Positions 1 through 64,000 of a stretch of DNA of 64,000 bases are shown one piece after another. The notes under the pieces are model-generated. The model had not been told where the DNA came from. It made no database searches and saw nothing but the letters and a program-made list of their open reading frames with translations. The stretch is from positions 6,414 through 70,413 of the forward strand of contig CANGYO010000001.1 in NCBI GenBank assembly GCA_947458095.1, in the 5' to 3' direction. Positions within the stretch are counted from its first letter, which is position 1, and each line of letters begins with the position of its first letter. This DNA comes from Vampirovibrionales bacterium (GTDB taxonomy: Bacteria; Cyanobacteriota; Vampirovibrionia; Vampirovibrionales; JAJTHC01). The position numbers were made by a program, and so were the translations under genes.

Positions 1-916
1 AAAAGGCTTTAAAAAACCTTAAAAACCTTGCGAATAAAGAAAATAGCCCCATTGCCAATGGGTATTTTACACCCTTGTAATAGAGGGCTTGGCCTGTAAC
101 AAAACAGGTGTTCCCTGACGTCGGATGCGTCCATTGAAAAGTAAACGAACCCTTCTCTGCTCGAGTATGAAACGCCACAACATCCACATACCATCCCCTT
201 CCTAAGGGGAGTAAGCAGGGCATCCACCCACGCACGGCAAGGACTTGACGCTCTAAAACCTCAAGGGGAGCCTCGGGATTTAAGATCACTTGTGTAATTT
301 GCTCCAATCGATGATGAGACGCCCCCCAGACCTCTTGTTCTCTGGCACTATGATGGTAGGCTTCTAAGCCTTTTTCTTCAATATCCGCCAAAACGCTTTC
401 AACAAGTAGTGGAAGCTCGTACAAGGTAAGGTTTTGCAAGTCTAAGCCTGACATCCCCGCCTCAATGGGTACCACGTGTTGTGCCAAAATTTTACCTTCA
501 TCCACGCAAGGTACCACTTGATGTAAGGTTAATCCGCTTTGGACTTCCCCTGCTAATACGCAAGCGATATAAGGATTCACCCCTCGGTGAGCGGGCAATA
601 AGGACGGATGCACGTTCCACACCTTAATTGGTGCCAAGGCTTCAAGTGTATGTGCCGTTAAAATCTCGCCCCACGACGCCAAAAGTAACACATCGGGCTT
701 TACCAAGGCTTTCAAATGATCCATCACAACGGACGCCTGAATACCATGGGGGCATTGAATAAAAGAAATGCCCGCTTCATGCCATTGGGGCATGGCGTGT
801 TCTTGAACGCTCGTGAGTATTGCCACAATTTGGATGCGTTCGGCTTGATGAGCCAAAAGCAAGGGCTTCATCAAGGCATGAAGCATCCGACCTTTTCCAA
901 CCACACAAAGTTTCAA
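1..916 (-). CDS. fmt: Formyltransferase-family protein, most likely methionyl-tRNA formyltransferase (Fmt); C-terminus runs off the window edge
   Basis: Manual translation of the minus strand gives ...KLCVVGKGRMLHALMKP...DVLLLASWGEILTAHTLEALAPIKVWNVHPSLLPAHRGVNPYIACVLAGEVQSGLTLHQVVPCVDEGKILAQ..., which contains the formyltransferase HPSLLP motif and an Fmt-like layout. The reading frame is open to position 1, which would explain its absence from the ORF track. TTG/GTG/ATG start candidates lie at 916/904/886. Confidence 0.6.
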   Translation of the reverse strand, partial: MKLCVVGKGRMLHALMKPLLLAHQAERIQIVAILTSVQEHAMPQWHEAGISFIQCPHGIQASVVMDHLKALVKPDVLLLASWGEILTAHTLEALAPIKVWNVHPSLLPAHRGVNPYIACVLAGEVQSGLTLHQVVPCVDEGKILAQHVVPIEAGMSGLDLQNLTLYELPLLVESVLADIEEKGLEAYHHSAREQEVWGASHHRLEQITQVILNPEAPLEVLERQVLAVRGWMPCLLPLGRGWYVDVVAFHTRAEKGSFTFQWTHPTSGNTCFVTGQALYYKGVKYPLAMGLFSLFARFLRFFKAF

Positions 917-952
917 GCCGTCTTCCTTACTGATGCCTTAAGTACTTGGAGC

Positions 953-1942
953 CTAAGGACTCGCAGGGGGAGGGGGCGTTCCTGCCATGGCATCTGATGC
1001 CATTGTAGCAGAAGAAGCCGCTTCGGTGTTTGATGTGGTGGTTTGATCACTACTGAGGAAAATATCCAATGTTAAGGTCAAAATCAACGGCGTATTGGCT
1101 TTTTTGGTAGAGCTTAAGGAAGAGATCGACGGAAGGGCAGGAAGTCCAGACGTTACACTAGGGGATACGCCTGAAGCAGAAGCCGTCACCGTGCTTGAAC
1201 TCGACGGTTTTGAAGTTGTGGCTCCTGACACAATGGCTTCTGGCACATTTCTAAATAATAAGACACTCGGGGCTTCTGTATCCACCTTAAATTCCAAACC
1301 TTTAATGCCCACCAAAGGCGAATGAATCGCTAATTTTCTGACAAAATTAACAAGTCCCACATAGGATCCACGTACATCAATTTTATAGGTATATTGTTCG
1401 GCAGGCACGTCCAACTTAAGTTGCTCTAATTCAGGGACGGGAAAAGGGGTCAGTTCTGGACTAAAGATATTTTTAGTCGCCCCTGCTTGAGCAGGAGCTG
1501 TTGTGGATGTCCCCGTCGCCGCAGGTGACGTTTCACTAAGCACCTGTTCCACATGAAAAATAGAAACGTCATGATGCGGTGCAGGCAGATTAAGCGGATC
1601 TGCACTAAGCCCTTCTAAGTCTTTCAAAAAATTAAAGATTTTCACAGAAGTAATTTCACCAGGTAAAATACGGAGTAGATCCGTCGTATTTTGCTCGGCT
1701 TCACCTTTGAGTTGAACCAATAACACATCGAGGGCTTCTTTTTCCTTAAGCTCTTGTTGTTTTGTGGCAATGTCTTTTTCAATTTGGGTCGCCGAAGCAA
1801 GTACAGACGCAAACAAGACATTAAACGCAATCACTAAAACGACGACAATACCCGCAATGCCTACCAAAACCTCAGGGGTTTGCATGACCTTTGGGAAGGC
1901 GGGATGATTAGGACCAAAGACGTTACTCGTTGTTTTTCGCAT
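953..1942 (-). CDS. pilO: Type IV pilus assembly protein PilO-like, with an N-terminal TM helix, a coiled coil and a Ser/Thr/Pro-rich C-terminal tail
   Basis: The 329 aa ORF has a TM helix (VLVGIAGIVVVLVIAF) followed by a coiled coil. It has a PilO-like core (YTYKIDVRGSYVGLVNFVRKLAIHSPLVGIKGLEF) and sits directly downstream of a PilM/N gene. Confidence 0.55.
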   Translation of the reverse strand: MRKTTSNVFGPNHPAFPKVMQTPEVLVGIAGIVVVLVIAFNVLFASVLASATQIEKDIATKQQELKEKEALDVLLVQLKGEAEQNTTDLLRILPGEITSVKIFNFLKDLEGLSADPLNLPAPHHDVSIFHVEQVLSETSPAATGTSTTAPAQAGATKNIFSPELTPFPVPELEQLKLDVPAEQYTYKIDVRGSYVGLVNFVRKLAIHSPLVGIKGLEFKVDTEAPSVLLFRNVPEAIVSGATTSKPSSSSTVTASASGVSPSVTSGLPALPSISSLSSTKKANTPLILTLTLDIFLSSDQTTTSNTEAASSATMASDAMAGTPPPPASP

Positions 1943-1966
1943 AATTTAAACCTCTATTAAGCGCTA

Positions 1967-3589
1967 TTAATGACTTGCTGGGGCGGGACTTGCCGGCGGT
2001 GCTGGCGCAGGAGTGGCCGCCGCAGGAGTGGCTTCTTCTGCAGTGGGGTCTGTTCCTGCTTGAGCCTGCCATTTATAGTATATATCTGTACTATTCACCT
2101 TGTCTAAGCCACCTATAGATCCTTCTGTAGGCGTCGGTGTCGTCGTAGGCTTAAAAGGGATTAAAGACGGTATAATGTTTAAAGAGTTGGGTTCTACATT
2201 GGAATAGGCTAATTTGTCTGCTAAAAACGTCGGTTGTATTTTTTCAAAATACCCTGCAATTTCTTGCCCGTTTTGACTACCCCCTTCTAAACGTAAAAAA
2301 CTTTTACCATTTACACATTGTAAAGTAATCGAATTAATCCATAATGTGTCGGGTAAATTTTTTTGTACCGTTGTCAACCATTTCACAATGCTGACATTAA
2401 AATCACTGTAACGTTTCAACCAAAGTGCCTTGGCATGCGCTTCAGGCGAAACATCGGGTGCTTTGTGGTTCGCAATTTTTTTAGTGACTTCATCTAGACT
2501 TAGTGTTTTACCAATGTTCATTGCTGAAAGTACACCATAGGCGACAATAACCAATGCCAAGACCAAAACATTCGTCGCAATCGCAAAAGGTAGTATCTTG
2601 GTACGGTAATCTGCCACCATCACTTCGATTTGACGTTCTTTGGGAAGCAAGTTTAAACTTTCAAATGATGCCAGTTCCTTAAACATCGACGCCCCTAAGG
2701 CTTCAACCGTACAAGGATACAAAGGCTTTTTCGCCCCTAAAGAAGCGATGGTTTCATGGTTTTGCTCAACCAACACCACTTCATCAAACTGTGCAAAGGC
2801 CGTTGCCAGTAATTCGGCAGGCACTTTAGAATTATTATGCACCACAATCGCTTCTTTACAGTCGTGAAGCAAATCGCTTAAGCCTTCAATGTCTTGCTGT
2901 AAATCATTCACAATATCAGACGAATCAATGTTTTGAGCCGAGATAGGGGCTTCAATTAAACTGGTGATATGCGCCCCTTCCAAGACCAATGTGGTGAAAT
3001 TACTTTCATTTAAAATAGAAAGCAATCGTTTTTGACCGTCATTGGCAAGCGTGCCTGTACTAATCAATCCTTTCAAAAGAGCCGTTACATTACTTTCAAC
3101 GGAACAAAGATTTATTTTCAACTGATTTAAAATAGACAGCATTTCAGTCAAAGCCGAAAGGGGATACGCTGTATATACACAGTATTCGTTTTCAGCGTCT
3201 TCCACATTTAAAAACAACCAATCTAAGGTCGGGGCTTCACGTTTAAATAAGACGGAACGTTCCGCTTCACTGACTAAAATGTTATGTAAGTCGCGTTCAT
3301 GCATACCAGGAGGCAGGCCGAGCATACGTGTATAAAAACTAGACAGCATTAAGGTCACTGGCAAATTGGGTGGAATACTCAGTTCTTGGAATAAGGATTG
3401 AACACTTTCCATGAAGTTGTCAGGCACTAAAATAGCTCGAGTCGCCAAATCAACACTGGTAATAGGAATATACCCAGCATTAATAATTTGACCAGATTGT
3501 GTGTTAATCCACACCAATTCAAGCCTTGAAAAATCGGATGAAAACGCCAAGGACACAACACCATTTTGGGGAGCAGCTAAAATCATCAT
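1967..3589 (-). CDS. pilMN: PilM-PilN fusion protein (type IV pilus inner-membrane platform)
   Basis: The 540 aa ORF has an N-terminal ~350 aa actin-like PilM-type region. A TM helix (ATNVLVLALVIVAYGVL) and a PilN-like periplasmic domain follow, ending in a Pro/Ala/Thr-rich tail. Confidence 0.55.
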   Translation of the reverse strand: MMILAAPQNGVVSLAFSSDFSRLELVWINTQSGQIINAGYIPITSVDLATRAILVPDNFMESVQSLFQELSIPPNLPVTLMLSSFYTRMLGLPPGMHERDLHNILVSEAERSVLFKREAPTLDWLFLNVEDAENEYCVYTAYPLSALTEMLSILNQLKINLCSVESNVTALLKGLISTGTLANDGQKRLLSILNESNFTTLVLEGAHITSLIEAPISAQNIDSSDIVNDLQQDIEGLSDLLHDCKEAIVVHNNSKVPAELLATAFAQFDEVVLVEQNHETIASLGAKKPLYPCTVEALGASMFKELASFESLNLLPKERQIEVMVADYRTKILPFAIATNVLVLALVIVAYGVLSAMNIGKTLSLDEVTKKIANHKAPDVSPEAHAKALWLKRYSDFNVSIVKWLTTVQKNLPDTLWINSITLQCVNGKSFLRLEGGSQNGQEIAGYFEKIQPTFLADKLAYSNVEPNSLNIIPSLIPFKPTTTPTPTEGSIGGLDKVNSTDIYYKWQAQAGTDPTAEEATPAAATPAPAPPASPAPASH

Positions 3590-4191
3590 AGGGGGCTTTT
3601 ATTCCTCTTTCTCAAAAAATGTAATGGTTTTACATGTTTTATGCTTTCTCTCTATTTACTATACGCTACACTGCCCGCAATACTTTAAGGCGTACCGTAA
3701 AAATCACTTACATGAAGGAACGTTTTGCGAGAATCATCAAACACACCGTCATTGCCTTGCAACGCATTTCCCCTCATTCCCATCGTGTGTTTTCAACACC
3801 AACCCCACCATCTAATGGAAGCTTTACAAAAAAAGACTTGCCTTTCAATTCGACTGTGCTAACATAACATTGCGGAACGCCTTAAATGCTTTGGTGTGTT
3901 TTAAACACTTATTAGACTAAACATTGATCGCCTTTCGATGCGGCTTAGGCTGCGAACTGTATGCGGAAAAGACGGTGGCTAAACCCCACTTTCGACCTAA
4001 ACCACGGATGCTTTCTTAAGTTCCCTTGTGTTTTGACTGATGACCGAGCATTTCCCCATTGCGGTTACCCCCTTGTGAAATAATACAAGGCACAATTGAA
4101 TCCACGGTAAAGAGCTGTTTGGTCATTCAACGGTAGCGGCGATGCTATACACGGAGCGTTTAAGTTTAGCAAGTACGGAGATTCCACCCTC

Positions 4192-5256
4192 ATGAGAGAC
4201 TGGAAGAATAAAAACACGTTGGCTTGTTTAGTATTGGCTTTATTGATTGCTTCTCATTGGAACGTCCTTGTCTGCGACGCCCAAGAACAAGTCCCTTCGT
4301 TGCCCAGCAACGAAAAATTGACCCTTTTGCCTACAAAAGCAAAAGCATTGATCGCAAACTTGCCCTTAATGAAAGATGTCGCCTTTGCTGAAGGCATGGC
4401 GTCAGGTGACACCTTTAAGTCTAGTAAGCCTGCGGAAACTTCGGTTAAAACAACCACTCAAGTGGTTTCCTTAGAACGCAGTGCCAAAGAAGAACGTCAA
4501 GAACAACTCGATCTTGTCGTGACACGGCACTTGCAAGCCGTGCCTGACAAAATCGTGCTAAACACGATGTTTGCCAAAGAACTACCGTATTCCTTGCGGA
4601 CGGTTTACAATAAGCAACTCGAAGAAGCAGGCTTCTATATTAATGAGCAAGAAGTCTTTCGCTTTCGTTCACGATTGGGCTTTTTAACGCCTTACTTGCG
4701 TTCTAAGCAAGTGGCGGATCGCTTGAGTAGCGTTGCCAAATCACCCCTTCGCTTTCAGGATGTTCACTTAGAACGTCAAGCCGAAGGCGATTACAAGCTC
4801 ATGATTGGTAAGCATCTGCTTACGGTGGTGGATGAATCCACGGCTGTTGCGGCTCACATGCCCTTAGATACCCTCGCTAAATTGTGGATGAAACAGCTCC
4901 GCACCGCACTGGGTGAAAAGCCTGTACCCGCCCCTTCGATGTTTGATTTAAAAGCATCAGGACGCTTCATCGCCAAAGGTGTGGCATCTTGGTACGGACC
5001 AGGGTTTCACGGTCGTAAATCGGCGGATGGGTCTCGTTTTAACATGCACCACATGACCGCTGCCCATAAAACCTTGCCGTTTGGCACGAAAGTCAAAGTC
5101 ATTAACGAGCGTAACGGCAAAAGCTGTGTGGTTCGCATCACGGATCGAGGGCCGTATAGCCATCATCGTGTGATTGATTTGTCTAAAGCGGCGGCTCAAG
5201 CGATTGGGGCGGTGTCTTCAGGCGTGGCGAAAGTCCGCCTCGAAGTCTTGAATTAG
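4192..5256 (+). CDS. rlpA: RlpA-family septal-ring lytic transglycosylase (DPBB domain) with a signal peptide
   Basis: The C-terminal WYGPGFHGRKSADGSRFNMHHMTAAHKTLPFGTKVKVINERNGKSCVVRITDRGPY is a canonical RlpA double-psi beta-barrel. The N-terminus is a hydrophobic signal sequence. Confidence 0.75.
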   Translation: MRDWKNKNTLACLVLALLIASHWNVLVCDAQEQVPSLPSNEKLTLLPTKAKALIANLPLMKDVAFAEGMASGDTFKSSKPAETSVKTTTQVVSLERSAKEERQEQLDLVVTRHLQAVPDKIVLNTMFAKELPYSLRTVYNKQLEEAGFYINEQEVFRFRSRLGFLTPYLRSKQVADRLSSVAKSPLRFQDVHLERQAEGDYKLMIGKHLLTVVDESTAVAAHMPLDTLAKLWMKQLRTALGEKPVPAPSMFDLKASGRFIAKGVASWYGPGFHGRKSADGSRFNMHHMTAAHKTLPFGTKVKVINERNGKSCVVRITDRGPYSHHRVIDLSKAAAQAIGAVSSGVAKVRLEVLN

Positions 5257-5270
5257 ATTATTTTTCAACT

Positions 5271-5307
5271 AAAAAGCCCTCTTTTCTTTATGCAAGGAGG
5301 GCTTTTT
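5271..5307. terminator. Bidirectional Rho-independent terminator between convergent rlpA and holA
   Basis: The sequence aaaaagccctc-ttttctttatgcaag-gagggcttttt has a 7-bp GC-rich stem flanked by an A-run and a T-run. Confidence 0.6.
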
Positions 5308-5318
5308 GCTTACTGGAT

Positions 5319-6296
5319 TTACGTCAGCATCAACTGCTCTAGGACTAAGACAGGGTTGTCGTCCCCACTTTTCAGGCGAAACTCCACTTCAAGTAAACGA
5401 CGCTTCAACGCCTCAAGATTCGCCAGACTCAAACCACGCACCTTCTCTAAATCCTTTTGAATAGGGAAGACCTTCTTCCCCTCAACTTGAGCCATCTCTT
5501 CCAATGACTGCCCCACCGCCAACCCACGCTTGATGCGGTAATAATAGTTCACCCGACTCGACAATAAGGCGAGAAACTTAATCGGAGCATCGCTCACCAA
5601 CAACGCATTGAGATCGTGCATGCTCCGATGCGTCAAGCGTTTTTGCAACCACGCATCCACCACGCTAAAGGTTTGGGCATCTAGCACACTAAAGCTTCGC
5701 ACATGGTGGGCTTCAATGACTTGAGCATTCGTAAAGGCATGGAGCTTTTCACATTCATTCACCAAAGGACGCAAGTCATTGCCCATGAACTCCACCAATA
5801 AAAAAGCGGCGTCTCGACTCAAGCGAATATCGAGGTACTGGCATTCTTCCATAAGAAAATGTACGGCTTTTTCAGCGTCCCAAAAGGCGGGCGTATCAAA
5901 CAAGTGAAGCACGCTTGCTTTATGAGATTTTATCCACTTGCCTAATTTCATGCGAACATCCAGCTTCGACGTCAAAAAAATGATGTCCTTCTGCTCCGCT
6001 TGAGCCTCCAACGCCTCAATGAGTTCAGGCACACGCCCCTTGTCGTCTTCTTTGAGATCATACAACCCCTGCCAGTGATGCACTTCCACCACAGGCAAGC
6101 CGCCCAAGGCAAAAAAGCTGGTGTTCAAGGTTTCCAACAACTGCGAAAAACTCGGATCGTCCAAGACATGATGCGTCAACGCACCCAACTCGCTATTGAC
6201 GACCTGCTTCCGCAAAGCCCTAAACGCCCGTTCCTTGCGGTATTCATCCGTGCCGTAAAACACATGAATCGCCATACTTAAAACGCCAATTTCCAA
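5319..6296 (-). CDS. holA: DNA polymerase III delta subunit
   Basis: The 325 aa ORF starts IHVFYGTDEYRKERAF..., a typical HolA start, and its size and helical C-terminal domain are consistent with HolA. It overlaps the upstream MlaD-like gene by 19 nt, suggesting an operon. Confidence 0.65.
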   Translation of the reverse strand: MEIGVLSMAIHVFYGTDEYRKERAFRALRKQVVNSELGALTHHVLDDPSFSQLLETLNTSFFALGGLPVVEVHHWQGLYDLKEDDKGRVPELIEALEAQAEQKDIIFLTSKLDVRMKLGKWIKSHKASVLHLFDTPAFWDAEKAVHFLMEECQYLDIRLSRDAAFLLVEFMGNDLRPLVNECEKLHAFTNAQVIEAHHVRSFSVLDAQTFSVVDAWLQKRLTHRSMHDLNALLVSDAPIKFLALLSSRVNYYYRIKRGLAVGQSLEEMAQVEGKKVFPIQKDLEKVRGLSLANLEALKRRLLEVEFRLKSGDDNPVLVLEQLMLT

Positions 6297-7639
6297 AGCA
6301 CAAAATGCCCTTGCAATTTTTGGCTAAATTGCTTGAGATTTTGAAGGGTCACGGTGGCGTCTTTCACCACATTTTGAAGCACTTCCTTCGTAATCGGATT
6401 GGTTTTGTCATTCGTCACCTGATTCGCTTTCACGAGCAAGGTATTCAGCTCGCTTAAGGTGACTTCCATTTTCGTGGTGAGCGTTTCGGCTTCGAGCTTG
6501 GTTTTCGCCAAAGTCGCCACATTATTCACGTTGTCTAACGCCAAGTTGGCTTTTTTCAGTGTCTGCCCCAGTTCAGGCGAACTAATCAAGGCTTGAGCCT
6601 GCAAGACGGTTTGACGCAAATCGGTGATGAGTCCCTTGAAATCGTCTTTCAGCATAGGGTCGTTCACCAAAATGTTGATATTGTTCATCAAGCGGTTCAG
6701 CGATTTACTCAACGTCGCCACCGATTGCACCATGCTGTGAATGTCTTGTTTCAAGGTTTTGAGCAAGCTTTGTGTGGTCGAAACCAATTCCGTCGTTTGC
6801 CCAGAGAGCAATTTCACGTTTTCAATAATTTGTTGAATATGCACAATGGTTTCAGCATCCAACAGCGCATTGATTTTGTCGTTGGTTTCTTTCAACGCTT
6901 CAGCAGATGCGATCGACGCTTGCAAGAATTTTTTGAGTCGTAACGGCGTTTCCACCGTAAAATAAGTACCACTCGCAGGCAACGACTGAGGCGACCATTC
7001 CGCATCATACGAATCAATCCGCAAGGCAAGCCCCTCTTTAGAAGGCTTCATAAAGTAAAACGGCACTTCAGGCAATAAAATCCCTGGCCGTGTAATGCGA
7101 AAATACAGACGTTTACCCAAGTAAAACTTCTTTTTGTTCAACGGCGTTTCAGGAGGTGCCTGCAAGGCTTCCACCTTTTCAACCGTGCCAATATCCACCC
7201 AGCCTTCTTTCATGCGAAGCTCCAAGTTCCACGGCAAGGGATGCTTAGGCACATTATACGCCGTTTCCACATCCGTCCACTGTAGGTGAGGCGGTGTAAT
7301 CTCAAGGAGCTTTTCGCTAATCAAGCCCGATTGCTCAATCGACAACACCGACGCCTTGGGGATGGGATTGTCTTTGCTGGCGAGGCGAAACTGCACGTCG
7401 ACATCAAACTTGTTTTTGTCGAACTGCGGGATGATTTTTTCCACATAGCCGACTTGGGTTCCCATGAGTTGCACGGGTGCGCCTTCACGCAAACCGTCGA
7501 CATCGGGGAAGGAGACGCTATAGGCGAGGCCTTGTTGGAACTCACGGCTTTTGAGCCAATACACGGTGCCAAATAAAACGCCCAAGCTGAGCAAGGTGAA
7601 GAGTCCTACTTTAACGGCATTGCTTTTTGAAAAAGACAC
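6278..7639 (-). CDS. MlaD/MCE-family protein with a long C-terminal coiled coil
   Basis: The N-terminal TM helix and Mce domain (VKVGLFTLLSLGVLFGTVYWL...GLAYSVSFPDVDGLREGAPVQLMGTQVGYVEKI) are followed by an extended coiled-coil region. Confidence 0.65.
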   Translation of the reverse strand: MSFSKSNAVKVGLFTLLSLGVLFGTVYWLKSREFQQGLAYSVSFPDVDGLREGAPVQLMGTQVGYVEKIIPQFDKNKFDVDVQFRLASKDNPIPKASVLSIEQSGLISEKLLEITPPHLQWTDVETAYNVPKHPLPWNLELRMKEGWVDIGTVEKVEALQAPPETPLNKKKFYLGKRLYFRITRPGILLPEVPFYFMKPSKEGLALRIDSYDAEWSPQSLPASGTYFTVETPLRLKKFLQASIASAEALKETNDKINALLDAETIVHIQQIIENVKLLSGQTTELVSTTQSLLKTLKQDIHSMVQSVATLSKSLNRLMNNINILVNDPMLKDDFKGLITDLRQTVLQAQALISSPELGQTLKKANLALDNVNNVATLAKTKLEAETLTTKMEVTLSELNTLLVKANQVTNDKTNPITKEVLQNVVKDATVTLQNLKQFSQKLQGHFVLWKLAF

Positions 7640-7832
7640 GTCTAACGCTCCTTGTGGATGATTGTCTCTTATCTTACCTCAAAGAACGTTTTTGCACAAT
7701 TTTATTGTTTTGGGTGAACGTGGATTGTGGCTTGAAAGGCTTACGACTTTATGCTAGCCTAATGAAAACCTGAACTAAAAGGGTTGCTAATAAGCAACAC
7801 CCCCATTCTGTAACGAAAGGAGGTGAGGCAAA

Positions 7833-7895
7833 ATGGATCATATAGAACATCTTTCGATGTTACTAATTATCCTCCTTCTAGTGTGGAAACGTTAG
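7833..7895 (+). CDS. Candidate 20-aa hydrophobic peptide MDHIEHLSMLLIILLLVWKR (type I toxin-like small ORF)
   Basis: ATG lies 7 nt after AAAGGAGGTGA. The ORF frame and length are conserved across 4 of the 5 copies, and the C-terminal half is a single hydrophobic helix. Confidence 0.5.
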   Translation: MDHIEHLSMLLIILLLVWKR

Positions 7896-7954
7896 GAGGA
7901 TAGCTTTCAAAGGAGTTCTCAAGCCTCGCAAGCTTGGGGACTCCCCCTTTTTAT

Positions 7955-7983
7955 ATTGTGGCAAATGTCGTGAGCTTTGTCAA
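7955..7983 (-). promoter_or_regulatory. Convergent (antisense) sigma70-like promoter TTGACA-N17-CACAAT
   Basis: On the minus strand the sequence reads TTGACAaagctcacgacatttgcCACAAT. The hexamers and 17-nt spacing are conserved in all five copies while the spacer sequence differs. Confidence 0.55.
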
Positions 7984-8028
7984 GGGGGCGGTTCTATTCT
8001 TCCTCCTGATTTGGGGAGGGCAACCGCC

Positions 8029-9531
8029 TTAGCGTTTCACCTTATTGCGGATCGCCGCCCCAATTTGGAAGAGCAAGTACCCTTGAATGAGGTGTTGCAG
8101 GATGTACACGAGGTAAAACCGCTCCCCCATTTTAGTGGCGACGGTTTTAATAGCGTTTTGAATAGGTTCAACTTTATATAATATAAGTGGGAAGCTAGCA
8201 CTCAAACTAGTCCACAATGGATCCCAAAAACAATTGCCTCTATAGTAAAGAAACCCAAAACAGACCACTATGAAAAACCAAAGTAGCGGAAGCATTGCAC
8301 TTAGTCCATACGCTGATGTCCACAAGTAAAAGGTGTTCCAGCTAAACCATTTGTTTTGATAGAACTGATGCCAAAAGTGAAAGTCGTTAGACAATTGAGC
8401 ATCTCCTGCATCTAAGGCACTGACTTTTAAATAGCCGTAGGATTCTATTTTTTCGAGGGTGTCCGTGGTATTAAGTTTTTTAAAAGCTCGAAACTTTAGC
8501 CAAAACGGGAGAAACTTGAAACATTCAAGTGCTTTTTCAGAATCCCATTTGCAGAGGTAAAATCCCATGCCTGCGACGTAACTACCGCCTGTAATGGAAA
8601 CCTGTTGCATGGCAACCTTTGTAAAGACGACGTTTTTGCCGTAAAAGCCACATTCTTTAAAGTGAACCGTCACCTTTGATTCTTTTTTGAGATTACGCAC
8701 TTTAATACAGATACCACTACTATCCACTTCTATATTTTCAAATTGAACGTTGCCTGTACTTTCTTCTAAGCAATTTTCCAAGTCTACAACAAGCGAACGT
8801 TTATCTGACTCAAAACTCGTGTCTTTTATGATAATCTCGCCGTTTAATTCATTTGGTACAATTCCTAAATAATCGTGCGTGGTGGCGTGGTCAAAATTAA
8901 GTTGAGCATTTTCTAAAATTATTTCTTTAAAAGAAGTGTGCTTTTCGAAGGTGGTGTCTGCGAAATACGCTAAGCCTGAAAAGGAGGCCTTGTAAAAATC
9001 CGCCTTTCTTGAGAAGGTGGTGTTTATGAAATACGCTATGTCTGAAAAGGTGGCCCGCCAAAAATACGCATTACGTTTGAAGGCGGTGTTTGTGAAATCC
9101 GCTATGCCTGAAAAGGTGGTACACCTGAAATCCGCCCTTCTTGAGAAGTTGGTGTGTGTGAAATCCACCTCGCTTGTGAAGGTGGTGTTTGTGAAATACG
9201 CTATGCCTGAAAAGGTGGTGTGTGTGAAATACGCATTACGTGTGAAAATTGTTTTGGTTCCGAAATCACAAGCAATAAACTCTTTTTCAAAAGTGGCACT
9301 CTTGCTATTGAAGGTAAAAGGACATTCTAGGGTGTCCCAAATACCATCATCTGTTTCTATGGGCTTTTTTTCAATACCACACGCAAGTAACAATTCAGCC
9401 AAGTTAAAGTCTACTTTGACTTGGCAGTTTTCAAGGTCTAATACGCCTGAATCGAGGGCTTGACGTAACAGCTCTTCAAGGTCTTTTTTTGTGCTAATCA
9501 CACATTCAATTTGGCGTTCTTTGACGTTCAC
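8029..9531 (-). CDS. Pentapeptide-repeat protein with a C-terminal multi-TM domain
   Basis: Long tandem A(D/N)FxxTxF pentapeptide repeats (NAYFTHTTFSGIAYFTNTTFTSEVDFTHTNFSRRADFRCTTFSGIADF...) are followed by hydrophobic helices (MLPLLWFFIVVCFGFLYY...). Confidence 0.75.
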   Translation of the reverse strand: MNVKERQIECVISTKKDLEELLRQALDSGVLDLENCQVKVDFNLAELLLACGIEKKPIETDDGIWDTLECPFTFNSKSATFEKEFIACDFGTKTIFTRNAYFTHTTFSGIAYFTNTTFTSEVDFTHTNFSRRADFRCTTFSGIADFTNTAFKRNAYFWRATFSDIAYFINTTFSRKADFYKASFSGLAYFADTTFEKHTSFKEIILENAQLNFDHATTHDYLGIVPNELNGEIIIKDTSFESDKRSLVVDLENCLEESTGNVQFENIEVDSSGICIKVRNLKKESKVTVHFKECGFYGKNVVFTKVAMQQVSITGGSYVAGMGFYLCKWDSEKALECFKFLPFWLKFRAFKKLNTTDTLEKIESYGYLKVSALDAGDAQLSNDFHFWHQFYQNKWFSWNTFYLWTSAYGLSAMLPLLWFFIVVCFGFLYYRGNCFWDPLWTSLSASFPLILYKVEPIQNAIKTVATKMGERFYLVYILQHLIQGYLLFQIGAAIRNKVKR

Positions 9532-9600
9532 AGGGTCGTCCTTCTTGCGTTGGGGGTGGGTTTCCCCTAGTCTAGCATGAAAACGCTGTCCCTTGGTTCT

Positions 9601-9730
9601 GTCCCCCCTCCTAATTTTAGGAGGGGGTTAGGGGGCGGTTAAACCCTAGACTCCGTTTGTGGTTTAACCTCACCCTCGAACGTCCTTCAGACGTTCTCTT
9701 CCCTCTCCTAAAATTAGGAGAGGGGACAAG
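9601..9730. repeat. Composite palindromic element P1 (three nested hairpins), reverse complement of the 16679 element
   Basis: It contains cccccctcctaattttaggaggggg, ggttaaaccctagactccgtttgtggtttaacc, gaacgtccttcagacgttc and cccctctcctaaaattaggagagggg. Related copies are at 15140 and 16679. Confidence 0.8.
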
Positions 9731-9793
9731 AAAAAGCTGTAAGCCAATAATAAGAAACACCCCCATTCTGTAACAGAAAGGAGGTGAGCTAAA

Positions 9794-9856
9794 ATGGATA
9801 CTCGTGAAGGACTAATCTTCTTGATTATCTACCTATTAGTCTTAAAACTAAGCTAA
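9794..9856 (+). CDS. Candidate 20-aa hydrophobic peptide MDTREGLIFLIIYLLVLKLS
   Basis: It has the same RBS, frame and length as the other copies. The sequence is divergent but hydrophobicity is preserved. Confidence 0.45.
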   Translation: MDTREGLIFLIIYLLVLKLS

Positions 9857-9911
9857 TAGGCTAGCATGGAGTCTTCAAGTCTCGAACACTTGGGGACTCC
9901 CCCTTTTTTGT

Positions 9912-9940
9912 ATTGTGGCAAATCCCGCACACTTTGTCAA
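9912..9940 (-). promoter_or_regulatory. Convergent promoter TTGACA-N17-CACAAT (copy B)
   Basis: The minus strand reads TTGACAaagtgtgcgggatttgcCACAAT. Confidence 0.5.
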
Positions 9941-9954
9941 GGGGTTTGGCTTTA

Positions 9955-10057
9955 CTCCCTCCATTTTAAGGGGAGGGTTGGGGTGGGGAGTAATGTGTCA
10001 CGCTGGGTTTTCAAAATCCCCCCCTCTCCCTAGCCCTCTCCTCAAGGAGAGGGAACA
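9955..10057. repeat. Palindromic element P6 (a second sub-family; related copy at 50585)
   Basis: The sequence is ggctttactccctcc...ggggagggttggggtgggg...cccctctccctagccctctcctcaaggagagggaacaag. It shares its ends and core with 50585-50700. Confidence 0.65.
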
Positions 10058-10142
10058 AGACACAAAATCGCCCCTCTAGTCAAAAAATCGTGTTTTCAGT
10101 AAACTAAAGCTCTAAACCTAATAAAAAAGGACACCCCCACAA

Positions 10143-11744
10143 ATGAACACCCCCACTCGCTACGCCTTTATCTCCGTCTGGGACAAAACCCACATCGTCG
10201 AACTGGCCACCGCCTTGCAAGCCAAGTTCGGCTTTGGCCTCATCGCCACGGGTGGATCTCGTAAAACACTGGAAGAGGCTGGCTTAAACGTCGTGGATCT
10301 CTCCACCGTCACAGGCTTTGACGAAATCCTAGAAGGGCGGGTGAAAAGCCTTCACCCCACCGTGTTTGCGGGCATTCTCGCCAAGCGTGACAAGGCCGAT
10401 CACATGAAAGAGGTCACCTTTAAAATTGATGTCGTCGCCGTGAATTTGTATCCCTTTGAACTCGGTTTGGCTCAATCGCAAACGGCGGAAAGCCCCAACG
10501 CCATGGTGGAACTCATCGATATTGGTGGGTCTTCGCTCATTCGAGCCGCGGCGAAAAACCATGCAGATGTCGCCGTCGTGTCAAGTCCTGATCAATACGA
10601 AGCACTCATTGCCGATTTAACTGTGAACGGTGGGCAAACGTCGCTAGGCTTGCGTAAACGCCTCGCACTCGCTGCGTTTCAGCGGTCTTCGACCTATGAC
10701 AACGCCATTAGTGGCTGGTTGTCGAGCCAAATCCTCGCCGAAGCCTTGGGCGACAAGGCTGAAGCCCTCGAGTTCCCCACGACGATGAACCTGACCTTGC
10801 ACAACATTCAAAGCCTGCGTTATGGCGAAAATCCGCACCAAGCGGCGGCGTTATTTGCCATTCGTCCTGATGAAGTGGATTTTCACGTCTTGCACGGCAA
10901 GCCCTTGTCGTACAACAATATCGTGGATATGGAAGCGGCGTGGAACCTGATTTGCGAATTTGATGATGAGCCCGCGGCGGCGATTATCAAGCATAATCAG
11001 CCCTGTGGCGTGGCGGTTGGGGCGACTTTAGCCAAAGCGTACCAGCGTGCCTTGGATTGTGATCCGTTGTCTGCTTTTGGGGGCGTGGTCGTGCTAAACC
11101 GTGCGGTGGACGAATCTACCGCGAAAGCGATGGTGGATATTTTCACCGAAGTCATTCTCGCGCCGAGCTTTAGCGAAGAGGCTTTGGCGATTTTGCAAGC
11201 CAAGAAAAACCTACGTTTGGTCACTCGCCCATGGGTGACGCCTGAATCGGGCAAGCATCCTGCGGAAACCCGTGATGGTCTGTATTTAAAGCAGGTGAGT
11301 CCGAATTTGGTGTTGGTGCAAGAACAGCAGTTCGCCAAAGCTGAAGCGGTCATGGCCAAAGAGTTGAAGGTGATTTCCAAGAAAAAGCCCACCGAAGACC
11401 AGTTGAGGGATGCCGCCTTTGCGTGGAAAGTGGCGAAGCATTTGAAGTCCAACGCCATTGTCGTAGCCAAAGACGGTCAGGCGTGGGGGCTTTCAGGCGG
11501 TCAAACCAGTCGTGTCGGTGCGGTTGAGCAAGCCTTGGCTCAAGCCTGTGAAAACGCCAACGGAGCCGTTTTAGCGTCCGACGGCTTCTTCCCAGCGGTC
11601 GATAACATCCAGCTTGCGGCTCAAAACCGTGTGGCGTGTATCATTCAGCCCGCGGGTAGCATTAAGGATGCCGACGTGATTTCGGCGGTGAATCAATACG
11701 ATATCGCCATGTTAGCGACCTCCGTTCGAGAATTTCGCCATTAA
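10143..11744 (+). CDS. purH: Bifunctional AICAR transformylase / IMP cyclohydrolase
   Basis: The 533 aa ORF has a PurH-type N-terminus (RYAFISVWDKTHIVELATALQAKFGFGLIATGGSRKTLEEAGLNVVDLSTVTGFDEILEGRVKSLHPTVFAGILAKRD...NLYPFE...DIGGSSLIRAAAKNH). Confidence 0.9.
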   Translation: MNTPTRYAFISVWDKTHIVELATALQAKFGFGLIATGGSRKTLEEAGLNVVDLSTVTGFDEILEGRVKSLHPTVFAGILAKRDKADHMKEVTFKIDVVAVNLYPFELGLAQSQTAESPNAMVELIDIGGSSLIRAAAKNHADVAVVSSPDQYEALIADLTVNGGQTSLGLRKRLALAAFQRSSTYDNAISGWLSSQILAEALGDKAEALEFPTTMNLTLHNIQSLRYGENPHQAAALFAIRPDEVDFHVLHGKPLSYNNIVDMEAAWNLICEFDDEPAAAIIKHNQPCGVAVGATLAKAYQRALDCDPLSAFGGVVVLNRAVDESTAKAMVDIFTEVILAPSFSEEALAILQAKKNLRLVTRPWVTPESGKHPAETRDGLYLKQVSPNLVLVQEQQFAKAEAVMAKELKVISKKKPTEDQLRDAAFAWKVAKHLKSNAIVVAKDGQAWGLSGGQTSRVGAVEQALAQACENANGAVLASDGFFPAVDNIQLAAQNRVACIIQPAGSIKDADVISAVNQYDIAMLATSVREFRH

Positions 11745-11805
11745 CCTTCCCAAAGAGCAAAGCTCGTGTTGTATCTTCACGCTTTGACAATAAAAGGAGC
11801 TAGAA

Positions 11806-12630
11806 ATGTCTTTAAACACCCTGAAAATCGGCATTGTCGGCTTGGGCAATATGTCGGGGGCGATTCTGAAAGGCTTGTTGAAGGCAGGGGTTTTGCCTGA
11901 AAACGTTGTAGGCATTGCGTCTTCACCCGAACGAGCGACCTTGCGTCAAGCCGAATACGACGTAAGCTGTACCACACTTGAGCTTGGCAAAGAGGCCCTT
12001 TCACAGGTGGATCTGCTCCTTTTAGGCGTGAAACCCTTTGTGATGCCCGCTGTTTTAGCCGATTTAGAAGGCATCACGCTGAAGGCGGAGGCTGTGGTGG
12101 TGTCTGTCGCAGCGGGTACGACCTTGGCGACGATAGGTGAGTCCTTGCCGAATACGGCGATTGTGCGAGCCATGCCGAATACGCCAGCCCTTGTGGGACA
12201 AGGGTTTACGGCAATGGCTCCGAATGCGTATGTGGGGGATGCTCAAAAAACGCTGGTGGCATCGGTGTTTGAAGCGGTGGGTAAGGCGGTGTGGCTCGAA
12301 GAGGGGCAGATCAACGCCTTTACAGGGCTTTTTGGTAGCGGCCCTGCGTATGTGTTCTACATCATGGAAGCCTTGGTAGAAGCGGGTTTAGCCGAAGGAT
12401 TGCCCCCTGAATTGGTGGAAGCAGGCGTGCTTCAGCTGGTGAAAGGATCCGCCTTATTGCTGGAAACCCGTGCGACGACCGCATCTCAGCTAAAGGCGGA
12501 GGTCGTCACCCCTAACGGCACCACAGCGAAAGGCTTAGAGGCGTTGGCATCAGCGAAGGTGGATGTCGCCTTACAAGAGGCCGTCCATCAAGCGACACGT
12601 CGAGCAGAAGAGTTGTCGAAAAACGTGTAA
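11806..12630 (+). CDS. proC: Pyrroline-5-carboxylate reductase
   Basis: The 274 aa ORF has GIVGLGNMSGAIL, AMPNTPALVGQG, GSGPAYVFYIMEAL and VTPNGTTAKGL motifs. Confidence 0.85.
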   Translation: MSLNTLKIGIVGLGNMSGAILKGLLKAGVLPENVVGIASSPERATLRQAEYDVSCTTLELGKEALSQVDLLLLGVKPFVMPAVLADLEGITLKAEAVVVSVAAGTTLATIGESLPNTAIVRAMPNTPALVGQGFTAMAPNAYVGDAQKTLVASVFEAVGKAVWLEEGQINAFTGLFGSGPAYVFYIMEALVEAGLAEGLPPELVEAGVLQLVKGSALLLETRATTASQLKAEVVTPNGTTAKGLEALASAKVDVALQEAVHQATRRAEELSKNV

Positions 12631-12644
12631 AAAGGCGTTAATTT

Positions 12645-12756
12645 CCGACACACGAAAGTCGATTCTTGACACACGAAACCCTGTTTTCTGACACACGAAA
12701 CCCGCCTTTCTGACACACGAAACCCGCCTTTCTGACACACGAAACGACGCCTTTTT
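12645..12756. repeat. Tandem array of five 22-bp direct repeats (tgacacacgaaacccgcctttc)
   Basis: The units are ccgacacacgaaagtcgattct, tgacacacgaaaccctgttttc, tgacacacgaaacccgcctttc (x2, identical) and tgacacacgaaacgacgccttttt. The array is flanked by inverted aaaggcg/cgccttt and lies between convergent proC and the RHH-like gene. Confidence 0.85.
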
Positions 12757-12759
12757 CAT

Positions 12760-13191
12760 CTAGTGAGGGCCCTCCTCGCTTCGAAGCTCCCACAACTCCT
12801 TATGGGCTTCTTTCTTAAAGTAGTGCATAAACGCATGTTCAATCATATCACTAAACGATAGATGCAAGACCTTGGCTTCTCGTTCAAGGATTTTCTTGAA
12901 TTGAGGCGACACCCAAAGACCCATCCGCACCCGATCGCTTTTCGGACGCCCCACAATTTTCGGAGGCCTTTCATAGGTCTCTGAACGCTCCATCGCTTGG
13001 TCGGCTTCTTCCATCACCGCAAACCACGCTTCCAATTTGTCCATAAAATGCTCTTCTGATTCAGTGCGGGATCCGCCTGTGGTGGTGAAAAAGTTAAAAA
13101 GTGCATGCGACGTGACGAAGCAACCTCGTCGCATGTCGTAACGGGTGCGTAAGCCGATGCGAGGGTCGTCGTCTCCACGATAGAGTTTCAT
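12760..13191 (-). CDS. Hypothetical protein with a C-terminal ribbon-helix-helix-like DNA-binding motif
   Basis: The 143 aa ORF has a strong RBS (AAAGGAGA-N7-ATG). The C-terminal VRMGLWVSPQFKKILEREAKVLHLSFSDMIEHAF fits a beta-strand/helix/helix RHH pattern. The N-terminal 70 aa are unassigned. Confidence 0.4.
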   Translation of the reverse strand: MKLYRGDDDPRIGLRTRYDMRRGCFVTSHALFNFFTTTGGSRTESEEHFMDKLEAWFAVMEEADQAMERSETYERPPKIVGRPKSDRVRMGLWVSPQFKKILEREAKVLHLSFSDMIEHAFMHYFKKEAHKELWELRSEEGPH

Positions 13192-13235
13192 TTCGGGGTC
13201 TCCTTTGGTTTTTTTTGGGGGGGATGCCTTATGTT

Positions 13236-13260
13236 CCCCCTCCTAATTTTAGGAGAGGGG
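13236..13260. repeat. Single palindromic hairpin P2 (ccccctcctaattttaggagagggg)
   Basis: A perfect 9-bp stem, identical to the arms of the composite P elements. T8 and G7 homopolymer runs lie immediately adjacent. Confidence 0.7.
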
Positions 13261-13357
13261 ACACAGGCTACTATCCTAAGCATGACAACTATTTACGCCA
13301 TTGCATAGTGCGTAAAACCCACTATTTTCCACACGGCAATGTAACAATTTAAAACGC

Positions 13358-13419
13358 CGATCAAACATAGCAAAGATCAAGGGCTTGATCTTCACCTGAT
13401 CTGATCGTACGATCCGATC
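13358..13419. promoter_or_regulatory. Cluster of seven GATC sites, including the 12-bp palindrome GATCGTACGATC, about 65 nt upstream of the methyltransferase gene
   Basis: The sequence is cgccGATCaaacatagcaaaGATCaagggcttGATCttcacctGATCtGATCgtacGATCcGATCgcc, giving 7 GATC sites in 62 bp. Confidence 0.6.
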
Positions 13420-13483
13420 GCCTTATCAGAGGCGTTTTTTCGACACAGAAAGAATGTCCCTATAAAGCACGGAGTCCCCCACA

Positions 13484-14392
13484 ATGAAAAGCCCCGAAAC
13501 CCTCATGTTATTACACCAAGACGACACACTAAGCTTGCACTTAGGCGATGTGCTAGAAACCCTAGCCAGCTTGCCCCAAGAAAGTGTCGATCTTATTTTT
13601 GCCGACCCCCCCTACAACTTGAGCAACGACGGCTTTACCTGCCACGCAGGCAAACGAGTCAGCGTCAACAAAGGGGTGTGGGACAAAAGCAACGGCGTGC
13701 AAGCCGATTTCGATTTTCACCGTGCGTGGATTTCCGCCTGTTACCGAGTGCTAAAACCCAACGGTAGCCTATGGATTAGTGGCACCTACCATTCCATTTA
13801 CGCTTGCGGATTCGCCCTACAACTCGACGGCTGGCATGTGATTAACGATGTCGCATGGTTCAAGCCCAACGCCGCCCCGAACTTGAGTTGCCGTATGTTT
13901 ACCGCCAGCCATGAAACGCTGATTTGGGCGAGAAAAAGCAAAACCGCCAAGCACACGTTTAACTATGACTTGATGAAAAACGGCATGTGGCATGAAGACG
14001 ATTTCATTAAAAAGCCTGAAAAACAAATGCGAAGCGTGTGGGCAAGTGGCACGCCCAAACCCCACGAAAAAGCCTTTGGTAAGCACCCCACCCAAAAGCC
14101 CGAACTGCTGTTAAGACGCATTGTAATTGCCAGTAGCTTACAAGGTGACGTGGTGCTAGACCCCTTTTGTGGGAGCGGTACAACAGGCGTAGTCGCCTTA
14201 CAACACGGACGCAACTTCATTGGCATTGACCAAAACCGTGAGTATTTGGAAGGGATTGCCATTCGCCGTTTAAAACACATTCAAGAACAAGTGCAAGCGT
14301 GTATAATAAAGGAACAGTTAGAGTCCTTGTATGCACTGGATGCCTATATAGATGAGTCTTCAATTCAACTTAGCTTATGCGGAATCTTATAA
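13484..14392 (+). CDS. Beta-class N6-adenine/N4-cytosine DNA methyltransferase of the CcrM/M.HinfI/DpnA family
   Basis: Motif IV DPPY (VDLIFADPPYNL) precedes motif I (LDPFCGSGTTG). Conserved blocks AHETLIWARKSKTAKHTFNYD and HPTQKPELLLRRI match the CcrM/HinfI methylase family. Confidence 0.85.
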   Translation: MKSPETLMLLHQDDTLSLHLGDVLETLASLPQESVDLIFADPPYNLSNDGFTCHAGKRVSVNKGVWDKSNGVQADFDFHRAWISACYRVLKPNGSLWISGTYHSIYACGFALQLDGWHVINDVAWFKPNAAPNLSCRMFTASHETLIWARKSKTAKHTFNYDLMKNGMWHEDDFIKKPEKQMRSVWASGTPKPHEKAFGKHPTQKPELLLRRIVIASSLQGDVVLDPFCGSGTTGVVALQHGRNFIGIDQNREYLEGIAIRRLKHIQEQVQACIIKEQLESLYALDAYIDESSIQLSLCGIL

Positions 14393-15134
14393 TAGTGAAA
14401 CGCAACGTGTTAGACGTATGTCTGAAAAATGGCTGGTGGAAGAATCATATTGCCCTGCGTGTGGGGGACGTTTGGCGGAATATCCCAATAATAAACCTGT
14501 GCGAGATACGTATTGTGAAGATTGTGGTGAAAAATACGAGCTAAAATCTAAAAAAAGTAGTGAAAAAGGACTTTTAAAGCTTCCTGAAAAAATTGTGGAT
14601 GGGGCGTATGCCACGATGATGCAAGATATGGAAGCCCAAACGACTCCCAATTTATTATTTTTACAATACTTAAGTGGCTATACGGTGGCGTCTTTACTGG
14701 TGATTCCTAAGCAGTTTTTCGTGCCTGCTTTAATTGAAAAGCGTAACCCTTTATCCAAGACGGCACGACGTGCAGGCTGGGTGGGTTGTAATATCCTACT
14801 AGAACCCATTCCACAAGTGGGACGGATTCCCATTATTCAAAACAAAGTATTTGAACCGAAGGATAAGGTTATTTCTATTTTTCAGAAAACCTTATTTTTA
14901 CGACATCAACAAAAACTTGAAGCTAAAGGCTGGTTGCTGGATGTGATGCGGTGTGTGGAACTCATCGGCAAAGAAGAGTTTACGTTGCAAGATATTTATC
15001 AACATGAAGCGATGCTGAAAGACTTACATCCCGACAATAATAATGTGCAAGCGAAGATACGGCAACAATTGCAAGTCTTGCGAGACGCAGGCTTCTTGGC
15101 GTTTGTGGGTCGTGGGGTGTATCGGGTGGTGTAA
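14352..15134 (+). CDS. DpnI-like methyl-directed (G6mATC-type) restriction endonuclease; overlaps the methyltransferase by 41 nt
   Basis: The 260 aa ORF resembles DpnI along its length as recalled from memory: MSLQFNL...SYCPACGG...YCEDCGEKYELKSKK...DGAYATMMQ...ARRAGWVGCNI...EFTLQDIY...KIRQQLQVLRDAGFLAFVGRGVYRVV. DpnI has an N-terminal PD-(D/E)XK nuclease and a C-terminal winged helix. Confidence 0.8.
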   Translation: MSLQFNLAYAESYNSETQRVRRMSEKWLVEESYCPACGGRLAEYPNNKPVRDTYCEDCGEKYELKSKKSSEKGLLKLPEKIVDGAYATMMQDMEAQTTPNLLFLQYLSGYTVASLLVIPKQFFVPALIEKRNPLSKTARRAGWVGCNILLEPIPQVGRIPIIQNKVFEPKDKVISIFQKTLFLRHQQKLEAKGWLLDVMRCVELIGKEEFTLQDIYQHEAMLKDLHPDNNNVQAKIRQQLQVLRDAGFLAFVGRGVYRVV

Positions 15135-15139
15135 ATGCC

Positions 15140-15267
15140 GTCCCCTCTCCTAATTTTAGGAGAGGGAAGAGAACGTCTGAAAGACGTTCGAGGGGGAGCT
15201 TAGACTCACCACGGGCATCTAGGGTTTAACCGCCCCCTAACACCCTCCTAAAATCAGGAGGGGGGAC
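15140..15267. repeat. Composite palindromic element P3
   Basis: It contains gtcccctctcctaattttaggagaggg, gaacgtctgaaagacgttc, ...tagggtttaacc... and ccctcctaaaatcaggagggg. It has the same architecture as the elements at 9601 and 16679. Confidence 0.75.
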
Positions 15268-15286
15268 AAAGCCAATTGGGTTTCGT

Positions 15287-15360
15287 CATTGCGAGCGTAG
15301 CGTGGCAATCTGTCAAGACGTCGCAGGTGGGGGAACAGATTGCTTCGTTGCACTCGCAAT
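15287..15360. repeat. Long nested inverted repeat (cattgcgag...gcaatctgt-N22-acagattgc...ctcgcaat)
   Basis: Two nested perfect inverted repeats of 9 bp each enclose a G-rich loop. It is a possible structured RNA or protein-binding site. Confidence 0.5.
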
Positions 15361-15422
15361 AACGGTGTTTTTTATCACTTTGCGTAGAGTCTCCTCAAGG
15401 AGAGGGAACAGAGCCGAAGCAC

Positions 15423-15451
15423 TTGACAAAGCGTGCAACATTTGACACAAT
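15423..15451 (+). promoter_or_regulatory. Convergent promoter TTGACA-N17-CACAAT (copy C, plus strand because the module is inverted)
   Basis: The plus strand reads TTGACAaagcgtgcaacatttgaCACAAT. Confidence 0.5.
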
Positions 15452-15507
15452 ATAAAAAGGGAGAGTCCCCAAGTCGGTAAACTTGAGAACTCTTTTTCGC
15501 TATCCTC

Positions 15508-15570
15508 CTAGAGTTTTGTCACTAGAAGGAGGATAATTAACAGCGACATAAGTTTCTGAAGTTCATCCAT
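15508..15570 (-). CDS. Candidate 20-aa hydrophobic peptide MDELQKLMSLLIILLLVTKL
   Basis: It has the same RBS spacing, length and C-terminal LLIILLLVTKL as copies A and E. Confidence 0.5.
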   Translation of the reverse strand: MDELQKLMSLLIILLLVTKL

Positions 15571-15711
15571 TTTAGCTCACCTCCTTTCTGTTACAGAACG
15601 GGGGTGTTGCTTATTAGCAACCCTTTAAAGGTTTTTATTAGACTAGCACAAAGCCTTAGCAGGTTCAAGCCAGATACGGCAACAATGGCAAGTCTTGCTT
15701 GAATCCGCCTG

Positions 15712-16668
15712 ATGCTTTTTTGTGAAAGGATGCCCTCTTTGATTCCACGCACCGACATCCAAAAACAGCTCAACGACGTGGGCATTACGCAGTGGGGCGT
15801 TCTCACCACCGATGCCCTCAAAAACGAAGCCCAACGCCTGACGGCGTGGCTGGAGGCTGGGCATCACGCCGACATGGACTGGATGCCTCGTCACGCCGAA
15901 AAACGGGTGTCTCCGTCTGATTTGTGGGAAGGCGTGCAAAGTGTCGTGGTGGTGGCCGTCAACTACTTCCCTGGTTGGGAAGCAGGGCAAGGCGACGATC
16001 TGAAAATCGCTCGCTACGCCCTAGGCAAGGACTATCACAAGGTGATTCGTCGTAAGCTTGGCAAGGTTTTAAAGGCGTTACAGGCGGAACATGAGGGCTT
16101 AGAGGGTCGTCCCTTTGTGGATTCGGCGCCTTTGCTTGAAAAGGCGTTAGCCGTTCAAGCAGGCTTGGGCTGGCAAGGCAAGCATAGTCTTTTAATCACG
16201 AAAGAAGCAGGGTCATGGGTGATGCTTGGGGCGTTGTTCCTCAATCAAGCCGTTGATGCCTATACCAGTCCCCACGAAAACACGCTGGAATCGGGGCATT
16301 GTGGGACCTGTACGCGGTGCATCACGGCTTGCCCCACGGAGGCGATCGTCTCGCCCACGGTCGTCGACAGCCGTCGGTGCATCGCCTATTGGACGATTGA
16401 AAATGGAGATGATGCTTTGCCTGATTTTATCCAAGACAACCAGCAGGATTGGGGCTTTGGATGCGACATTTGCCAAGATGTCTGCCCATGGAACCTGAAG
16501 TTTTCTAACGTGACTGAGGAGCCTGCCTTTGCCCCTCGGGCGGTGTTGGCACATCCGAATCGGGCGTATTTTCAGAGTTTGAGTGAAGCCGCTTTTGCTC
16601 AAGCCTTTGAAAATAGTCCCTTGCGTCGCACGGGCTTGAGGCGGATCCAGCGGAATATCATGCTTTAG
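15712..16668 (+). CDS. queG: Epoxyqueuosine reductase
   Basis: The 318 aa ORF has a QueG-type layout with a C-terminal 4Fe-4S ferredoxin motif (CGTCTRCITACPT) and a second Cys cluster (CDICQDVCPWN). The start may be the downstream ATG at 15730. Confidence 0.75.
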   Translation: MLFCERMPSLIPRTDIQKQLNDVGITQWGVLTTDALKNEAQRLTAWLEAGHHADMDWMPRHAEKRVSPSDLWEGVQSVVVVAVNYFPGWEAGQGDDLKIARYALGKDYHKVIRRKLGKVLKALQAEHEGLEGRPFVDSAPLLEKALAVQAGLGWQGKHSLLITKEAGSWVMLGALFLNQAVDAYTSPHENTLESGHCGTCTRCITACPTEAIVSPTVVDSRRCIAYWTIENGDDALPDFIQDNQQDWGFGCDICQDVCPWNLKFSNVTEEPAFAPRAVLAHPNRAYFQSLSEAAFAQAFENSPLRRTGLRRIQRNIML

Positions 16669-16678
16669 AGAATCGCCT

Positions 16679-16808
16679 TGTCCCCTCTCCTAATTTTAGG
16701 AGAGGGAAGAGAACGTCGTTAGACGTTCGAGGGTGAGGTTAAACCTTAGACTCCGTTTGTGGGTTTAACCGCCCCCTAGCCCCCTCCTAAAATTAGGAGG
16801 GGGGACAA
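16679..16808. repeat. Composite palindromic element P5
   Basis: It contains gtcccctctcctaattttaggagaggg, gaacgtcgttagacgttc, ggttaaaccttagactccgtttgtgggtttaacc and ccctcctaaaattaggagggggg. It is the reverse complement of P1. Confidence 0.8.
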
Positions 16809-16880
16809 AACAAAAGCTACATTTGGATATTTCCCATAAAAGCTAAACACCCCCAATCTAATAGAAAGGAGGTGAGCTAA

Positions 16881-16955
16881 ATGGATAATAGTCAACAAGT
16901 GTTGATTTTAATGATTATCCTCCTTCTAGCGACAAAAACTAGGAGGATAGCATAA
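16881..16955 (+). CDS. Candidate 24-aa peptide MDNSQQVLILMIILLLATKTRRIA (a 1-nt indel extends the C-terminus)
   Basis: It uses the same RBS and frame as the other copies. A single-base difference relative to copy E removes the usual TAG and extends the ORF by 4 codons. Confidence 0.4.
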   Translation: MDNSQQVLILMIILLLATKTRRIA

Positions 16956-16998
16956 AGGAGTTCTCAAGCTTTTACGCTTGGGGACTCCCCCTTTTTAT

Positions 16999-17027
16999 AT
17001 TGTGGCAAATGTAGAAGCCTTTGTCAA
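16999..17027 (-). promoter_or_regulatory. Convergent promoter TTGACA-N17-CACAAT (copy D)
   Basis: The minus strand reads TTGACAaaggcttctacatttgcCACAAT. Confidence 0.5.
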
Positions 17028-17170
17028 GAGGGCGGCTGGTTTATAGTACCCCTGTTTGTAGACCTTGTTTATACTTGAAAGCCTTGCGATTTTATGCTAG
17101 CTTATAAAAAACCTTAAAAGGGTTGCTAATAAGCAACACCCCCAATCTAACAGAAAGGAGGTGAAGCAAA

Positions 17171-17233
17171 ATGGATCATATAGAACATCTTTCGATGTTA
17201 CTAATTATCCTCCTTCTAGTGACGAAACTCTAG
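17171..17233 (+). CDS. Candidate 20-aa hydrophobic peptide MDHIEHLSMLLIILLLVTKL
   Basis: ATG lies 7 nt after AAAGGAGGTGA. The 3' end of the ORF sits inside the anti-SD-containing hairpin. Confidence 0.5.
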   Translation: MDHIEHLSMLLIILLLVTKL

Positions 17234-17289
17234 GAGGATAGCTGAACGGAGTTCTCAAGCTTTTACGCTTGGGGACTCCCCCTTTTTAT

Positions 17290-17318
17290 ATTGTGGCAAA
17301 TGTAGAAGCTTTTGTCAA
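17290..17318 (-). promoter_or_regulatory. Convergent promoter TTGACA-N17-CACAAT (copy E)
   Basis: The minus strand reads TTGACAaaagcttctacatttgcCACAAT. Confidence 0.5.
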
Positions 17319-17433
17319 GATCTCGCCATCAATTACACATCATGCAAAAACTGTATTTTTAAGCTCACACGTTAAAAATCCGTTGAAACGTTTCTATAAT
17401 AGTAGGCATCACTAAAATGAGGAAGCCCCTGCT

Positions 17434-18777
17434 ATGTCCACCAATACTATTAGCCCTCCCAGAACCGAAACCGTAAGCCCACGAGGCATCCCCTTACTAG
17501 AAAACGTCCCCACGTCACTAGACGCCTTGGCAGACTATATTTATAGCCACGCCCCCAAACTCACCCAAAAACAGCAAGTGCTTTTGGTGGAAGGCGGTTC
17601 GCAATACGGCGCCTTAAATCAATTCACCCAAAACCTCAACGAAGCCTTTCGCTTACGAGGTCACGCCACCGCACAGCTTAACCTGCATGACAATCCCCAC
17701 GCCAACCAAGAACTCGACGGCATTCTTAAGAACTTTAAACCCAGTATGCTATTTAGCCTTAATGCCATCCATGAAGCGGTCGAATTAAGCAACCGAAAGA
17801 CGCTTGGGCAACATCTCAAAGTGCCTAGCCTGTCGTGGTTTGCGGATCACCCCTTGATTCAGTGGCCTCGTATCGTTGAGGTGGACTATCCTGAAAAAAT
17901 AAATGCTCATTTTGCGATTGAAGGCTTTCGAAATACCCAGCATCGTGTGGTGAAGCATCCGCTTAAAGCCTTTAATACGACGCTTCCCGGTGTAGGCTTT
18001 CCGTCCTTTGAAACGCAAAAACCGTTTAAAGAACGGACGATTTCACTTTTGGTGCCGTGTAGCTTTACCCCCTTTCAAGAAAAGCTAGAATCGCTCAAAT
18101 TCCCCAAATTTCCTGCCTTTGAAGCCCTTTGCAAAGAAGCGATCGACTACCTCATCGCATCACCTGAACATCCTGCCGATACCTTCTTGCTCGACGGGCT
18201 AGAACGCCTTGGTGTGGATCCTAAGGCGGTTCACCCTTATCAGTATCCCCGCCTCATGGCGTGGATCAATCACAGTGCGGAAATGTACTGGCGAGAAAAC
18301 TTTTTAAGACAAGCGAAAAACATTCCGCTGACCTTGTGCGGTAATGGCTGGGAAAAGGCCTCCTTTTTGTCGGACAAATGGACGCTATTGGCGCCGCCTA
18401 AAACGGGGACATCCGTGGCGTTGTATGGCGACACTCAAGCCGTTTGGCACATTTTCCCGATGTATCCTGAAAGTGGGCATGACCGCATTGATAACGCTAC
18501 GGCGAATGGAACCAATCTCATCACGGAGCCGAAAGAATGGCTCCAAGGCTATTACGGCAAGGCGTTGCAGTATATCGCTCAAGATTTATCGACGGTGGAA
18601 GAAACCTTGCAAAGCTATTTGAACGCTCCGCTAGCCGAGCGTGAGGCTCAAGCGAATTATGCCCAGCGTTTTACCTTAACGAACCGCACCTTCTTCAATA
18701 GTGTGATTGATATTGAAGATATTTTGGAGCGTTTTGCCTTGCGTCAAGCCTTGAGCGAGTATCCGAAAAGTGATTAG
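17434..18777 (+). CDS. Hypothetical protein, possibly a CgeB-family (Glyco_trans_1_2-like) glycosyltransferase
   Basis: In this 447 aa ORF the only recognisable motif is near the C-terminus (DRIDNATANGTNLITEPKE, reminiscent of the CgeB-type R.FE..a.G..l.te motif). Confidence 0.3.
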   Translation: MSTNTISPPRTETVSPRGIPLLENVPTSLDALADYIYSHAPKLTQKQQVLLVEGGSQYGALNQFTQNLNEAFRLRGHATAQLNLHDNPHANQELDGILKNFKPSMLFSLNAIHEAVELSNRKTLGQHLKVPSLSWFADHPLIQWPRIVEVDYPEKINAHFAIEGFRNTQHRVVKHPLKAFNTTLPGVGFPSFETQKPFKERTISLLVPCSFTPFQEKLESLKFPKFPAFEALCKEAIDYLIASPEHPADTFLLDGLERLGVDPKAVHPYQYPRLMAWINHSAEMYWRENFLRQAKNIPLTLCGNGWEKASFLSDKWTLLAPPKTGTSVALYGDTQAVWHIFPMYPESGHDRIDNATANGTNLITEPKEWLQGYYGKALQYIAQDLSTVEETLQSYLNAPLAEREAQANYAQRFTLTNRTFFNSVIDIEDILERFALRQALSEYPKSD

Positions 18778-18824
18778 AATTAGGTCTTTTAGAAGATTCA
18801 CCCACTTATACCAATTAAACGATT

Positions 18825-18949
18825 AAATAGCGTCTGGCGTCTTCGTTGTCGCTACTATTCTCGATGTGCTTATGTACGTTTTATGTACACCTCACACATC
18901 TGCGAGTCTAGGCTCCTAGAATCCGCCTATACGCTTTTCAATCGTTTAA
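18825..18949. repeat. Gene-3'-end repeat family 3, copy 1, flanked by 10-bp inverted repeats ttaaacgatt/aatcgtttaa
   Basis: It shares gtcgctac.attctcgatgtgcttatg...cacacatctgcgagtctaggctcctagaatccgc with 57841-57955, including a 34-bp identical block, and more loosely with 36041-36150. Confidence 0.7.
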
Positions 18950-18999
18950 ATGGTATTACAAACTGTAACAAATCTGTTATATTAAAAAAAAGTGTTGCT

Positions 19000-19176
19000 T
19001 TCTGTATGTTTGGCATATAATTAAAATCTAATCAAGTGAATAATTGACTAGCCTCTTATGCTTGCTGGTTGATTCATTTGTAGGATGTCTTCAAAGGGTC
19101 ATGGCGTTTTAGGGACGCTCAATTGTGGGGATGTCTGTATTTAGTAGTAGTTTTAAGCGACATGAAGGGCAAGATT
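19000..19176 (+). promoter_or_regulatory. Probable rplJL leader / L10(L12)4 autoregulatory 5'UTR
   Basis: A long untranslated region sits upstream of rplJ in the conserved rplJ-rplL-rpoB context. Its structure was not verified. Confidence 0.3.
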
Positions 19177-19710
19177 ATGCCGACGCTATCTCAGAAAAAG
19201 GGTTTTGTCAGTCAACTTACGGAAGATATTTCAACCGCTAACATTATTTTGCTAGTGGACTATCGTGGGCTTTCTGTGGCAGAAATGACGAATCTTCGTC
19301 GTGCGTTAAGTGCGGCGGATGTTAAAGTCAAAGTGGCGAAGAATACGCTGGTTAAGCGTGCTGCTTTGGGTACGGATATTGAAAAGCTCGCCCCTTACCT
19401 TAAAGGGCCTACGGGTCTTGTATTGGGGTATGGTGATGAAGTTTCTGCCGTTAAGGTGATTAAAGAATTCCTTAAAAAGAATAAAAAAGAAAACGAGCTT
19501 CGTGCCGCCTTCTTAGAAGGTAATGCAATGAATGCTGTGGGTGTGAACGAGCTTGCGACAATGCCTTCTAAGGAAGAGCTTCGTGGTAAGTTGCTCATGT
19601 GTATTGCAAGTCCTTTGATGGGCTTGGCGAATGCCTTGAGCCATAACCAAAGTGGCTTGGTTCGTTTGCTTGATCAACTTTCTACAATCAAGCAAGATGA
19701 AGAAGCGTAA
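19177..19710 (+). CDS. rplJ: 50S ribosomal protein L10
   Basis: MPTLSQKKGFVSQLTEDISTANIILLVDYRGLSVAEMTNLRRAL... is a typical L10 sequence. The ORF-track start at 19123 is probably an upstream in-frame extension. Confidence 0.85.
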   Translation: MPTLSQKKGFVSQLTEDISTANIILLVDYRGLSVAEMTNLRRALSAADVKVKVAKNTLVKRAALGTDIEKLAPYLKGPTGLVLGYGDEVSAVKVIKEFLKKNKKENELRAAFLEGNAMNAVGVNELATMPSKEELRGKLLMCIASPLMGLANALSHNQSGLVRLLDQLSTIKQDEEA

Positions 19711-19809
19711 GCTTTCTTTGTGTTGTGGGTTGTGATTCCCAAACTTAGGTGAATGCCTATTTTATTTGTTAGATTCTATGTTATATAAGTCGAAAGAGGT
19801 TCTTTCATT

Positions 19810-20205
19810 ATGATGATGGCTGTTGAATTAGATTCCAAAACGTCTCAAGTTTTTGAGCAAATTAAAGAATTGAGCTTTTTACAAACTGCTCAGTTGGTAA
19901 AAGCATTTGAAGATGAGTTCGGCATTTCTGCTGCGGCTCCTGCTGCCGCTGCTGCTCCTGTGGCTGCTGCTGCGGTTGAAGCGGTTGAAGAGCAAACCGA
20001 TTTCACCCTTGTTTTGTTGGACGCTGGTGCGACCAAAATTCAAGTGTTGAAGGAAGTTCGTGCGATTACAGGCTTGGGCTTGAAAGAAGCCAAAGATCTT
20101 GTAGACAGTACGCCTAAAACGGTTAAAGAAGGCTTGAAAAAAGAAGAAGCTGAAGAGTTGAAGAAGAAACTCGAAGAGCTTGGTGCGAAAATCGAGCTTA
20201 AGTAA
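19810..20205 (+). CDS. rplL: 50S ribosomal protein L7/L12
   Basis: It has an Ala-rich hinge ([21 protein letters not shown]) and a C-terminal domain ([56 protein letters not shown]). Confidence 0.9.
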
Positions 20206-20213
20206 GTATCTTA

Positions 20214-20255
20214 GGGCAAGTTTCCTTTGGGGAAGCTTGCCCTTCTTTGCATTTT
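20214..20255 (+). terminator. rplL-rpoB intergenic attenuator/terminator hairpin
   Basis: gggcaagtttcctttggggaagcttgccc is followed by ttctttgcattttt. Confidence 0.6.
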
Positions 20256-20455
20256 TATCGTAACGCCTTTGGTGAGCGTTTCAGGAGCTTCATTTTAAAT
20301 GATTTCGAATCGCTTTTTGCTGATATAATATAAAAGGTTTGAGGTGGCGAGAGGCCTCCTCAATTCGTGTATTTTTTAAAATGCTCCGCATGTATGAAGT
20401 AGAATAGCAAGGTTTTATTGCCAAAACCTTGTGCCATAGCTAAAGAGGGTTTGAC

Positions 20456-23400
20456 ATGACGGCTAAAAAGGTTCAGCGTTCAACGCTTCCTGGAATTGGT
20501 GACCTTCCCCTTGATCATATGCCTGATCTTGCGGAGATTCAAAAAAAGTCATTTCAATGGTTTCTTGAAAAAGGCTTAAAAGAAGAATTGCTTTCTTTTT
20601 CTCCTGTTAAGGATTACACAGGTCGCTTGGAATTGTATTTCTTGCCTGAATATCAATTCGACAAGCCTAAGTATTCAGTGGAAGATGCTCGACATAATGA
20701 AGCGACCTATTCCAAGCAATTGCGTATTAAAATGCGTTTGATTAACCGTGATACAGGTGAAATCAAGGAACAAGAAGCCTATATCGGCGAAGTTCCCATG
20801 ATGACCGATCGTGGTACCTTTATTATCAACGGTGCGGAACGTGTTATTGTTTCGCAGTTGGTACGTTCACCCGGTATTTACTTCAAAAAAGAAACCGCCT
20901 TAAACGGTAAGCGTACCTTTAATGCGACCTTGATTCCCAACCGTGGGGCGTGGTTGAAGTTTGAAACCGATGTGAACGATGTAATTTACGTCAAGATCGA
21001 CAAAAACCGTAAGATTCCTGCCACGGTCTTATTGCGTGCCTTGGGCTTGACCGAGCAAGACATGGAAGGGCGTTTGCGTCACTTTGAGTTCTTGCGTCGT
21101 ACGCTGGACAAAGATTCCACCGAAACCATGGAAGAAGCCTTGATTGAAGTCTACAAAAAGCTTCGCCCAGGTGATCCGCCGAGTGTGAGTGGTGGTCGTC
21201 AATTGCTTGAGTCTCGCTTCTTTGATGACAAGCGTTATGACTTAGGTAAAGTCGGTCGCTATAAGATGAACAAAAAATTGGGCCTAAGTGTGCCTGACAA
21301 CGTGCGTACCTTGACCATTGGCGATATTATCACCGCTGTCGATTACTTGATTAGTCTTCACTACGATGAAGGGGCGGTCGATGACATTGATCACCTCGGC
21401 AACCGTCGTATTCGTGCGGTAGGTGAACTCCTTCAAAACCAGTTTAGAGTAGGTCTTTCACGTTTGGAACGTATCGTGAAAGAACGTATGACCCTTCAAG
21501 ACACCGAAACCTTGACGCCGAATAACTTGTTGAATCCCAAGCCTTTATTGGCGGCAATTCGTGAGTTCTTTGGGTCTTCACAGTTGTCTCAGTTTATGGA
21601 TCAAACGAACCCCTTGGCTGAATTGACGCACAAGCGTCGTTTATCGGCTCTTGGGCCAGGTGGTTTGACTCGTGAGCGTGCAGGCTTTGCCGTTCGAGAT
21701 ATTCACCCGTCTCATTACGGACGGATTTGTCCTGTAGAAACGCCTGAAGGTCCAAACGCTGGATTGATCGGTAGCCTTTCTGCGTTTGCTCGAGTCAACG
21801 ACTACGGATTCCTTGAAACACCTTATTTTGTTGTGAAAAACGGTGTCGTCACCAGTGATTTGGATTACTTGTCTGCGGATGAGGAAGATCGTTACCGCAT
21901 CGCCCCTGGTGACTTGCGTCGTGATGTGGAAACAGGTGCCATTATCGGCAATGCTGTTCCTGTTCGCTACCGCAACGACTTCACTACGACTACGGCGGAT
22001 ACCGTTGATTATGTCGGTAGCTCACCGATTCAAATCGTTTCAGTCGGAACGTCTTTGATTCCTTTCCTAGAGCATGACGATGCCAACCGTGCCTTAATGG
22101 GTGCGAACATGCAACGTCAAGCGGTGCCTTTGGTTCGTACGCAACGAGCCGCTGTTGGAACAGGGCTTGAAAAGCGGGTCGCTCTCGATTCGGGCATGTG
22201 TATGAAAACCACGGTTGCTGGGACGGTTGAAAAAGTGACAGGCGTCTTTGTGGATGTGCGTGATGAAGAGACCAATAAGGTCATCCGTCATAAGATGATG
22301 AAATATGTCCGTTCAAACCAAGACACTTGTTTGAATCAAACGCCTATTGTTAGTGAAGGCGATGTCTTAAAATTGGGCGATGTTATTGCCGATGGAGCGT
22401 CCACCAAGGACGGTGAACTTGCTTTGGGTAAGAATGTTCTCGTGGCGTTTATGCCATGGGAAGGCTACAACTTTGAAGATGCGGTCTTGATTTCTGAACG
22501 CTTGGTTCAGGATGATATTTTCTCGTCCATTCACATCGAAAAGTTTGAAATCGATGCTCGTGCCACGAAGCTAGGGCCTGAAGAAATCACCCGTGAGCTC
22601 CCCAATGTGGGTGAGGATGCCTTGAAAAATCTTGATGAGCAAGGCATTATTCGTGTGGGTGCAAGGGTTTATGCCGATGATATTTTGGTCGGTAAAATTA
22701 CCCCCAAAGGTGAAGCGGAACATCCCCCTGAAGAGAAGCTTTTGCGAGCCATTTTCGCTGAAAAAGCTCGGGATGTGAAGGACAATTCCTTGCGTGTGCC
22801 TCACGGAGAAGGCGGTCGTGTGGTGGATGTCAAAGTCTTTGAGCGTGAAAAAGGTGATGATCTCCCTCCTGGGGCCAATACCGTTGTTCGTGTATACTTG
22901 GCTCAGCGTCGTAAAGTCAGTGTCGGAGATAAAATGGCGGGTCGCCACGGTAACAAAGGGATTGTGTCCCGTATTTTGCCTGTGGAAGACATGCCGTTCT
23001 TGCCTGATGGTACGCCTGTTGATGTGGTCTTAAACCCGCTCGGCGTACCGTCTCGTATGAACGTGGGTCAAACGTATGAAACCATGTTGGGACTTGCGGC
23101 CTTTTTAAACGGCAAGTTGTATGAAGTGCCTCCCTTTGATGAGATGTATGGCGAAGAAGCGTCGCTTAAAGCTGTTCGTCAAGAGCTTGAAGAAGCCATT
23201 GAAGCGTCTGGCAAATCATGGATTTACCCCACAGGTAAGGCCACTTTGCTCGACGGCCGTACGGGTGAAGCCTTCCACAACCCTGTGGCACTTGGCTACA
23301 TGTTCTTGATGAAGCTGGTTCACTTGGTGGATGACAAAATCCACGCCCGTTCGACAGGGCCTTACAGTCTTGTAACGCAACAGCCCTTGGGTGGTAAGGC

Positions 23401-23761
23401 TCAATTTGGTGGTCAGCGTTTCGGAGAAATGGAAGTGTGGGCGTTGGAAGCTTATGGCGCTGCTTACACCTTGCAAGAAATGTTGACGATTAAGTCCGAT
23501 GATGTCACGGGTCGTAGCCGTGCGTATGAAGCCATCGTCAAAGGTGAAAACCTCACACGCCCTGGTATTCCTGAATCGTTTAAGGTTTTGGTGCGTGAAC
23601 TTCAAAGTATCGGCTTAGATCTTTCGGTCGTCAAAAAAGATGAAAACGATCGAGAAGTTGAAGTCGATCTCATGTCGGATGAATCTGCCGCTAAAAAAGC
23701 CCTGAAACAGCGTGTGATCATCCCCAATGACACGGAGTTGTTGAACTTTTTCGCTGAATAG
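20456..23761 (+). CDS. rpoB: DNA-directed RNA polymerase subunit beta
   Basis: The 1101 aa ORF has canonical RpoB blocks throughout (e.g. [50 protein letters not shown]). Confidence 0.95.
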
Positions 23762-23840
23762 CCAATGAATCCCCTTGAGCGGACTTAAATTCACTTAAGG
23801 GGAGCCTCATGCTTTAATCCCGCTTAAATATATCGTCTTA

Positions 23841-25616
23841 ATGGTTGCTGGCAAACGCCATTCATCCATGAACAATCGGAGGAACGCCCCCTTGGTTAGC
23901 ACAAATATCGATCACTTTGACTATATTCGCATCGGCATTGCATCGCCGACCCGCATTTTAGACTTGTCTCATGGCGAAGTTCTAAAGCCTGAAACCATTA
24001 ACTACCGTACTTTAAAGCCTGAAATGGGCGGTCTCTTCTGCGAACGCATTTTTGGGCCAACGAAAGACTGGGAATGCTATTGCGGAAAATACAAACGTGT
24101 GCGTCATAGAGGCATTATTTGTGAGCGTTGTGGCGTTGAAGTCACCGAAGCCCGTGTGCGTCGTGTGCGTATGGGTCACGTTCAGTTGGCAGCCCCTGTT
24201 AGCCATATTTGGTTCTTGAAAGGCATCCCCAGTTATATGGGGCTTTTGTTGGACACGCCCTTGAAAGATTTAGAGCAGATCATCTACTTTAATGCGTACG
24301 TTGTCTTAGATGCGGGTAATACCGAACTCACCTACGGGCAACTCTTGAGCGAAGAAGAGTATGATAAGCTGTTGGACGACAATGAAGATGCTCAGTTTGA
24401 AGTAGGTATCGGGGCAGAAGCCATTAAAGTCATGTTGCAAAACATTGATTTAGTGGAACTCGTCAACGAATTGCGTGGGCAAGTCGACACCCTAGGGGCA
24501 ACCGCCAGCCAAAAGAAAACCAAGCTCATGAAACGCTTGCGTTTGGCTGAACTGTTAATGGGCAGTAAGACTGATCCGAGCTGGATGGTCATGGATGCGT
24601 TGCCTGTGACACCACCAGATCTTCGTCCGATGGTGCAGTTAGATGGTGGACGCTTTGCGACATCCGACTTAAATGACTTGTACCGCCGTGTCATCAACCG
24701 TAATAATCGCTTGGCTCGCTTGATTGACATGGGCGCACCTGAAATCATCATCCGCAACGAAAAACGCATGTTGCAAGAATCGGTGGATGCCTTGATTGAC
24801 AACGGTCGTCGTGGACGAACGGTTGTTGGTCCAAACAATCGTCCCTTGAAATCGTTGTCTAACATCATTGAAGGGAAGCAAGGTCGTTTCCGTCAAAACT
24901 TGTTAGGTAAACGTGTGGATTATTCAGGGCGTTCCGTTATTGTGGTTGGGCCTAAATTGAACTTGCACCAGTGCGGATTGCCTAAAGAAATGGCGATTGA
25001 ACTGTTTAAGCCCTTTGTGATCAATAAATTGATTGAAGGTGGGGAATGCCAAAACATTAAATCCGCCAAGAAAAAAATCGAACGTGGTGAGACCATTGTG
25101 TGGGATGTCTTGGAAGAGCTGATTAAGGGGCATCCTGTCCTACTCAACCGAGCACCGACCCTGCACCGTTTGGGGATTCAAGCCTTTGAACCTGTCTTGG
25201 TAGACGGTCGAGCGATTCAGTTGCATCCCTTGGTCTGTATGGCGTTTAACGCCGACTTTGACGGTGACCAAATGGCTGTTCACATTCCTTTGTCTTTAGA
25301 AGCTCAAGCGGAAGCCCGCATGTTAATGCTAGCGACCAATAACGTCTTGCTTCCTGCGACAGGCAAACCTGCGATCACCCCAACGCAAGACATGGTTTTG
25401 GGTCTGTACTACTTGACCTTGGACAACCCCAACTCCAATAAGGGTGAAGGGATGCGTTTCTTCAGTTTTGACGATGCCTTGGCTGCTTTTGAAGCAGGCG
25501 TGCTTCACATTCATGCCCGTATTGCGGTCAGAGATTCCGACGGCACGATGATTGACACGACGGTCGGACGCATTATTTTCAATAAAACCGTGCGTCAAGC
25601 CCTCGCTCAAGTTTAG
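23841..25616 (+). CDS. rpoC1: DNA-directed RNA polymerase subunit gamma (the N-terminal part of a split beta-prime)
   Basis: It has a Zn-finger region ([35 protein letters not shown]) and the catalytic [12 protein letters not shown] motif, and ends after about 590 aa. The start may be the ATG at 23868. Confidence 0.9.
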
Positions 25617-25705
25617 CGATCCATAGGCAAGCCTCTTTAAAAGGCTTGCCTGCTCTTCATCCTTCTTAATACCATTTTTTAATTCAATGAAAGAGGTTTT
25701 GCGAT

Positions 25706-28700
25706 ATGACAACCCTGCAAAGCAAGAAAAAAACCGAGTTCTATAATAAAATCATGAATAAAAAAGAGCTGGGCAAGCTCATTTTAGGCGTATATAACGA
25801 ACATGGTGGTGCCAAAGCAGGCAACCTCGCTAACTTGCTCAAAAACTTAGGCTTTCGTTATGCGACTTTAGCAGGTGTGACGATTTCCATTGAAGATTTA
25901 GACGTGCCTGCCGTGAAAAAAGAGTTGATGCAAAAAGCGGAAGATGAGATTAGTCAATCTCGTCAACGTTACTTGCGAGGCGAAATCACCGAAGTAGAAC
26001 GCTACACGAAAGTTATCGACACATGGGCGGAAACGAACGAAACCTTGACCAAAGCGGTCGTCGACAATTTCGACAAGTTGAACTCCATTTACATGATGGC
26101 GTTCTCAGGCGCTCGTGGTAACTTGTCACAAGTTCGTCAGCTGGTGGGGATGCGTGGTTTGATGGCGGATTCTCAAGGGCAGATTATCGACGTTCCCATT
26201 AAAACCAATTTCCGTGAAGGCTTAAGCGTAACCGAATACATTATTTCAAGCTACGGAGCCAGAAAAGGCTTGGTAGATACGGCTCTTAAAACCGCCGACT
26301 CGGGTTACTTAACGCGTCGCTTGGTGGATGTGGCGCAAGATGTCATCATCACCGAAGAAGATTGTGGCACCCAAAAAGGCGTGTGGATGCGTTCCATTAG
26401 CGACGGTAGTTCCGTTGTGGTAACCCTTGAAGATCGTATCGTCTCAAGAGCGTCTGCGGTTGATGTCGTGCATCCTGAAACAGGGGAAGTCTTGGTGCAA
26501 GCTGGGCAAGTAATGACCGAAGCCATTGCGGAAGCCATTAACGAAGCAGGGATTGAAGCGATTTTGGTTCGTTCAGGTCTGACTTGCGAAACCAATTTCG
26601 GGATCTGCCAAAAATGCTATGGTTGGTCGCTCACCACCAATAAGTTGGTGGATCAAGGTGAATCGATCGGGATTATGGCAGCGCAATCCATCGGCGAACC
26701 TGGTACTCAGTTGACCATGCGTACCTTCCACACAGGGGGTGTATTTAGTGGTGGCGTCTCTCGTGAGATCGTCAAAGCCAAAGCCAGCGGTAAAGTGAAA
26801 GTTGAAGTGCCTGTTCGGGACTTCCGTACACGTCATGGGGACGTGGTGGATATTGCGACTCGTGATGGTCAACTGGTGATTGAAAACCCCAAGGGCAAAG
26901 ACGAGGTCTATACGGTTCCCTTTGGAGCGACCTTGTTTGTACATAAAAAAGGGACTGCGGTTGAAGCAGGGCAAGCCATTTTTGAGTTTGATCCCAGTTC
27001 GGCTCGTGGTAACATGAACCGCTTGACTGAAAAAGCGACCAAAGATATTACGGCGGATTTAAGCGGTAAAGTGCGTTATGAAGACTTTGATGCCGATGAA
27101 AAGCGAGATCGTCAAGGTAACATTTCACGCACCGCCAACCGTAGCGGTACGATTTGGGTCTTGGGTGGGGATGTTTACAACTTACCCGCTGGTTCAGATC
27201 TTAAAGTGCAAGACGCTCAAAGCGTTTTTGAAGATGATGTGTTGGCTGAAACCATGCTACAAAGTGAGTATGGTGGAGAAGTCCGCCTGCCTGAAGATTT
27301 AGTCACGGTTGAAGCGAACATCAATAACGAAGATGTCAAAGTCATCGAAAATGGTAAGGAATTGACGGTTGTGATTGCCTCTGTCAGTCCTGCCAATGCC
27401 ACCTTTGTTCAAACGAAAAAAGAAATGTTGTGGCAAGTCGTGGGTGATACGGATGATGTGGAAGAAACCTACATTATTAAAGCACCTCAAGGCACCACTG
27501 TTGAAAACGGCAGTATCATAGCAGAACTCGTCGATGATAGCGTTTCTGTGCCGACTAGCGGTGAAATCCGCTATGAAGGCGTAGAAGTCGACGAGCAACA
27601 AATCGTCACCAAAGCGGGCAAAGTCCTCTTCATTCCTGAAGAGATTCACCAAGTGTCGAAAGATATTTCGCTCAAAGCCCCTGGTTTGGATTCAGGCATG
27701 TTTGTCAAAGCAGGCACAGAACTCGTTAACGGTATTTATGCCCGTATTGACGGGGTCGTGAACTTTGTGGAAGAAAATGATATTATCCATGAAGTGATTG
27801 TACGCCCCGGTGAACTGTATCGTGTGGATGAAGTCAAAGACTTGCAAGTCGATGACGGCACGATTATTGAAGTCGGTGATGAAGTGGCGCCTGGTATTGC
27901 GGCAACGGTTCGTAGTTTGGTCACCATTACCTATCAAATCGATGATGCCGAAGATAGCTTCAATCCTGATACAGATGACACCTCTTCGCTGGAATATGCG
28001 GAAGTCTTGATTCGTCCTGTTTATGAGTACGAAGTCGCTCCTCGTGACGTGAACATTGAGTTCATGTCGACTGAAGAAGAGCATATTCGTGTGATTCCTG
28101 TGACACAGTTGCAAGCCACTGATGGAGCCAAGCTTCGTTCTGTCGAAGGCACGTCTTTATTGCGTACCAGCCTTGTGCTTCAAATGGGAGGCTTCATGTC
28201 TCGCCTAAAAGGGGTGACGGAATTGCAATCCTTAACCGAAGAAGAGCAAGAATTGAAAGTGGTTGTGTTAGAACATATCACCATTCGTCACAACAATAGT
28301 TCTGAAACGGTTCGTGCCAATGCGACCAAAACCATGTTGTTGGTTGAACATGGCGAAATTATTGAGAAAAACGGATCCGTGGTTAAGTCACAAGTTTTGG
28401 CGACGACCAACGGAACGATTTTACTGCCGAAAGATGCCGATGCTCGTGAAGTGCGTCGTTTATTGTTGGTGTCTCAAAAGCACTTGAAGGAACAGACCTT
28501 AGCAGGCGATGTCATCGTCAAAGTGGGCGACTTCATTCGTGTTGGGCAAGCCTTAGACAATAAAGGCACGCTGTCGATTGATTCGGCGCAAGTGGAAGCC
28601 GTCGACGGCAAAACCGTTACCCTCCACATCGGACGCCCTTACTTGATTAGTCCCGGTACGCAGTTGCAGGCTGAAAATTACGGCTTGTCTCAACAAGGCG

Positions 28701-29674
28701 ATTTGATTGCCACCTTGATCTTTGAACGTCAAAAAACAGGGGATATTGTTCAGGGTCTTCCTAAAGTTGAAGAACTCTTGGAAGGTCGTAAGCCTAAAGA
28801 AATTGCGGTTTTGGCACCTTTTAATGCCAAAATTGAAATTGTGTGGGACGAAGAAGTGCCTCATGTGTACCTTGTGGATGATGAAGCAGGTCGTGTGGAA
28901 GTCTCGATTCCTTTGGGAGCAAACCTCTTGGTGGAAGACGCTCAACGCATCAAAGCAGGTGAGCAAGTCACTGATGGTTCGATTAATCCGCATGAACTTT
29001 TGGAGATTTCAGGGGTTGAAGCGGTTAGCCAATTCTTGGTTGAAGAAGTACAACGGGTCTATCGTTCGCAAGGCGTTGAAATTGCCGACAAGCACTTGGA
29101 AATCATTGTGCGTCAAATGACTCGCAAGGTTCGTATTGATGAAAGTGGCGATACCTTCTTGTTGGGTGGCGAATTGGTGGATATGAAAGTCCTCAATGAA
29201 GCCAATCGTCAAGCGGAAGAAGCAGGACAACGTCCTGCCGCTTACTCTCCTGTTTTACTGGGGATTACCAAAGCCAGCTTGAACACGGAAAGTTTCATCT
29301 CCGCTGCTTCGTTCCAAGAAACGACACGGGTCTTAACGGAAGCCGCTGTTGAAGGACGTATCGACCTCTTGCGTGGACTGAAAGAAAACGTCATTATCGG
29401 ACGCCTCATCCCCGCAGGTACTGGCTTCCCACGCTTTAAGGATCAGCGTCGTGAGCTTGAGCAAGACGATTCGGCTAACCTCAAATCCAACGCTCGTAAG
29501 CCTTCTGCGATTTTAGAAGAAATCGAAAGCATGTTCGGTTCGCCTGATGTGGAAAGTTTCAGCGATTTCTTGCTGGATGATAGCTTTGCCTCTTCGATGG
29601 GCATGGGCATCGAAACGGAAGAAGAGTTTGATGATTTAGCCGCTAACATCGCCGATGATGACCTGATTGGTTAG
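25706..29674 (+). CDS. rpoC2: DNA-directed RNA polymerase subunit beta-prime (the C-terminal part of a split beta-prime)
   Basis: The 1322 aa ORF begins at the region that continues from rpoC1 and carries a large lineage-specific insertion, as in cyanobacterial rpoC2. Confidence 0.9.
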   Translation: MTTLQSKKKTEFYNKIMNKKELGKLILGVYNEHGGAKAGNLANLLKNLGFRYATLAGVTISIEDLDVPAVKKELMQKAEDEISQSRQRYLRGEITEVERYTKVIDTWAETNETLTKAVVDNFDKLNSIYMMAFSGARGNLSQVRQLVGMRGLMADSQGQIIDVPIKTNFREGLSVTEYIISSYGARKGLVDTALKTADSGYLTRRLVDVAQDVIITEEDCGTQKGVWMRSISDGSSVVVTLEDRIVSRASAVDVVHPETGEVLVQAGQVMTEAIAEAINEAGIEAILVRSGLTCETNFGICQKCYGWSLTTNKLVDQGESIGIMAAQSIGEPGTQLTMRTFHTGGVFSGGVSREIVKAKASGKVKVEVPVRDFRTRHGDVVDIATRDGQLVIENPKGKDEVYTVPFGATLFVHKKGTAVEAGQAIFEFDPSSARGNMNRLTEKATKDITADLSGKVRYEDFDADEKRDRQGNISRTANRSGTIWVLGGDVYNLPAGSDLKVQDAQSVFEDDVLAETMLQSEYGGEVRLPEDLVTVEANINNEDVKVIENGKELTVVIASVSPANATFVQTKKEMLWQVVGDTDDVEETYIIKAPQGTTVENGSIIAELVDDSVSVPTSGEIRYEGVEVDEQQIVTKAGKVLFIPEEIHQVSKDISLKAPGLDSGMFVKAGTELVNGIYARIDGVVNFVEENDIIHEVIVRPGELYRVDEVKDLQVDDGTIIEVGDEVAPGIAATVRSLVTITYQIDDAEDSFNPDTDDTSSLEYAEVLIRPVYEYEVAPRDVNIEFMSTEEEHIRVIPVTQLQATDGAKLRSVEGTSLLRTSLVLQMGGFMSRLKGVTELQSLTEEEQELKVVVLEHITIRHNNSSETVRANATKTMLLVEHGEIIEKNGSVVKSQVLATTNGTILLPKDADAREVRRLLLVSQKHLKEQTLAGDVIVKVGDFIRVGQALDNKGTLSIDSAQVEAVDGKTVTLHIGRPYLISPGTQLQAENYGLSQQGDLIATLIFERQKTGDIVQGLPKVEELLEGRKPKEIAVLAPFNAKIEIVWDEEVPHVYLVDDEAGRVEVSIPLGANLLVEDAQRIKAGEQVTDGSINPHELLEISGVEAVSQFLVEEVQRVYRSQGVEIADKHLEIIVRQMTRKVRIDESGDTFLLGGELVDMKVLNEANRQAEEAGQRPAAYSPVLLGITKASLNTESFISAASFQETTRVLTEAAVEGRIDLLRGLKENVIIGRLIPAGTGFPRFKDQRRELEQDDSANLKSNARKPSAILEEIESMFGSPDVESFSDFLLDDSFASSMGMGIETEEEFDDLAANIADDDLIG

Positions 29675-29690
29675 TTATTTATAGATATTA

Positions 29691-29731
29691 AAGGGATTCT
29701 TCCTTGCTTTGCCAAGGAATGAATCCCTTTT
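29691..29731 (+). terminator. Rho-independent terminator after rpoC2
   Basis: aagggattc-ttccttgctttgccaaggaa-tgaatccctt forms nested stems and is followed by ttt. Confidence 0.55.
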
Positions 29732-29749
29732 TAGAAGGAATAGAAGACC

Positions 29750-31096
29750 GTGCTTTCAAAAAGCAAAGAAGCCTTTCGTCGTGTACTGCTTTATCAAGCC
29801 TTGCTTTTGATCGCTGTTTTTTTTACCTCGCCTTTTTGGGTATTCGCCTTTGTGTTTGTACCGAAGTTACGAGCAGGCTTTTGGCAAAAATGTGGCTTTA
29901 TTTCCCCAGCCTTAGAAGAAAAGCTCGACAAACTGAACCGCAATCAGCCTGTGTTGTGGATTCACGCCGTTTCAGTCGGTGAACTATTGGCGGTTAAACC
30001 CTTGATTCACCTGCTTTTAGAGCAGAACATCACGGTAGTCATTAGTACCACCACCAAAACAGGGCAAGCCCTTGCCCAAACCGATTTAGGCAATCAGTGT
30101 GTGGTTTTGTATTTTCCCTATGATGCCTTTTTTGCGGTGAATCCGCTTGTGAAAGCCATTCGCCCTGATTTGGTGATGATTATGGAAACCGAATTATGGC
30201 CTTATTTTATTTGGTATGTGGGTCATCGTAATGCCACCGCCTTATATTTAATCAACGGACGCTTGTCGGACAAATCATTTTTGGGCTATCAAAAAATAAA
30301 ACGCTTTTTAAGACCCATTTTAAGCTTGTTGGATCACGCCTACATGCAAACCAAGTTGGATGCCCAGCGTTTTAAGTCCTTACTCTTGCCCCATGCCATC
30401 AATAAGGTCTCTGTTTTGGGCAATTTAAAGTTTGATTTACCGCCTTGGCATGAGCGGCAAGACAAAATCCAGCATCTCAAAAAGCTTTTCAATTTCCCGA
30501 AAGACAGCACCGTTATTACGGTTGCTTCTACGCATGAAGGGGAAGAGGCTCTGTTGTTGAATGTATTATACGAGTTGTCACGAGATTTTCCTGAATTGCG
30601 GGTGGTTTTGGTACCTCGACACCCTGATCGGATTCCCCAAGTCAGCCGTTTGTTGCGGGAAGAAACGTTTCGCTTTCGTTTGAGATCATCTTTAAGTGAA
30701 ACGTCTTTAAATACCGAAAAAACCGTTTTGGTGGACAGCATCGGTGAATTGAAAGACATCTTGGCGTTTTCGGACATGGCGATTGTCGCAGGGAGCTTTT
30801 TGCCTCATTTGGGGGGGCATAACATTTTAGAACCAATTATGGTGGGGACGCCTGTTTTGTATGGCTCTTATATGAGCAATTTTAAGGAAATCGTGTACAC
30901 GGTCGAACAACATGAAGCAGGCATTCAGGCACAAGATGCCCTTGCCTTGAAGCATGCCATTGTGGAATTGATGACCAATCCCAGTGAGCGTGAGCGTTTG
31001 ATTAAAGCGGGCTATGTGATGTTGGCGGCTCATCAAGGGCAGACGCATAGCTTGGTGGAAGCCGTCTTGAAGCAACTCCATTGGCATGCGGTATAG
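29750..31096 (+). CDS. waaA: 3-deoxy-D-manno-octulosonic acid (Kdo) transferase
   Basis: The N-terminal TM helix is followed by LWIHAVSVGELLAVKPLI, a Kdo-transferase signature. The GT-B C-terminal domain is consistent with this call. Confidence 0.8.
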   Translation: MLSKSKEAFRRVLLYQALLLIAVFFTSPFWVFAFVFVPKLRAGFWQKCGFISPALEEKLDKLNRNQPVLWIHAVSVGELLAVKPLIHLLLEQNITVVISTTTKTGQALAQTDLGNQCVVLYFPYDAFFAVNPLVKAIRPDLVMIMETELWPYFIWYVGHRNATALYLINGRLSDKSFLGYQKIKRFLRPILSLLDHAYMQTKLDAQRFKSLLLPHAINKVSVLGNLKFDLPPWHERQDKIQHLKKLFNFPKDSTVITVASTHEGEEALLLNVLYELSRDFPELRVVLVPRHPDRIPQVSRLLREETFRFRLRSSLSETSLNTEKTVLVDSIGELKDILAFSDMAIVAGSFLPHLGGHNILEPIMVGTPVLYGSYMSNFKEIVYTVEQHEAGIQAQDALALKHAIVELMTNPSERERLIKAGYVMLAAHQGQTHSLVEAVLKQLHWHAV

Positions 31097-31130
31097 AAGA
31101 CTGCCCTACACAAAAAATCCAAACAAAAGC

Positions 31131-32510
31131 TTAAAACGCTCGCATTTTTTTGAAGAGCATGAGGTAAACGCCGTAGCCTCCCCACAAGGCAAACGGCAAC
31201 GCCAACCACAACATCATGGCTTGCACGCCCATGAAATGCGAACTTAAGCCTGCAATCAACGCAGGCAAGGTCGAACTCGTCGACAGCATGGTGAATTGCA
31301 CACCCAAGACCTTCCCACGAATCGCTTCAGGGATGCGATCATGCAAGAAAGCCTGTAAGGGAATCGCCACCGCTGCCGCCCCCAAACCCATGACGATGCT
31401 GGCGATATACGTCCACGCCATACGATCGCTTAAGACCAGAGGAGGCATCCCGCTGGGCATGGGGATGCTCGCAAACAAGGTGCCTAAATCAGGGAAAATC
31501 AAAGGCACACCTGCCATCCCGACTAAGCCTGCCATCAATAAAAGCATGCCACTATACACGGTAAAAGGCGCAGACAAGCGTTTTAAGGCGGTACTCACCA
31601 GCACCGCTCCCACTGCCATGCCAATGCCTGAACTGGCGACAATATAGGCAAACTTGCGAGCCGCTACCGTTGGATCTACATACAAAAAGTTTTTAGAAAA
31701 GGTAATCGACAAAATACACATGGCGACAATTGCGGAAAACAACAACGCTAACTTTGCCATGGCATGCCATACGGCGGTATGTTCACGAATATAGGCAAAG
31801 CCTTCTTTCAGTTCAGCACTAAAGCGATTCACGCTTTCTCGCATCGTGCGAGGTTTCGTGGGATCGATACGATCAGGCAAGGCGACGTTTTTGTCGATGC
31901 GAAGTCCAAACAAGCAAACGGCTGCCCCTATAAAGAGCAAGCTTAACGCCCAATGCACTTCTTCTAGGCTCAACAATTCAATGAGGGGGTCGCCAAGAGC
32001 AAAGCCGACAATCACACTTGCCATCATGGTGGTGGTAAACAGCGAATTGGCGGAAAGTAGTTGTGATTTCGGCACAATCGTGGGAATCGTGGCGGATTCA
32101 GCAGGCACAAAAAATTGAGTCACACTCGACAATAAAAACGCCAGCATATACAGATAAGCCAAGCCTGCTTCTGCCATTTGAGGCAGGGCAAAAACCAAGA
32201 TGCCTCGAATGACGTTGATGGCAACCAGCGTTAGGCGACGGGGCCAGCGATCCACAAAAACGCCGGCTACTGCGGTCAGCAATATCGCTGGAATGGTAAA
32301 GGCGACGTACAAGTAACTGGTAAAGCGTTCATCGCCTCCGTACAGGTGCGTGATATAGGCGACAAAGACCACGAAAATAATGCGATCCGCCAGTTGGGAC
32401 AAGACTTGCGACCACCACAGGCTCATAAACGACGCATTCTTCAAAATAGAGCCGTCTTGGGGGGCTGTCGCTTCTTGGGATGGTAGAGGAGGGGCTTCAA
32501 TAAGGGGCAT
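31131..32510 (-). CDS. MFS transporter
   Basis: The 459 aa ORF has 12 predicted hydrophobic helices and an MFS-like loop motif (VDRWPRRLTL). Confidence 0.7.
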   Translation of the reverse strand: MPLIEAPPLPSQEATAPQDGSILKNASFMSLWWSQVLSQLADRIIFVVFVAYITHLYGGDERFTSYLYVAFTIPAILLTAVAGVFVDRWPRRLTLVAINVIRGILVFALPQMAEAGLAYLYMLAFLLSSVTQFFVPAESATIPTIVPKSQLLSANSLFTTTMMASVIVGFALGDPLIELLSLEEVHWALSLLFIGAAVCLFGLRIDKNVALPDRIDPTKPRTMRESVNRFSAELKEGFAYIREHTAVWHAMAKLALLFSAIVAMCILSITFSKNFLYVDPTVAARKFAYIVASSGIGMAVGAVLVSTALKRLSAPFTVYSGMLLLMAGLVGMAGVPLIFPDLGTLFASIPMPSGMPPLVLSDRMAWTYIASIVMGLGAAAVAIPLQAFLHDRIPEAIRGKVLGVQFTMLSTSSTLPALIAGLSSHFMGVQAMMLWLALPFALWGGYGVYLMLFKKMRAF

Positions 32511-32566
32511 AGACGGTTTTCTTTCAGTCTAAAACTTCTGTTTTAACGAATGCTATAGTTCATCAT

Positions 32567-33688
32567 CTAATGAAAGACATATTGACGCAAGGCACGAGCC
32601 AAAATATCGGCGGACGCTTCCCATGAAAAGCTTTGGGCTTGCTTAAAACCCTTGTGGATGAGTTCCATACGCAAAGGGGCATTTCCTTCCAGTTGCATAA
32701 TCGCATGTTGCACCTGTTGAGGATGATCAGGATCCACATACAAGACGGCTTGACCGCAGGCTTCAGGAATCGCCGTTAGGTTCGTGGCAATCACGGGGCA
32801 GCCTTGCGTCATCGCTTCCAGCGGAGGCAACCCAAAGCCTTCAGAGCGTGACAAATACAACAGCCCTCGACTTTCGTGCATCAACGTCGCCAAGTGTTCA
32901 TCACTCACATAGCCGAGTTCTTTGATAATGCCCAAGTCTGTGGCTTTTTTGACAAGGGCTTCAAAGTCGTCACTAAAATAATGGATCTGCCCTGTCAGCC
33001 AAAGTTGACTCGTCAACGCTTGGCGTTCATGCAAGGCGATCATGGCTTCAATGGCGGTATCAATGCCCTTTCGAGCCTCATAACGCCCTGTATACAAAAA
33101 GTAAGGCTGGGTTTCAGAAAGGGCTAAGGGGAGGCGTCCGTGTTTTTTGGGGAGCGTAGACGCATTCGGCACCACGACAATCTCATTTCGGCTGGTGAAA
33201 TGGCGTAAAATCTGCGATTTAGAATACTGCGACACGGTCATCACAAAGGCACAGGCATCAATTTCATCTTGAATGCGTTTGATATAGCGTTCCCGACGCT
33301 CACCTTCAAGGTAGCCGTCGACTTCCAAAGGCAGGACATCATGCAAGGTCATAAACGCCTTGCGAGGAAACGGGAAATTTGACGTGCCAAAGGGGATGCG
33401 TCCATTATTGGGGAAGTGAATGGCGTGTACGTTAGGCATCCATGAGAGGGGGGTCAAAATGAGTGAACGCCATATTTCACGCACAGGGGAATAGCCAAGG
33501 GGCAGGTCTTTCATGCCTTTTGGCAAGGGATGTTGTAATTTTTGAGATCGCCGAATGGCTACGACGTTGAAGTCATCGGCGTATTTGTGGCAAAAGGCGT
33601 CATACAATCCCCATGTGGCTTTGGCAACACCGCCAAAGGGGCGAATAAAGCATTCGGCATCGAGGTAAATTGTGTGAGGGGACGGCAT
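32567..33688 (-). CDS. Glycosyltransferase family 1 (GT4-type)
   Basis: The C-terminal EGFGLPPLEAMTQGCPVIATNLTAIPE is the GT1 EX7E region. Confidence 0.75.
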   Translation of the reverse strand: MPSPHTIYLDAECFIRPFGGVAKATWGLYDAFCHKYADDFNVVAIRRSQKLQHPLPKGMKDLPLGYSPVREIWRSLILTPLSWMPNVHAIHFPNNGRIPFGTSNFPFPRKAFMTLHDVLPLEVDGYLEGERRERYIKRIQDEIDACAFVMTVSQYSKSQILRHFTSRNEIVVVPNASTLPKKHGRLPLALSETQPYFLYTGRYEARKGIDTAIEAMIALHERQALTSQLWLTGQIHYFSDDFEALVKKATDLGIIKELGYVSDEHLATLMHESRGLLYLSRSEGFGLPPLEAMTQGCPVIATNLTAIPEACGQAVLYVDPDHPQQVQHAIMQLEGNAPLRMELIHKGFKQAQSFSWEASADILARALRQYVFH

Positions 33689-33806
33689 AATTATCCTTTT
33701 TTAATCAATAGTTTTGTTTCAAATATAGCATAAAAACAGGAGGCAGATTACAAGGTTTCGTGTATAATAAAGGTTCATTACCCATTAAATTAAAGAGAAA
33801 TCGTCG

Positions 33807-35030
33807 ATGTCATCTTCTAAAACGCCTCAACTCAAATTTTTCGTCCTGCTGATTCTACTCGCAGGGGCTGGCTTTTATGCCGTCAAGCATCCGCCTAGCC
33901 TTGGACTCGACTTAAAAGGTGGCACTCGCTTGACCCTAGAAGCCATCCCTAACGCGCAAGTGAAAGACATTACGCCTCGTGTTATGGACAGCCTTCAACT
34001 GGTGATTGAACAACGGGTCAACAAATTTGGCGTTTCTGAAGCCATTGTGCAGAAATCGGGTGAGTCTCGCTTATTGGTGGAAATCCCGGGGATTAAAGAC
34101 CCTGAAGAAGCGAAAAACCAGCTCGGCAAGGTGGGTTTGCTGGAGTTTAAGCGGAAGAAAAACGGCACTTGGGCAAACACCGATGTCACAGGGCGTGATT
34201 TAAAAGTGGCTCGTTTGGATCAAGACCCCATGGGTGGCTGGATGATCGGCTTTGAACTTACAGGCGAAGGGGCTAGAAAATTTGCGACACTCACCGCCGA
34301 TATGGCAACGCAAAAAGAACCCCTTGCCGTCTTTTTTGACGGGCAACTGGTGTCGTCTCCTTCCGTGCAGGATGCCATTTTAAGTGGTTCGGGTCAAATC
34401 ACGGGTGATTTCAGCAAAGACGAAGCCAAAACCATTGTCGATACGCTCAACGCAGGTGCCTTGCCTGTGAATGTGGAAGTCGTGGAAGAAAGTACGGTCG
34501 GTGCTTTATTAGGTGAAAACTCCTTGTCTCAAAGTTTGAAAGCAGGCATCGCTGGACTGCTCGCCGTATTGGTCTTTATGATTGGCTATTACCGCAAGTT
34601 AGGACTCGTCGCCAATGTGGGCTTGGTTGCCTATACCTTACTAAGCTATGTCGCCTTAATGCTGGTGGGCGTGACCTTTACGCTAGCAGGGATTGCAGGC
34701 TTTATTTTGTCGATCGGTATGGCGGTGGATGCGAACATCCTGATTTTTGAACGCACGAAAGAAGAACTCGCTCAAGGCAAAGCCTTTAAAAAAGCGTTGT
34801 CTTTAGGGTTTGACCGAGCATTACCGTCTATTTTAGACTCCAACATTACGACGCTCATCACCTGTGCCGTCTTGTGGGGCTTGGGGACAGGATCTGTGAA
34901 AGGCTTTGCCGTGACACTCGCATTAGGTGTTGCCATGAGTATGTTTACGGCATTGACGGTGACTCGCACGATTTTAGAATTGGCGTTAGGGGCGGAAACC
35001 CGTTCACGCATGACATTTTCAAAAGGATAA
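33807..35030 (+). CDS. secD: Protein translocase subunit SecD
   Basis: It has a signal anchor, a periplasmic domain and a C-terminal 6-TM SecD block (GIAGLLAVLVFMIGYYR...AVDANILIFERTKEE). Confidence 0.85.
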   Translation: MSSSKTPQLKFFVLLILLAGAGFYAVKHPPSLGLDLKGGTRLTLEAIPNAQVKDITPRVMDSLQLVIEQRVNKFGVSEAIVQKSGESRLLVEIPGIKDPEEAKNQLGKVGLLEFKRKKNGTWANTDVTGRDLKVARLDQDPMGGWMIGFELTGEGARKFATLTADMATQKEPLAVFFDGQLVSSPSVQDAILSGSGQITGDFSKDEAKTIVDTLNAGALPVNVEVVEESTVGALLGENSLSQSLKAGIAGLLAVLVFMIGYYRKLGLVANVGLVAYTLLSYVALMLVGVTFTLAGIAGFILSIGMAVDANILIFERTKEELAQGKAFKKALSLGFDRALPSILDSNITTLITCAVLWGLGTGSVKGFAVTLALGVAMSMFTALTVTRTILELALGAETRSRMTFSKG

Positions 35031-35036
35031 TCCGCT

Positions 35037-36029
35037 ATGACACTCATCACCAACACAGAAACCGCCACAACGGCTCAAGAGACAACCGTCGCTTCTAAAC
35101 TCAAATACTGGGTGGATATTGTCAAATATCGAGCTGTCTATTTATGGATTGCGGTCGCCATGATGGTACCGGGTCTGGTCTTTATGGGACTGAATATCGC
35201 TCAAACACCGACACATTCACCGCTGAAGCTCGGCATTGATTTTGTGGGCGGTACGTTGACCGAAATCCATACGCCCCAAACCGTGAAACAAGAAGACTTG
35301 CCCCACATCGCTCACGCCTTGGACGCCTATGAGATTGAAGATGCCGTCGTACAAATTAACACGCCGATTAAGGTCAATCAAAAAGAAGCAGGCACCGTGC
35401 TTTCCATTCGCACCAAAATGCTGGATGCTCCCCAAATCAAAACGCTCGATGCCACACTCAAAAACAACGTGGGAGATTTTCAGCTCTTACAACGTAATAC
35501 GGTCGGCCCAACGCTCGCCAGTGAACTGCTCACCAATGCCTTGTTGGCTCTAGGCTTTGCGTACTTGCTGATTACAGGTTATTTGACCTATCGCTTTCAG
35601 TTGGATTACGCCATTTGTGCCTTAGTGGCTTTATTGCACGATACCGTCATTGTGCTAGGCATCTTTGCAGGCATGGGATACTTGGCTAATGTAGCGGTGG
35701 ATAGCCTTTTCATTACAGGGATTCTAACCGTCATTGGCTTTAGTGTGCATGACACGATTGTGGTTTTTGATCGTTTGCGTGAAAATAACCGCTTGATGTT
35801 TTCGCAGAAAAAGCCGTTTTCAGAAGTGGTGAACGTGTCGATCAATCAAACCTTGGCTCGTTCGATTAACACATCCTTAACCGCTTTATTACCTTTAGCG
35901 ACGCTCTACTTCTTTGGGGGAGAAAGCACGCAGAACTTGGTGCTTTGCATGGGCTTGGGGATCATCATCGGGGCGTATTCGTCTATTGCGATTGCGTCTT
36001 CGTTGCTGTGCTGGTGGCGTGAATTATAG
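35037..36029 (+). CDS. secF: Protein translocase subunit SecF
   Basis: It lies immediately downstream of secD and has SecF TM blocks (GILTVIGFSVHDTIVVFDRLREN). Confidence 0.85.
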   Translation: MTLITNTETATTAQETTVASKLKYWVDIVKYRAVYLWIAVAMMVPGLVFMGLNIAQTPTHSPLKLGIDFVGGTLTEIHTPQTVKQEDLPHIAHALDAYEIEDAVVQINTPIKVNQKEAGTVLSIRTKMLDAPQIKTLDATLKNNVGDFQLLQRNTVGPTLASELLTNALLALGFAYLLITGYLTYRFQLDYAICALVALLHDTVIVLGIFAGMGYLANVAVDSLFITGILTVIGFSVHDTIVVFDRLRENNRLMFSQKKPFSEVVNVSINQTLARSINTSLTALLPLATLYFFGGESTQNLVLCMGLGIIIGAYSSIAIASSLLCWWREL

Positions 36030-36040
36030 CCATCTTTATA

Positions 36041-36150
36041 ATTTCCTGTACCGTGTCTATACGTTGTCGCTACGATTATTTTGTTCCGTTATGTAGGTCT
36101 GTCTACACACCCTCACAAAATAATCTAGGCTCCTCGTCTAGCCTAAGTAC
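36041..36150. repeat. Gene-3'-end repeat family 3, copy 3 (divergent)
   Basis: cctgtaccgtgtctatacgttgtcgctacgatt...cacac...tctaggctcctcgtctagcc is related to the 18841 and 57841 copies. Confidence 0.5.
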
Positions 36151-36293
36151 AGAAAACTCTAAAGACGGCTATGCAAGAAAAACAGAAGGCGACGGCTCAA
36201 ACAGAGGCTTGACGTGTAACGAAAGGTAACAATCAAGCAAGATGTCCAAATGTGATTGTTTTATTAAGGTAAGAATGTCTTAATAACCCCACA

Positions 36294-36752
36294 TTGGAAC
36301 CTCTCGCCATGATTAACAGCATTACCCAAAACTATGGTACGCATCAATGGATGTCGACCCAACCTTCGCCAAGCACTACAGACAACAAAGTAGCTGATTG
36401 GGGCGTTTCTGCAAAAAAAACAGAAGAAGCCTCCACAAAAAGAACTGTTGAAACAACACCTATCGCAACGAAGCCTCCAGAAAGTAAGTTAAATCTTTTG
36501 GGGTATAATGGACTCTTAGGGAATAATACCCTAGGTACTTCTTTTACACAGCCACTTGCGTTCAATCCGCCCAAATTAAACACTCCCCAAGCAATAGATA
36601 CATGGAATACCATTCAAGCGAACGCCTTTATGCCTGCAAATCCTAACGATATTCTAAATCCGCAGACCACATCGTTCAACACGACCCCTAACTTAGGAAA
36701 TGGCTCACTCGGCACGAATTTGCTTACGGGTCTATTCAGTAAGCTAACGTAA
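36294..36752 (+). CDS. Hypothetical Asn/Thr-rich low-complexity protein
   Basis: The 152 aa ORF has a biased composition and no recognisable domain. It contains an A8 run in its coding sequence. Confidence 0.3.
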   Translation: MEPLAMINSITQNYGTHQWMSTQPSPSTTDNKVADWGVSAKKTEEASTKRTVETTPIATKPPESKLNLLGYNGLLGNNTLGTSFTQPLAFNPPKLNTPQAIDTWNTIQANAFMPANPNDILNPQTTSFNTTPNLGNGSLGTNLLTGLFSKLT

Positions 36753-36868
36753 CGATTCCGTTACATAGATAAAAACATTGACGTGGACGTTAGGGTTTTG
36801 TTAGACTGGACGTATCCAAAATAAGCAGGTCTGACGCTTATTTTAAATGTCTGTGTGGTGAATCTTAA

Positions 36869-37360
36869 ATGTCTGCTCTGTCGTCTCAACATAGGTTTGT
36901 AAAATCATCGGATGCCTTGATGACCATTGGCACCCTCGCCAAAGCCTGTGGCGTGACGGTTCGTGCGTTGCGGTATTATGAAGAGCTTCAACTAATTTGT
37001 GCCACCCAGCGTAGCGAAGGGGGCTACCGCCTTTACGATGCATCCGCCCAAAAGCGGATTGCCGCTATTTTGACCTTGCAGGACCTCAACTATTCGCTGG
37101 ACGATATTTTGGAGATACTCGGCAAGGCGTCAGACGGCAATAGCTTGCCCTTGAAGGCTCAACGCATTGAACGTAGTCGCACGTTGTTGGAGCGTCAACA
37201 CCAGTGCTTAAGCGAAAAGCTTGCAAGCCTCACCGCCTTACAGACCGATTTAGCCAAACGCCTTGCGGTGCTTGAAACCCAGTGCACCCCTTGCGAAACC
37301 CATAACCCCGATGCTGGGGCGTGCCAAAGCTGTGAGCATCAAGACACCCACTGGCATTAA
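36869..37360 (+). CDS. MerR-family transcriptional regulator with a Cys-rich C-terminus (CX2CX9CX2C)
   Basis: It has an N-terminal HTH ([26 protein letters not shown]) and a coiled coil, and the C-terminal [19 protein letters not shown]. The start may be the ATG at 36920. It lies directly upstream of sufB. Confidence 0.7.
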
Positions 37361-37386
37361 GCCCATTAACTAAAAAAGGATTCCCC

Positions 37387-38823
37387 ATGACCAGCACCCT
37401 AGACGTCATTAACGAAGATTATAAATACGGCTTTACCACCGACATGCCCATGGAAACCTTCGCCAAGGGCTTGAATGAAGACGTTATTCGTGCGATTTCA
37501 GCCAAAAAAAATGAGCCTGACTGGATGCTTCAATTTCGCCTAGACGCCTACAAGCAATGGCAAAAAATGGAAGAACCGACTTGGGCAGATGTTGATTACG
37601 ACCCCATTGATTATCAAGCCATTAGCTATTATTCCGCACCGAAGAACTTGCCCAAAAAGCAAAGTTTAGATGAAGTGGATCCTGAATTGTTGGCGACCTT
37701 TGAAAAGTTGGGCATCCCTTTGAATGAGCAAAAAAAACTCGCCAATGTCGCCGTGGATGCGGTCTTTGACAGTGTTTCGATTGCCACGACCTTTAAGAAA
37801 GACCTCGCCAAGCACGGCGTGATTTTCTGTTCCATTTCAGAAGCCCTTGAAGAACATGCGGATCTCGTCAAGCAATACCTTGGATCCGTCGTGCCAGTCA
37901 CCGACAACTACTTTGCTGCTTTGAACGCCGCTGTTTTCACCGACGGTTCCTTTGTCTACATTCCTGAAGGCGTCACCTGCCCCATGGATCTGTCGACCTA
38001 TTTTCGGATTAATACGGAAGAGTCAGGTCAATTTGAACGCACTTTGATTATTGCGGATAAAAACGCCAAAGTCAGCTATTTGGAAGGGTGTACGGCTCCT
38101 GCGTTTAGCACCAAGCAGTTACACGCTGCGGTGGTTGAACTCATTGCCCTTGATGATGCCGAAATTAAGTATTCCACCGTGCAGAACTGGTTTGCGGGCG
38201 ATCCCAAGACAGGGGCAGGCGGGATTTACAATTTTGTGACCAAACGAGCCCATTGCAAAGGCGATCGTAGCCGTGTGTTTTGGACGCAAGTGGAAACAGG
38301 ATCCGCCATTACATGGAAGTACCCCAGTTGCGTGCTAAAAGGCGATGATTCGGTCGGCGAGTTTTACAGCGTGGCACTTACCAACCATTTCCAACAAGCC
38401 GACACTGGCACGAAGATGATTCACATTGGCAAGAACACGAAAAGCCGTATTGTCTCAAAAGGCATTAGTGCAGGGGTTTCGAAGAATTGTTACCGTGGGT
38501 CTGTGGTGATTAAGCCCAAAGCCGAGAATGCTCGTAATTTTACGCAGTGCGATAGCATGTTGATCGGCTCGACCTGTTCAGCGAATACGTACCCTTATAT
38601 CAATGTGGAAAATCCGACGGTGCAGTTGGAACATGAAGCGTCGACCTCCCGTATTAGTGAAGACCAGTTGTTTTACTTTCAAAGTCGTGGTATACCTATG
38701 GAAGAGGCGGTCACGGCGATTGTCAACGGCTTTTGTCAGGATGTCTTTAATGAATTGCCAGCTGAATTTGCCGCCGAAGCCACGAAATTACTTTCTCTCA
38801 AATTAGAAAATAGTGTCGGTTAA
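37387..38823 (+). CDS. sufB: Fe-S cluster assembly protein SufB
   Basis: The 478 aa ORF shows SufB conservation ([34 protein letters not shown]...). Confidence 0.9.
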
Positions 38824-38860
38824 AAAAGTCTCCTCGTATTATATTTAAAGGAAAGCCCCC

Positions 38861-39634
38861 ATGTCCACTCCCATTCTCCAAATCACGGATCTACACGCGA
38901 AAGTCGTCGACGGCCCCACGATCCTCAACGGCATTAGCCTCACCATTAACGCTGGGGAAACCCACGCCATTATGGGACCCAACGGCTCGGGCAAAAGCAC
39001 CTTGAGCAAGATTTTGTCAGGGCATCCCAATTTTGAAGTCATTTCAGGCGAAGTCTTGTTCCTAGGGCAGAACTTGCTTGAACTTGAAGCCGACGAACGA
39101 GCCAGAGCAGGCGTGTTCTTGGCGTTTCAATACCCTGTTGAAATCCCTGGGGTCAACAACGCCGACTTTTTACGCTTGGCTTACAACGCCAAAGAAAAAG
39201 CCCAAGGACGTGAAGAACTCGATGCCGTCGCTTTTAAAGACGTACTAAAAGCCAAGTTACCCATCGTTGAAATGGCGGAAGAATACCTCGATCGTGCCGT
39301 CAACGAAGGCTTTAGTGGTGGCGAAAAGAAACGCAATGAAATCCTGCAAATGGCAGTTTTAGAGCCTCGTTTAGCGGTTTTAGACGAAACCGATTCGGGT
39401 TTGGATATTGATGCCTTGCGTATCGTGGCAGGCGGCGTGAATCAGTTGATGAATCCGCAAAACGCCATGATCGTCGTCACGCACTACCAACGCTTATTGG
39501 ACTACATCGTGCCTGATGTCGTGCATGTTCTCGCCCACGGACGCATCCTCAAAACGGGAGACAAATCCCTTGCCCTTGATCTTGAAAGCCGTGGTTATGA
39601 CTGGTTACTAGAAGAAGCCGGCTTAACTGCTTAG
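38861..39634 (+). CDS. sufC: Fe-S cluster assembly ATPase SufC
   Basis: It has a Walker A (GPNGSGKST), the ABC signature ([13 protein letters not shown]) and a Walker B ([12 protein letters not shown]). Confidence 0.9.
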
Positions 39635-39650
39635 AAAAGGAGGCATTAGA

Positions 39651-40952
39651 ATGTCCGCCATGTGTACGTTAAATCCCCCCGATCTTGAGTTAAGCCCTTT
39701 TGAAGCAGGCATCCAAGACGCCTTTCAAGACTTAGCAACCGATAGCCTCATGTCCTTGCGTCATGCCGCTAAAGCACGTTTTGACGTTCTTGGTTTGCCC
39801 AAACCACGCCGTCAAGAAGCGTGGAAGTATGTGGATGTGCAAGGCTTAAGCCGTCGTAGCTTTAGCCTGCCTCGCCCCAAAGGCGTCGACGAAGCCTTTG
39901 TAGAATGGATTTATCCAAAAGCCTGTCGCTTGTCCATGTTTAACGGTCGAATCTACAATCATGGCACTTGCGGGATGGTGCAACCCTTGGCAGATGCCGT
40001 CATCGCCAACCCCGAACGCTTGGCTCGTTTAACGCACGACGTGCATCAAACAGATGACGCCCTGAGCTTGTTGAACGTCGCTTTAGCTCCCGAACCGTAT
40101 AGCTTGCATGTGCCAGCGGGGAAAACAATGGAGCGTCCTCTTGAAGTGGTGATTCATCACAATAAGGCTTCCAATAGCTTTCCTGCGTTTTACATTGAAC
40201 TAGACGAGAATGCCACAGCGGATGTCCTCATCCGCATTAAAGGCGACAAGCACAGTGTGGGAAGCACTTATGTGCAGGGGTTAATCCATGTAAGCCAAGC
40301 CAAAGGGAGTCGTTTGAATTTGACGGTGTTAAGCAATATCGCTTATGCGGGCTACAATTTCTTCAATACCCAAGCAGTTTTAGCCGAAGATGCTCAACTT
40401 AAGCTTTTTAGCACCGCCTTAGATGCCGAGCATTTCCGCCACCGCATGGATGTCACCCTTGCTGGTGAACGAGCCGATGCCACGCTCAACGGCTTGTCGA
40501 TTCTTTCAGGCCAGAACAAAACGCATATGCACCTTCGTTTGACGCATGCCGTGCCAAACTGCACGTCTAGCCAGCAATTCAAGGCTGCTATTGGGGGTTC
40601 TGCCTTACATGAGTTTGACGGCACGATTTTTGTGTTGAAAGACGCCCAACAAACCGATGCCAAACAGTTGTCTCGTAACTTGTTGTTGTCCGCCAAGGCG
40701 AAAGCCTTTGCTCGACCATGGTTGCAGATTGATGCCGATGATGTGAAATGTTCGCATGGAGCGACGGTGGGTCAGCTCGATGAAGCCCAGCTCTTTTACT
40801 TGCAAAGCCGAGGCATCACCGAAGAGCGTGCGAAAGCCCTGCTCACCCAAGGCTTTTGCGACAGCATGTTGAGCGACACGTATTTGGATGCCCACGTGAA
40901 GCGTTACTTTATGAAGCGTGTGCATTGTGCCTTGGTCGCCGCCACTATATAA
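39651..40952 (+). CDS. sufD: Fe-S cluster assembly protein SufD
   Basis: The 433 aa ORF has a SufB/D-family C-terminal beta-helix and follows sufC. Confidence 0.8.
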   Translation: MSAMCTLNPPDLELSPFEAGIQDAFQDLATDSLMSLRHAAKARFDVLGLPKPRRQEAWKYVDVQGLSRRSFSLPRPKGVDEAFVEWIYPKACRLSMFNGRIYNHGTCGMVQPLADAVIANPERLARLTHDVHQTDDALSLLNVALAPEPYSLHVPAGKTMERPLEVVIHHNKASNSFPAFYIELDENATADVLIRIKGDKHSVGSTYVQGLIHVSQAKGSRLNLTVLSNIAYAGYNFFNTQAVLAEDAQLKLFSTALDAEHFRHRMDVTLAGERADATLNGLSILSGQNKTHMHLRLTHAVPNCTSSQQFKAAIGGSALHEFDGTIFVLKDAQQTDAKQLSRNLLLSAKAKAFARPWLQIDADDVKCSHGATVGQLDEAQLFYLQSRGITEERAKALLTQGFCDSMLSDTYLDAHVKRYFMKRVHCALVAATI

Positions 40953-41005
40953 TCATGGTATGATTTAATAAAGTTCTTTTAAGCAAATAATACAAGGGGA
41001 TTACA

Positions 41006-41620
41006 ATGTATCGTGTTGATCGCAATAATTTCTACGAGAATACTAAAGTAGCTACAATTTATACACCTGAAAAAATGAGTGCGTTGTTATTTGAAATTTT
41101 AAGTCCTCAAATTAGAAACGGGCTTATTTTTGATCCCTGTGTGGGACAAGGGTCTTTACTGAAGCCATGGATGAACGGAGGGTACTCTGTTTTAGGTGTT
41201 GATATTGAAGAGCAAGGCTTTGAAAATACTATTGTAAAAAACTATCTCACTGTTGAAAAAGGTGAGTTAGCAACCCCTTCTTTGGTGATTATGAACCCTC
41301 CATTTAATATTGATGATAAAACAAAGGATTATATTAAAGCCACCTATGGGAGTCGCCCTTTATTACCCGAAATATGGCTGTTGAAAGCGATTGAACTTTT
41401 TGGCAAGAATATCCCTATGGCAATGTTTACACCTTACGGCTTTAGGCTTAATCAAACGGTTAACAGTAAGCGTTGGCAAAGATTCCAGCAAGGGGACTAT
41501 CCTGAAATATCGAGTATTATTAGTTTGCCTAAAGATTTGTTTGAAGGCATTCTGTTTCATAGTGAAGTCTTGATATTTAACGTTAAGGGTCTAAAAGGAC
41601 ATTACTTTTATGATGGCTAA
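41006..41620 (+). CDS. Small gamma-class N6-adenine DNA methyltransferase (R-M island, low GC)
   Basis: Motif I is IFDPCVGQGSLL and motif IV is VIMNPPFN. The local GC (~35%) is much lower than that of the flanking suf genes. Confidence 0.7.
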   Translation: MYRVDRNNFYENTKVATIYTPEKMSALLFEILSPQIRNGLIFDPCVGQGSLLKPWMNGGYSVLGVDIEEQGFENTIVKNYLTVEKGELATPSLVIMNPPFNIDDKTKDYIKATYGSRPLLPEIWLLKAIELFGKNIPMAMFTPYGFRLNQTVNSKRWQRFQQGDYPEISSIISLPKDLFEGILFHSEVLIFNVKGLKGHYFYDG

Positions 41621-42338
41621 GTCAGAAGATTTAAGAAAAAATATAAATCAGCATAAGCCTAAAAATGAAAAATCGAAATTAGATGACAAGCTCATTTATC
41701 AAGCGATGTATGACACAATTGATTATCTAAATCAACGTTTTGAAAAAGCTGATAATTTTAAAGGATATACGCTGAAATTTCAAGACAATTTAAGCTATGA
41801 AGAAATGATTTCCGTTATTAAACGCTCTAATTTAAGAACGGAGTATGAAGCTTTTTTCAGAAACTGTACGATTAAGCCTGACGGTGGTGTTATTGTGCTT
41901 ACACGAAGTAATGATCCCGATTTTTTTAAAATTGTTTTGGTTTCTGAAGTAAAACGTCAAGGCACTAATGATGTTCGTCAAGAAGAAGGTAAGAAAAAAC
42001 AATCTCAGGGCAATGCCATTGAACGTTTAGGTAAAAACCTTACAGGCATTAAAGCAATGTTGAATCACGAAAAAATAACCCCCTTTGTTTGTTTTGGTTG
42101 GGGATGCGATTTTAATCAAAAGTATACAGATGATGATTTTGTCATGGCGAAAATTAGCATGTTAAATGAGTTTTACCCACTCAATAAAATCTATGTCCAT
42201 AAAAAAGATGGCAGTAGTGACCAAAATTATTTTTCGCCTACTTCCATGTTTTTTAGAGAAGAAGCTTGGACTAAAGAAGAGATGTTTGAGATTTTGAAAG
42301 AAGTCGGTGAAACCTCTATTCGATATTACTTATTTTGA
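41610..42338 (+). CDS. EcoRI-family type II restriction endonuclease (recognition site may be GAATTC or a relative such as CAATTG)
   Basis: It has an EcoRI-like catalytic region (IKPDGGVIVLTRSNDPDFFKIVLVSEVKRQG) and GNAIERLGKN. It also has a C-terminal ...EEMFEILKEV block resembling the EcoRI ...KIMFEIMFD block recalled from memory. It overlaps the methyltransferase gene by 11 nt. Confidence 0.7.
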   Translation: MMAKSEDLRKNINQHKPKNEKSKLDDKLIYQAMYDTIDYLNQRFEKADNFKGYTLKFQDNLSYEEMISVIKRSNLRTEYEAFFRNCTIKPDGGVIVLTRSNDPDFFKIVLVSEVKRQGTNDVRQEEGKKKQSQGNAIERLGKNLTGIKAMLNHEKITPFVCFGWGCDFNQKYTDDDFVMAKISMLNEFYPLNKIYVHKKDGSSDQNYFSPTSMFFREEAWTKEEMFEILKEVGETSIRYYLF

Positions 42339-42358
42339 AAGTTAAGGTATTGGAATAT

Positions 42359-43639
42359 ATGATTATTGCAAATCCATCACCCCTCATTGCGGTTGACTCG
42401 TTTTCGGGCGAAAGTCTTACGCCTAACGAAGTCCTCGCCTTGCGTGGAGACTTCCCCATTTTCAAGACCCACGTCAACGGCAAACCCTTGGTGTATCTCG
42501 ACAACGGAGCCACCACGCAGAAGCCTCAAGCCATGATCGGTCGCATTAGTCGCTTTTACGCCGAAGAAAACGGCACCGTGCGTCGAGGGGTGTATCACTT
42601 GACGGCTCAAGCAACCTCTGCTTTTGATGCCGTGCGTGAGCAAGTGGCGGATTTTCTCAACGCCCCCAATGCGGAAGGCGTCGTTTTTGTGCGTGGTTGC
42701 ACCGAAGGCATCAATTTAGTGGCGTTTTCGTATGGACGTGAACACCTCAAAGCGGGCGATGAAATCCTCATCACCGAAATGGAGCATCACGCCAACTTAG
42801 TGCCGTGGCAAGAACTGTCTAAAGATTTAGGCACGGTGCTTAAAATTATTCCCATGAATGATGAAGGCGTGCTGGATTTAGAGGCTTATGCGTCTTTGTT
42901 GTCTGAAAAAACCAAGTTCGTGAGCCTGATTCATGTATCCAACGCCTTAGGCACGGTGAATCCTGTGAAAGAGATGATCCGTCAAGCTCACGCCGTGGGT
43001 GCGAAAGTCCTCATCGACGGGGCTCAATCGACGCCTCATATGAGCGTCGATGTGCAAGACTTAGATTGCGATTTCTTCGTCTTTAGTGGGCATAAGGTCT
43101 ATGCCCCCACAGGCGTAGGCGTGCTATGGGCAAAGCCTGAAATCCTGAATACCATGCGTCCGTATCAAAGTGGAGGCGATATGATTGATGTGGTGACACA
43201 CGCCAAAACCACTTTTTTAGATGGGCATCGGCGTTTTGAAGCAGGCACCCCTGCGATCGCTCAAGTCATCGGGCTAGGGACGTCCTTGTCTTATGTGCAA
43301 GCCATTGGCTTAGACCGTATTGGGCGTTATGAGCAGGCGCTTTTGGCGTATGCGACCGAAGCCCTCGAAAGCATCGAGGGCTTGCGGATTTACGGCAAAG
43401 CCCCTCATAAGGCGGCGGTGATTTCCTTTTTGGTGGGGGACGTGCATCCGCTGGATTTGGGGACGCTCTTGGATTTGGAAGGCGTCGCCATTCGCACGGG
43501 GCATCATTGTGTGCAACCCTTGTTGAAGCATTACAATGTAAGTGCGACGGCTCGGGCGAGCTTTAGCTTTTACAACACCTTTGCCGATGTCGATGTTTTG
43601 GTGTCGGCGTTACGCAAGGCGATCCGTTTGTGCGGCTAG
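42359..43639 (+). CDS. sufS: Cysteine desulfurase SufS
   Basis: It has the PLP-binding SGHKVYAPTGVGVLW and the active-site RTGHHC. An alternative TTG start lies at 42335. Confidence 0.9.
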   Translation: MIIANPSPLIAVDSFSGESLTPNEVLALRGDFPIFKTHVNGKPLVYLDNGATTQKPQAMIGRISRFYAEENGTVRRGVYHLTAQATSAFDAVREQVADFLNAPNAEGVVFVRGCTEGINLVAFSYGREHLKAGDEILITEMEHHANLVPWQELSKDLGTVLKIIPMNDEGVLDLEAYASLLSEKTKFVSLIHVSNALGTVNPVKEMIRQAHAVGAKVLIDGAQSTPHMSVDVQDLDCDFFVFSGHKVYAPTGVGVLWAKPEILNTMRPYQSGGDMIDVVTHAKTTFLDGHRRFEAGTPAIAQVIGLGTSLSYVQAIGLDRIGRYEQALLAYATEALESIEGLRIYGKAPHKAAVISFLVGDVHPLDLGTLLDLEGVAIRTGHHCVQPLLKHYNVSATARASFSFYNTFADVDVLVSALRKAIRLCG

Positions 43640-43716
43640 TTTTATAGCAGGTATTTGGAGATGCAACAAGCCCGACCTGTGTAGCTATTGATTCAACCTT
43701 TTTGAAACTGTAGGGT

Positions 43717-44043
43717 CTAAGCTTGTTTATTTAAAAGAGGGCGTGTTCCACTAAAAGCCTTAGGGTTAGATGCTTCTAGTTGGTAGATAGCCTCAACTAA
43801 TTCTTCAAAACGTTTCTGCGTGGTTTCTGGAATAGAAATGAGGTCTGGATTTTCTGCTGCAAAATCAAGCTTCGCTTTAAGTGAGGTAAGAAATGTCGTG
43901 AATGAATTTTGATATGTTTGAAAATTGTTGTGATCTCCTTCTACCAAGCTTTTTTTTGCTCGCTCTATAAGGCGAAAAGAAAAATCTATATCCGTATTTA
44001 TACCTGATATGAAGGAGGGTACATGTATATGCTGACGAGACAA
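43717..44043 (-). CDS. Hypothetical protein in an AT-rich segment
   Basis: The 108 aa ORF uses a TTG start and has no recognisable domain. Low-GC surroundings extend from 43640 to 44230. Confidence 0.3.
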   Translation of the reverse strand: MSRQHIHVPSFISGINTDIDFSFRLIERAKKSLVEGDHNNFQTYQNSFTTFLTSLKAKLDFAAENPDLISIPETTQKRFEELVEAIYQLEASNPKAFSGTRPLLNKQA

Positions 44044-44100
44044 GGGAGTAACAGCTTTACTTGGAACAAGACCAGAACCTGATCTGTGTGTGTTTAAAGC

Positions 44101-44112
44101 GGGGGGGGGGGG
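44101..44112. repeat. Homopolymeric G12 tract (C12 on the minus strand), about 58 nt upstream of the 43717-44043 ORF
   Basis: The local sequence is gtttaaagc-gggggggggggg-cgagatg. This is a classical slipped-strand mispairing substrate. Confidence 0.8.
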
Positions 44113-44226
44113 CGAGATGTAACGAAGAAATAGACATAAGTAGAATCCTTAACTGCGAATTATGTAATAAGTAAGTAAACTTAAGTGCTTACATTTACAT
44201 AAAAACACCCTCAACCCAAAAAGATG

Positions 44227-44808
44227 CTAGTAGTTTTTAGGCGGAATCACGAGTTCTTGATCCAATTTCAAGGCATCGCTTTTGAGATTATTCGCTTTCT
44301 TCAAACGAGCCACGTAATCAGGCGAATAAGATCCGTAAAACTTGTGAGCAATCCCACCTAAGGTATCGCCACTTTTTACGCTATACATGGTCGCTTTCAC
44401 GGCTTTTTCACCTGTGGGTTCAGCCGTCGGTTCAGCACTCACATTAGGGGACGCTTTTCCCACAACTTGAGGAGCTTTAACCGTTTTAGGAGCTTCTTTG
44501 GTACTTTCTTGAACCACGGTTTGACTCACAGCATCCATCGAAGGGGTTTGAGGGCGTGAACTAAAGACCCAAAAGAACAAGGTCGTCAAAATTAAACCTG
44601 TGAGCAAGCCTGCCACAAAAGTGAGCAAAGGATGATGCTCTTCTTTAATATCGGAAAGCACTTGTGTGTCCGCTGTTTGAGACCACAGTACATCGAGTTC
44701 TTTTTGAGCGGACACAGGGGTACTGCTTTCATTACGCAAGTAAACACCTAAGTTTTCAGAAGGCGTGATATTTTCACTTACAGGGGTTTCTACAGAAGGA
44801 GTCGCCAT
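44227..44808 (-). CDS. LysM domain membrane protein
   Basis: It has a TM helix (LLTFVAGLLTGLILTTLFFWVF) and a C-terminal LysM (YSVKSGDTLGGIAHKFYGSYSPDYVARLKKANNLKSDALKLDQELVIP). Confidence 0.75.
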   Translation of the reverse strand: MATPSVETPVSENITPSENLGVYLRNESSTPVSAQKELDVLWSQTADTQVLSDIKEEHHPLLTFVAGLLTGLILTTLFFWVFSSRPQTPSMDAVSQTVVQESTKEAPKTVKAPQVVGKASPNVSAEPTAEPTGEKAVKATMYSVKSGDTLGGIAHKFYGSYSPDYVARLKKANNLKSDALKLDQELVIPPKNY

Positions 44809-45151
44809 AATGGGTTTCCTTTTTTAATTGAATCCATTTACAAGCAAAACGCAAATGGGATGAGGGGGTAAATCAGTAAACTTAAGTAACCGAAGGTCAC
44901 CATAACGAAAAGAGGGATTCTATAAGAACGCACATCAACGGTTTTTCGGGGTGTGACGGCAAAGAACCTTACAGAAACGGACACTTTTACAAATACAATC
45001 ACCATTATAAGGCAAACATGCAAGACGTGACAAAAATGTGAAGCTATCGTAACAGAAGAGGCAGTTCTTCACGTTTTTTGTTACATTTGTCCCTTGTTTG
45101 TGTGATAATTAGGTTCGAAGACCTAAAAATTATTTAGAGAGAGTTTCACTC

Positions 45152-47893
45152 ATGCCTCACCCGAACGTATCCCCTCAAGATGCCCTACCCACAGCCTATC
45201 AACCTCATACCATTGAATCCACCTGCTATACGTTTTGGCTGGAGCAGAACCTCTTTGAGCCTGATGTCGCTTTGAATGCTTGGTTTGACGCCCAAGGGCA
45301 GTCAACGCCCCAAGACAAATCGAGCATCCCTCATTTTAGTATGGTGATTCCGCCGCCGAATGTCACGGGTAACCTACACATGGGGCATGCCTTAGACAAC
45401 ACCATCCAAGATGTGTTTACCCGCTGGCACCGTATGCTAGGACACCGCACCTTATGGATGCCGGGGATGGATCACGCAGGCATTGCCACGCAATCGATTG
45501 TGGAGCGTCGTTTAAAGGCGGGCGACGTCGAAGGCTTTCCTAAAGGGACTTTACGACATGATTTGAGTCGTGAAGATTTTATTGAAAAAGTGTGGGATTG
45601 GGCAAAATCCTGCCAAGTCAATATCAAAACGCAGTTTCAACGTTTGGGCATTTCACCCGATTGGTCACGCTCTCGCTTTACGTTGGATGAAGGCTTGAGT
45701 GATGCCGTCCGTAAAACCTTTGTCGACTTATATAAAGACGGCCTCATCTATCGAGGCGAACGCATCGTGAATTGGGATCCTGCCACGCAATCGGCGATTT
45801 CGGATATTGAAACCGATTACACCGATGAAGAAGGTTATTTATGGCATATTGCTTATCCGTTAACGCACGGAGGTGGCGAACTCATTGTCGCCACGACTCG
45901 TCCTGAAACGCTGTTTGGAGACGTGGCAGTGGCGGTCAATCCCAAGGATGAACGCTACTCCAAATACATTGGGCAGACCGTTTTATTGCCTCTTACAGGA
46001 CGCAAGATCCCTGTGATTGGGGACGATTATGTGGAAATCGAGTTTGGCACAGGGGCGTTGAAAATCACGCCTGCTCACGACCCCAATGACTTTGAAGTCG
46101 GCTCTCGGCATCAGTTGACGCCCCTGCGTATTTTTAATGACAAGGCGGAGCTACTTCCGCTGGACTTCATCCCTCAAGCCTTGCACGGCTTGGATCGCTG
46201 GAAGGTGCGGGAACAAGTTGAACACCTGCTTGAAGGGCAAGGCTACCTACGAGCCAAAAATCCGCATGCCCACCGTGTCGGACGCGCCCAACGTAGTGGC
46301 GAAGTCATCGAGCCGCTTTTGTCTAAGCAATGGTTCGTCAACACCAAACCCCTTGCTCAAGCGTGTTTAGACGCTTACGAAAGAGGCGAACTGCATTATG
46401 TGCCTGAACGCTGGGGCAAGGAATACTTGCGGTGGATGAATAATATTAATGACTGGTGTATTTCTCGTCAATTGTTGTGGGGGCATCGTATCCCCGCATG
46501 GCATCATAAAACGAGCGGTGAAATCTACGTTGGCGAAACGGCACCGCTCGATGCTGAAAACTGGAGCCAAGATCCAGATGTCTTGGATACCTGGTTTTCG
46601 TCAGGCTTATGGCCTTTTAGTACCATGGGCTGGCCCGATGAAAATGCTCAAGACTTTAAGGATTTTTATCCTACGTCGATGCTAGTAACAGGCTTTGATA
46701 TTATCTTCTTTTGGGTGGCTCGCATGACGATGTTTGGGCATCAAATGACGGGGAAATCGCCGTTTGAAACCGTGTACATTCACGGCTTAATTCGAGACGA
46801 AAAAGGGCAGAAGATGTCCAAATCCAAAGGCAATACGATCGATCCTGTTGTGGTGATTGACGAAAACGGCTGCGACGGTTTTCGCTTTGCCCTCATCAAC
46901 CTCATTACTTATGGCGGTCAAGATATTAAGCTTTCGAAAGACAAGCTAGAGCAAGGCAAGCTCTTTAGCAACAAATTGTGGAACGCGTCTCGCTTTGTGT
47001 TGATGCACTTGGAATCGGGCGAGATCGCCAGCGAACTCGACACCGCCTTATTGAGCGACATGGATCGTTGGATTTTGGGGCGTTATGAGTTTGTGGTGCG
47101 TGAAGCCAACCGCATGTTGAGCGAGCATCGTTTGGGCGAATATGCCCAACTCATGCTGGATTTCGTGTGGTACCAGTTCTGCGATTGGTACATTGAATAT
47201 GCCAAAGCCCCTATGAAAAGCGAAGATGAGGCTCTTAAAGCCAACACTCGCTTGATTTTACACCAGTTGCTAGAAGGCATTCTGAAGTTGTTGCATCCCA
47301 TTATGCCGTATATCACGGAAGCCTTATGGCAACGCTTGCCCTTGAAAAAAGGGATTAGTATTAGCGTTTCGGCGTTTCCTCAACAGGAAAATCTCTATTA
47401 CCACAATAGCAATTTGAATGAAGAAGTGAGCTTTTTGCTCGGGGTTGTGCGTGCTTTGAGGCAGATTCGCCAGCAGTACAATGTACCGCCTTCTAAGCCT
47501 GTCGATGCCTTGTTTGAAGCATCGGAAGGGCAGGATTACCGTGTGCTTCAACGCACCCAAGAGACCTTGCGTCACTTTGTGGCGTTGGGGGAACTCACCA
47601 TTGAACGGCAAATTACGCAGAAGCCTGAACAAGTGGCGACTGGCGTGGTAGGGCATTGTAAAATCATGGTGCCGTTGGCGGGTTTGATCGATGTGGAGCA
47701 AGAAGTGGCTCGTTTAAAGAAGCAAGAAGCAACCTTGAGCAAGGAGCAACAAAAGCTATTGGGGATGCTCAACAATCCGCAGTTTTTGGCTCGTGCCAGT
47801 GAAGAGGTGGTGTCGAAAAACAAGCACTTGTTGGATGAAGTCAATCAACAGCTTCGTCTGCTAGAAGAGCAATTGCACGGCTTGTTGGGCTAG
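45152..47893 (+). CDS. valS: Valine--tRNA ligase
   Basis: It has a HIGH-type motif (PPPNVTGNLHMGHAL) and KMSKS (QKMSKSKGN), and a C-terminal coiled coil, in a 913 aa ORF. Confidence 0.9.
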   Translation: MPHPNVSPQDALPTAYQPHTIESTCYTFWLEQNLFEPDVALNAWFDAQGQSTPQDKSSIPHFSMVIPPPNVTGNLHMGHALDNTIQDVFTRWHRMLGHRTLWMPGMDHAGIATQSIVERRLKAGDVEGFPKGTLRHDLSREDFIEKVWDWAKSCQVNIKTQFQRLGISPDWSRSRFTLDEGLSDAVRKTFVDLYKDGLIYRGERIVNWDPATQSAISDIETDYTDEEGYLWHIAYPLTHGGGELIVATTRPETLFGDVAVAVNPKDERYSKYIGQTVLLPLTGRKIPVIGDDYVEIEFGTGALKITPAHDPNDFEVGSRHQLTPLRIFNDKAELLPLDFIPQALHGLDRWKVREQVEHLLEGQGYLRAKNPHAHRVGRAQRSGEVIEPLLSKQWFVNTKPLAQACLDAYERGELHYVPERWGKEYLRWMNNINDWCISRQLLWGHRIPAWHHKTSGEIYVGETAPLDAENWSQDPDVLDTWFSSGLWPFSTMGWPDENAQDFKDFYPTSMLVTGFDIIFFWVARMTMFGHQMTGKSPFETVYIHGLIRDEKGQKMSKSKGNTIDPVVVIDENGCDGFRFALINLITYGGQDIKLSKDKLEQGKLFSNKLWNASRFVLMHLESGEIASELDTALLSDMDRWILGRYEFVVREANRMLSEHRLGEYAQLMLDFVWYQFCDWYIEYAKAPMKSEDEALKANTRLILHQLLEGILKLLHPIMPYITEALWQRLPLKKGISISVSAFPQQENLYYHNSNLNEEVSFLLGVVRALRQIRQQYNVPPSKPVDALFEASEGQDYRVLQRTQETLRHFVALGELTIERQITQKPEQVATGVVGHCKIMVPLAGLIDVEQEVARLKKQEATLSKEQQKLLGMLNNPQFLARASEEVVSKNKHLLDEVNQQLRLLEEQLHGLLG

Positions 47894-47919
47894 TCGTTCC
47901 GATTTAGAGCAAGGGTAAG

Positions 47920-48399
47920 ATGGCGTCTCTATTGCTGGTGGTGTTAGGAGCCTCTGTACTGACAGGTGTCACGAACGTTACAGGCGTTTTGGGTATTTTA
48001 TGCGTCGAGTTTTTTGAGATGGAAGACGGCAACTTGCTGGTGAACGAACTTGCCCCACGTCCGCATAATTCGGGGCATTTCACGATCGAAGCCTGCCATG
48101 TGAGCCAGTATCAGCAACAAGTGAACGCCTTAACAGGCATGCCCTTGGGCAATGCAGAAATGCACGTTAAAGCCGTGGGATTGATGAACTTGTTGAGCAA
48201 TCGTTGGAGTAAGAAGGGGGATTCCCCAAATTGGCAGGAGTTGTTGTCTCGTTACCCTCGTTTGAGTGTGCATTTGTATGGCAAGAAGGAGTTGCGTCCT
48301 AACCGTAAAATGGGGCATATTACGTTGACGAAAAAGGATACGGCTATGGTGGAATCGGCGTTTGACGAAATTAACGCCATGCTCACCACTTACGATTAA
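47920..48399 (+). pseudogene. purK: 5'-truncated remnant of N5-carboxyaminoimidazole ribonucleotide synthase (only the C-terminal ~150 aa)
   Basis: GILCVEFFEMEDGNLLVNELAPRPHNSGHFTIEACHVSQYQQQVNALTGMPLG...KMGHITL matches the PurK ATP-grasp C-terminal half. The N-terminal ~200 aa are absent. It starts 27 nt after the valS stop. Confidence 0.55.
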
Positions 48400-48437
48400 A
48401 CGGTATCGACTGAAAGCGTCGTGATGCAAGATTAGAA

Positions 48438-49298
48438 TTACTTGGCTGAAAGGTTGTCGCTCCATGCCTTAAGCAAGGCGATGTAGGTGTCCAAGGTATG
48501 TTGATACTCCAGAGCCGTCATGTGACGTCCTTTGGGTATTGTGGTTAAATTTGTAGAGATGGGAGGCTCACTTTGGAAGCTGAAAAGGGTATGCTTAGGT
48601 TCATCTACACAAGGGACGTTCTGAAATACATGCACGTTCAAAAGACTATCCTCTTTATGATTCAATAGTCTCTCGTATTTTGTAGGGCGACTCAAAATTC
48701 CTTCAAGTTGAGTTTCCTTTGGAAAGGCTGAAGATATATTACGGCTACCACTTACCCAGGCGTAGCTTGTCAAAATAGATGGAACAAATATTTTTTTTAA
48801 TTGACCTAATGTCTCTGCCATAAAATCGATATAGGGAACTAATCCCCCCTTTTCTTTTGAAAAAGCTTCTAGTATTAAGCTGTAAGACTTAGTCGCATTT
48901 TCACCCTGAGAATTGATTCTTTGTTCGTAATGCGGATCTGAATTATTAGGATTTAATAAATCATCGAATTCTCTATTATCAAAGTAAGAGTGTTCCATCT
49001 CGACATATTTAGCTGTTTTCGTCTCCATTGTCTTCTCGACAAAGCTATCGAAATTCATACCATCATTATAACCTTCTAATAATTGGCTTAGCTGCTTGTT
49101 TTGCTTAAAAGAAAAGTCGTCAAATTTAAAAAAGACTTGTAAATCTATTGAATAAGGATTCTTTCCTCCACCATCTCCTTCGGGGAAAGGCGGCAAGGGT
49201 GGAAAGCCTCCCCGCCAAAAGGGGACTATGCTAGAGATTCCTTCAGTGGGTCTCCCAAGATTTGAAACAGCTAGAGAACGAGGTAACGTTAGTGTCAT
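48438..49298 (-). CDS. Hypothetical protein in an AT-rich (probably horizontally acquired) segment, upstream of the heptosyltransferase
   Basis: The 286 aa ORF has no recognisable domain. GC is markedly lower than its neighbours from about 48500 to 49420. Confidence 0.35.
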   Translation of the reverse strand: MTLTLPRSLAVSNLGRPTEGISSIVPFWRGGFPPLPPFPEGDGGGKNPYSIDLQVFFKFDDFSFKQNKQLSQLLEGYNDGMNFDSFVEKTMETKTAKYVEMEHSYFDNREFDDLLNPNNSDPHYEQRINSQGENATKSYSLILEAFSKEKGGLVPYIDFMAETLGQLKKIFVPSILTSYAWVSGSRNISSAFPKETQLEGILSRPTKYERLLNHKEDSLLNVHVFQNVPCVDEPKHTLFSFQSEPPISTNLTTIPKGRHMTALEYQHTLDTYIALLKAWSDNLSAK

Positions 49299-49424
49299 AA
49301 AAAATATTTCCTTTCGAGATAAAGAGCATCAGTAAAGTTTGCAGAGGTTTTTTCAAACGAAGAAGCCCAAGTAATGGCTTTAACGCAGATCATAAAAATA
49401 GTGTGCTATCTCAAATGCGACACA

Positions 49425-50543
49425 TCACAACTGTGACAAAACCGTTACAACCGAAAGCGTCTTCATGCAGGCGTTGGTCCCCAAGGGGCAGACCTTCTTA
49501 TGACAGGGCATGCACGGTAAATTCACATGCAAGTTGACGGCCTTGCCACTCGCGCCCCCCGTGCGTAACGGATGCGTCGGGCCGAGCAGTGAAACGACTT
49601 TCCCTGTTGAATGCACGCCTTCTCGAATCAGCCAATCCATGAGGTGCAAGGGAGCAGAATCGGATCCCACCAGTACATCCAACTTTTTTAGCACGTGCAT
49701 GAGCTGTAGTAAACTCGTTTGACCTTCCAAGTGAATCAAACGGGCTTGAGCATTTTGTGAAAGCCCTTGAGCCAAGGTCTGCCATTTTTCCACTTCCGCA
49801 GGGCTACCGATGCACACGCCTAAGGCGTGTGGGTGCTTTTCAAAGACGCTTTCAATCAAACCCTGCCAATGAGACGAGTCCCAATGCTTGGATGCCCACA
49901 TCGTAAAAGGGGCGAGTCCGATTAGCGACTTGCCTTCTTCGTGAGCCACGTCTAACGCATTGAACAAGGGCGTTTTCGGTAAGGGGGGCTTCCATTCTAA
50001 AGGTGCTAAATCAGGCAAGTCGGCTTCTAAGTGCTTGTTCCAAGGGGCAAGCAGGGACAAGAACTCTTGCGTAGCGTGTTGCGTGGGCTGAAAGAATCCG
50101 CCTAAGCAAGCAGGCGTGGCGGTATACAGAAAACGGGCTTGTTCGCGAGCGTTGGCGAATCCCACCCGATGCGGAATACCCACCACAAAAGGCAAAACTG
50201 CACTTTTGTTGAGTCCCTGCACATCAATGGCAAGCTCATAATGTTGGGCATGAATTTCATTCAAGCAATGATGCACCTTGGCATCCACATGTCCGAGCTT
50301 GTTGAGGTGAAGGAGTTCCCACACCCACGCCTTGCTCCACGCCTTATTCGGCAAGATATGCACGGCGTTGAGCCATGGCATCACGGGCTTGAGCAGGCTT
50401 GCCCCTGCTTCACCCACCGCCCAACCGATAAAGGCATGGGGGAATCGTTGACGTAGGCGTTTCAAGGTATCAAAACTTTGCACAATATCGCCATTGGCAC
50501 TCAATCGAACGAGTAAAATACGTTTGGGTTCCTTTGGCAACAT
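49425..50543 (-). CDS. ADP-heptose:LPS heptosyltransferase (GT9)
   Basis: The N-terminus KRILLVRLSANGDIVQSFDTLKRLRQRFPHAFIGWAVGE is GT9-typical. The C-terminal domain includes GSDSAPLHLMDWL. Confidence 0.8.
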   Translation of the reverse strand: MLPKEPKRILLVRLSANGDIVQSFDTLKRLRQRFPHAFIGWAVGEAGASLLKPVMPWLNAVHILPNKAWSKAWVWELLHLNKLGHVDAKVHHCLNEIHAQHYELAIDVQGLNKSAVLPFVVGIPHRVGFANAREQARFLYTATPACLGGFFQPTQHATQEFLSLLAPWNKHLEADLPDLAPLEWKPPLPKTPLFNALDVAHEEGKSLIGLAPFTMWASKHWDSSHWQGLIESVFEKHPHALGVCIGSPAEVEKWQTLAQGLSQNAQARLIHLEGQTSLLQLMHVLKKLDVLVGSDSAPLHLMDWLIREGVHSTGKVVSLLGPTHPLRTGGASGKAVNLHVNLPCMPCHKKVCPLGTNACMKTLSVVTVLSQL

Positions 50544-50584
50544 TGAATTAAATCCTATCGTTTTGCTATAGAAAGATCTGTGAA

Positions 50585-50700
50585 AGTGGCTTTACTCCCT
50601 CTCCCTTTGGGAGAGGGTTGGGGTGAGGCTTGCAGGATGCCCTTTATAGCTGGTGTTTCCCTCATCCTAGCCTTCTCCCAAAGGGATAAGGAACAAGGCA
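50585..50700. repeat. Palindromic element P7 (same sub-family as 9955-10057)
   Basis: ggctttactccctctccctttgggagagggttggggtgagg...ccctcatcctagccttctcccaaagggataaggaacaagg. Confidence 0.65.
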
Positions 50701-50721
50701 AATAGACTTTCGCAGAGCTTT

Positions 50722-51735
50722 CTATATCTGTTGCCGTCTTAAATATAGGTTCTCGTTCCAACTCACATCCACCCGATCGATCAAGTTTTTGGGGGACGCT
50801 TCATTAAGTTCGTGGATCTTCTTCAACGCAGGCTTTAAACGAGCCAACCGCTTGAAGATGCCTACATCCAATAAACCAGCCACCACCACCACAGGATGCC
50901 CCTCTAGGGTGACATCGAGTTGTAGGTGCTGGCGTTTAGAAAGCGTGACACTTTCAACATCCACGCCTTTAATTTGACGGATTCCTTCAATAATACGGTC
51001 TAAGTGTTCCAATCGCTGTTGACGAGCTTGAGGACTCAAACGACGGTAATCGTCCGTGTCCATAAACATGAAGGTGAAGCGATCGGCGAGGGCTTCTTTA
51101 GGCAACTGATACTGGTTTTTGGTAAAATGCAAACTTTTATACGAATCCAAGACAAAGGCGTAGGGAGGGGGTACCTTTTGACTCGTCTTATTGTGGTGAT
51201 GCCACGCCAAGACGCTCGCCTTTTCCCACGGATTGTACACCAGCCCCCACGGACGATGCTCACTCACTCGCAACAACACATGCGGTTTCGGCAATAGCAC
51301 ACGGCGAACTTGCACTCGATCAATCAAGGGGTCGCTGGCTTCTAAGACTTTCGCCACTTGTGCAGGATTCACCGTCAATAAATGCGTGCCAAGCACCTGT
51401 TTCATGCCTTGCTTGAGTCGAGATGCTTGCATCATGCGGTTGCCTTCCACTTGCACTCGCTGGGGCGTCAACGTCCAATACGGTTGAATCAACCAAAGAT
51501 AGATCCCGTAAAACAACCCGACAAAGACCACGAATCGAGCGACTTCTATAAGGCGAGCCTGCCACAAACGCTGGATCTTTTCACGTCGACGCAAACGAGC
51601 GTCCGCTTCAGGGGAAAGTTCAAGTGACGGGGGAGGCTCCGTCGAGGAAACGTCAGGTAAAGACGACACCAGCAAAGACGGTGAGTCTTTCTCTTCAACA
51701 GGACTTTGCTTTTCTTCTGAAACGTCTTCTGACAT
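50722..51735 (-). CDS. ftsQ: Cell division protein FtsQ (POTRA domain)
   Basis: It has an acidic/Ser-rich N-terminus and a TM helix (VARFVVFVGLFYGIYLWL), followed by POTRA and FtsQ domains. It sits at the end of murC-murB-ddl. Confidence 0.7.
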   Translation of the reverse strand: MSEDVSEEKQSPVEEKDSPSLLVSSLPDVSSTEPPPSLELSPEADARLRRREKIQRLWQARLIEVARFVVFVGLFYGIYLWLIQPYWTLTPQRVQVEGNRMMQASRLKQGMKQVLGTHLLTVNPAQVAKVLEASDPLIDRVQVRRVLLPKPHVLLRVSEHRPWGLVYNPWEKASVLAWHHHNKTSQKVPPPYAFVLDSYKSLHFTKNQYQLPKEALADRFTFMFMDTDDYRRLSPQARQQRLEHLDRIIEGIRQIKGVDVESVTLSKRQHLQLDVTLEGHPVVVVAGLLDVGIFKRLARLKPALKKIHELNEASPKNLIDRVDVSWNENLYLRRQQI

Positions 51736-51753
51736 GTTCCGATTTTCCTTTAG

Positions 51754-52806
51754 TTACGCAAAGCTCGGGGTTTGACGTTTAGCAATAAGTTCAGGGGTCT
51801 GAACGGCGGTGTGCAAGACATGGTTCACCAGCGTGTCATACGCAATGCCCATGGCGTTGCATTGGGCCGGTAAATCGCTTAAGTCCGTCATACCGGGGAT
51901 GCTGTTGACTTCTAAAATGTAGAAATCGCCTGCTTCTGTGGTGACAAAATCGGTGCGACTCATCCCATGGCAACCCAGCGTTTCATGTACAGCAAGGGCT
52001 TCATCTTGGATGGCTTTTGTGGCGTCAGGTGTGAGTTCCGCAGGCAGAATGAATTCCGTCAACCCCTTGGTGTACTTGGCTTTGGTGTCGTACCACCCTG
52101 TTTTAGGACGCAGTTCTAAAATCGGCGTCACCGTTGGCACGCCGTCCACATTCACCACACCCACGGTGAGATCCTTGCCTTTGGCGAAGCGTTCCACCAT
52201 GATTTTTCCACCATGTTCAGCGGCTAAATCTAGGGCATCGACGAGTTCATCGGCATGTTCGACTTTTGACATCCCAACGCTTGAGCCTGTTTGTAAAGGT
52301 TTCACCATCATCGGCAAGCCAATTTCTTTTAAGAGACTTTCGATAAAATGAAAATCAGCCCCTTCATCAGGGTTCCAATAAAAGGTCTTCGACGCCAAAA
52401 CAGGATGCCCCCCTGCTTTGAGGACACGCTTGGTCAAGTCTTTGTCCATCGTAATCGCACTGGCTTGAAGACGGTTGCCTGTATAAGGGATGCCCAATAT
52501 CTCAAGCAAGCCTTGAATGGCGCCGTCTTCGCCTTGTTCACCATGGACAGCCAAAAAGGCGACTTGTACATTTAAATCCAGTAAGACTTGGGGCAGGTAC
52601 TTGTCGACTTCAATGAGTTTCACATGCGTGTAACCCAATCTTAGCAAGGCTTCGTAGCAATTTTTGCCTGAACGCAGAGACACCTCACGCTCTGAAGAGG
52701 CTCCTCCGCAAAGCACCGCAATGCGAGCCGAAGGGTTAATTTGAAGCAAACCGTGCGTGGCAGGATTCGTCCAGCCTTCAAAGGGATTCGTTTGAACGAC
52801 GAGCAT
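51754..52806 (-). CDS. ddl: D-alanine--D-alanine ligase
   Basis: It has an ATP-grasp fold (GEDGAIQGLLEILGIPYTG, LEVNSIPGMT). Confidence 0.85.
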   Translation of the reverse strand: MLVVQTNPFEGWTNPATHGLLQINPSARIAVLCGGASSEREVSLRSGKNCYEALLRLGYTHVKLIEVDKYLPQVLLDLNVQVAFLAVHGEQGEDGAIQGLLEILGIPYTGNRLQASAITMDKDLTKRVLKAGGHPVLASKTFYWNPDEGADFHFIESLLKEIGLPMMVKPLQTGSSVGMSKVEHADELVDALDLAAEHGGKIMVERFAKGKDLTVGVVNVDGVPTVTPILELRPKTGWYDTKAKYTKGLTEFILPAELTPDATKAIQDEALAVHETLGCHGMSRTDFVTTEAGDFYILEVNSIPGMTDLSDLPAQCNAMGIAYDTLVNHVLHTAVQTPELIAKRQTPSFA

Positions 52807-53821
52807 GGTGGGGGTCTCCTTCTTTAAGGGCGTGCCATAAGGTTTTTTCTGCTTCGGTGGCTAGCCCAATGAAACGGTTTTCGGGGTAGATGCGTAGTGT
52901 GTAAGCGTCCCACACGGCGACTTGCATCTGTCGCATAAGGGTGAGGACATCGGTAGATGTGGCGTGATTCGTATTGACGATAAAATTGGCGTGTAAGACA
53001 CTAACTTCCGCACCGCCGACCTTCCACGTGCCTTTTGCGCCTAAATCTTCGAGCAATTTGCCCGCACTTAGAACGACGTCTCCACCTTGAGGGGGCGTGG
53101 TGGGGTTGCGGAAGACACTGCCTCCGTTGGGTTCAATCGGGTGATGTGCTTTTCGAAACGCGATATTTCGCTCCATGAGGGCTTTGCTTTCAGAAACATC
53201 CCCTGCTTGAAAACGGCATTCCGTGGCGAGAATAATCTGTTTTTGAGAATCCACCGCACTATAGCGATAGTCATAGGCTAAATCAGATGCTTCCACCCAA
53301 TCGGCGATGCCTTTTTGAAGGTCAAATACGAAAACACGCTCCACAATGCGAGCCGTGTCCTGCCCCATGGCTCCTGCGTTCATCACGGCGGCTCCGCCCA
53401 TCGTACCGGGAATACCGATCATGTATTCGCCCCACTGAAAGCCTGCTTCGACAACCGTGTGAGCCACTTTCGCCAAATGCACGCCTGCTTCAATCAAGAA
53501 GCGTCCGTCGCCGAGGGCTTGCATGTTGGCTAACTTGCGAGTAATCAGCGTATGCCCTGCAATGCCAGCACTGGCGATTAAGGTATTGCTCCCCCAACCC
53601 AGCACATTGAGCGTGGTTTCGCCTGATTTCACCTTGGGAGCTAAATGCTGCAAGACGTCCACGGCTTCATCAAGCGTGGTGGGAAACCATGCGACATCCA
53701 TATTACCCCCAATGCGATACGTCGAATACGGCGCTGACGGCTTCTCATATTCAGGGGAAAAACTCACGGAAGCGTGTGACGACGGTGTGTCAAGCATGAG
53801 CAGATGCCTCCTCTGACTCAA
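52778..53821 (-). CDS. murB: UDP-N-acetylenolpyruvoylglucosamine reductase
   Basis: It has an FAD-binding domain and MurB motifs (GGAEVSVLHANFIVN, SVFRNP). It overlaps ddl by 29 nt and murC by 32 nt. Confidence 0.85.
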   Translation of the reverse strand: MSQRRHLLMLDTPSSHASVSFSPEYEKPSAPYSTYRIGGNMDVAWFPTTLDEAVDVLQHLAPKVKSGETTLNVLGWGSNTLIASAGIAGHTLITRKLANMQALGDGRFLIEAGVHLAKVAHTVVEAGFQWGEYMIGIPGTMGGAAVMNAGAMGQDTARIVERVFVFDLQKGIADWVEASDLAYDYRYSAVDSQKQIILATECRFQAGDVSESKALMERNIAFRKAHHPIEPNGGSVFRNPTTPPQGGDVVLSAGKLLEDLGAKGTWKVGGAEVSVLHANFIVNTNHATSTDVLTLMRQMQVAVWDAYTLRIYPENRFIGLATEAEKTLWHALKEGDPHHARRSNESL

Positions 53822-55493
53822 ACGGGATGCTTCTCAAGAGGCTCGTAATCGTGCCTGCCCCCATAGAAAGGATACAATCGCCTGCTTCTGCGGAAGCTTG
53901 CAGTTCACGTTTTAACGCCTCTACATCAGGAGCATAGGCAATCTGTTGTTGAGGGTATTTTGCTTTCAACGCCTCCACAAAATGTGGACTGTCGACGCCT
54001 GCAATCGGATCTTCAAAGGCGTGATAGGTGTCTATAATATAGACGACATCTGCCGATTGAAAGGCGTCGAGGAAGCCTTCCCACAAGGCTTGAAGGCGGG
54101 TGTATCGATGCGGTTGAAAACAGGCGATGAGCTTGCCGTTTAAGTTAAGTTCTTGCATACGTTGACGGCTGGCATCTAACGTGACACGGACTTCGGTGGG
54201 ATGATGGGCGTAATCGTCCACCCACAGGGCGTTTTTGTAGCATCCCAAGACTTCAAAACGGCGTCCCATGCCTGTAAAGGCTTGCAACCCTTGAGCGATG
54301 TCGTCAAAGGCAATCCCTAGTTGAGTCGCTACAATAGCCACCATAGAGGCATTCCAAGCATTGTGCCATCCCGGTATTTCTAGTTTAAGCATTCCAGTCG
54401 GCTCACTAACTGTGTCATTTTCAGTACTCAAATCCTCGTGTACGTTTATGTACACGTCGGATTCTCCGTGCTTCAATTCCTTGTTATTGAAGCCGTCTGA
54501 AACGCTTAAACTAGAAATACTATCGCTGTTTTCAAATCCAGCCGATTGACTCGCCTGATTGATATTTTGCCACGTTGAATCAGCATAGAGCCACAAGGAA
54601 AAGCCGTCACTTTCTTGCTGAATCAAGTAACGATCCCCTGCTTCTTCAAAGGATTCCGCACGAGTCTTGTCATCAAAAACCCATAAACGACAAACATTTT
54701 CAGGCAAGGCATGGATAGTTTTTAGCGTATTCTCACACTGTCCGTTTAAAACAACCGTCGGCGTTTGACTGGTATTAAAACTGGTGATCTGGCTAAAAAA
54801 GCGTTCAAAGGTAGTCAACAAATGCGTTAACCCGTCGGTGTAGTGATCCGCATGATCCAGCTCCAAGTTAGCGAGAATGGTGAAGGTCGGGGCATAGCGT
54901 AAAATCGTGCCGTCGCTTTCGTCCAATTCCGCCACGCAGGTCGTCGCCCCTTCTGCCAAGCGAATGTTCTGCCCCAATTGAGGCAACTTACCCCCAGCAA
55001 TGCTCATGGCTGGATAGTTCGCCTGATGCAAGACGCTGTCCATCAAGCCTGTTAGAGTCGTTTTGCCGTGCGTGCCTGTTAAGCCTATCGTGGTTTGGGT
55101 TCCCAAGCTTGGGCTGTGCATCAAGCCTTGCAAAACTTGCGATCGATGCCACAACGGCTGTTGCCGTGCGAGTGCCTGTTGAACTTCGGGATTCGCTTCG
55201 TCAATGGCGGTCGAAAGCACCACCACCGCCTGTTCTGGCACCTGTTCTGCTAAATGCCCTTGAAAGACCGTGATGCCTTTTTCTTGCAAGCGTTGCGTCG
55301 TGCTAGACACGTTCACATCACTGCCTGAAACGTCGAAACCCTTGGCTTGCATCGCCAAAGCCAAGGCACTCATGCCTGCACCACCAATGCCGACAAAGTG
55401 AAACGGTGGACGTGTTTTTAGCACACCGTCTAGTCGCAAGGCATCGAGGGGGTTAAGGCTTTTTTCAAGTGTTATGCTATCAACAAGGGTCAT
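53790..55493 (-). CDS. murC: UDP-N-acetylmuramate--L-alanine ligase, carrying an in-frame insertion of about 45-50 aa
   Basis: It has a Mur-ligase P-loop (GTHGKTTLTG) and the C-terminal ...LEIPGWHNAWNA...DDYAHHPTEV. At 567 aa it is about 70 aa longer than typical MurC, and the extra segment maps to the TIR-bearing element at 54373-54521. Confidence 0.85.
   Translation of the reverse strand: MTLVDSITLEKSLNPLDALRLDGVLKTRPPFHFVGIGGAGMSALALAMQAKGFDVSGSDVNVSSTTQRLQEKGITVFQGHLAEQVPEQAVVVLSTAIDEANPEVQQALARQQPLWHRSQVLQGLMHSPSLGTQTTIGLTGTHGKTTLTGLMDSVLHQANYPAMSIAGGKLPQLGQNIRLAEGATTCVAELDESDGTILRYAPTFTILANLELDHADHYTDGLTHLLTTFERFFSQITSFNTSQTPTVVLNGQCENTLKTIHALPENVCRLWVFDDKTRAESFEEAGDRYLIQQESDGFSLWLYADSTWQNINQASQSAGFENSDSISSLSVSDGFNNKELKHGESDVYINVHEDLSTENDTVSEPTGMLKLEIPGWHNAWNASMVAIVATQLGIAFDDIAQGLQAFTGMGRRFEVLGCYKNALWVDDYAHHPTEVRVTLDASRQRMQELNLNGKLIACFQPHRYTRLQALWEGFLDAFQSADVVYIIDTYHAFEDPIAGVDSPHFVEALKAKYPQQQIAYAPDVEALKRELQASAEAGDCILSMGAGTITSLLRSIPFESEEASAHA
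54373..54521. mobile_element. MITE-like element (~149 bp) with 17/18-bp terminal inverted repeats, inserted in-frame within murC
   Basis: The left end is ggtatttctagtttaagc and the right end is gcttaaactagaaatact. Internal hairpins are cgtgtac-gtttat-gtacacg and cttcaat-N8-attgaag. The gtacgtttatgtacac core resembles repeat family 3. Confidence 0.6.
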
Positions 55494-55628
55494 GGGTTGA
55501 AGATGTCCTTTTACGGTATAAACACTTCATATTGTAGCATAAAAAGCGATAGAAAGCTCTAGCCAAAAAGGTAAGCAGGCTCTATAATGGGAGTCATACC
55601 CTAATTTGATGATAAGGTCACTTCTGCC

Positions 55629-57797
55629 ATGCTAAAATCTCGTTTTTCTTCGCTTTCGTTGACGTTACTCGTTTTAACAAGCCTATTCCTAACGCAAATG
55701 GATGCCTTGGCGTTGTCTCCCACCGCCGTAGAATGGCATCAAAAGTCACGCAACGCCATTCGTGAAGAACGTTACACCGATGCAGAATCCGACATTCGCC
55801 AAGCCATTACCTTCGATTCTTACGATCCGCTTTTGTACATCACGCTCGGTGAAATCTACCAAAAGCAAGGCTTGGTGGATCAAGCCATTCAAGCGTACGA
55901 TCGTGCCGCCCAGCTCGATTCTAAGGATCCTGCGATTTACTTTAGCTTGGGAACCTTGTACGAGCAGAAGCAGGATTATCCTTCGGCTCAATACAACTAT
56001 GAAATCAGCCAGCAGAAGAATCCGTCTTATACCTATGTGGAATCTCGCTTGGCTCGCTTGCTGGGCTTTCAAAAAAAATACGATTTAGCCATCGACAAAT
56101 ATGAGAGCTATCTCAATCAAGCCCCCCGTGATTTTGAGGCTCATTCGCAGTTGGCTCGCTTTGCGGTAGCCACCACTCGCCCTGAAGATGCCCAAACCGC
56201 CATTCAACATTTGTTGTATGTGAAAAAAGAAGCCCCCGCTCTTTATAAGGATGAAGCCCTGCTGGCTAAAGCCTACCTGCGTTTAAACGATCCGAAAAGT
56301 GCGTTGGCGGAACTGGCATCCGCCAAAGAAAACGGTCGCTATAGTACGGAAGTGGCTAATTTACAGTCGGTCGCCAATGAAGCCTTGGGCAATATCGCGG
56401 TTGCCATCAAAGACTTGAAAATCGCGGCGGAAAGCAATCCTGAAGATGCCAATTTTCAGTATCGTCTGGCGTTTTTAAGTGCCAAACAAAACCAGTATAC
56501 GGATGCACTCAAGTATCTCACCAGCTATTTGCAGTTGAATCCCAGCGATGTCAACGCTCGGGTGACGCAAGTGGCGTGGCTGAACCGCCAAGGAAGCTAT
56601 GTCACCGCTAAAAACGTGGCACAACAGCTCTTGACTCAAGAAAAACTCAATGAAGACCAAGCCCTTGAATTGTGGACGCAACAGGCGTTTGCTGCTTTAA
56701 AAACCAACGACTATAAAACATCTGCCGATTTGTATGAAAAAGTCTTTGCAGCAACCGCTCCCGCTGAAGAAAATTACCGTACGATTCAACAAAACTTGGG
56801 TGTTGCCTTTTATCAATCAGGGCAACTACAAAAAGCCTTAGGCGTATATCAAGATCTTTTAGCCAGTAAAGCCCTAGACACCGATGAAACCGCCCTTGTC
56901 AAAAAAGATGTCTACCATATTTACCTGAAAAAAGGGCAATTGGCGAGTGAAAGTAAGGACTTTGAAACGGCAAAAAACTTCTTAATTGACGCTAAGCCCT
57001 ATGCTCAATCCACCGAAGATTTGCAGGATTTACGCCTTGAACTTGGTGCCTTGTACTTGGAAAATCAGTATGCCGCCGAAGCGGTGGCGTTGTATGAAGA
57101 AGCCTTGGTGCAAGATCCCAACAACGTCGAAGCAGGTTTGAACTTGGCTAGCGTGTGGCGAGAGTCCGCCCCTGCCAAAGTCTTGCCTTTGCTAGAGACT
57201 ATCTTAAAACAAGCGAATCTGCCTGAATCCGCTAAGTGGGACGCCACCTATTACAAAGCCAGTGCGTTGATTGAGCTAAGCCGAAAAGCGGAAGCCTTGC
57301 CTTTGCTGGAATCATTAAAAGCATCCGCTTTAAGTGCTAAGCCGAAGGCGTTGAATGCCGAAGGCTGGTTGGCACTGGGTACCTTGTATCATGAAAAAAA
57401 GTTGTATCTCCAAGCAGAACAGGCTTATCAAGAAGCCGTTAAGCTTGATGCCGACAATGCCTTAGCGTCTTATAATTTGGGGTCCGTGTACTTGGCACAA
57501 AAAGAATACGGCAAAGCACGAGTCGCTTTACTGCAAGCCATTCAAGGGGAAAAGCCGATTACCCAAGCGTTTTATGCCTTAGGCTTGGTGGAAGAAAATA
57601 GTCAAAACAAGCCCAAGGCGATTGAATACTTGCAGGAATACTTGAATCGAGCAGGGGAGCTTTCTGCTCAAACCAAGGAAAAGGTCGAAGCCAAGCTGAA
57701 ACTTTTAAGTGGCACACCTTCTGCAGTAACACCTTTAAAGCCTGTCGCATCAACTGTTAGTCCGCCTGCGCCTAAGACAGATCGCTTGCCTTTATAG
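55629..57797 (+). CDS. TPR-repeat protein with an N-terminal signal peptide
   Basis: The 722 aa ORF has tandem TPR-like 34-aa units (AIQAYDRAAQLDSKDPAIYFSLGTLYEQKQDY...) and a hydrophobic signal sequence. Confidence 0.75.
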   Translation: MLKSRFSSLSLTLLVLTSLFLTQMDALALSPTAVEWHQKSRNAIREERYTDAESDIRQAITFDSYDPLLYITLGEIYQKQGLVDQAIQAYDRAAQLDSKDPAIYFSLGTLYEQKQDYPSAQYNYEISQQKNPSYTYVESRLARLLGFQKKYDLAIDKYESYLNQAPRDFEAHSQLARFAVATTRPEDAQTAIQHLLYVKKEAPALYKDEALLAKAYLRLNDPKSALAELASAKENGRYSTEVANLQSVANEALGNIAVAIKDLKIAAESNPEDANFQYRLAFLSAKQNQYTDALKYLTSYLQLNPSDVNARVTQVAWLNRQGSYVTAKNVAQQLLTQEKLNEDQALELWTQQAFAALKTNDYKTSADLYEKVFAATAPAEENYRTIQQNLGVAFYQSGQLQKALGVYQDLLASKALDTDETALVKKDVYHIYLKKGQLASESKDFETAKNFLIDAKPYAQSTEDLQDLRLELGALYLENQYAAEAVALYEEALVQDPNNVEAGLNLASVWRESAPAKVLPLLETILKQANLPESAKWDATYYKASALIELSRKAEALPLLESLKASALSAKPKALNAEGWLALGTLYHEKKLYLQAEQAYQEAVKLDADNALASYNLGSVYLAQKEYGKARVALLQAIQGEKPITQAFYALGLVEENSQNKPKAIEYLQEYLNRAGELSAQTKEKVEAKLKLLSGTPSAVTPLKPVASTVSPPAPKTDRLPL

Positions 57798-57840
57798 TAT
57801 TTTTTATACAAAATGTTCTATAGTGTTTTAAATAATTTCC

Positions 57841-57955
57841 CCTACAGTGTCTATACTTTGTCGCTACGATTCTCGATGTGCTTATGGTCGTCTCTGTAAA
57901 CTTCACACATCTGCGAGTCTAGGCTCCTAGAATCCGCTTATGCGCTATTCAAACT
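57841..57955. repeat. Gene-3'-end repeat family 3, copy 2
   Basis: cctacagtgtctatactttgtcgctacgattctcgatgtgcttatg...cacacatctgcgagtctaggctcctagaatccgc is near-identical to the 18841 copy over its conserved blocks. Confidence 0.7.
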
Positions 57956-57966
57956 GTGAACAGGTA

Positions 57967-59601
57967 TTAATGACCCATCATGGCTAGCGGAGGCGCCTCA
58001 ATATCTAACGACTCTAACGCCACAGGATCCTTCATAATGCTGTTGTGCATGCCGTAAGTGAAGTAAATCGCCAAGCCAATCGCCAACGCCACAAGGGTAA
58101 GGAACCACGCCGAAGACGACAGGCTCATCATCAACCAAAGGCACCCTGCCACGCCCAAAAGGGGAATGGTGATGCCGAAGGGGACTCGGAAGGGACGTTT
58201 GGCTTCAGGCATGGTAAAACGTAAAATCACCACACCCACGCAGGCCATGAGGAACACAAACAACGTGCCTAAGCTTGCGATATGCGACACCAACGAAATC
58301 GGCAATAAGGCGGCTCCTAAAGCACCGATACCTGCCACAATCCACGTCGCAGCCAGCGGTACACCCATGTGGGGGTCCATTTTTTTCAAGAAAGCAGGTA
58401 AAAGACGGTCTCGGGCAATGGAATAGACGACTCGCACAGTCGCCATTTGCATGATGAGCATGACTGAGCTAATGCCGATGACTTCGCCAATCACCACGAG
58501 CAGGTCGGCACCTGGCACTTTCATGGCGGTCATGGTTTGAGCCACCGCTGCGGTGCGGTGAATGGATTCAATCGGATTCACTGCTGTGACCACAACCGTC
58601 ACCAAAATATACAAAACGGTACAAATTAAGAGCGATCCCAAAATGCCAATGGGCATGTCTTTCTGCGGATCTTTCGCTTCTTCGGCGGAACAGGCGAGGG
58701 CGTCAAAGCCGACGTAGGCAAAGAACATCAACGCCGCCCCTTTAATGATGCCGTCATTGCCAAAGGGAGCAAACGTTTTCCAGCCTTCAGCGAACCAATG
58801 CTTGGGCAGTAAATCAGGGTTGCTAAACAAGAACCAGCCCCCGATCGCTAAGAAAAAGAGGATAATGCCGATTTTGGTATAGACCATCGCCGTGGCGAGC
58901 TTGGCGTTTTCTTCCACGCCTTTGGTCAACAACCACGCACAAAAAAGCAGTCCCACCAAAGGGAAAATGTCAAAACTATGGTTGATGACGAGCGTCAAAA
59001 TATCGGGGGAACCAGGTAGTGTGAAGGGTATCTTGCTTGTAGCGACCGACGCTTCATGGAGGGGGATCTTCTGCCCTTTTTCAAGCACGGTAAAGGTGGA
59101 TGTATTCAACCAAGTCGGCACACCGACGGCTAAAGCAGGGTTATGAAAAAGATTCGCCAAGGCTTCGCCAAAGATTTTGACGCCATATAAAATGGTTTTA
59201 CCCCAGCCTTGGGCAATACACATGTTGCCCGCCAAGTATTCCACCACGAGCAACCAGCCCACGATCCATGCCACGAACTCGCCTAGGGCGATGAACATGT
59301 AGGAGTAGGCGGATCCTGAAATGGGAATCAACGTCGAAAGTTCGCTGTAAGACAAGGCACAAAAGACGCAAATTAAGCCTGAAATCAAGAAGGAAATGAC
59401 CAAAGCAGGCCCTGCATTGTCGGCCGCCCCTTGCCCTGTAAGGACGAAAATCCCTGTGCCGATCATGGCGGAAACGCCGAAGACGATGAGATCTTTTGCG
59501 GTAAGGGTGCGTTTTAAGCCTGCGTCATCCGCTTGATGTTCAGGCAGGGGGCGGGATCGGGTGAGGCTGTCCAACAAGGAAGGAATAGAGGGCATCAACA
59601 C
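57967..59601 (-). CDS. APC-superfamily amino acid permease
   Basis: The 544 aa ORF has about 12-14 TM helices and APC-type N-terminal motifs (LKRTLTAKDLIVFGVSAMIGTGIFVLTG). Confidence 0.8.
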   Translation of the reverse strand: MLMPSIPSLLDSLTRSRPLPEHQADDAGLKRTLTAKDLIVFGVSAMIGTGIFVLTGQGAADNAGPALVISFLISGLICVFCALSYSELSTLIPISGSAYSYMFIALGEFVAWIVGWLLVVEYLAGNMCIAQGWGKTILYGVKIFGEALANLFHNPALAVGVPTWLNTSTFTVLEKGQKIPLHEASVATSKIPFTLPGSPDILTLVINHSFDIFPLVGLLFCAWLLTKGVEENAKLATAMVYTKIGIILFFLAIGGWFLFSNPDLLPKHWFAEGWKTFAPFGNDGIIKGAALMFFAYVGFDALACSAEEAKDPQKDMPIGILGSLLICTVLYILVTVVVTAVNPIESIHRTAAVAQTMTAMKVPGADLLVVIGEVIGISSVMLIMQMATVRVVYSIARDRLLPAFLKKMDPHMGVPLAATWIVAGIGALGAALLPISLVSHIASLGTLFVFLMACVGVVILRFTMPEAKRPFRVPFGITIPLLGVAGCLWLMMSLSSSAWFLTLVALAIGLAIYFTYGMHNSIMKDPVALESLDIEAPPLAMMGH

Positions 59602-59987
59602 ATTTCCTTTAAATCTTTAAATACAAAACAGGGATTGAAGGCACAGAGAAAGTTCAAGTCGGATGAAGATTCAAGGAAAAACAAACGGCTTTTGAGGCGT
59701 GTAGACATACTACATAACGAAAAAACGGCTTGTTTTGTTGATTGCTTGCAATCACTCACGCTTCGTGCACATGAAGATTCGCCGAATGGGACTTTCTCTG
59801 TACCTTCGATTATAAACCAAACGATGGATGAAATCCATAGGACCTATTGTCATCATTAAAGGTGAAGGACAAATACGTCGAAAGAAGCGTAAGATTTATT
59901 TGTTTAAGAATGCATAAATCTTAACAAAAACACAAGCTTTTTGAAAGCTTTTGCTTAAAAATTGTTACCTTATAAGGACAAAATACG

Positions 59988-61730
59988 ATGGGTATTACAT
60001 TCGGCGGCATCAGTTCAGGCTTGCCTGTCAACCAAATTATTGATGCGACCATCGCATCTGAACGTAAACCCTTAGATGTCATTCAGACTCGCATCGATAA
60101 AACCAATACTCAAAAAAGTACGTTAGCCACCATTACCTCTCGTGCGAAAACCTTTCAAACCGCCTTAAAAGTCTTTACGTCGACCTCTATTTTGGATGCG
60201 AACATCTTCCAAGCCCGCAAAGCTACATCCACCAACACCGACGCCTTGGATGTCACGACATCCGCAGGAGCCAATCTTGCAAACTTAGCCGTAAAAGTCA
60301 ATACCCTTGCCACAACGACAACGGCTCGTTCGACGGCAAAACCCGGAGCGTCTGCGACGTCAGGGACGCTCTTAAGTTCGATTAAAAATATGTCGCTGAC
60401 CTCAGGCACCTTTAACGTCTACGTAAACGGCGTGGCTTCAAGCGTAAGCGTGGATGCAACCACCGACACCTTTGGCGATGTACTCGGACGCATCGGGGCG
60501 ATTGCAGGCGTGACTAGTGCCACCATCAATGCGGATGGGCAATTGGTCGTGAATGCCACCACAGGCGGAACCGTCCGATTCGGATCAACAGGCGATACGT
60601 CAAACTTTTTGAAGTTGTCTAAATTAGACACGGCGTTGGAAGCAGGATCCACCTTTACAGGCACTCAATTCTTTTCAACGGTGGACACGAGCCAAGATGT
60701 TTCCACAGGTGCGGCGGGCTTGAATACGCCTGTTACGGCAGGATCCACCTTCAAAATTGGCAAAGCCACCTTTGACACCACAGGAAAAAGCATCGCTCAA
60801 ATTATGAATGCCATTAACAATTCGGCGGATGCTGGCGTTAGTGCCGTTTTCAACAGCTTGAGCAACCGCATGGAATTAACGTCCAAATCCACAGGCCAAG
60901 TCGGGATTCAAATGGAAGATGTCACAGGTAACTTCCTTACCGCCATGAATATGGTGAGTGGCGGTAATAGCTTGGCGTCTCAAACCTTGGGAACGAACGC
61001 TAAAGTCACCGTAAACGGTACGCAATACCTTTCCACCAGTAACGAAGTGGGTGAAGCTCAAACAGGGCTAAAAGGCATTACCTTAAAGCTTAAGCAAGTC
61101 AAAACCGATGCGGACATCAACGTGCTGGTGGATCAAGACACGGACAAACTCACCAAAGCCATTGACAGCGTGGTGACGGCTTTTAACACGATGATTGGTA
61201 CCATTGACACGGAAACCAAGGCGGACACAGGTAAATTGGGGGTTCAAAATAGTGTGCGTGCTTTCAGAACTCAGATTCGTCAAACCATGACTTCCAGCAC
61301 CACAGGGCAAGTGACTTATAATAGTTTGGGGCAAATTGGTATTGCCACGGCGAGTAGCAACGGTCAGTCGGCTAATTCAACGCTAACGTTTGATTCGGCG
61401 AAGTTAATCACCGCATTAAAGACCAGTCCCGATGAAGTGGAAAGCTTGATTAAGGGAACGACAGGGGTATTTACGCAATTACAAACCCTTGTAGAAAATG
61501 CCGTAAAAACAGGCAGTGCGACTGCGGATAAAGGCCTATTTCAGTCGGTTTCAGATAGTTATGACAGCTTTATTACCCGTTCTAAAAAAAGTATTACAGA
61601 TGGGGAAGCTCGACTAGAAAAGCGACGTGTTCAGCTTCAACGGCAATATGCGGCGTCTGATTCGTTGATTTCGCAATATAAGAGTCAAGGCAATGCGTTG
61701 AGTAGTATTGGTTCGCAAACGACTAAATAG
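59988..61730 (+). CDS. fliD: Flagellar filament cap protein FliD (hook-associated protein 2)
   Basis: The N-terminus GITFGGISSGLPVNQIIDATIASERKPLD is FliD-typical. The C-terminus is helical and the central region is Thr/Ser-rich. Confidence 0.8.
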   Translation: MGITFGGISSGLPVNQIIDATIASERKPLDVIQTRIDKTNTQKSTLATITSRAKTFQTALKVFTSTSILDANIFQARKATSTNTDALDVTTSAGANLANLAVKVNTLATTTTARSTAKPGASATSGTLLSSIKNMSLTSGTFNVYVNGVASSVSVDATTDTFGDVLGRIGAIAGVTSATINADGQLVVNATTGGTVRFGSTGDTSNFLKLSKLDTALEAGSTFTGTQFFSTVDTSQDVSTGAAGLNTPVTAGSTFKIGKATFDTTGKSIAQIMNAINNSADAGVSAVFNSLSNRMELTSKSTGQVGIQMEDVTGNFLTAMNMVSGGNSLASQTLGTNAKVTVNGTQYLSTSNEVGEAQTGLKGITLKLKQVKTDADINVLVDQDTDKLTKAIDSVVTAFNTMIGTIDTETKADTGKLGVQNSVRAFRTQIRQTMTSSTTGQVTYNSLGQIGIATASSNGQSANSTLTFDSAKLITALKTSPDEVESLIKGTTGVFTQLQTLVENAVKTGSATADKGLFQSVSDSYDSFITRSKKSITDGEARLEKRRVQLQRQYAASDSLISQYKSQGNALSSIGSQTTK

Positions 61731-61746
61731 AGGCTTCTATCAAAGG

Positions 61747-62955
61747 CTACATCGTGCTTTTGTGATACGCCTTCTTCAAGACTTGAGCAGGCACTAAATC
61801 CTGCATGGCGACTTCATCCCACACTTTCACGATGTTGTAAAAGGCATCACGCTCCACAGGCAAACGACCTGACTGGCGAATGAGATGCGTCAGTTGACGC
61901 ATCGTAAGCCCTTGCGAGCTTTGTGTGCCAGCGGCATGGGCAATTTTTTCTTGAATCACCGTGCCATCAATATCATCCACCCCAAAGTTCAAGCCCACTT
62001 GCGAGATCTTTTCACCAATGTGAATCCAAAAGGCTTTGATATGGGGGAAATTGTCCAAAACCAAGCGAGACACGGCAAAGTTTTTGAGATTTTCAAAGCC
62101 TGTTAATGCATATTTCGGATCAATACGGTTGCCTTCATAATAGCAATTCAGCGGAATAAAGCTCAAAAAGCCCCCCGATTTGTCTTGCTGTTCACGAAGA
62201 GACATCATGTGAGCCACTCGCTCTTCAGGGGTTTCGCCTAAGCCAGCGAGCATCGTGGCGTTGGATTTTAAGCCCATAGAATGGGCTAAGCCGTGAATAT
62301 CGAGCCATTCTTCACCCGTGATTTTACCTGGGCAAACTTCCTTACGGATGCGTTCGGCGAAGACTTCGGCTCCTCCTCCAGGTAAGGCTTGCAAGCCAGC
62401 ATCGATGAGGGTTTGAATCACTTGCTCAATCGGTAGGGCTTCTAGTTTAGCGATGTAATCGAGTTCCGCAGCGGTGAGTCCCTTAACATTGACGTGAGGA
62501 AACTCCTTTCGCAAGGCTTTGAAGAGATCCGCATAATAGGCGAGATCCGCCCCTTTGTAATGCCCTGCCACAATGTGGAACTCTCGTAGGGTGTCTTTTT
62601 CAGGGTAGGCGTGAATATCCGCAATCACTTTGTCGATCGCCCAAAAGTACGCATGAGGCGACGCTGGGCCTTTTTTGAAGGAGCAGAAATGGCAGGTGTC
62701 TTCGCAAATGTTCGTGGGGTTAATGTGGTAATTATGCACCCACCACACATAGGCTTGTTCGGCTTCGGGGGTGCGAATTTTACGAGCCAAATCGGCGAGC
62801 ATACCAACCCCTAGAAGGTCGGGGCTGTTATATAGGTGGACGGCATCGTCATAGCTAAAGCGTTCACCAGCGAGGACTTTGTCTAAATACGGTTTAAGGG
62901 AATCGTGTTGATGAGTGAAGTAAGCATCGATGTAATCAGGCACGTCGTAAGGCAT
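61747..62955 (-). CDS. mqnE: Radical-SAM menaquinone (futalosine pathway) enzyme, MqnE/MqnC family
   Basis: It has a radical-SAM CX3CX2C motif (CEDTCHFCSF), a C-terminal ...GVDDIDGTV... block and a TIM-barrel size typical of aminofutalosine synthase or cyclic dehypoxanthine futalosine synthase. CofH/CofG cannot be excluded. Confidence 0.6.
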   Translation of the reverse strand: MPYDVPDYIDAYFTHQHDSLKPYLDKVLAGERFSYDDAVHLYNSPDLLGVGMLADLARKIRTPEAEQAYVWWVHNYHINPTNICEDTCHFCSFKKGPASPHAYFWAIDKVIADIHAYPEKDTLREFHIVAGHYKGADLAYYADLFKALRKEFPHVNVKGLTAAELDYIAKLEALPIEQVIQTLIDAGLQALPGGGAEVFAERIRKEVCPGKITGEEWLDIHGLAHSMGLKSNATMLAGLGETPEERVAHMMSLREQQDKSGGFLSFIPLNCYYEGNRIDPKYALTGFENLKNFAVSRLVLDNFPHIKAFWIHIGEKISQVGLNFGVDDIDGTVIQEKIAHAAGTQSSQGLTMRQLTHLIRQSGRLPVERDAFYNIVKVWDEVAMQDLVPAQVLKKAYHKSTM

Positions 62956-63039
62956 GGGGTTTTCCTGTTTCTAAGTTTAGATTATAGTGATTATACCCCA
63001 TTCTAACATGGATAAGCGTGGGGATTCTATAAAAATCTA

Positions 63040-63078
63040 AAAAGAACCCCCCCCTCTCTTCGTGAGAGGGGGGCTTTT
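63040..63078. terminator. Bidirectional Rho-independent terminator downstream of flagellin
   Basis: cccccctctc-ttcg-tgagagggggg is flanked by T-runs on both strands. Confidence 0.65.
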
Positions 63079-63173
63079 ATTTGAGAGAGAGAGATGGAAA
63101 TTAGAGAAAGAGAACAAATACCTTAGAAAGAAAAGCCAGAACTACAATAAACAGAGAGAGAGAGATGAAAAAA

Positions 63174-64000
63174 TTATTGCTGCAAAAGCTTCAACGCCAA
63201 TTGTGGCAATTGATTCGCTTGCGATAAAACTTGCGCCGACGCCTGCTGTAAAATCTGATTCTTCGTCATTTCCGCCGATTCTTTTGCAATATCCGTATTG
63301 CGGATGCGTGATTCAGACCCTGACAAGTTTTCTATGGCGATCCCGAGGTTCTTACTGCTCGATTCTAAGCGGTTAATCATCGCACCTAAGGACGCCCTAC
63401 GGTTGCCGATGCGAGCTAAAGCGATATCAATTTTACTGAGTGTGTTGAGTGCTGAGCTGTTGTTACTAAAACCGAGAGAAGAACCCGCCGTCATTGTAAA
63501 TAAAGCCGACGAGGTAATGCTACTAAAGGGATTGACGCCCCCCACGTTGGCGATATTGATGCGATCGACTTGTGAATTGGCGTTTGAACCCACCTGTAAA
63601 TAATAGCTCGTAATCGATCCATTCAATAAGCTACGCTTGTTGAATTGCGTTGCTGCGGCAATACGGTTTAAATCAGCAGAAAGCTGGCGAACTTCAATAC
63701 TCACCGCACTACGTTGTTGGGAAGAGTTCGTGTCGTTGGCGGCTTGAACGGTGAGTTCACGCATCCGCTGGAGGTTTTCAACCACGGTTTGAAAGGTTCC
63801 ATCCACCACGTTTAGGACGTTAATGCCGTCTTGTGTATTGTCTAACGCTCTTTGAGAACCTCGAATTTGTGAACGCAAACTCTCAGAAATTTGAAGCCCT
63901 GCGGCGTCATCGCTGGATCGGTTAATTTTAAAGCCTGACGATAATTTTTCATAGCTTTTGGACAGCTGCATGGTGTTGACGTTTAATAAACGTTGTGAAC
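63174..64000 (-). CDS. fliC: Flagellin (5' end lies beyond the window)
   Basis: The C-terminus ...NLSGSESRIRNTDIAKESAEMTKNQILQQASAQVLSQANQLPQLALKLLQQ and the N-terminus ...LSSGFKINRSSDDAAGLQISESLRSQIRG are canonical flagellin D0/D1. The minus-strand frame stays open to position 64000 (...SQRLLNVNTMQLSK...). Confidence 0.85.
   Translation of the reverse strand, partial: SQRLLNVNTMQLSKSYEKLSSGFKINRSSDDAAGLQISESLRSQIRGSQRALDNTQDGINVLNVVDGTFQTVVENLQRMRELTVQAANDTNSSQQRSAVSIEVRQLSADLNRIAAATQFNKRSLLNGSITSYYLQVGSNANSQVDRINIANVGGVNPFSSITSSALFTMTAGSSLGFSNNSSALNTLSKIDIALARIGNRRASLGAMINRLESSSKNLGIAIENLSGSESRIRNTDIAKESAEMTKNQILQQASAQVLSQANQLPQLALKLLQQ

Follow-up and report, generated by a model that had tools for sequence, protein, structure and literature searches.

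A recurrent feature of the 64-kb window (the whole stretch of DNA analysed here) is a repeat module of ~205 nt, present in five copies within 10 kb, each with a promoter-like sequence at one end that is antisense to a small gene. This raises the question as to whether these sequences are promoters kept by selection and, if so, what they serve. The first-pass annotation stated that the two hexamers and their 17-nt spacing are identical in the five copies, and this is borne out: TTGACA-N17-CACAAT has five exact matches in the window against 0.02 expected, a number reached in none of 100 shuffles, and all five are confined to the five modules. The five spacer strings quoted in that annotation are also exact. 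A consensus scan of positions 7500–17600 returned the five antisense sites as the top five promoter-like sites, each with 10/12 hexamer matches, a 17-nt spacer and a TG ahead of the second hexamer. On the minus strand these are the sites of module 1 (7955–7983; TTGACA at 7983–7978, a 17-nt spacer, extended -10 TGc, CACAAT at 7960–7955 and a predicted start at ~7948), module 2 (9912–9940, again with TGc), module 4 (16999–17027) and module 5 (17290–17318), for which the predicted start is the A at 17283, where the complement of the T-run in the small-gene terminator begins. Module 3 is inverted and has its antisense promoter on the plus strand (15423–15451), where a TGa creates a second TTGACA overlapping the -10. 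Copies 4 and 5 differ at only two spacer bases, so that the window holds about four independent spacers.

We base the conservation analysis on 32 copies (26 distinct promoter strings), comprising the five in the window and 27 from nine species-level Vampirovibrionales-type genome bins (related uncultured bacteria) and one metagenome contig. The additional copies were sought with nhmmer and anchored on the ribosome-binding site and start codon, which lie 130 nt from the promoter and outside it. TTGACA, which matches the -35 consensus at 6/6 positions, is present in all 32 copies, and CACAAT in 31, the lone variant (CAGAAT) being altered at a non-consensus position. CACAAT shares 4/6 positions with TATAAT, and A2, A4, A5 and T6 are invariant in 32/32. 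The hexamers are 17 nt apart in every copy, with no indels, and the extended -10 TG is likewise universal; the base that follows it is free (A in 16, C in 14, T in 2), as are the two discriminator bases 3' of the -10. Nine central spacer columns carry at least 22 changes vs. a single change in the 12 hexamer columns (tree-free binomial P = 1.1e-7), the corresponding Fitch steps are 80 and 1, and comparison with the module-wide rate gives P = 8e-11, all of these being counts over copies that are related and recombining and thus not independent samples. The evidence for recombination at the promoter is that otherwise divergent modules have spacer variants in common. Hexamers mutating as often as the spacer would have spoken against the first-pass annotation, and this per-position comparison finds the opposite. 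Its description of the spacer as freely variable holds for the middle 9 nt and for the base between TG and -10; about half of the spacer is fixed, since positions 1–2 (AA) and 12–16 (ATTTG) do not change in the window or in any of the 32 copies, and 8 of the 17 spacer bases match the hexamers in conservation.

The promoter is thus under selective constraint. The contacts of sigma-70 are the -35, a TG with a free next base, the A at -11 and the T at -7. The fixed hexamers and TG, together with the free spacer core and discriminator, coincide with this map, and the sites combine a -35, a -10 with A2 and T6, a spacer within 17 ± 1 bp, an extended -10 and constraint on the contact bases. That 27 further copies from related bacteria keep the bases read by polymerase while those in between drift makes this very probably a working antisense promoter. 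On these sequence grounds the five sites are best described as a real, selected sigma-70-type antisense promoter, and the earlier claim of purifying selection on a sigma70-type promoter is supported. As in textbook extended -10 promoters, TTGACA, the 17-bp spacer, TGn and a -10 are all present and conserved; the differences are the -10, which is CACAAT with invariant C residues at -12 and -10, and the eight fixed spacer bases. A simple model in which the promoter is merely kept working does not require the two invariant, non-consensus C residues. C at -12, C at -10, A7, A8 and A18–T21 are invariant without a sigma-70 need; something else also constrains this stretch.

What the promoter would transcribe is suggested by its position. 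Homology between modules stops 1–4 nt upstream of the -35, and each antisense promoter lies just beyond the terminator of the small gene and points back across it. This gene consists of a strong ribosome-binding site and a hydrophobic reading frame of 19–24 codons. In module 1 the frame (7833–7895, plus strand) encodes MDHIEHLSMLLIILLLVWKR, 20 aa plus stop, with the ribosome-binding site GAAAGGAGGTGA at 7815–7826. Its counterparts are MDTREGLIFLIIYLLVLKLS in module 2 (9794–9856, plus; ribosome-binding site 9776–9787), MDELQKLMSLLIILLLVTKL in module 3 (15508–15570, minus; 15577–15588), the 24-aa MDNSQQVLILMIILLLATKTRRIA in module 4 (16881–16955, plus; 16864–16875) and MDHIEHLSMLLIILLLVTKL in module 5 (17171–17233, plus; 17153–17164). 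The peptides have a polar N-terminus, about 11–12 hydrophobic residues, which is short for a membrane-spanning helix, and a C-terminal lysine. A coding signature is evident at the sequence level: the ribosome-binding site and ATG are invariant among copies, frame length is kept at 19–24 codons via compensating in-frame indels, and variation by codon position is 3 > 1 > 2 in both peptide subfamilies (17/13/7 and 10/7/3). The peptides are absent from 15 billion predicted proteins, no gene caller having recorded the family, and Pfam and NCBIfam gave no family at E up to 10, including such profiles as the two databases have for the named type I toxin families (Hok, Ldr/Fst, TisB, ShoB, TxpA, SymE and others); 20-aa queries give profile searches little power, so that only close membership of these families is excluded. 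Below threshold, a weak likeness to MgtR, a small membrane regulator, was also seen.

Putative promoters for the small ORF are found in modules 1 (7732–7760, plus; TTGAAA, 17 nt ending TTTATGc, TAGCCT), 3 (15640–15668, minus; TTGAAC, 17 nt ending TTTGTGc, TAGTCT) and 5 (17075–17103, plus; TTGAAA, 17 nt ending TTTATGc, TAGCTT), and modules 2 and 4 have a palindromic repeat in place of this element. Downstream of the frame, module 1 has an intrinsic terminator (7912–7952, plus) with a 13-bp stem followed by CCCTTTTT, which ends 2 nt before the antisense -10; the equivalent terminators are at 9868–9909 (plus), 15454–15493 (minus), 16957–16996 (plus) and 17248–17287 (plus) in modules 2–5. At the other end of module 1, a 5' hairpin (7781–7809, plus; GGGTTGC..GCAAC(A)CCC) precedes a CACCCCC that can pair with the ribosome-binding site; in its minus-strand form the hairpin runs into TTTT and may terminate the antisense RNA. 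Module 5 has a similar hairpin and anti-ribosome-binding-site stretch (17120–17146, plus), again a candidate antisense terminator on the minus strand. RNA helices are indicated by the alignment: in the internal hairpin and terminator, 42 cells are changed on both sides, a number reached in none of 500 shuffles, and the terminator has 49 U.G cells, all of them specific to the sense strand. Compared with shuffles, folding is far better for both strands (z = -7.0 and -5.3). Single-sequence and alignment folds both predict an occluded ribosome-binding site; the CACCCCC pairing helix never varies, and covariation therefore cannot support this pairing. The candidate antisense terminator is weak (5–7 bp stem, 3–4 U) and is missing in modules 2 and 4, in L005 and in L032:3727-3919, all of which keep perfect antisense promoters.

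Together, these data lead us to propose, with a probability of roughly 0.7, that each TTGACA-17-(TGn)CACAAT is a functional extended -10 sigma-70-type promoter and the outermost element of a multi-copy module of the Vampirovibrionales (non-photosynthetic relatives of cyanobacteria), antisense to a small gene in a type I-like arrangement. The sense unit would be driven by a weaker promoter (TTGAAn, 17 nt, TRTGn, TAnnnT), both promoter activity and relative strength being judged from sequence, and would consist in order of the 5' hairpin, CACCCCC, the ribosome-binding site GGAGGTG, the 19–24 codon ORF, the internal hairpin and the strong intrinsic terminator. The antisense transcript would start where the complement of the terminator T-run begins, at its first A, and cross the whole small gene; in this direction the terminator stem has A.C mismatches and no U-tract, and should thus be read through. 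The transcript may end at the 5' hairpin, whose reverse complement is followed by UUUU. The two RNAs would be complementary over almost their whole length; for module 5 the predicted antisense RNA (17106–17283, minus; ~178 nt, with its 5' end inferred from the -10 and its 3' end uncertain) is complementary to the whole small-ORF transcript. Abundant antisense RNA may then pair with the small-ORF mRNA and cause a translation block or cleavage, like type I Ibs/Sib. Transcript ends, repression by RNA pairing and peptide toxicity are all predictions.

The modules also behave in genomes much as type I loci do. Tandem pairs or triplets are seen in L032, L034, L042 and L016, the syntenic L034 lacks module 4, and a hybrid copy is present in L005, so that tandem copies, gain or loss between close relatives and hybrid copies are all observed. 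Tandem organisation and gain or loss between relatives are known of type I loci and are matched by the modules (PMC2887945). Solo truncated pieces of the promoter region are also found at module junctions. Of the features that define a type I system, the modules have a gene for a hydrophobic peptide of <60 aa with sequence signs of translation, and a selected promoter on the opposite strand from which an antisense RNA, with its ends and abundance, may be inferred; multi-copy or tandem occurrence with lineage-specific gain and loss, which is frequent in such systems and not obligatory, is also seen. We found no published description of the module family in the literature, and Rfam gave no match to the module RNA at gathering score and noise only at E up to 10. 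The modules probably represent an undescribed toxin-antitoxin-like family.

The layout matches that of type I toxin-antitoxin loci, with Ibs/Sib of the Escherichia coli QUAD/SIB repeats being closest. Both have very short hydrophobic peptides missed by gene callers (19–24 aa in the modules and 18–19 aa in Ibs) and an antisense RNA, predicted in the modules, that lies directly opposite and covers the whole reading frame. Ibs/Sib loci also occur, like the modules, as several chromosomal copies, some in tandem in one intergenic region, with numbers that vary between relatives (PMC2887945). Unlike in Ibs/Sib, each terminator hairpin of the module sits just outside the promoter of the other unit, which gives an end-to-end nesting of the two; the host belongs to a different phylum, and for the modules toxicity and repression are predictions. 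Membership of the Ibs/Sib family was rejected, as there is no sequence relationship: the peptides hit nothing in Pfam or NCBIfam, and Rfam gave no Sib/QUAD match. The par system (Fst/RNA II of Enterococcus pAD1) and TxpA/RatA and BsrG/SR4 of Bacillus subtilis have convergent toxin and antitoxin genes, a shared or overlapped terminator region and a highly structured toxin mRNA (reviews PMC6563280, PMC8309996), all as predicted for the modules. Their RNAs overlap at the 3' ends only, with short direct repeats near the 5' end also used in par, and their toxins have 33–59 aa; in the modules the antisense promoter lies beyond the small-gene terminator and the predicted overlap is complete. AapA/IsoA of Helicobacter pylori and hok/Sok are also multi-copy chromosomal loci, with a primary toxin mRNA whose translation is prevented by pairing of its 5' and 3' ends and by an occluded ribosome-binding site, both of which are predicted for the modules. 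Their antitoxin promoter is strong and constitutive, as that of the modules would be. They differ in that their antisense RNA covers the 5' region and their mRNA must be processed at the 3' end to become active, of which the module sequences show no sign; the peptides are unrelated. Within the cyanobacterial phylum, the only type I candidate reported is MsoT1/MsoA1 of Microcystis aeruginosa, where a cis-encoded antisense RNA of 56–83 nt covers the 3' part of the toxin gene (PMC12390103); MsoT1, a protein of 63 aa predicted to form two helices, has no sequence relationship to the 20-aa peptides of the non-photosynthetic Vampirovibrionales.

Could the promoter be real and the peptide harmless? 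The small ORF might encode a membrane or regulatory peptide tuned by cis-antisense RNA, in modules spread by ordinary duplication and not by addiction or selfishness. The short hydrophobic core and the weak resemblance to MgtR would fit, as would the location of all modules in chromosomal housekeeping surroundings, with none on plasmids or phages among the copies examined. However, Ibs toxins are equally short, and the modules combine features that form the signature used to find type I toxins (PMC2887945), namely multi-copy and tandem occurrence, rapid gain or loss between close relatives, a strong antisense and a weaker sense promoter as judged from sequence, and a highly structured mRNA with a predicted occluded ribosome-binding site. 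We consider a harmless peptide unlikely, giving it about one chance in four.

A second possibility, somewhat less probable still, adds to the promoter reading and speaks to the invariant bases beyond the sigma-70 contacts. An imperfect inverted repeat, TGACAAA-N10-TTTGnCA, extends across the -35 and the start of the -10, and a dimeric regulator bound there would make antisense transcription regulated instead of constitutive. The repeat is found with at least 6/7 matches in 31 of 32 copies, and an operator would explain why A7, A8, T19–T21 and the non-consensus C at -12 do not vary. Against this, 4/7 arm positions are already fixed by the -35 and TG, which could make the repeat in part a by-product; on the right arm, the central base is free (A/C/T) where a strict palindrome wants T; the 10 nt between the arms are without dyad symmetry; no regulator gene is linked to the modules; and the T-rich stretch upstream of TG also occurs in the module's other promoter as TTTRTG, which resembles the TRTG motif of Gram-positive promoters.

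It is improbable that the hexamers are kept for a reason other than initiation, whether as the end sequence by which a mobile or recombining unit is recognised or as part of a read-through small-ORF RNA. Such a role would account for the end of module homology at the -35, the spacer variants shared by divergent modules and the truncated solo pieces, but fixed and free positions match the sigma-70 contacts base for base, and no transposase, integrase or target duplication is associated with the modules. As to an RNA role, little sense RNA should extend into the region past the strong terminator (13-bp stem and U-run), and an RNA hairpin formed from the inverted repeat would be mismatched in half of the copies. 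Least probable of all is a promoter that serves a neighbouring protein-coding gene through a long leader, with incidental overlap of the small ORF: modules 1, 2 and 3 of the five in the window do have, in the antisense direction, a co-directional gene within 85–212 nt (MlaD-like, pentapeptide-repeat and QueG-like), but among the 28 copies whose neighbour could be read, about half have a next gene running with the promoter and about half one running against it, the neighbours are unrelated to one another and in tandem arrays the next element is another module, an even split that points to the module itself as the promoter's target.

Returning to the antisense-promoter reading, a further and tentative proposal, to which we give slightly less than an even chance, is that the modules form an unrecognised type I toxin-antitoxin family, the first for the Vampirovibrionales (Melainabacteria-type), with nested overlapping units and an antisense promoter that acts as an exchangeable cassette. 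No other part of the module, the terminator loop included, changes as fast as the 9-nt spacer core. Frozen contacts combined with shared, fast-changing spacers hint at recombination in short patches, or at selection that tunes the promoter of each copy separately, perhaps with control by a regulator bound to TGACAAA-N10-TTTGnCA.

As a promoter, the finding is a clean example of textbook behaviour and no surprise. To our knowledge, the Vampirovibrionales have almost no cultured members and no promoter mapping, and the analysis provides for them a base-by-base picture derived from selection (-35 TTGACA, 17-bp spacer, TGn, A-11/T-7) that can seed promoter prediction in their genomes. It also exposes a family of 20-amino-acid genes unrecorded by gene callers. 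Type I systems have been described as confined to Proteobacteria, Firmicutes and Tenericutes plus the one Microcystis candidate (PMC12390103); if the peptides are toxic, type I toxin-antitoxin systems would be known from a wider range of bacteria.

The antisense promoter is one element of a module of about 205 nt, which repeat finding and alignment recover in five copies (modules 1–5) in the window. Modules 1, 3 and 5 start with a promoter-like element, the putative sense promoter (TTGAAn-17-TAnnnT, with TTTRTGn before the -10), followed by a 5' hairpin (GGGTTGC..GCAAC(A)CCC); a palindromic repeat takes the place of both in modules 2 and 4. Downstream lie the motif CACCCCC, an invariant ribosome-binding site (GAAAGGAGGTGA), a small ORF with an ATG start and 20–24 codons in the window modules (for example, peptides MDHIEHLSMLLIILLLVWKR and MDTREGLIFLIIYLLVLKLS), an internal hairpin, and an intrinsic terminator with a 13-bp stem followed by CCCTTTTT. 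The antisense promoter is on the opposite strand and begins 2 nt past the terminator T-run. Similarity between modules ends 1–4 nt upstream of its -35, and the antisense promoter is therefore the outermost element of the module, aimed back into it. The pattern TTGACA-N17-CACAAT has exactly five matches in the 64-kb window, against 0.02 expected from dinucleotide-preserving shuffles: 7955–7983 (module 1, minus strand), 9912–9940 (module 2, minus), 15423–15451 (module 3, plus), 16999–17027 (module 4, minus) and 17290–17318 (module 5, minus). The five identical hexamer pairs 17 nt apart described in the first-pass annotation are thus all present, and the five differing spacers are the same as those quoted there. 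Each site has 10 of 12 hexamer matches to consensus, a 17-nt spacer and a TG one base 5' of the second hexamer, and in a generic consensus scan of 7500–17600 the five outrank every other promoter-like site.

Further copies were sampled without reference to the promoter, using a pattern of ribosome-binding site plus start codon, some 130 nt away from it, in 185,579 species-representative genomes, and then running nhmmer over the fetched loci. This yielded 27 additional modules whose promoter region could be read. Their sources are eight bins assigned to Vampirovibrionales or Vampirovibrio, a ninth that carries the label Gammaproteobacteria (JBEISK01), and a single metagenome contig. Two JBEISK01 contigs (L016 and L092) carry three typical modules; their label probably reflects mislabelling, contamination or a binning error, not horizontal transfer. 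A metagenome scan with a 5'-UTR/ribosome-binding-site anchor returned just a single full copy (contig L107), along with a cut pseudogene (L112) and a distant cousin (L110). A scan of viral contigs gave a single, unrelated match, and blastn of module 5 against plasmid and phage collections gave none. The window is syntenic with three related loci (L034, L005 and L087) at 88–95 % identity, and a glycosyltransferase look-up led to a metagenome contig (L115) identical to it; the host is therefore a freshwater Vampirovibrionales organism.

Across the resulting 32 copies, which comprise 26 distinct strings from -35 to -10, TTGACA is present at all six positions in every copy, the spacing is always 17 with no indels, the extended -10 TG is universal, and CACAAT occurs in 31 of 32, the exception being CAGAAT in L087. 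The base between TG and the -10 is free (A16/C14/T2), as are the two bases 3' of the -10. Fitch parsimony on a neighbour-joining tree built from the rest of the module assigns 1 step to the 12 hexamer columns, 80 to the nine columns of the spacer core (the central nine spacer bases) and 12 to the free base after TG. These steps cannot be taken as event counts, since recombination in the promoter region inflates them, and because this region recombines between modules we also give a lower bound that needs no tree, counting for each column one fewer than its number of states. By this measure there are at least 22 changes in the spacer core versus 1 in the hexamers (binomial P = 1.1e-7; whole spacer versus hexamers, P = 1.1e-5; against the module-wide rate, P = 8e-11). 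Sigma-70 contacts the -35, the TG, A-11 and T-7, and does not read the base after TG, the discriminator or the middle of the spacer. Read in this light, the fixed and free positions are those that sigma-70 would and would not contact. The alternative -10 hexamers ACAATA, CAATAT and TATAAA can be ruled out, as their key positions fall on the variable columns 30–31. Comparing hexamers and spacer in other copies had been proposed as the check on purifying selection at a sigma-70-type promoter, and the outcome supports that reading.

The variation of the spacer is less free than first claimed. Positions 3–11 do vary (0.6–1.9 bits each), but AA at positions 1–2 and ATTTG at 12–16 are invariant or nearly so, which leaves about half of the spacer free. 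Spacer bases A7, A8 and A18–T21 are invariant across the 32 copies, as are the non-consensus C at -12 and, apart from L087, the C at -10. An imperfect inverted repeat, TGACAAA-N10-TTTGnCA, is found in 31 of 32 copies, extending over the -35 and as far as the second base of the -10 (window 7978–7955 and equivalents); it would account for most of the invariant extras (A7, A8, T19–T21 and the C at -12). This repeat could serve as an operator, or it could simply follow from the -35 and TG motifs. Half of the copies carry A at the free position behind TG, giving a second perfect TTGACA that overlaps the -10 (TTTGACACAAT), 20 nt 3' of the real -35 (window 15423–15451, and also in L034, L097, L042, L032, L049, L095 and others).

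The small ORF bears a coding signature, as judged from its pattern of substitution. For the two main peptide subfamilies, the minimum changes at codon positions 1/2/3 come to 13/7/17 and 7/3/10 (3 > 1 > 2), many changes are synonymous, and amino-acid replacements are conservative and hydrophobic. Length stays within 19–24 codons, in-frame indels between subfamilies compensating one another. The encoded product could still be a harmless peptide instead of a toxin. The sense promoter keeps TTGAA, TTT, TG and the T, A and T of the -10, with three variable middle -10 bases (the regex used in this comparison forced TG and TA...T, and the module alignment concurs), and its match to consensus is poorer than that of the antisense promoter. 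A weaker sense and a stronger antisense promoter, as these matches would imply, is the usual arrangement of type I toxin-antitoxin loci. Some ORFs are broken: in L112:2091–2218 an internal deletion leaves MEQ* and the contig ends before the promoter, and in L063:1–186 a 1-nt deletion gives a 16-aa product beside an antisense promoter that is still perfect. One complete module is accompanied, 1.7 kb away and on the opposite strand, by a half module (L082:4273–4389, 5' part only, HMM positions 2–109). The distant cousin (L110:130–290, metagenome contig Ga0196970_1011758) repeats the layout: it has CAACACCCCC, the ribosome-binding site of the family and a terminator, and its hydrophobic ORF encodes 19 aa (MENIVGILTLIIVIYIISR). 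On its opposite strand is an extended -10 (TGaTAGATT) with no recognisable -35, which suggests a wider superfamily with a differently built antisense promoter.

At the RNA level, the internal hairpin and terminator show compensatory changes in 42 cells changed on both sides, a value reached by 0 of 500 shuffles, with slid controls far below it. The terminator contains 49 U.G cells on the sense strand that would be A.C mismatches if read antisense; it would therefore end the small-ORF transcript, and antisense transcription should read through it. Single-sequence folds of the predicted module 5 RNAs are both far more stable than shuffles (-65.4 kcal/mol, z = -7.0; -61.7 kcal/mol, z = -5.3). In the predicted sense fold the ribosome-binding site pairs with CACCCCC and the 5' AAAAGGG with the 3' CCCUUUU; because both helices are invariant, covariation cannot test them. 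The antisense RNA is predicted to start at the A complementing the first T of the terminator T-run (17283 in module 5), with corresponding starts near 7948 in module 1 and 15458 in module 3; sense starts are predicted near 17110, 7767 and 15633 in modules 5, 1 and 3. The candidate end of the antisense RNA is a weak terminator, the 5' hairpin read in reverse complement with UUUU after it. Four modules, those without the 5' part, do not have this candidate. The two predicted RNAs would share about 175 nt of complementarity, with each unit ending just short of the other's promoter. An antisense-strand peptide was rejected, there being no conserved pair of ribosome-binding site and start, as was a partial terminator-like match at 48211–48229, inside ordinary coding sequence.

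The spacer core also turns over rapidly. Where the bodies of two modules are identical to 97 % or more, their spacer cores differ at 22 % of positions, their terminator loops at 11 % and their hexamers at none; the 9-nt spacer core is the fastest-diverging part of the module (e.g. window 7961–7977 versus L034:7094–7302). Identical spacers, such as AAGCTCACGACATTTG, recur in modules that belong to three peptide subfamilies and come from five sources, which makes the promoter end mosaic; it looks as if exchanged between copies by short-patch recombination. One could then suppose that the site has a role other than that of a promoter, as a recombination end or as an element of a read-through RNA, but this leaves the base-for-base match to the sigma-70 contacts unexplained, and we favour a selected promoter. 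At some module junctions, solo remnants of the antisense promoter adjoin the small-ORF promoter of another module (L097:6283–6311, L107:856–884, L049:2757–2785, L032:2910–2938 and L016 at about 1340–1400). They combine a changed -35 (ATGACA) and a truncated or destroyed -10 (CACTCG, CACAGA, TAGAGA) with an intact spacer, the reverse of the pattern in intact copies. We rejected them as an independent natural control, as they are probably one lineage of truncated tandem junctions, cut inside the -10.

That the antisense promoter serves a neighbouring gene is unlikely: the first gene downstream of it runs the same way in roughly half of the copies and against it in the rest, and the flanking genes are unrelated housekeeping genes. 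Modules sit at indel boundaries relative to L034 and L005 (window 8029–9531, 13208–15710 and 16655–17073). Missing in L034 are the pentapeptide-repeat gene between modules 1 and 2, the DNA methylase and DpnI-like gene pair (13484–15134) together with module 3, and module 4; L005 has a single hybrid module, module 4-like in its 5' part and module 5-like in its 3' part. Palindromic intergenic repeats with the core CCCTCTCCTAAttTTAGGAGAGGG (9601–9638, 9698–9735, 13233–13270, 15140–15177, 16680–16717 and 16777–16814) often come in pairs spaced by about 97 nt and joined by a conserved linker, and the same type flanks modules in related loci. Two other repeats lie nearby: three and a half tandem 22-nt units of TGACACACGAAACCC(g/t)(c/t)(c/t)TTTC at 12667–12745, intergenic, after a ProC-like gene, and a 33/66-nt periodicity at 8948–9246 within the pentapeptide-repeat ORF (8029–9531, minus strand), presumably the protein's own repeats.

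In architecture, as read from the sequence, the module is that of a type I toxin-antitoxin locus. The closest known system is Ibs/Sib of E. coli, in which the Ibs peptide has 18–19 aa. Both combine a tiny peptide with a fully overlapping antisense RNA (predicted here). Both also occur in several copies, some of them in tandem, as reported for Ibs/Sib (PMC2887945). In contrast to Ibs/Sib, the module peptides and RNA have no Pfam, NCBIfam or Rfam match: the five small-ORF peptides hit no family in Pfam and NCBIfam at E up to 10, apart from a sub-threshold MgtR match, and Rfam gave only noise, for the whole window at the gathering score and for 16700–17400 at E up to 10. By these searches, which have little power for 20-aa queries, the module family is a close member of neither Ibs/Sib nor any other named family. 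None of eight small-ORF peptides occurs in a collection of 15 billion proteins by exact look-up. According to a 2025 paper, the known type I systems are confined to Proteobacteria, Firmicutes and Tenericutes, and the same paper proposes one candidate of 63 aa in Microcystis (PMC12390103), which is unrelated to the module peptides. Our literature search found no paper linking Vampirovibrio to toxin-antitoxin loci or antisense RNAs. Taken together, the site reads as a selected sigma-70-type extended -10 promoter, predicted to be antisense to a gene for a tiny hydrophobic peptide. The promoter logic itself is textbook, and the modules represent by all these features an undescribed type-I-toxin-antitoxin-like repeat family of Vampirovibrionales.

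Follow-up and report, generated by a model that had tools for sequence, protein, structure and literature searches.

Why are seven GATC sites packed into 61 bp directly in front of an operon that encodes a DNA methyltransferase and a nuclease of the DpnI family? The sites lie within a 64,000-nt stretch of a Vampirovibrionales contig, referred to here as the window; all coordinates are those of the window, and features given without a strand have none assigned. The sequence at positions 13358 to 13419 was as transcribed in the original prediction, which had drawn attention to it. By our count the cluster extends from 13359 to 13419, with sites starting at 13359, 13375, 13387, 13398, 13403, 13411, and 13416, and it lies 65 to 125 nt upstream of the methyltransferase ATG (nearest edge, 65 nt).

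Across the window the tetramer is neither enriched nor avoided, with 190 sites observed versus 193.8 expected from dinucleotide shuffles, or one site per 337 bp. The original prediction estimated an enrichment of approximately 29-fold. The local excess is genuine, but the figure is not, because relative to the density in the window the enrichment is approximately 39-fold. The GATC density check that had been proposed, when run along the 64-kb window, identified the cluster as an outlier, the next densest 62-bp stretch containing three sites. Chance or low complexity can be ruled out as the origin of the cluster. When the window was simulated 200 times with a first-order Markov model, the largest GATC cluster had 2 to 5 sites and in none of the 200 did it have 7; the Poisson expectation for a seven-site cluster anywhere in the window is approximately 5e-5; and all the other tetramers that reach at least seven copies per 62 bp in the window are homopolymers or simple repeats.

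Much of the cluster is palindromic. The 12-bp perfect palindrome GATCGTACGATC that had been recognized earlier was confirmed at 13403 to 13414. It is nested within a 22-bp near-palindrome, GATCtGATCGTACGATCcGATC (13398 to 13419), which in turn lies, with GATC sites 4 to 7, inside a 26-nt core, CTGATCTGATCGTACGATCCGATCGC (13396 to 13421). GATC sites 2 and 3 are carried by a separate palindrome (palindrome 1), AAGATCAAG-GG-CTTGATCTT (13373 to 13392).

The first gene behind the cluster (13484 to 14392, + strand) encodes a beta-class N6-adenine DNA methyltransferase of the DpnA/LlaDCHIB type (PF01555, E = 2e-59). Its DPPY sequence (motif IV), at residue 41, is N-terminal to motif I (FxGxG), in the order DPPY ... 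FCGSGTTG, and the protein is without an extra N-terminal DNA-binding region. One substitution, Q115 to D or E, is the sole change common to all six Vampirovibrionales methylases that were compared. Methylases adjacent to other DpnI genes have been reported to be inactive, but an inactive enzyme can be ruled out here because the reading frame is intact, 128 of the 130 family-conserved columns (those with at least 95% conservation among 117 homologues) are kept, and dN/dS ranges from 0.04 to 0.15 across related cassettes (0.065, with a dS of 0.79, for the window versus the related cassette L004). Third codon positions in the methylase gene are variable at 138 of 267 (52%) in the nine cassettes described below.

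Methylase homologues with approximately 70 to 75% identity number in the thousands and are found in many phyla. The gene for a 75%-identical homologue is followed by a gene for a PF04556 DpnII-family nuclease and that for a 72%-identical homologue by a gene for a MutH/Sau3AI-family nuclease. Because homologues this similar adjoin DpnII-family or MutH-family nucleases, the target of the methylase is very probably GATC and its product Gm6ATC, in which case the sites of the cluster would be the enzyme's own targets. The best plasmid match to the methylase (49% identity) is the second methylase of pSRQ700, the gene for which has a Dam-type methylase gene on one side and a type II nuclease gene on the other. 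We take the pSRQ700 system to be LlaDCHI, which is GATC specific and related to DpnII. The methylase is also 52% identical to a sequence presumed to be S. pneumoniae DpnA. The coding DNA of the cassette contains 0 or 1 GATC site, versus approximately 6 expected from base composition or 3 to 4 expected from a Markov model, and the longest GATC-free interval of the window (13589 to 15997) spans the cassette.

The best matches to the methylase among solved structures (PDB) and in NCBIfam are to CcrM, which targets GANTC. A CcrM-like specificity was ruled out, because much closer homologues are paired with DpnII- or MutH-family nucleases and because GANTC depletion, which was looked for in the cassette coding DNA, was not found. 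A GANTC site at the ribosome-binding site (GAGTC) is changed to GAGCC in cassettes L016 and L017, which also argues against a GANTC reading. The names of homologue clusters carried no information on methylase specificity.

The second gene (14352 to 15134, + strand) overlaps the methylase gene by 41 nt. It had been described as a homologue of a GATC-methylation-dependent nuclease, and its product is a true member of the DpnI family (PF06044, 2e-65) with a C-terminal winged helix (PF17726, 9e-30). In an alignment with S. pneumoniae DpnI (4esj; E = 8e-72) the PD-(D/E)XK triad (D53, E64, and K66) and the four zinc-binding cysteines are conserved. When the protein is read against the residue roles described for the methyl pocket, base contacts, and winged helix of DpnI (PMC4117772), it also keeps L129, R135, W138, and G140 in the methyl-binding cleft, N48, Q18, and R126 at the base contacts, and K229 and R231 in the winged helix. 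An inactive or re-specified enzyme can therefore be ruled out, as the catalytic and methyl-pocket residues are all kept. The dN/dS of the nuclease gene is 0.08 to 0.10 (0.09 for the window versus L004, with a dS of 1.07), and the comparison of the window with L004 indicates that the two genes have been under purifying selection while linked. A search of viral contigs for the DpnI-like protein recovered no relatives.

What is very probably a GATC m6A methylase thus shares one operon with a nuclease that depends on Gm6ATC, which justifies the statement in the original prediction that the context inverts the usual logic. DpnI-family nucleases are expected to stand alone, without an active methylase making their substrate in the same cell, but here the gene for an intact GATC-family methylase overlaps the nuclease gene. 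In classical restriction-modification systems the nuclease is blocked by cognate methylation, but the partner in the window is a DpnI orthologue with an intact methyl pocket, and a nuclease apparently of the blocked kind is found only in sister cassettes with a different, 179-aa enzyme. As far as sequence can reveal, it is a real paradox that one operon should contain both an intact GATC methylase and an intact orthologue of DpnI. To our knowledge, the field regards the combination of a GATC methylase and a methyl-GATC nuclease as a lethal genomic conflict, found only with broken methylase genes. Surveys have found methylases beside DpnI-like genes in frameshifted form only and have suggested that tight control of expression must handle residual conflicts (PMC11037411). 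Our scan of species-representative genomes with the methylase as the query found no example of such a pairing outside the Vampirovibrionales.

The 179-aa enzyme bears on whether the methylase modifies host DNA. It is paired with sister-cassette methylases that are 90 to 93% identical to that of the window, and its family invariably adjoins a beta-class methylase, in three unrelated lineages. To judge from this association, the 179-aa enzyme looks like a classical type II nuclease. The pairing of such close sisters of the window methylase with a classical-looking type II nuclease argues for methylase activity on host DNA. As the control point that would permit coexistence of the methylase and the nuclease, the invariant cluster with its predicted promoter is the obvious candidate. 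Elsewhere in the window there is a resident EcoRI-family system (41006 to 42338), and GAATTC, unlike GATC, is depleted eight-fold in the window (3 sites versus 24 expected).

Eight cassettes in addition to that of the window were found through a look-up of the exact protein, searches for homologues, and a scan of genomes representing each species. Their methylases are 89 to 95% identical to that of the window over the aligned stretch. They come from Vampirovibrionales metagenome-assembled genomes or from unassigned metagenome contigs. One cassette bin was labeled Gammaproteobacteria, with synteny as in the others. Each of the nine cassettes has 7 or 8 GATC sites upstream of the methylase, at the same distance from the ATG. 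The cassettes are present in at least three chromosomal contexts: behind proC (window), ftsZ (L002, L013, L014, and L019), ffh (L016 and L017), and a small open reading frame (ORF) (L004). The L015 contig is too short for its upstream gene to show. In the window, the cassette is flanked by the housekeeping genes purH and proC on the left and queG on the right. An array of 5 tandem 22-nt repeats (12642 to 12754 in the window) accompanies the cassette in every genomic context.

The nuclease partners are of four unrelated types. A DpnI-like nuclease is found in the window, L002, and L004; a convergent 206-aa HNH plus DpnI_C protein in L013 and L018; a 179-aa PD-(D/E)XK protein in L014, L015, and L016; and a 437-aa DUF6996/DUF6997/DUF7226 protein in L017. 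Two of the four types have the PF17726 DpnI_C domain. Nucleotide homology to the window extends from 13298-13358 to approximately 14272 and again from 15048 on, placing the swap break points at about 14272 and 15048. Where the nuclease has been replaced, the right-hand end of the cassette (15048 to 15275), consisting of the last 87 nt of the DpnI-like gene and the downstream flank, is retained, with a nucleotide identity to the window of 93% in L014 and L017 and 90% in L015. The DpnI-type partner is ancestral, because those last 87 nt survive downstream of the replacement nuclease genes. At the left end, homology to the window starts exactly at the first GATC in L004 and L015; in the other seven cassettes it reaches 55 to 95 nt further left, with the 22-nt repeat array beyond. 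On the basis of these alignments, the constant module is the cluster, the leader, and the methylase gene, and nuclease genes are swapped around it. The same comparison shows the cluster to be co-inherited with the methylase and not with any nuclease or neighboring gene.

The neighboring gene deserves comment because the original prediction had suggested that it encodes a ribbon-helix-helix (RHH) protein that might bind the cluster. This divergent 143-aa ORF (12760 to 13191) has no significant family match, with RHH_1 only below threshold (E = 0.06 to 0.17). It was found only in the window and in the duplicate contig L001 and is absent from the eight other cassettes, so the suggestion is not supported. 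No regulator gene is co-inherited with the putative operator, and none of the cassettes encodes a C protein.

A GATC cluster as a general feature of this methylase family is unsupported. At 35 other loci with more distant methylase homologues, which included homologues paired with DpnII-like, MutH-like, or 179-aa nucleases, there were only 0 to 2 GATC sites per 200 nt upstream and a cluster at none of the 35, and there is no GATC cluster upstream of the pSRQ700 methylase. When metagenome contigs were scanned for exact matches to the core pattern (GATCNGATCGTACGATCNGATC), only two unrelated palindromes were recovered, in L005 and L006. The strict core pattern had no match in viral contigs, and a looser pattern had 28 matches there, which is about the number expected by chance from a rough estimate, with none near a close homologue. 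Among the loci compared, the cluster is a device specific to the Vampirovibrionales lineage.

In order to evaluate conservation, the nine upstream regions were aligned and the invariant columns were counted. All 28 of the columns within GATC sites are invariant, versus 23 of the 33 other columns of the cluster, 10 of which vary (Fisher p = 0.001). Only 2 of 15 columns are invariant in the 15 nt directly upstream of the cluster, and 28 of 64 are invariant in the leader between the cluster and the ATG. The 26-nt core is the same in nine of nine cassettes, despite a synonymous divergence in the adjoining gene of up to 0.79 (window versus L004). The variable positions within the cluster are at the center of palindrome 1 (GGG/GG/GCC), the arms of which are invariant among the nine cassettes, and in the linkers (TAGC/CTGA/TGGC and TCAC/GGGG/TCGG). 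This pattern of conservation indicates that strong selection acts on the cluster as a cis-regulatory element of a mobile cassette for a GATC methylase.

A promoter is predicted within the cluster. When the 230 nt upstream of the nine genes were scanned for hexamer pairs with at least 8 of 12 matches, with -11A and -7T required, TTGATC-N17-TACGAT (8 of 12 matches) was the sole sigma-70-like pair at one position in nine of nine upstream regions and, in most loci, the only candidate at all. The putative -35 hexamer, TTGATC (13385 to 13390, + strand), contains GATC site 3, and the putative -10 hexamer, TACGAT (13408 to 13413, + strand), is overlapped by site 6. The 17-nt spacer (13391 to 13407) is constant in length and partly variable in sequence, the variation being that of the second linker. 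With a predicted transcription start near 13420, sites 1 and 2 are upstream of the putative promoter at about -63 and -47, sites 4 and 5 are within the putative spacer, site 6 is across -9 to -6, and site 7 is at about -4 to -1. Five of the GATC sites thus fall between the predicted -35 and +1. The earlier proposal that the cluster is a nonrandom element in the promoter or 5' region of the operon is supported.

Whatever drives expression in all nine cassettes is expected to lie in the cluster or downstream from it because the homology of L004 and L015 starts at the first GATC. Read-through cannot drive the operon in the window because the upstream gene is divergent. An alternative extended -10-like element, TGTAACAAT (13340 to 13348, + strand), is shared by all of the cassettes except L004 and L015 (seven of nine). 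If it were the promoter, the whole cluster could be within the 5' untranslated region (UTR).

Features of the leader between the cluster and the methylase gene are less constant. The methyltransferase ribosome-binding site is GGAG (13471 to 13474, + strand), with GCACGGAG invariant in all of the cassettes. A terminator-like hairpin, CGCC-ttatcaga-GGCG, followed by T6 (13419 to 13440, + strand), is present in the window and L002. The stem is weaker and the T-run interrupted in L013, L014, and L019, and a different sequence stands in place of the hairpin in L004, L015, L016, and L017. A leader terminator or attenuator was ruled out because the hairpin and T-run are not conserved, and the hairpin is probably nonfunctional as a terminator. 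Another leader hairpin, CGTTTTTT-cgacacag-AAAGAATG (13433 to 13456, + strand), resembles one unit of the 22-nt upstream repeat. Its pairing is maintained by G-U pairs in the window but by Watson-Crick pairs in L013, and its overall covariation term is approximately 0.

On balance, we favor the reading in which the cluster is a promoter that senses its own methylation state. A methylation-state sensor had been one of the suggestions in the original prediction, and it is the best-supported reading, although the binders proposed for it, the DpnI-like winged helix and the RHH protein, did not fare as well. The cluster would serve as the promoter and operator of a small mobile methyltransferase-nuclease cassette. 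Seven copies of the methylase's own target would overlie the predicted promoter, and site 2 and the -35 site would form the opposite arms of palindrome 1. The methylation state of the cluster would report on the presence and activity of the enzyme, and methylation would set the use of the promoter by RNA polymerase or by a protein that reads methyl-GATC, feeding back onto transcription of the methylase gene and of the nuclease gene that follows. We infer both the position of the promoter and the effect of methylation on transcription. The invariant non-GATC bases of the core are more than methylation targets need, which points to an additional sequence-specific reader or to promoter hexamers.

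Several other functions for the cluster must be weighed against methylation sensing. It could be a docking array for the methyl-GATC winged helix of the nuclease (DpnI-like, or HNH plus DpnI_C). After the methylase had modified the cluster, the bound nuclease would repress its own operon or be sequestered, so that it stays scarce in a methylated cell. The winged helix of DpnI binds Gm6ATC by itself, the two winged-helix residues K229 and R231 are conserved here, and spacings of 11 to 12 nt put neighboring sites on one face of the helix. The presence of DpnI_C in two of the four partner types and the 3' remnants of DpnI genes after swapped genes, which make a DpnI-type partner ancestral, also fit this explanation. 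However, a dependence on the DpnI-like winged helix is not supported, because the cluster is kept base for base in L014, L015, and L016, whose 179-aa partner has no winged helix, and in L017 with its DUF6996/DUF6997/DUF7226 partner. Furthermore, at GATC sites that are fully methylated a catalytically intact DpnI should cut rather than merely remain bound. A role for the winged helix is therefore unlikely, but it is a live secondary possibility. It is also conceivable, but doubtful, that the palindromes are operators for a sequence-specific dimer, which could be a host factor or the methylase itself in the role of repressor, with the GATC sequences incidental and methylation playing no role. 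Invariant core bases and palindrome arms with a variable center and spacers are the pattern expected of such operators, and repression by a methylase of its own promoter is established for enzymes such as M.SsoII and M.EcoRII. Yet the cassette has no regulator, the 143-aa ORF is unique to the window, and the methylase, which is the sole constant, is without the extra N-terminal region with which it might bind DNA. Seven copies of the enzyme's exact 4-bp target would also be a remarkable coincidence.

The cluster might instead act as RNA, if transcription from TGTAACAAT placed its hairpins in a long 5' UTR to control mRNA stability, termination, or translation. It does fold better than shuffled sequences (z = -2.3 for the + strand and -4.3 for the - strand), the variable positions are in predicted loops and linkers, and in the window the cluster is followed by a hairpin and T6. 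However, the antisense strand folds best, and DNA palindromes would give such scores anyway. The stems in the cluster are invariant, without compensatory changes (RNAalifold covariation term, 0.09), and the terminator-like hairpin and T-run are unconserved. A search of Rfam with positions 12500 to 15800 (E <= 1) yielded no match. A function as RNA is thus quite improbable. A recombination or insertion site at the left end of the mobile cassette is the least probable of these explanations and we consider it very unlikely. The variety of chromosomal contexts (at least three), the start of L004 and L015 homology exactly at the first GATC, and palindromes typical of such sites are what would be expected of one. 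However, the seven other cassettes are homologous 55 to 95 nt further left, with the repeat array beyond; the break points of the swaps, 14272 and 15048, are away from the cluster; and the cassette is without a recombinase.

Even if the cluster is a methylation-sensing promoter, simple negative feedback fails to explain survival when a GATC methylase and a DpnI orthologue are co-expressed. One bolder proposal, to which we assign only a low probability, is that the methylase and DpnI-like nuclease form an inverted restriction module of a mark-and-cut or self-destruct type. The operon would be silent in an unmethylated genome, and its GATC-packed promoter would fire only once GATC methylation appeared, with the methylase then extending methylation to all DNA and the nuclease shredding it. 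Triggers would include, for example, a phage-encoded Dam or stochastic expression of the methylase, and the outcome would be abortive infection or strong addiction. On this view the cluster would act as an epigenetic fuse, not as a homeostat.

The cluster is the only noncoding feature that stays constant in a cassette whose GATC methylase and methyl-GATC nuclease both appear to be active. If the cluster makes this pairing viable, it provides a testable handle on how cells manage the methylase/nuclease conflict, and it could reveal a defense logic in which methylation marks DNA for destruction. The cassette also provides an example, from the poorly studied Vampirovibrionales, of the exchange of nuclease genes around a fixed module of methylase and promoter.

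The known enzymes closest to the nuclease are the DpnI/Drg type IIM (type IV-like) nucleases and the winged-helix fusion nucleases; ORF 14352-15134 has the fold signature, catalytic triad, zinc cysteines, methyl pocket, and winged helix of DpnI. Described DpnI-type nucleases stand alone, in contrast to the one in the window, whose adjacent methylase is intact, overlapping, and under purifying selection. A methylase gene beside a PD-(D/E)XK-wH gene has been reported, but it was frameshifted (PMC11037411). The methylase of the window is homologous to the second (DpnA/LlaDCHIB-type) methylase of DpnII/LlaDCHI systems. Unlike those systems, the cassette is without an alpha-class Dam-like first methylase and without a DpnII-type nuclease.

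Closely spaced GATC sites are well known from Dam-dependent switches and promoters, such as pap, agn43, opvAB, IS10 pIN, and the sequestration of dnaA and oriC, and seven GATC hexamers are found in the phage P1 pac site. As in the cluster described here, the sites in Dam-dependent switches are close together, and there their methylation state governs protein access. A GATC overlaps the -10 hexamer of IS10 pIN, as predicted here, and P1 pac shares the number of sites. However, those switches rely on the housekeeping Dam and on competing Lrp, OxyR, or SeqA, whereas the gene immediately behind the present cluster encodes the methylase, and the density of sites, one per 9 bp, is higher. The promoter and leader of Caulobacter ccrM carry GANTC sites, the targets of CcrM itself, and respond to the methylation state of those sites. 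CcrM, like the methylase of the window, is a beta-class adenine methylase and is its best solved-structure match. The differences are that the target here is GATC rather than GANTC and that ccrM has two sites, depends on CtrA and the cell cycle, and is an orphan without a nuclease.

Control of restriction-modification genes through methylation of their own promoters has been described as logical yet seldom employed, and the promoters concerned have one or two sites each. If our reading is correct, the cluster would be by far the densest example, with seven cognate sites over one promoter and with comparative evidence of strong selection. Promoter methylation controls the CfrBI, AhdI, and LlaDII systems (PMC12707154). 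In those systems, as is predicted here, the system's own recognition site is in the promoter of the methylase gene and methylated DNA feeds back (PMC12707154). They have only one or two sites, in contrast to the seven in 61 bp here, five of them between the predicted -35 and +1, and their nucleases are blocked by methylation, in contrast to the methylation-dependent partner in the window. The cluster is most likely a new and extreme form of control by promoter methylation, of which CfrBI, AhdI, LlaDII, and ccrM are the known cases.

Behind the same methylase, four unrelated types of nuclease gene have been exchanged for one another, as seen when window positions 14272 to 15048, which cover most of a DpnI-like gene, are compared with the related cassettes of other metagenome contigs (L013, L014, L015, L016, and L017). 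The partner is an HNH protein with a DpnI_C domain in L013, a 179-amino-acid PD-(D/E)XK protein in L014, L015, and L016, and a DUF6996/DUF6997/DUF7226 protein in L017. The 3' end of the DpnI-like gene is still present downstream of the replacement nuclease genes, with ca. 87 nt remaining in L014 and L017 and ca. 50 nt kept in L015. Another small leftover of this 3' end is found at 15663 to 15698 of the window. The L014 contig (JBEISK010000001.1) carries a bin label of Gammaproteobacteria. Its synteny of ftsZ, repeat, and cassette is the same as in Vampirovibrionales bins, which makes mis-binning or mis-labelling probable.

At 12642 to 12754, ca. five units of 22 nt (unit TTTCTGACACACGAAACCCGCC) form a tandem array, the only one of its kind within the 64-kb window. 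In each of the three genomic contexts, whether behind proC, ftsZ, or ffh, a related array precedes the cassette (L002, 1640 to 1800; L013, 1340 to 1475; L016, 3570 to 3720), and a degenerate copy of the unit lies within the cassette leader (13436 to 13453). The array may be a protein-binding array or else a component of the mobile unit.

A REP-like palindrome, CCTCCTAAnnTTAGGAG, often paired, is repeated across intergenic regions of the window (9607 to 9721, 13239 to 13256, 15146 to 15261, and 16686 to 16800), with 14 strand-matches versus 0.14 expected, and is present on both sides of the cassette. The divergent 143-amino-acid open reading frame has a T8 then G7 homopolymer tract (13209 to 13224) 18 nt upstream of its start codon, and this tract could be slippage-prone. 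Noncoding DNA upstream of queG (15414 to 15653), for which no Rfam match was found, has ca. 80% identity to DNA that precedes ffh in two further genomes of Vampirovibrionales (L016, 1583 to 1818; L017, 1549 to 1775).

Inserted between sufD and sufS is another restriction-modification pair, which consists of a small N6_Mtase (41006 to 41620) and an EcoRI-family nuclease (41610 to 42338). GAATTC occurs 3 times in the window versus 24 expected, an eightfold depletion. GATC clusters denser than that of the cassette, with ten sites in 65 bp, were found in viral contigs (L071, 2094 to 2158; L083, 3610 to 3674). These phage clusters are made of TGATCA-type repeats and are unrelated to the cassette.

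The 179-amino-acid replacement proteins belong to a large uncharacterized family of ca. 175-amino-acid PD-(D/E)XK proteins with more than 4,000 homologues and a weak match to PF20472. Among the loci considered for this family (L014 to L016 and L056 to L061), each of the three lineages examined has a member of the family immediately next to a beta-class N6 methylase. The family appears to comprise undescribed type II nucleases that are probably GATC specific.

Follow-up and report, generated by a model that had tools for sequence, protein, structure and literature searches.

Complementary DpnI and DpnII cassettes reportedly alternate at one chromosomal locus of Streptococcus pneumoniae (work of Lacks and colleagues). 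Pneumococcal DpnI is Gm6ATC-dependent, the DpnII cassette comprises a methylation-sensitive GATC nuclease and methyltransferases including the beta-class DpnA, and the logic of the two is one of population-level herd immunity. To our knowledge, methyl-dependent restriction enzymes are defined by their non-coexistence with a methyltransferase that makes their target. In methyl-specific suicide (McrBC; Fukuda/Kobayashi) the cell dies when a methyltransferase meets a methyl-dependent nuclease, and in phage growth limitation (Pgl) of Streptomyces, a conceptual precedent, a mark set by a host methyltransferase leads to restriction of the marked DNA. The three-gene DpnII/MboI/LlaDCHI restriction-modification (R-M) systems combine a Dam-type and a DpnA-type methyltransferase with a DpnII-family endonuclease. 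In the Neisseria drg/dam locus (NgoAXI; Drg is an NmeBII-type DpnI homologue), to which REBASE assigns GATC (PMC6789123), a DpnI homologue adjoins a DpnA-type beta methyltransferase, followed by a small nuclease ORF. The m6A-dependent endonucleases with a winged-helix (wH) fusion, such as FcyTI, Psp4BI and SruGXI (Helbrecht et al. 2024, PMC11037411), have PD-(D/E)XK-wH or wH-HNH architectures and are overwhelmingly stand-alone; a survey covering more than 1000 wH-fusion nucleases found no methyltransferase inside three genes for 87% of them, and the adjoining 6mA/4mC methyltransferases were reported to be frameshifted (PMC11037411).

Here we describe a cassette on a Vampirovibrionales chromosome, flanked by proC and queG, in which a methyltransferase gene overlaps a DpnI gene. 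The whole stretch of DNA analysed, 64,000 nt in length, is referred to as the window, and the features of the cassette and its surroundings are as follows.

12642..12754 (no strand): five tandem 22-nt repeats (TTTCTGACACACGAAACCCGCC), left flank of the cassette, unique in the window
12760..13191 (-): small ORF from the ORF call, 143 aa as listed, between the repeat array and the cassette, of doubtful membership
13229..13262 (no strand): REP/MITE-like palindrome, core CCTCCTAATTTTAGGAG, left of the cassette, from the repeat search
13359..13419 (+): seven GATC sites in 61 nt, with palindromes GATCAAGGGCTTGATC and GATCGTACGATC, from GATC count and conservation
13385-13390 and 13408-13413 (+): -35 (TTGATC) and -10 (TACGAT) of a putative sigma-70-like promoter, 17-nt spacer, inside the GATC cluster
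13419..13434 (+): terminator-like hairpin and T-run from the scan, between the GATC cluster and the methyltransferase start
13484..14392 (+): DpnA-type beta-class N6-adenine methyltransferase, intact, 302 aa, predicted GATC-specific from profiles, tree and neighbours
14302..14307 (+): perfect TATAAT, by sequence, in the methyltransferase 3' tail, 45 nt before the DpnI ATG
14352..15134 (+): DpnI orthologue, PD-(D/E)XK and winged-helix m6A-reader domains, 260 aa, from Pfam, 4esj, PADLOC and residues
15048..15134 (+): 3' end of the DpnI gene, which survives as a remnant in sister cassettes; right recombination junction
15140..15275 (no strand): pair of REP-like palindromes (15140-15173 and 15238-15268) about 97 nt apart, a MITE-like unit, right flank
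15672..15698 (+): second copy (26/27 nt) of the DpnI wH-helix coding segment AGATACGGCAACAAT(T/G)GCAAGTCTTGC, repeat family D7

Both ORFs were confirmed at these coordinates with an overlap of 41 nt, which is genuine, since the alignment of the nuclease to DpnI begins at Met1. Rfam and tRNA scans of 12000-17500 found no RNA gene. The likeness to S. pneumoniae lies in the alternation of cassettes at one locus, in the DpnI orthologue and in the DpnA-type methyltransferase. There, however, an exchange of the nuclease takes the methyltransferases with it and DpnI strains are without a GATC methyltransferase, whereas in the window an intact DpnA-type enzyme stays overlapped with DpnI and the exchanged unit is the nuclease module with the last ~40 methyltransferase codons. 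The Neisseria methyltransferase is 48% identical to that of the window, and the small nuclease behind it belongs to the c179 family described below (49% identical to the Vampirovibrionales c179). Unlike the window, the gonococcal methyltransferase is frameshifted, which removes the conflict, the nuclease precedes the methyltransferase, there is no GATC-cluster promoter, and the Neisseria DpnI homologue is without Trp138. With the three-gene systems the window methyltransferase shares the M.LlaDCHIB beta-class lineage, and three family members (L101, L121 and L125, 53-61% identity) sit in such an arrangement; but the partner nuclease in the window is predicted to have the opposite methylation requirement, and a tblastn search of the rest of the 64-kb window for homologues of Dam, DpnII or MutH gave no match. 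The wH-fusion endonucleases have the same architectures, wH recognition motif and predicted Gm6ATC dependence as the nucleases of the window and its sister cassettes, which differ in conserving an intact methyltransferase of the predicted cognate motif. Surveys have put the rare methyltransferase adjacencies down to frameshifted methyltransferases; here the methyltransferase is intact. The proteins of Pgl and McrBC are unrelated to these and the systems comprise four or more genes.

The nuclease ORF falls in the DpnI (type IIM) family, as the initial annotation, which called it a methyl-directed endonuclease, had supposed. Matches to Pfam DpnI (PF06044, E 1.7e-65, profile positions 1-182 of 183) and DpnI_C (PF17726, E 8.8e-30, positions 1-69 of 70) cover the catalytic N-terminal and winged-helix C-terminal domains at full length, the solved DpnI structure 4esj matches over the full length (residues 1-258, E 8e-72, 46% identity), and PADLOC assigns the protein to 'Type II methyl-directed restriction enzyme' (mREase_II, 311 bits). 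The catalytic residues D52, E63 and K65 (DpnI D53, E64 and K66) and C34, C37, C55 and C58 are invariant in 33 homologues including the window nuclease. The methyl-cleft residues L134, R140, W143 and G145 (DpnI L129, R135, W138 and G140), the G:C readout residues Q18, N47, R131 and R140 (DpnI Q18, N48, R126 and R135) and the wH DNA-binding residues K235 and R237 (DpnI K229 and R231) are kept, and the equivalent of DpnI D78 is also conserved; the sole change among the compared contact and cleft residues is S17 to Thr. The catalytic, readout and cleft roles are those described for DpnI (PMC4117772). Strict Dam dependence is described for relatives that share 58% identity with DpnI (PMC11037411). 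From the residue conservation and the examples of FcyTI and Psp4BI, we infer that the nuclease would be Gm6ATC-dependent. Four typical DpnI-family homologues are all stand-alone genes. The nearest outgroup nuclease (P0004, 60% identity, same 6-aa loop insertion) is a stand-alone gene with no methyltransferase. This expectation, contextual rather than a structural criterion, does not hold in the window, where an intact GATC-family methyltransferase overlaps the nuclease; the pairing is unusual, as had been remarked, in agreement with the four homologues and the survey of PMC11037411. A scan of viral contigs for DpnI relatives gave five loci only.

The partner was correctly recognized earlier as a beta-class methyltransferase: it matches Pfam N6_N4_Mtase (PF01555, E 1.7e-59), DPPY (residues 41-44) precedes FCGSGTTG (228-235), the 302 aa include no C-terminal DNA-binding domain, and all 100+ invariant family positions are present. 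The closest characterised relative is M.LlaDCHIB of pSRQ700 (49% identity, 251 bits), which is encoded inside a Dam/DpnA/DpnII-type operon; CcrM (6pbd) scores about 198-199 bits. The CcrM/HinfI-like blocks noticed in the initial annotation are thus real, but they do not mark the closest relationship. The best PADLOC profile is that of a 260-aa type II methyltransferase (318 bits, against 242 for the CcrM-like orphan profile). The wider family was reached by a metagenome scan with an alignment, the patterns of the single-protein scan of the genome collection being too specific; among 76 family loci (52-72% identity), the neighbours include 17 MutH-family (PF02976) and 12 DpnII-family (PF04556) nucleases and six Dam. 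In a neighbour-joining tree containing M.LlaDCHIB as an experimentally defined GATC enzyme, the window clade is nested inside the DpnA-type family, with M.LlaDCHIB basal and CcrM as the outgroup. The Loop-45 signature PNLSCRxF is common to the window methyltransferase and DpnA-type enzymes, whereas CcrM has PNFKGTRF. The methyltransferase is therefore predicted to methylate GATC, not GANTC.

The initial annotation had preferred the opposite, a G6mANTC (CcrM/HinfI-like) or other non-GATC mark, which would make the pair compatible and combine a mark with anti-Dam defence. Its basis is a genuine likeness to CcrM and M.HinfI: the beta-class fold, a catalytic domain 45-48% identical to that of CcrM, loop motifs (QMRS.W, ASHETL) that resemble those of CcrM, probably the same strand-separating recognition (for CcrM, PMC6787082), and the CcrM model NF050803 as the top NCBIfam match. 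That match, however, scores only 242 bits where the cut-off is 830, and it spans model positions 8-257 of 350, so the protein falls outside the model's family. The alignment to 6pbd stops at CcrM residue 260, the C-terminal DNA-binding domain of ~80 residues being absent, and the guanine-reading Arg44 and wedge Pro45 of CcrM correspond to His-Ala in a Loop-2B that is shorter by one residue. DpnA-type profiles and enzymes outscore CcrM, the family neighbours are GATC enzymes and Dam with a concordant phylogeny, and the seven conserved sites in the promoter region are GATC. GANTC is also not avoided in the window (observed/expected 1.16, GATC 0.74), a point to be read with the limit that such k-mer ratios are uninformative on methyltransferase specificity. 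We regard the GANTC reading as very unlikely indeed. An orthologue of the cyanobacterial M.Ssp6803III/DmtA was ruled out, as DmtA is D12/Dam-class (PMC6105098).

We conclude with high confidence, as far as sequence comparison can tell, that the operon consists of a DpnA-type N6-adenine methyltransferase predicted to be GATC-specific and a true DpnI orthologue predicted to cut Gm6ATC only. Since the predicted specificity is GATC and the specificity residues of the nuclease are unchanged, the alternative that the initial annotation had called self-toxic, unless something had changed, is now the favoured one: predicted GATC methylation and cutting of methylated GATC in one cell should kill the host, and the pair is nonetheless intact and conserved.

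The pair recurs with the identical 41-nt overlap, which the initial annotation had described for the window, in L048, L049 and the P0001 contig. Four members on separate contigs make up the 90% cluster to which the nuclease belongs, and at least four independent assemblies (JGI, ENA, Logan, NCBI) share the junction with nuclease sequences diverged by 3-17%. Both genes are under purifying selection, with dN/dS of 0.03-0.07 for the methyltransferase against other DpnI-linked copies and 0.09-0.10 for the DpnI gene. The methyltransferase is intact in every copy linked to DpnI or to a wH-HNH nuclease, and an independent divergent pair (L100) also has an intact methyltransferase. L001 and L143 share the methyltransferase/wH-HNH junction although they have diverged to 78% and 76% identity, which argues for long co-inheritance under selection and for use of the methyltransferase in those cells. 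These results bear on the possibility that the combination is non-functional or transient, with one partner dead or unexpressed, or an assembly chimera of co-existing alleles. Polymorphism of the locus within populations is the kind of setting that leads metagenome assemblers to make chimeras, and repeated replacement of DpnI (see below) could mean a disfavoured state; but the junction in four independent assemblies, the absence of frameshifts and stops, the presence of all invariant residues and an omega of ~0.1 or lower in both genes make this very unlikely. The L048 methyltransferase at first sight consists of two genes of 69 and 184 aa, as a frameshift would give, but the break is a scaffold gap of 10 N with the frame intact on both sides. 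An inactivating C-terminal tail specific to the methyltransferases of DpnI-type cassettes found no support: the tail is of the native family type with a read-through extension, its ...YALD aligning with the family consensus ...YGILP, and the P261R change matches the Lys/Arg of DpnA-type enzymes. No substitutions at conserved positions were common to the DpnI-linked methyltransferases.

The same methyltransferase (89-95% identity) was found with four different nuclease partners: DpnI, a wH-HNH m6A-reader nuclease, a small PD-(D/E)XK restriction enzyme ('c179') and a DUF6996/6997 type II enzyme ('d437'). PDB sequence searches with c179 and d437 gave no match. The methyltransferase and the GATC-studded promoter are constant across the alleles, and the nuclease gene has been repeatedly swapped. 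The shared left homology block stops at methyltransferase codon ~262. At the right junction, three of the four cassettes with a conventional enzyme keep a DpnI 3' remnant, reading ...IRQQLQVLRDAGFLAFVGRGVYRVV* behind c179 or DUF6997 genes (L006 6613-6700, L009 7125-7210, L007 1536-1586); these remnants behind replacement nucleases indicate that the methylase-DpnI state is ancestral. The methyltransferases of L007 (c179) and L049 (DpnI) differ by a dS of only 0.075. The locus is thus a DpnI/DpnII-type cassette polymorphism, new in exchanging only the nuclease module with the last ~40 methyltransferase codons.

Such interchangeability raises the possibility of a conventional type II R-M system, in which the DpnI-fold and wH-HNH enzymes would have lost methyl dependence and cut unmethylated GATC, with the host shielded by the methyltransferase. 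Replacing a methyl-dependent enzyme by a methyl-sensitive one in a single step, or the reverse, should be lethal, so functional equivalence with the conventional GATC enzymes under the same promoter would be the simplest explanation; the overlapping-gene operon is typical of R-M systems, mutagenesis shows that the cleft residues alone do not carry the methyl specificity of DpnI (PMC4117772), and methyltransferase adjacency has itself been used as an argument against methyl dependence (PMC11037411). But the cleft, base-contact and wH residues of the nuclease are conserved, tested relatives of comparable identity are Dam-dependent, and methylation would need to block both nuclease domains, not just be tolerated. 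Furthermore, the outgroup P0004, standing alone, must be methyl-dependent, as it would otherwise be toxic. We therefore consider a conventional system improbable.

No other part of the window is as dense in GATC as the cluster upstream of the methyltransferase (7 sites per 100 nt, the maximum elsewhere being 3; 0.18 sites are expected in 61 nt). All GATCs of the cluster and the hexamer spacing are kept in 10 cassettes that cover every nuclease type, among them L143 (78% methyltransferase identity), whose -10 is TAGGAT. The hexamers within the cluster agree with the consensus at 8 of 12 positions, under the threshold of the scan tool, and may constitute the promoter. The terminator-like hairpin is weakened in L001 and missing from L008 and L049; it is probably non-functional, and an attenuator role was ruled out by this lack of conservation. 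At the internal TATAAT, 12 nt (GTGTATAATAAA) are identical in L048 and L049 although the dS nearby is 0.6-1.1. This element, which was not reported by the scan tool and has no good -35, could possibly be a separate nuclease promoter, the identical 12 nt being a faint hint.

Our preferred explanation, tentative and given somewhat less than an even chance as a whole, is that in this ancestral allele of the GATC cassette the methyltransferase is silent or conditional in DpnI-type cells. The identities of the genes, their association with GATC, the conservation and ancestry of the pair and the polymorphism of the locus are shown by the results above; for the mechanism, held with moderate-to-low confidence, we infer the promoter position, the direction of the methylation response and the host methylation state. 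Chromosomal GATC would be unmethylated in DpnI-type cells, and the nuclease would restrict incoming Dam-type methylated DNA, as in the DpnI strains of S. pneumoniae and the drg strains of Neisseria. The methyltransferase promoter, with GATC in its -35, spacer and -10, would sense its own methylation, directly or via a reader protein, and be off or very low while unmethylated, so that self-destruction is avoided; the nuclease might be expressed from its own -10 element within the methyltransferase tail. In the methylated alleles with conventional enzymes the methyltransferase would be on and self-sustaining, whereas alleles carrying DpnI or wH-HNH would have it switched off, and it would be maintained intact through conditional use and frequent recombination between alleles. 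Phage Mu mom offers a parallel, as a GATC cluster in its promoter makes expression dependent on Dam methylation, and the frameshift in the beta-methyltransferase beside gonococcal drg sets a precedent for avoiding the conflict. Several points count against this explanation. A methyltransferase kept silent would be expected to decay, which has happened in Neisseria, Moraxella and a Bacteroidota genome, but every copy linked to DpnI or wH-HNH here is intact; the more usual negative feedback, with the promoter on when unmethylated, would be lethal in this pair; the 41-nt overlap suggests co-expression of both genes; and the putative internal nuclease promoter is without a -35.

Another idea is that both enzymes function in one cell as a two-gene epigenetic defence or suicide circuit whose promoter of GATC sites senses GATC methylation and feeds back on it, the methyltransferase writing the mark that its overlapped partner (DpnI, or wH-HNH in sister strains) cuts, either as a conditional mark-and-cut or abortive-infection module or as a bistable immune switch. 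We give this broad idea a low, though not negligible, probability. The bistable version would alternate between 'methylated/conventional' and 'unmethylated/DpnI' immune states. The version with a mark-and-cut or abortive-infection module would use both enzymes together, in the manner of a pared-down Pgl system, and is unlikely in our judgement. In it, a methyltransferase conditional on infection or on DNA at a single-stranded stage would mark GATC, the nuclease would destroy the marked DNA, maybe killing the cell, and the GATC-cluster promoter would be the sensor or amplifier. Purifying selection on both genes while linked, their tight overlap, the intact methyltransferase of the independent pair in L100, the wH-HNH junction kept down to 78% identity and the retention in DpnI-type cells of a GATC cluster that is a liability unless functional are all consistent with it, and so are the two unrelated nuclease architectures with the same m6A-reading wH motif (KIRQQLQxLRD), each stably joined to the methyltransferase. 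The DpnA/CcrM lineage acts on single-stranded DNA, which also counts in its favour. On the other hand, no trigger, inhibitor or third gene is conserved alongside the pair, for every relative tested, expression of both enzymes in the same cell is lethal, and recombination between alleles confounds the evidence for selection, as seen in the star-like methyltransferase distances and the low dS between L007 and L049. Moreover, where sister cassettes pair this methyltransferase core with conventional enzymes, it is the core that protects the genome, and it must therefore methylate double-stranded DNA efficiently.

If the preferred explanation of a silent or conditional methyltransferase is true, the cassette represents a new regulatory solution to a lethal genetic conflict through an epigenetically switched methyltransferase; if both enzymes act together, its logic of defence is new, with the cell cutting a mark that it has itself written. 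In either case, the overlap with a DpnI orthologue is matched in sister strains by the same methyltransferase abutting a wH-HNH m6A reader, a pairing conserved across diverged lineages. The polymorphism extends the DpnI/DpnII-like alternation, with only the nuclease module exchanged, beyond Firmicutes and Neisseria, and how a change of restriction polarity is survived becomes testable on a 2-kb cassette.

The flanks of the cassette contain repeats of different kinds. The 22-nt repeat is also found upstream of the cassette in L001, L006, L011 and L048, where the genomic context differs, the cassette lying downstream of ftsZ. The small ORF has a ribbon-helix-helix-like C-terminal half and no match in Pfam, NCBIfam or PADLOC; in L048, L001 and L006 the repeat array is followed directly by the cassette without this ORF, which is thus probably a window-specific insertion. 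The bracketing palindromic repeats pointed out in the initial annotation are present on both sides, but they belong to a generic REP/MITE-like family with eight sites in the window (8002, 9607, 9704, 13239, 15146, 15244, 16686 and 16783) and are thus not cassette-specific. Further copies of the MITE-like unit lie at about 9600-9730 and 16680-16818, and the unit also follows the cassette in L006 and L048. The second copy of the wH-helix coding segment lies directly upstream of queG and is possibly the footprint of an earlier cassette exchange.

The initial annotation had placed two overlapping genes at 13484-15134, a methyltransferase followed by a DpnI-like nuclease, and both ORFs were found there:

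13484-14392, + strand: beta-class amino-methyltransferase, 302 aa (Pfam N6_N4_Mtase, E 1.7e-59)
14352-15134, + strand: DpnI-type nuclease, 260 aa (PF06044, E 1.7e-65; PF17726, E 8.8e-30)

In the methyltransferase the DPPY motif (residues 41-44) comes first and FCGSGTTG lies further downstream. The nuclease covers both DpnI domains at about full profile length, can be aligned over its whole length with S. pneumoniae DpnI of known crystal structure (4esj; E 8e-72, 46% identity) and reaches 311 bits with the PADLOC profile for a 'type II methyl-directed restriction enzyme'; the Pfam, 4esj and PADLOC matches thus bear out the enzyme families originally assigned. The reported 41-nt overlap is real, because the DpnI alignment starts at Met1. 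Housekeeping genes flank the cassette, purH and proC upstream and queG downstream, and the close relatives of the methyltransferase are from Vampirovibrionales MAGs. In the coding DNA of the cassette (13484-15134) GATC occurs only once, at 13589, where the window density predicts about 4.9 occurrences, and it is absent from the DpnI gene.

The pairing had been called unusual, and it is. The DpnI homologues in the compared loci are typically stand-alone genes; among more than 1000 wH-fusion nucleases, Helbrecht et al. found 87% without a methyltransferase within three genes, and the 6mA/4mC methyltransferases directly beside PD-(D/E)XK-wH genes were frameshifted (PMC11037411). N. gonorrhoeae confirms this rule: drg is followed by a frameshifted DpnA-type beta methyltransferase and then by a 151-aa ORF that is a truncated c179 homologue with 49% identity, c179 being a small PD-(D/E)XK restriction enzyme (locus L004, 5034-5735 / 5732-6187). 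PMC6789123 treats this locus as NgoAXI/GATC, its downstream methyltransferase being disrupted, and PMC4269198 terms it 'DPNIIB-like'; the c179 homologue suggests descent from a methyltransferase plus c179 GATC restriction-modification (R-M) system. In contrast to the Neisseria drg locus, the Vampirovibrionales cassette has an intact methyltransferase and breaks the frameshift rule.

The site recognised by the methyltransferase decides how the pair is to be read. The initial annotation had left GATC or GANTC undecided, with a leaning to a compatible pair in which a CcrM-like enzyme acts on GANTC. The top match among annotated plasmids, however, was the second methyltransferase of LlaDCHI on pSRQ700 (49% identity, 251 bits), whose gene has that of a Dam-type methyltransferase on one side and that of a DpnII-type endonuclease on the other, a three-gene layout also found on a staphylococcal plasmid; CcrM-type matches reached about 198 bits. 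Of the PADLOC profiles, a 260-aa type II profile came first with 318 bits, followed by a 364-aa profile with 255 bits and the CcrM-like orphan profile with 242 bits. The NCBIfam CcrM model, whose cut-off is 830 bits, gave 242 bits. The structure of CcrM on DNA shows Arg44 in contact with the G of GANTC, Pro45 as the DNA wedge, Loop-45 reading T and C, and the C-terminal domain gripping the other strand (PMC6787082). In our alignment Arg44-Pro45 are replaced by His-Ala, Loop-45 is KPNAAPNLSCRMF, which resembles the DpnA-type NPAPNLSCRYF and differs from CcrM SNPMPNFKGTRF, and the C-terminal domain is missing.

The methyltransferase family is very large (about 285 aa), with about 70% identity maintained across phyla. 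We fetched 80 metagenomic family loci and typed the neighbours in the 76 with a complete methyltransferase ORF, where the adjacent gene was mostly directly downstream and co-directional. It encoded a MutH-family nuclease (PF02976) in 17 loci, a DpnII-family endonuclease (PF04556) in 12, c179 (173-193 aa) in 11, a DUF6996/DUF6997 protein named d437 (PADLOC type II REase, 177 bits) in seven and DpnI in one; six loci additionally contained a Dam-type methyltransferase. GATC is the specificity of the MutH/Sau3AI and DpnII/MboI enzymes. The commonest partner is MutH-sized (202-214 aa), not Sau3AI-sized (L050 4089-4697, L053 4781-5425, L060 2345-2965 and 14 more metagenome loci), and such pairs may act either as minimal GATC R-M systems or as portable modules for methyl-directed nicking. 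An independent instance of the DpnI pairing is L100 (63% methyltransferase identity), where the methyltransferase gene lies divergently beside another intact DpnI homologue; that DpnI gene has on its other side a second, short ORF (794-1402, - strand) that is methyltransferase-like and contains an NPPF motif. In a neighbour-joining tree with CcrM as the outgroup, the window clade is nested among the family methyltransferases, partner types are mixed and M.LlaDCHIB is basal. Finally, directly upstream of the methyltransferase there are seven GATC sites within 61 nt (13359-13419; 0.18 expected), the densest cluster in the window. These five independent lines (matches, residues, neighbours, phylogeny and GATC cluster) make it very probable that the methyltransferase is GATC-specific, and the GANTC reading is very improbable. 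The other branch of the initial annotation, a paradoxical pair with both enzymes directed at GATC, is the one that stood.

If the methyltransferase modifies GATC, a change in the nuclease could remove the paradox. In DpnI, catalysis involves D53, E64 and K66, the G:C pairs are read by N48, R126, R135, D78, S17 and Q18, both N6-methyl groups are accommodated in a cleft of L129, R135, W138 and G140, and the wH domain binds DNA through K229 and R231 (PMC4117772). Except for S17, which is Thr, all these residues are kept in the window nuclease, and they are invariant or nearly so across 33 aligned homologues. Two tested enzymes, FcyTI and Psp4BI, are 58% identical to DpnI; FcyTI cuts methylated GATC only, and its toxicity in dam-plus E. 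coli exceeds 1000-fold (PMC11037411). The nearest outgroup of the window clade, P0004 (60% identity, with a 6-residue loop insertion in common), stands alone between isocitrate dehydrogenase and pdxA. The functional residues, the 33-homologue alignment and the P0004 comparison thus gave no sequence sign of a specificity change. That the nucleases have lost methyl dependence and the pair is now an ordinary R-M system would fit a nuclease slot interchangeable with conventional enzymes, as described below, but we consider it unlikely in view of the complete conservation of the DpnI functional residues, S17 apart, and the solitary outgroup gene.

The pair recurs, again overlapping by 41 nt, in the Logan assembly L049, where the nuclease is 83% identical and the methyltransferase has 302 aa, in the ENA assembly L048 (nuclease 90% identical) and on the P0001 JGI contig (nuclease 97% identical). 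Clustered at 90%, the nuclease falls in a group of four members, each on a separate contig. An apparent disruption of the L048 methyltransferase proved to be a run of 10 N. Pairwise Nei-Gojobori estimates between the window and L049 gave omega 0.06 (dS 0.79) for the methyltransferase and 0.085-0.094 (dS 1.07-1.19) for the nuclease; against L048 the values were 0.03-0.07 (dS 0.28-0.45) and 0.10 (dS 0.6), respectively. An artefact or a dead gene is therefore highly unlikely, given four independent assemblies and low omega. The window methyltransferase keeps every invariant position of its family, and the DpnI-linked methyltransferases have no common substitution at any conserved position. Since the alleles recombine, methyltransferase distances within the window's species being star-like relative to nuclease type, the low methyltransferase omega may partly reflect time spent in conventional alleles.

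In sister genomes the methyltransferase is 89-95% identical and the putative promoter is kept, and the gene in the nuclease slot differs. It encodes c179 in L006, L007 and L008, d437 in L009, and in L001, L010/L011, an ENA contig and L143 (methyltransferase 78% identity) a convergent 206-aa wH(DpnI_C)-HNH nuclease (wH-HNH) with the m6A/GATC-reading helix AKVRQQLQQLRD. Nucleotide homology common to all alleles extends from 13298 to about 14272 (methyltransferase codon ~262). A remnant of the DpnI gene, its final ~85 nt (ending ...IRQQLQVLRDAGFLAFVGRGVYRVV and stop), persists in L006 and L007, where it lies 3' of c179, and in L009, 3' of d437; therefore, the methyltransferase-DpnI arrangement is ancestral and DpnI was replaced several times. 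At least one replacement is recent, because methyltransferase dS between L007 (c179) and L049 (DpnI) is only 0.075. Outside Vampirovibrionales, L082 and L079 have near-identical methyltransferases with d437 and c179 partners, respectively; together with L007 and L049, this makes nuclease-only swapping seem a general habit of the family. Poly-C tracts of 7-9 nt occur in the methyltransferase 5' leader of L008 (~4960-5000) and L009 (~4955-5000), and a C7 tract within the DPPY codons of the window (13607-13613) is interrupted by synonymous changes in L048 and L049; such tracts are possible slipped-strand switches, although they are not conserved.

All GATCs of the upstream cluster are kept in 10 of 10 Vampirovibrionales-type cassettes, while the intervening spacers vary. 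The cluster includes a putative promoter:

13385-13390: -35 hexamer, TTGATC
13408-13413: -10 hexamer, TACGAT, after a 17-nt spacer

The hexamers and their spacing are conserved (-10 TAGGAT in L143) and four spacer positions are variable. It is plausibly the methyltransferase promoter; its match of 8/12 is under the promoter scan threshold. Behind a conserved GATC cluster, two constrained genes are thus co-inherited, one for a methyltransferase with predicted GATC specificity and one for a nuclease with predicted Gm6ATC dependence. We tentatively prefer the explanation that the promoter is sensitive to whether it is itself methylated and is OFF or ON according to the allele, as this is the sole simple regulatory logic that keeps all alleles viable under one promoter. 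It would be off in unmethylated cells of the DpnI and wH-HNH types and on in methylated cells carrying conventional-enzyme alleles; the nuclease may be driven separately by the conserved TATAAT at 14302-14307, and an incoming promoterless restriction gene could enter silently. Transcripts would then be predicted to start near 13420 and, if the nuclease has one of its own, near 14315. What speaks most against this explanation is that a methyltransferase kept silent should decay, whereas the methyltransferase/wH-HNH junction is co-inherited down to 78%/76% identity. This discrepancy motivates a conditional mark-and-cut or abortive-infection device with both enzymes active, which we regard as unlikely. 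The components of the cassette are already known; what is new is how they are arranged and that this arrangement is conserved, together with the exchange of the nuclease alone and the putative promoter built of GATC sites. If both enzymes were active together, the cassette would be more than a variant of known systems.

The surroundings of the cassette contain the following features:

12642-12754: 22-nt tandem repeat array (TTTCTGACACACGAAACCCGCC), 5 copies, upstream of the cassette, unique in the window
12760-13191, - strand: small ORF, ribbon-helix-helix-like in its C-terminal half (...VRMGLWVSPQFKKILEREAKVLHLSFSDMIEHAFMHYF...), between array and cassette, in the window genome only
~9600-9730, 15140-15275, 16680-16818: MITE/REP-like two-palindrome unit (CCTCCTAAWWTYAGGAGR), with single sites at 8002 and 13239; intergenic, 8-17 kb

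The palindromic repeats said to bracket the cassette are present, but they belong to a REP/MITE-like family with eight sites in the window (15 strand matches against 0.1 expected), often in pairs ~97 nt apart, and hence are not cassette-specific. The 22-nt array also lies upstream of the cassette in L001 (~1342-1473), L006 (~4578-4718), L011 and L048 (~1659-1799); it travels with the cassette, being 3' of ftsZ in these four loci and 3' of proC in the window. The array may, for example, consist of iterons or protein-binding sites or mark a cassette boundary. A family search with the small ORF gave no match. Upstream of queG, the intergenic region 15414-15700 contains a strong promoter-like site (15423-15451), is ~80% identical to intergenic DNA located elsewhere in sister genomes (L008 2583-2818, L009 2549-2775, L049 5-89) and had zero matches in an Rfam search. 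Over the whole window (1-64000), the GC-only 4-mer palindromes are extremely depleted (observed/expected 0.09 for CGCG, 0.12 for CCGG, 0.14 for GCGC and 0.17 for GGCC; 0.66-1.11 for the remaining 4-mer palindromes), which suggests that the lineage has long been under pressure from cytosine methylation or from several restriction systems other than this one.
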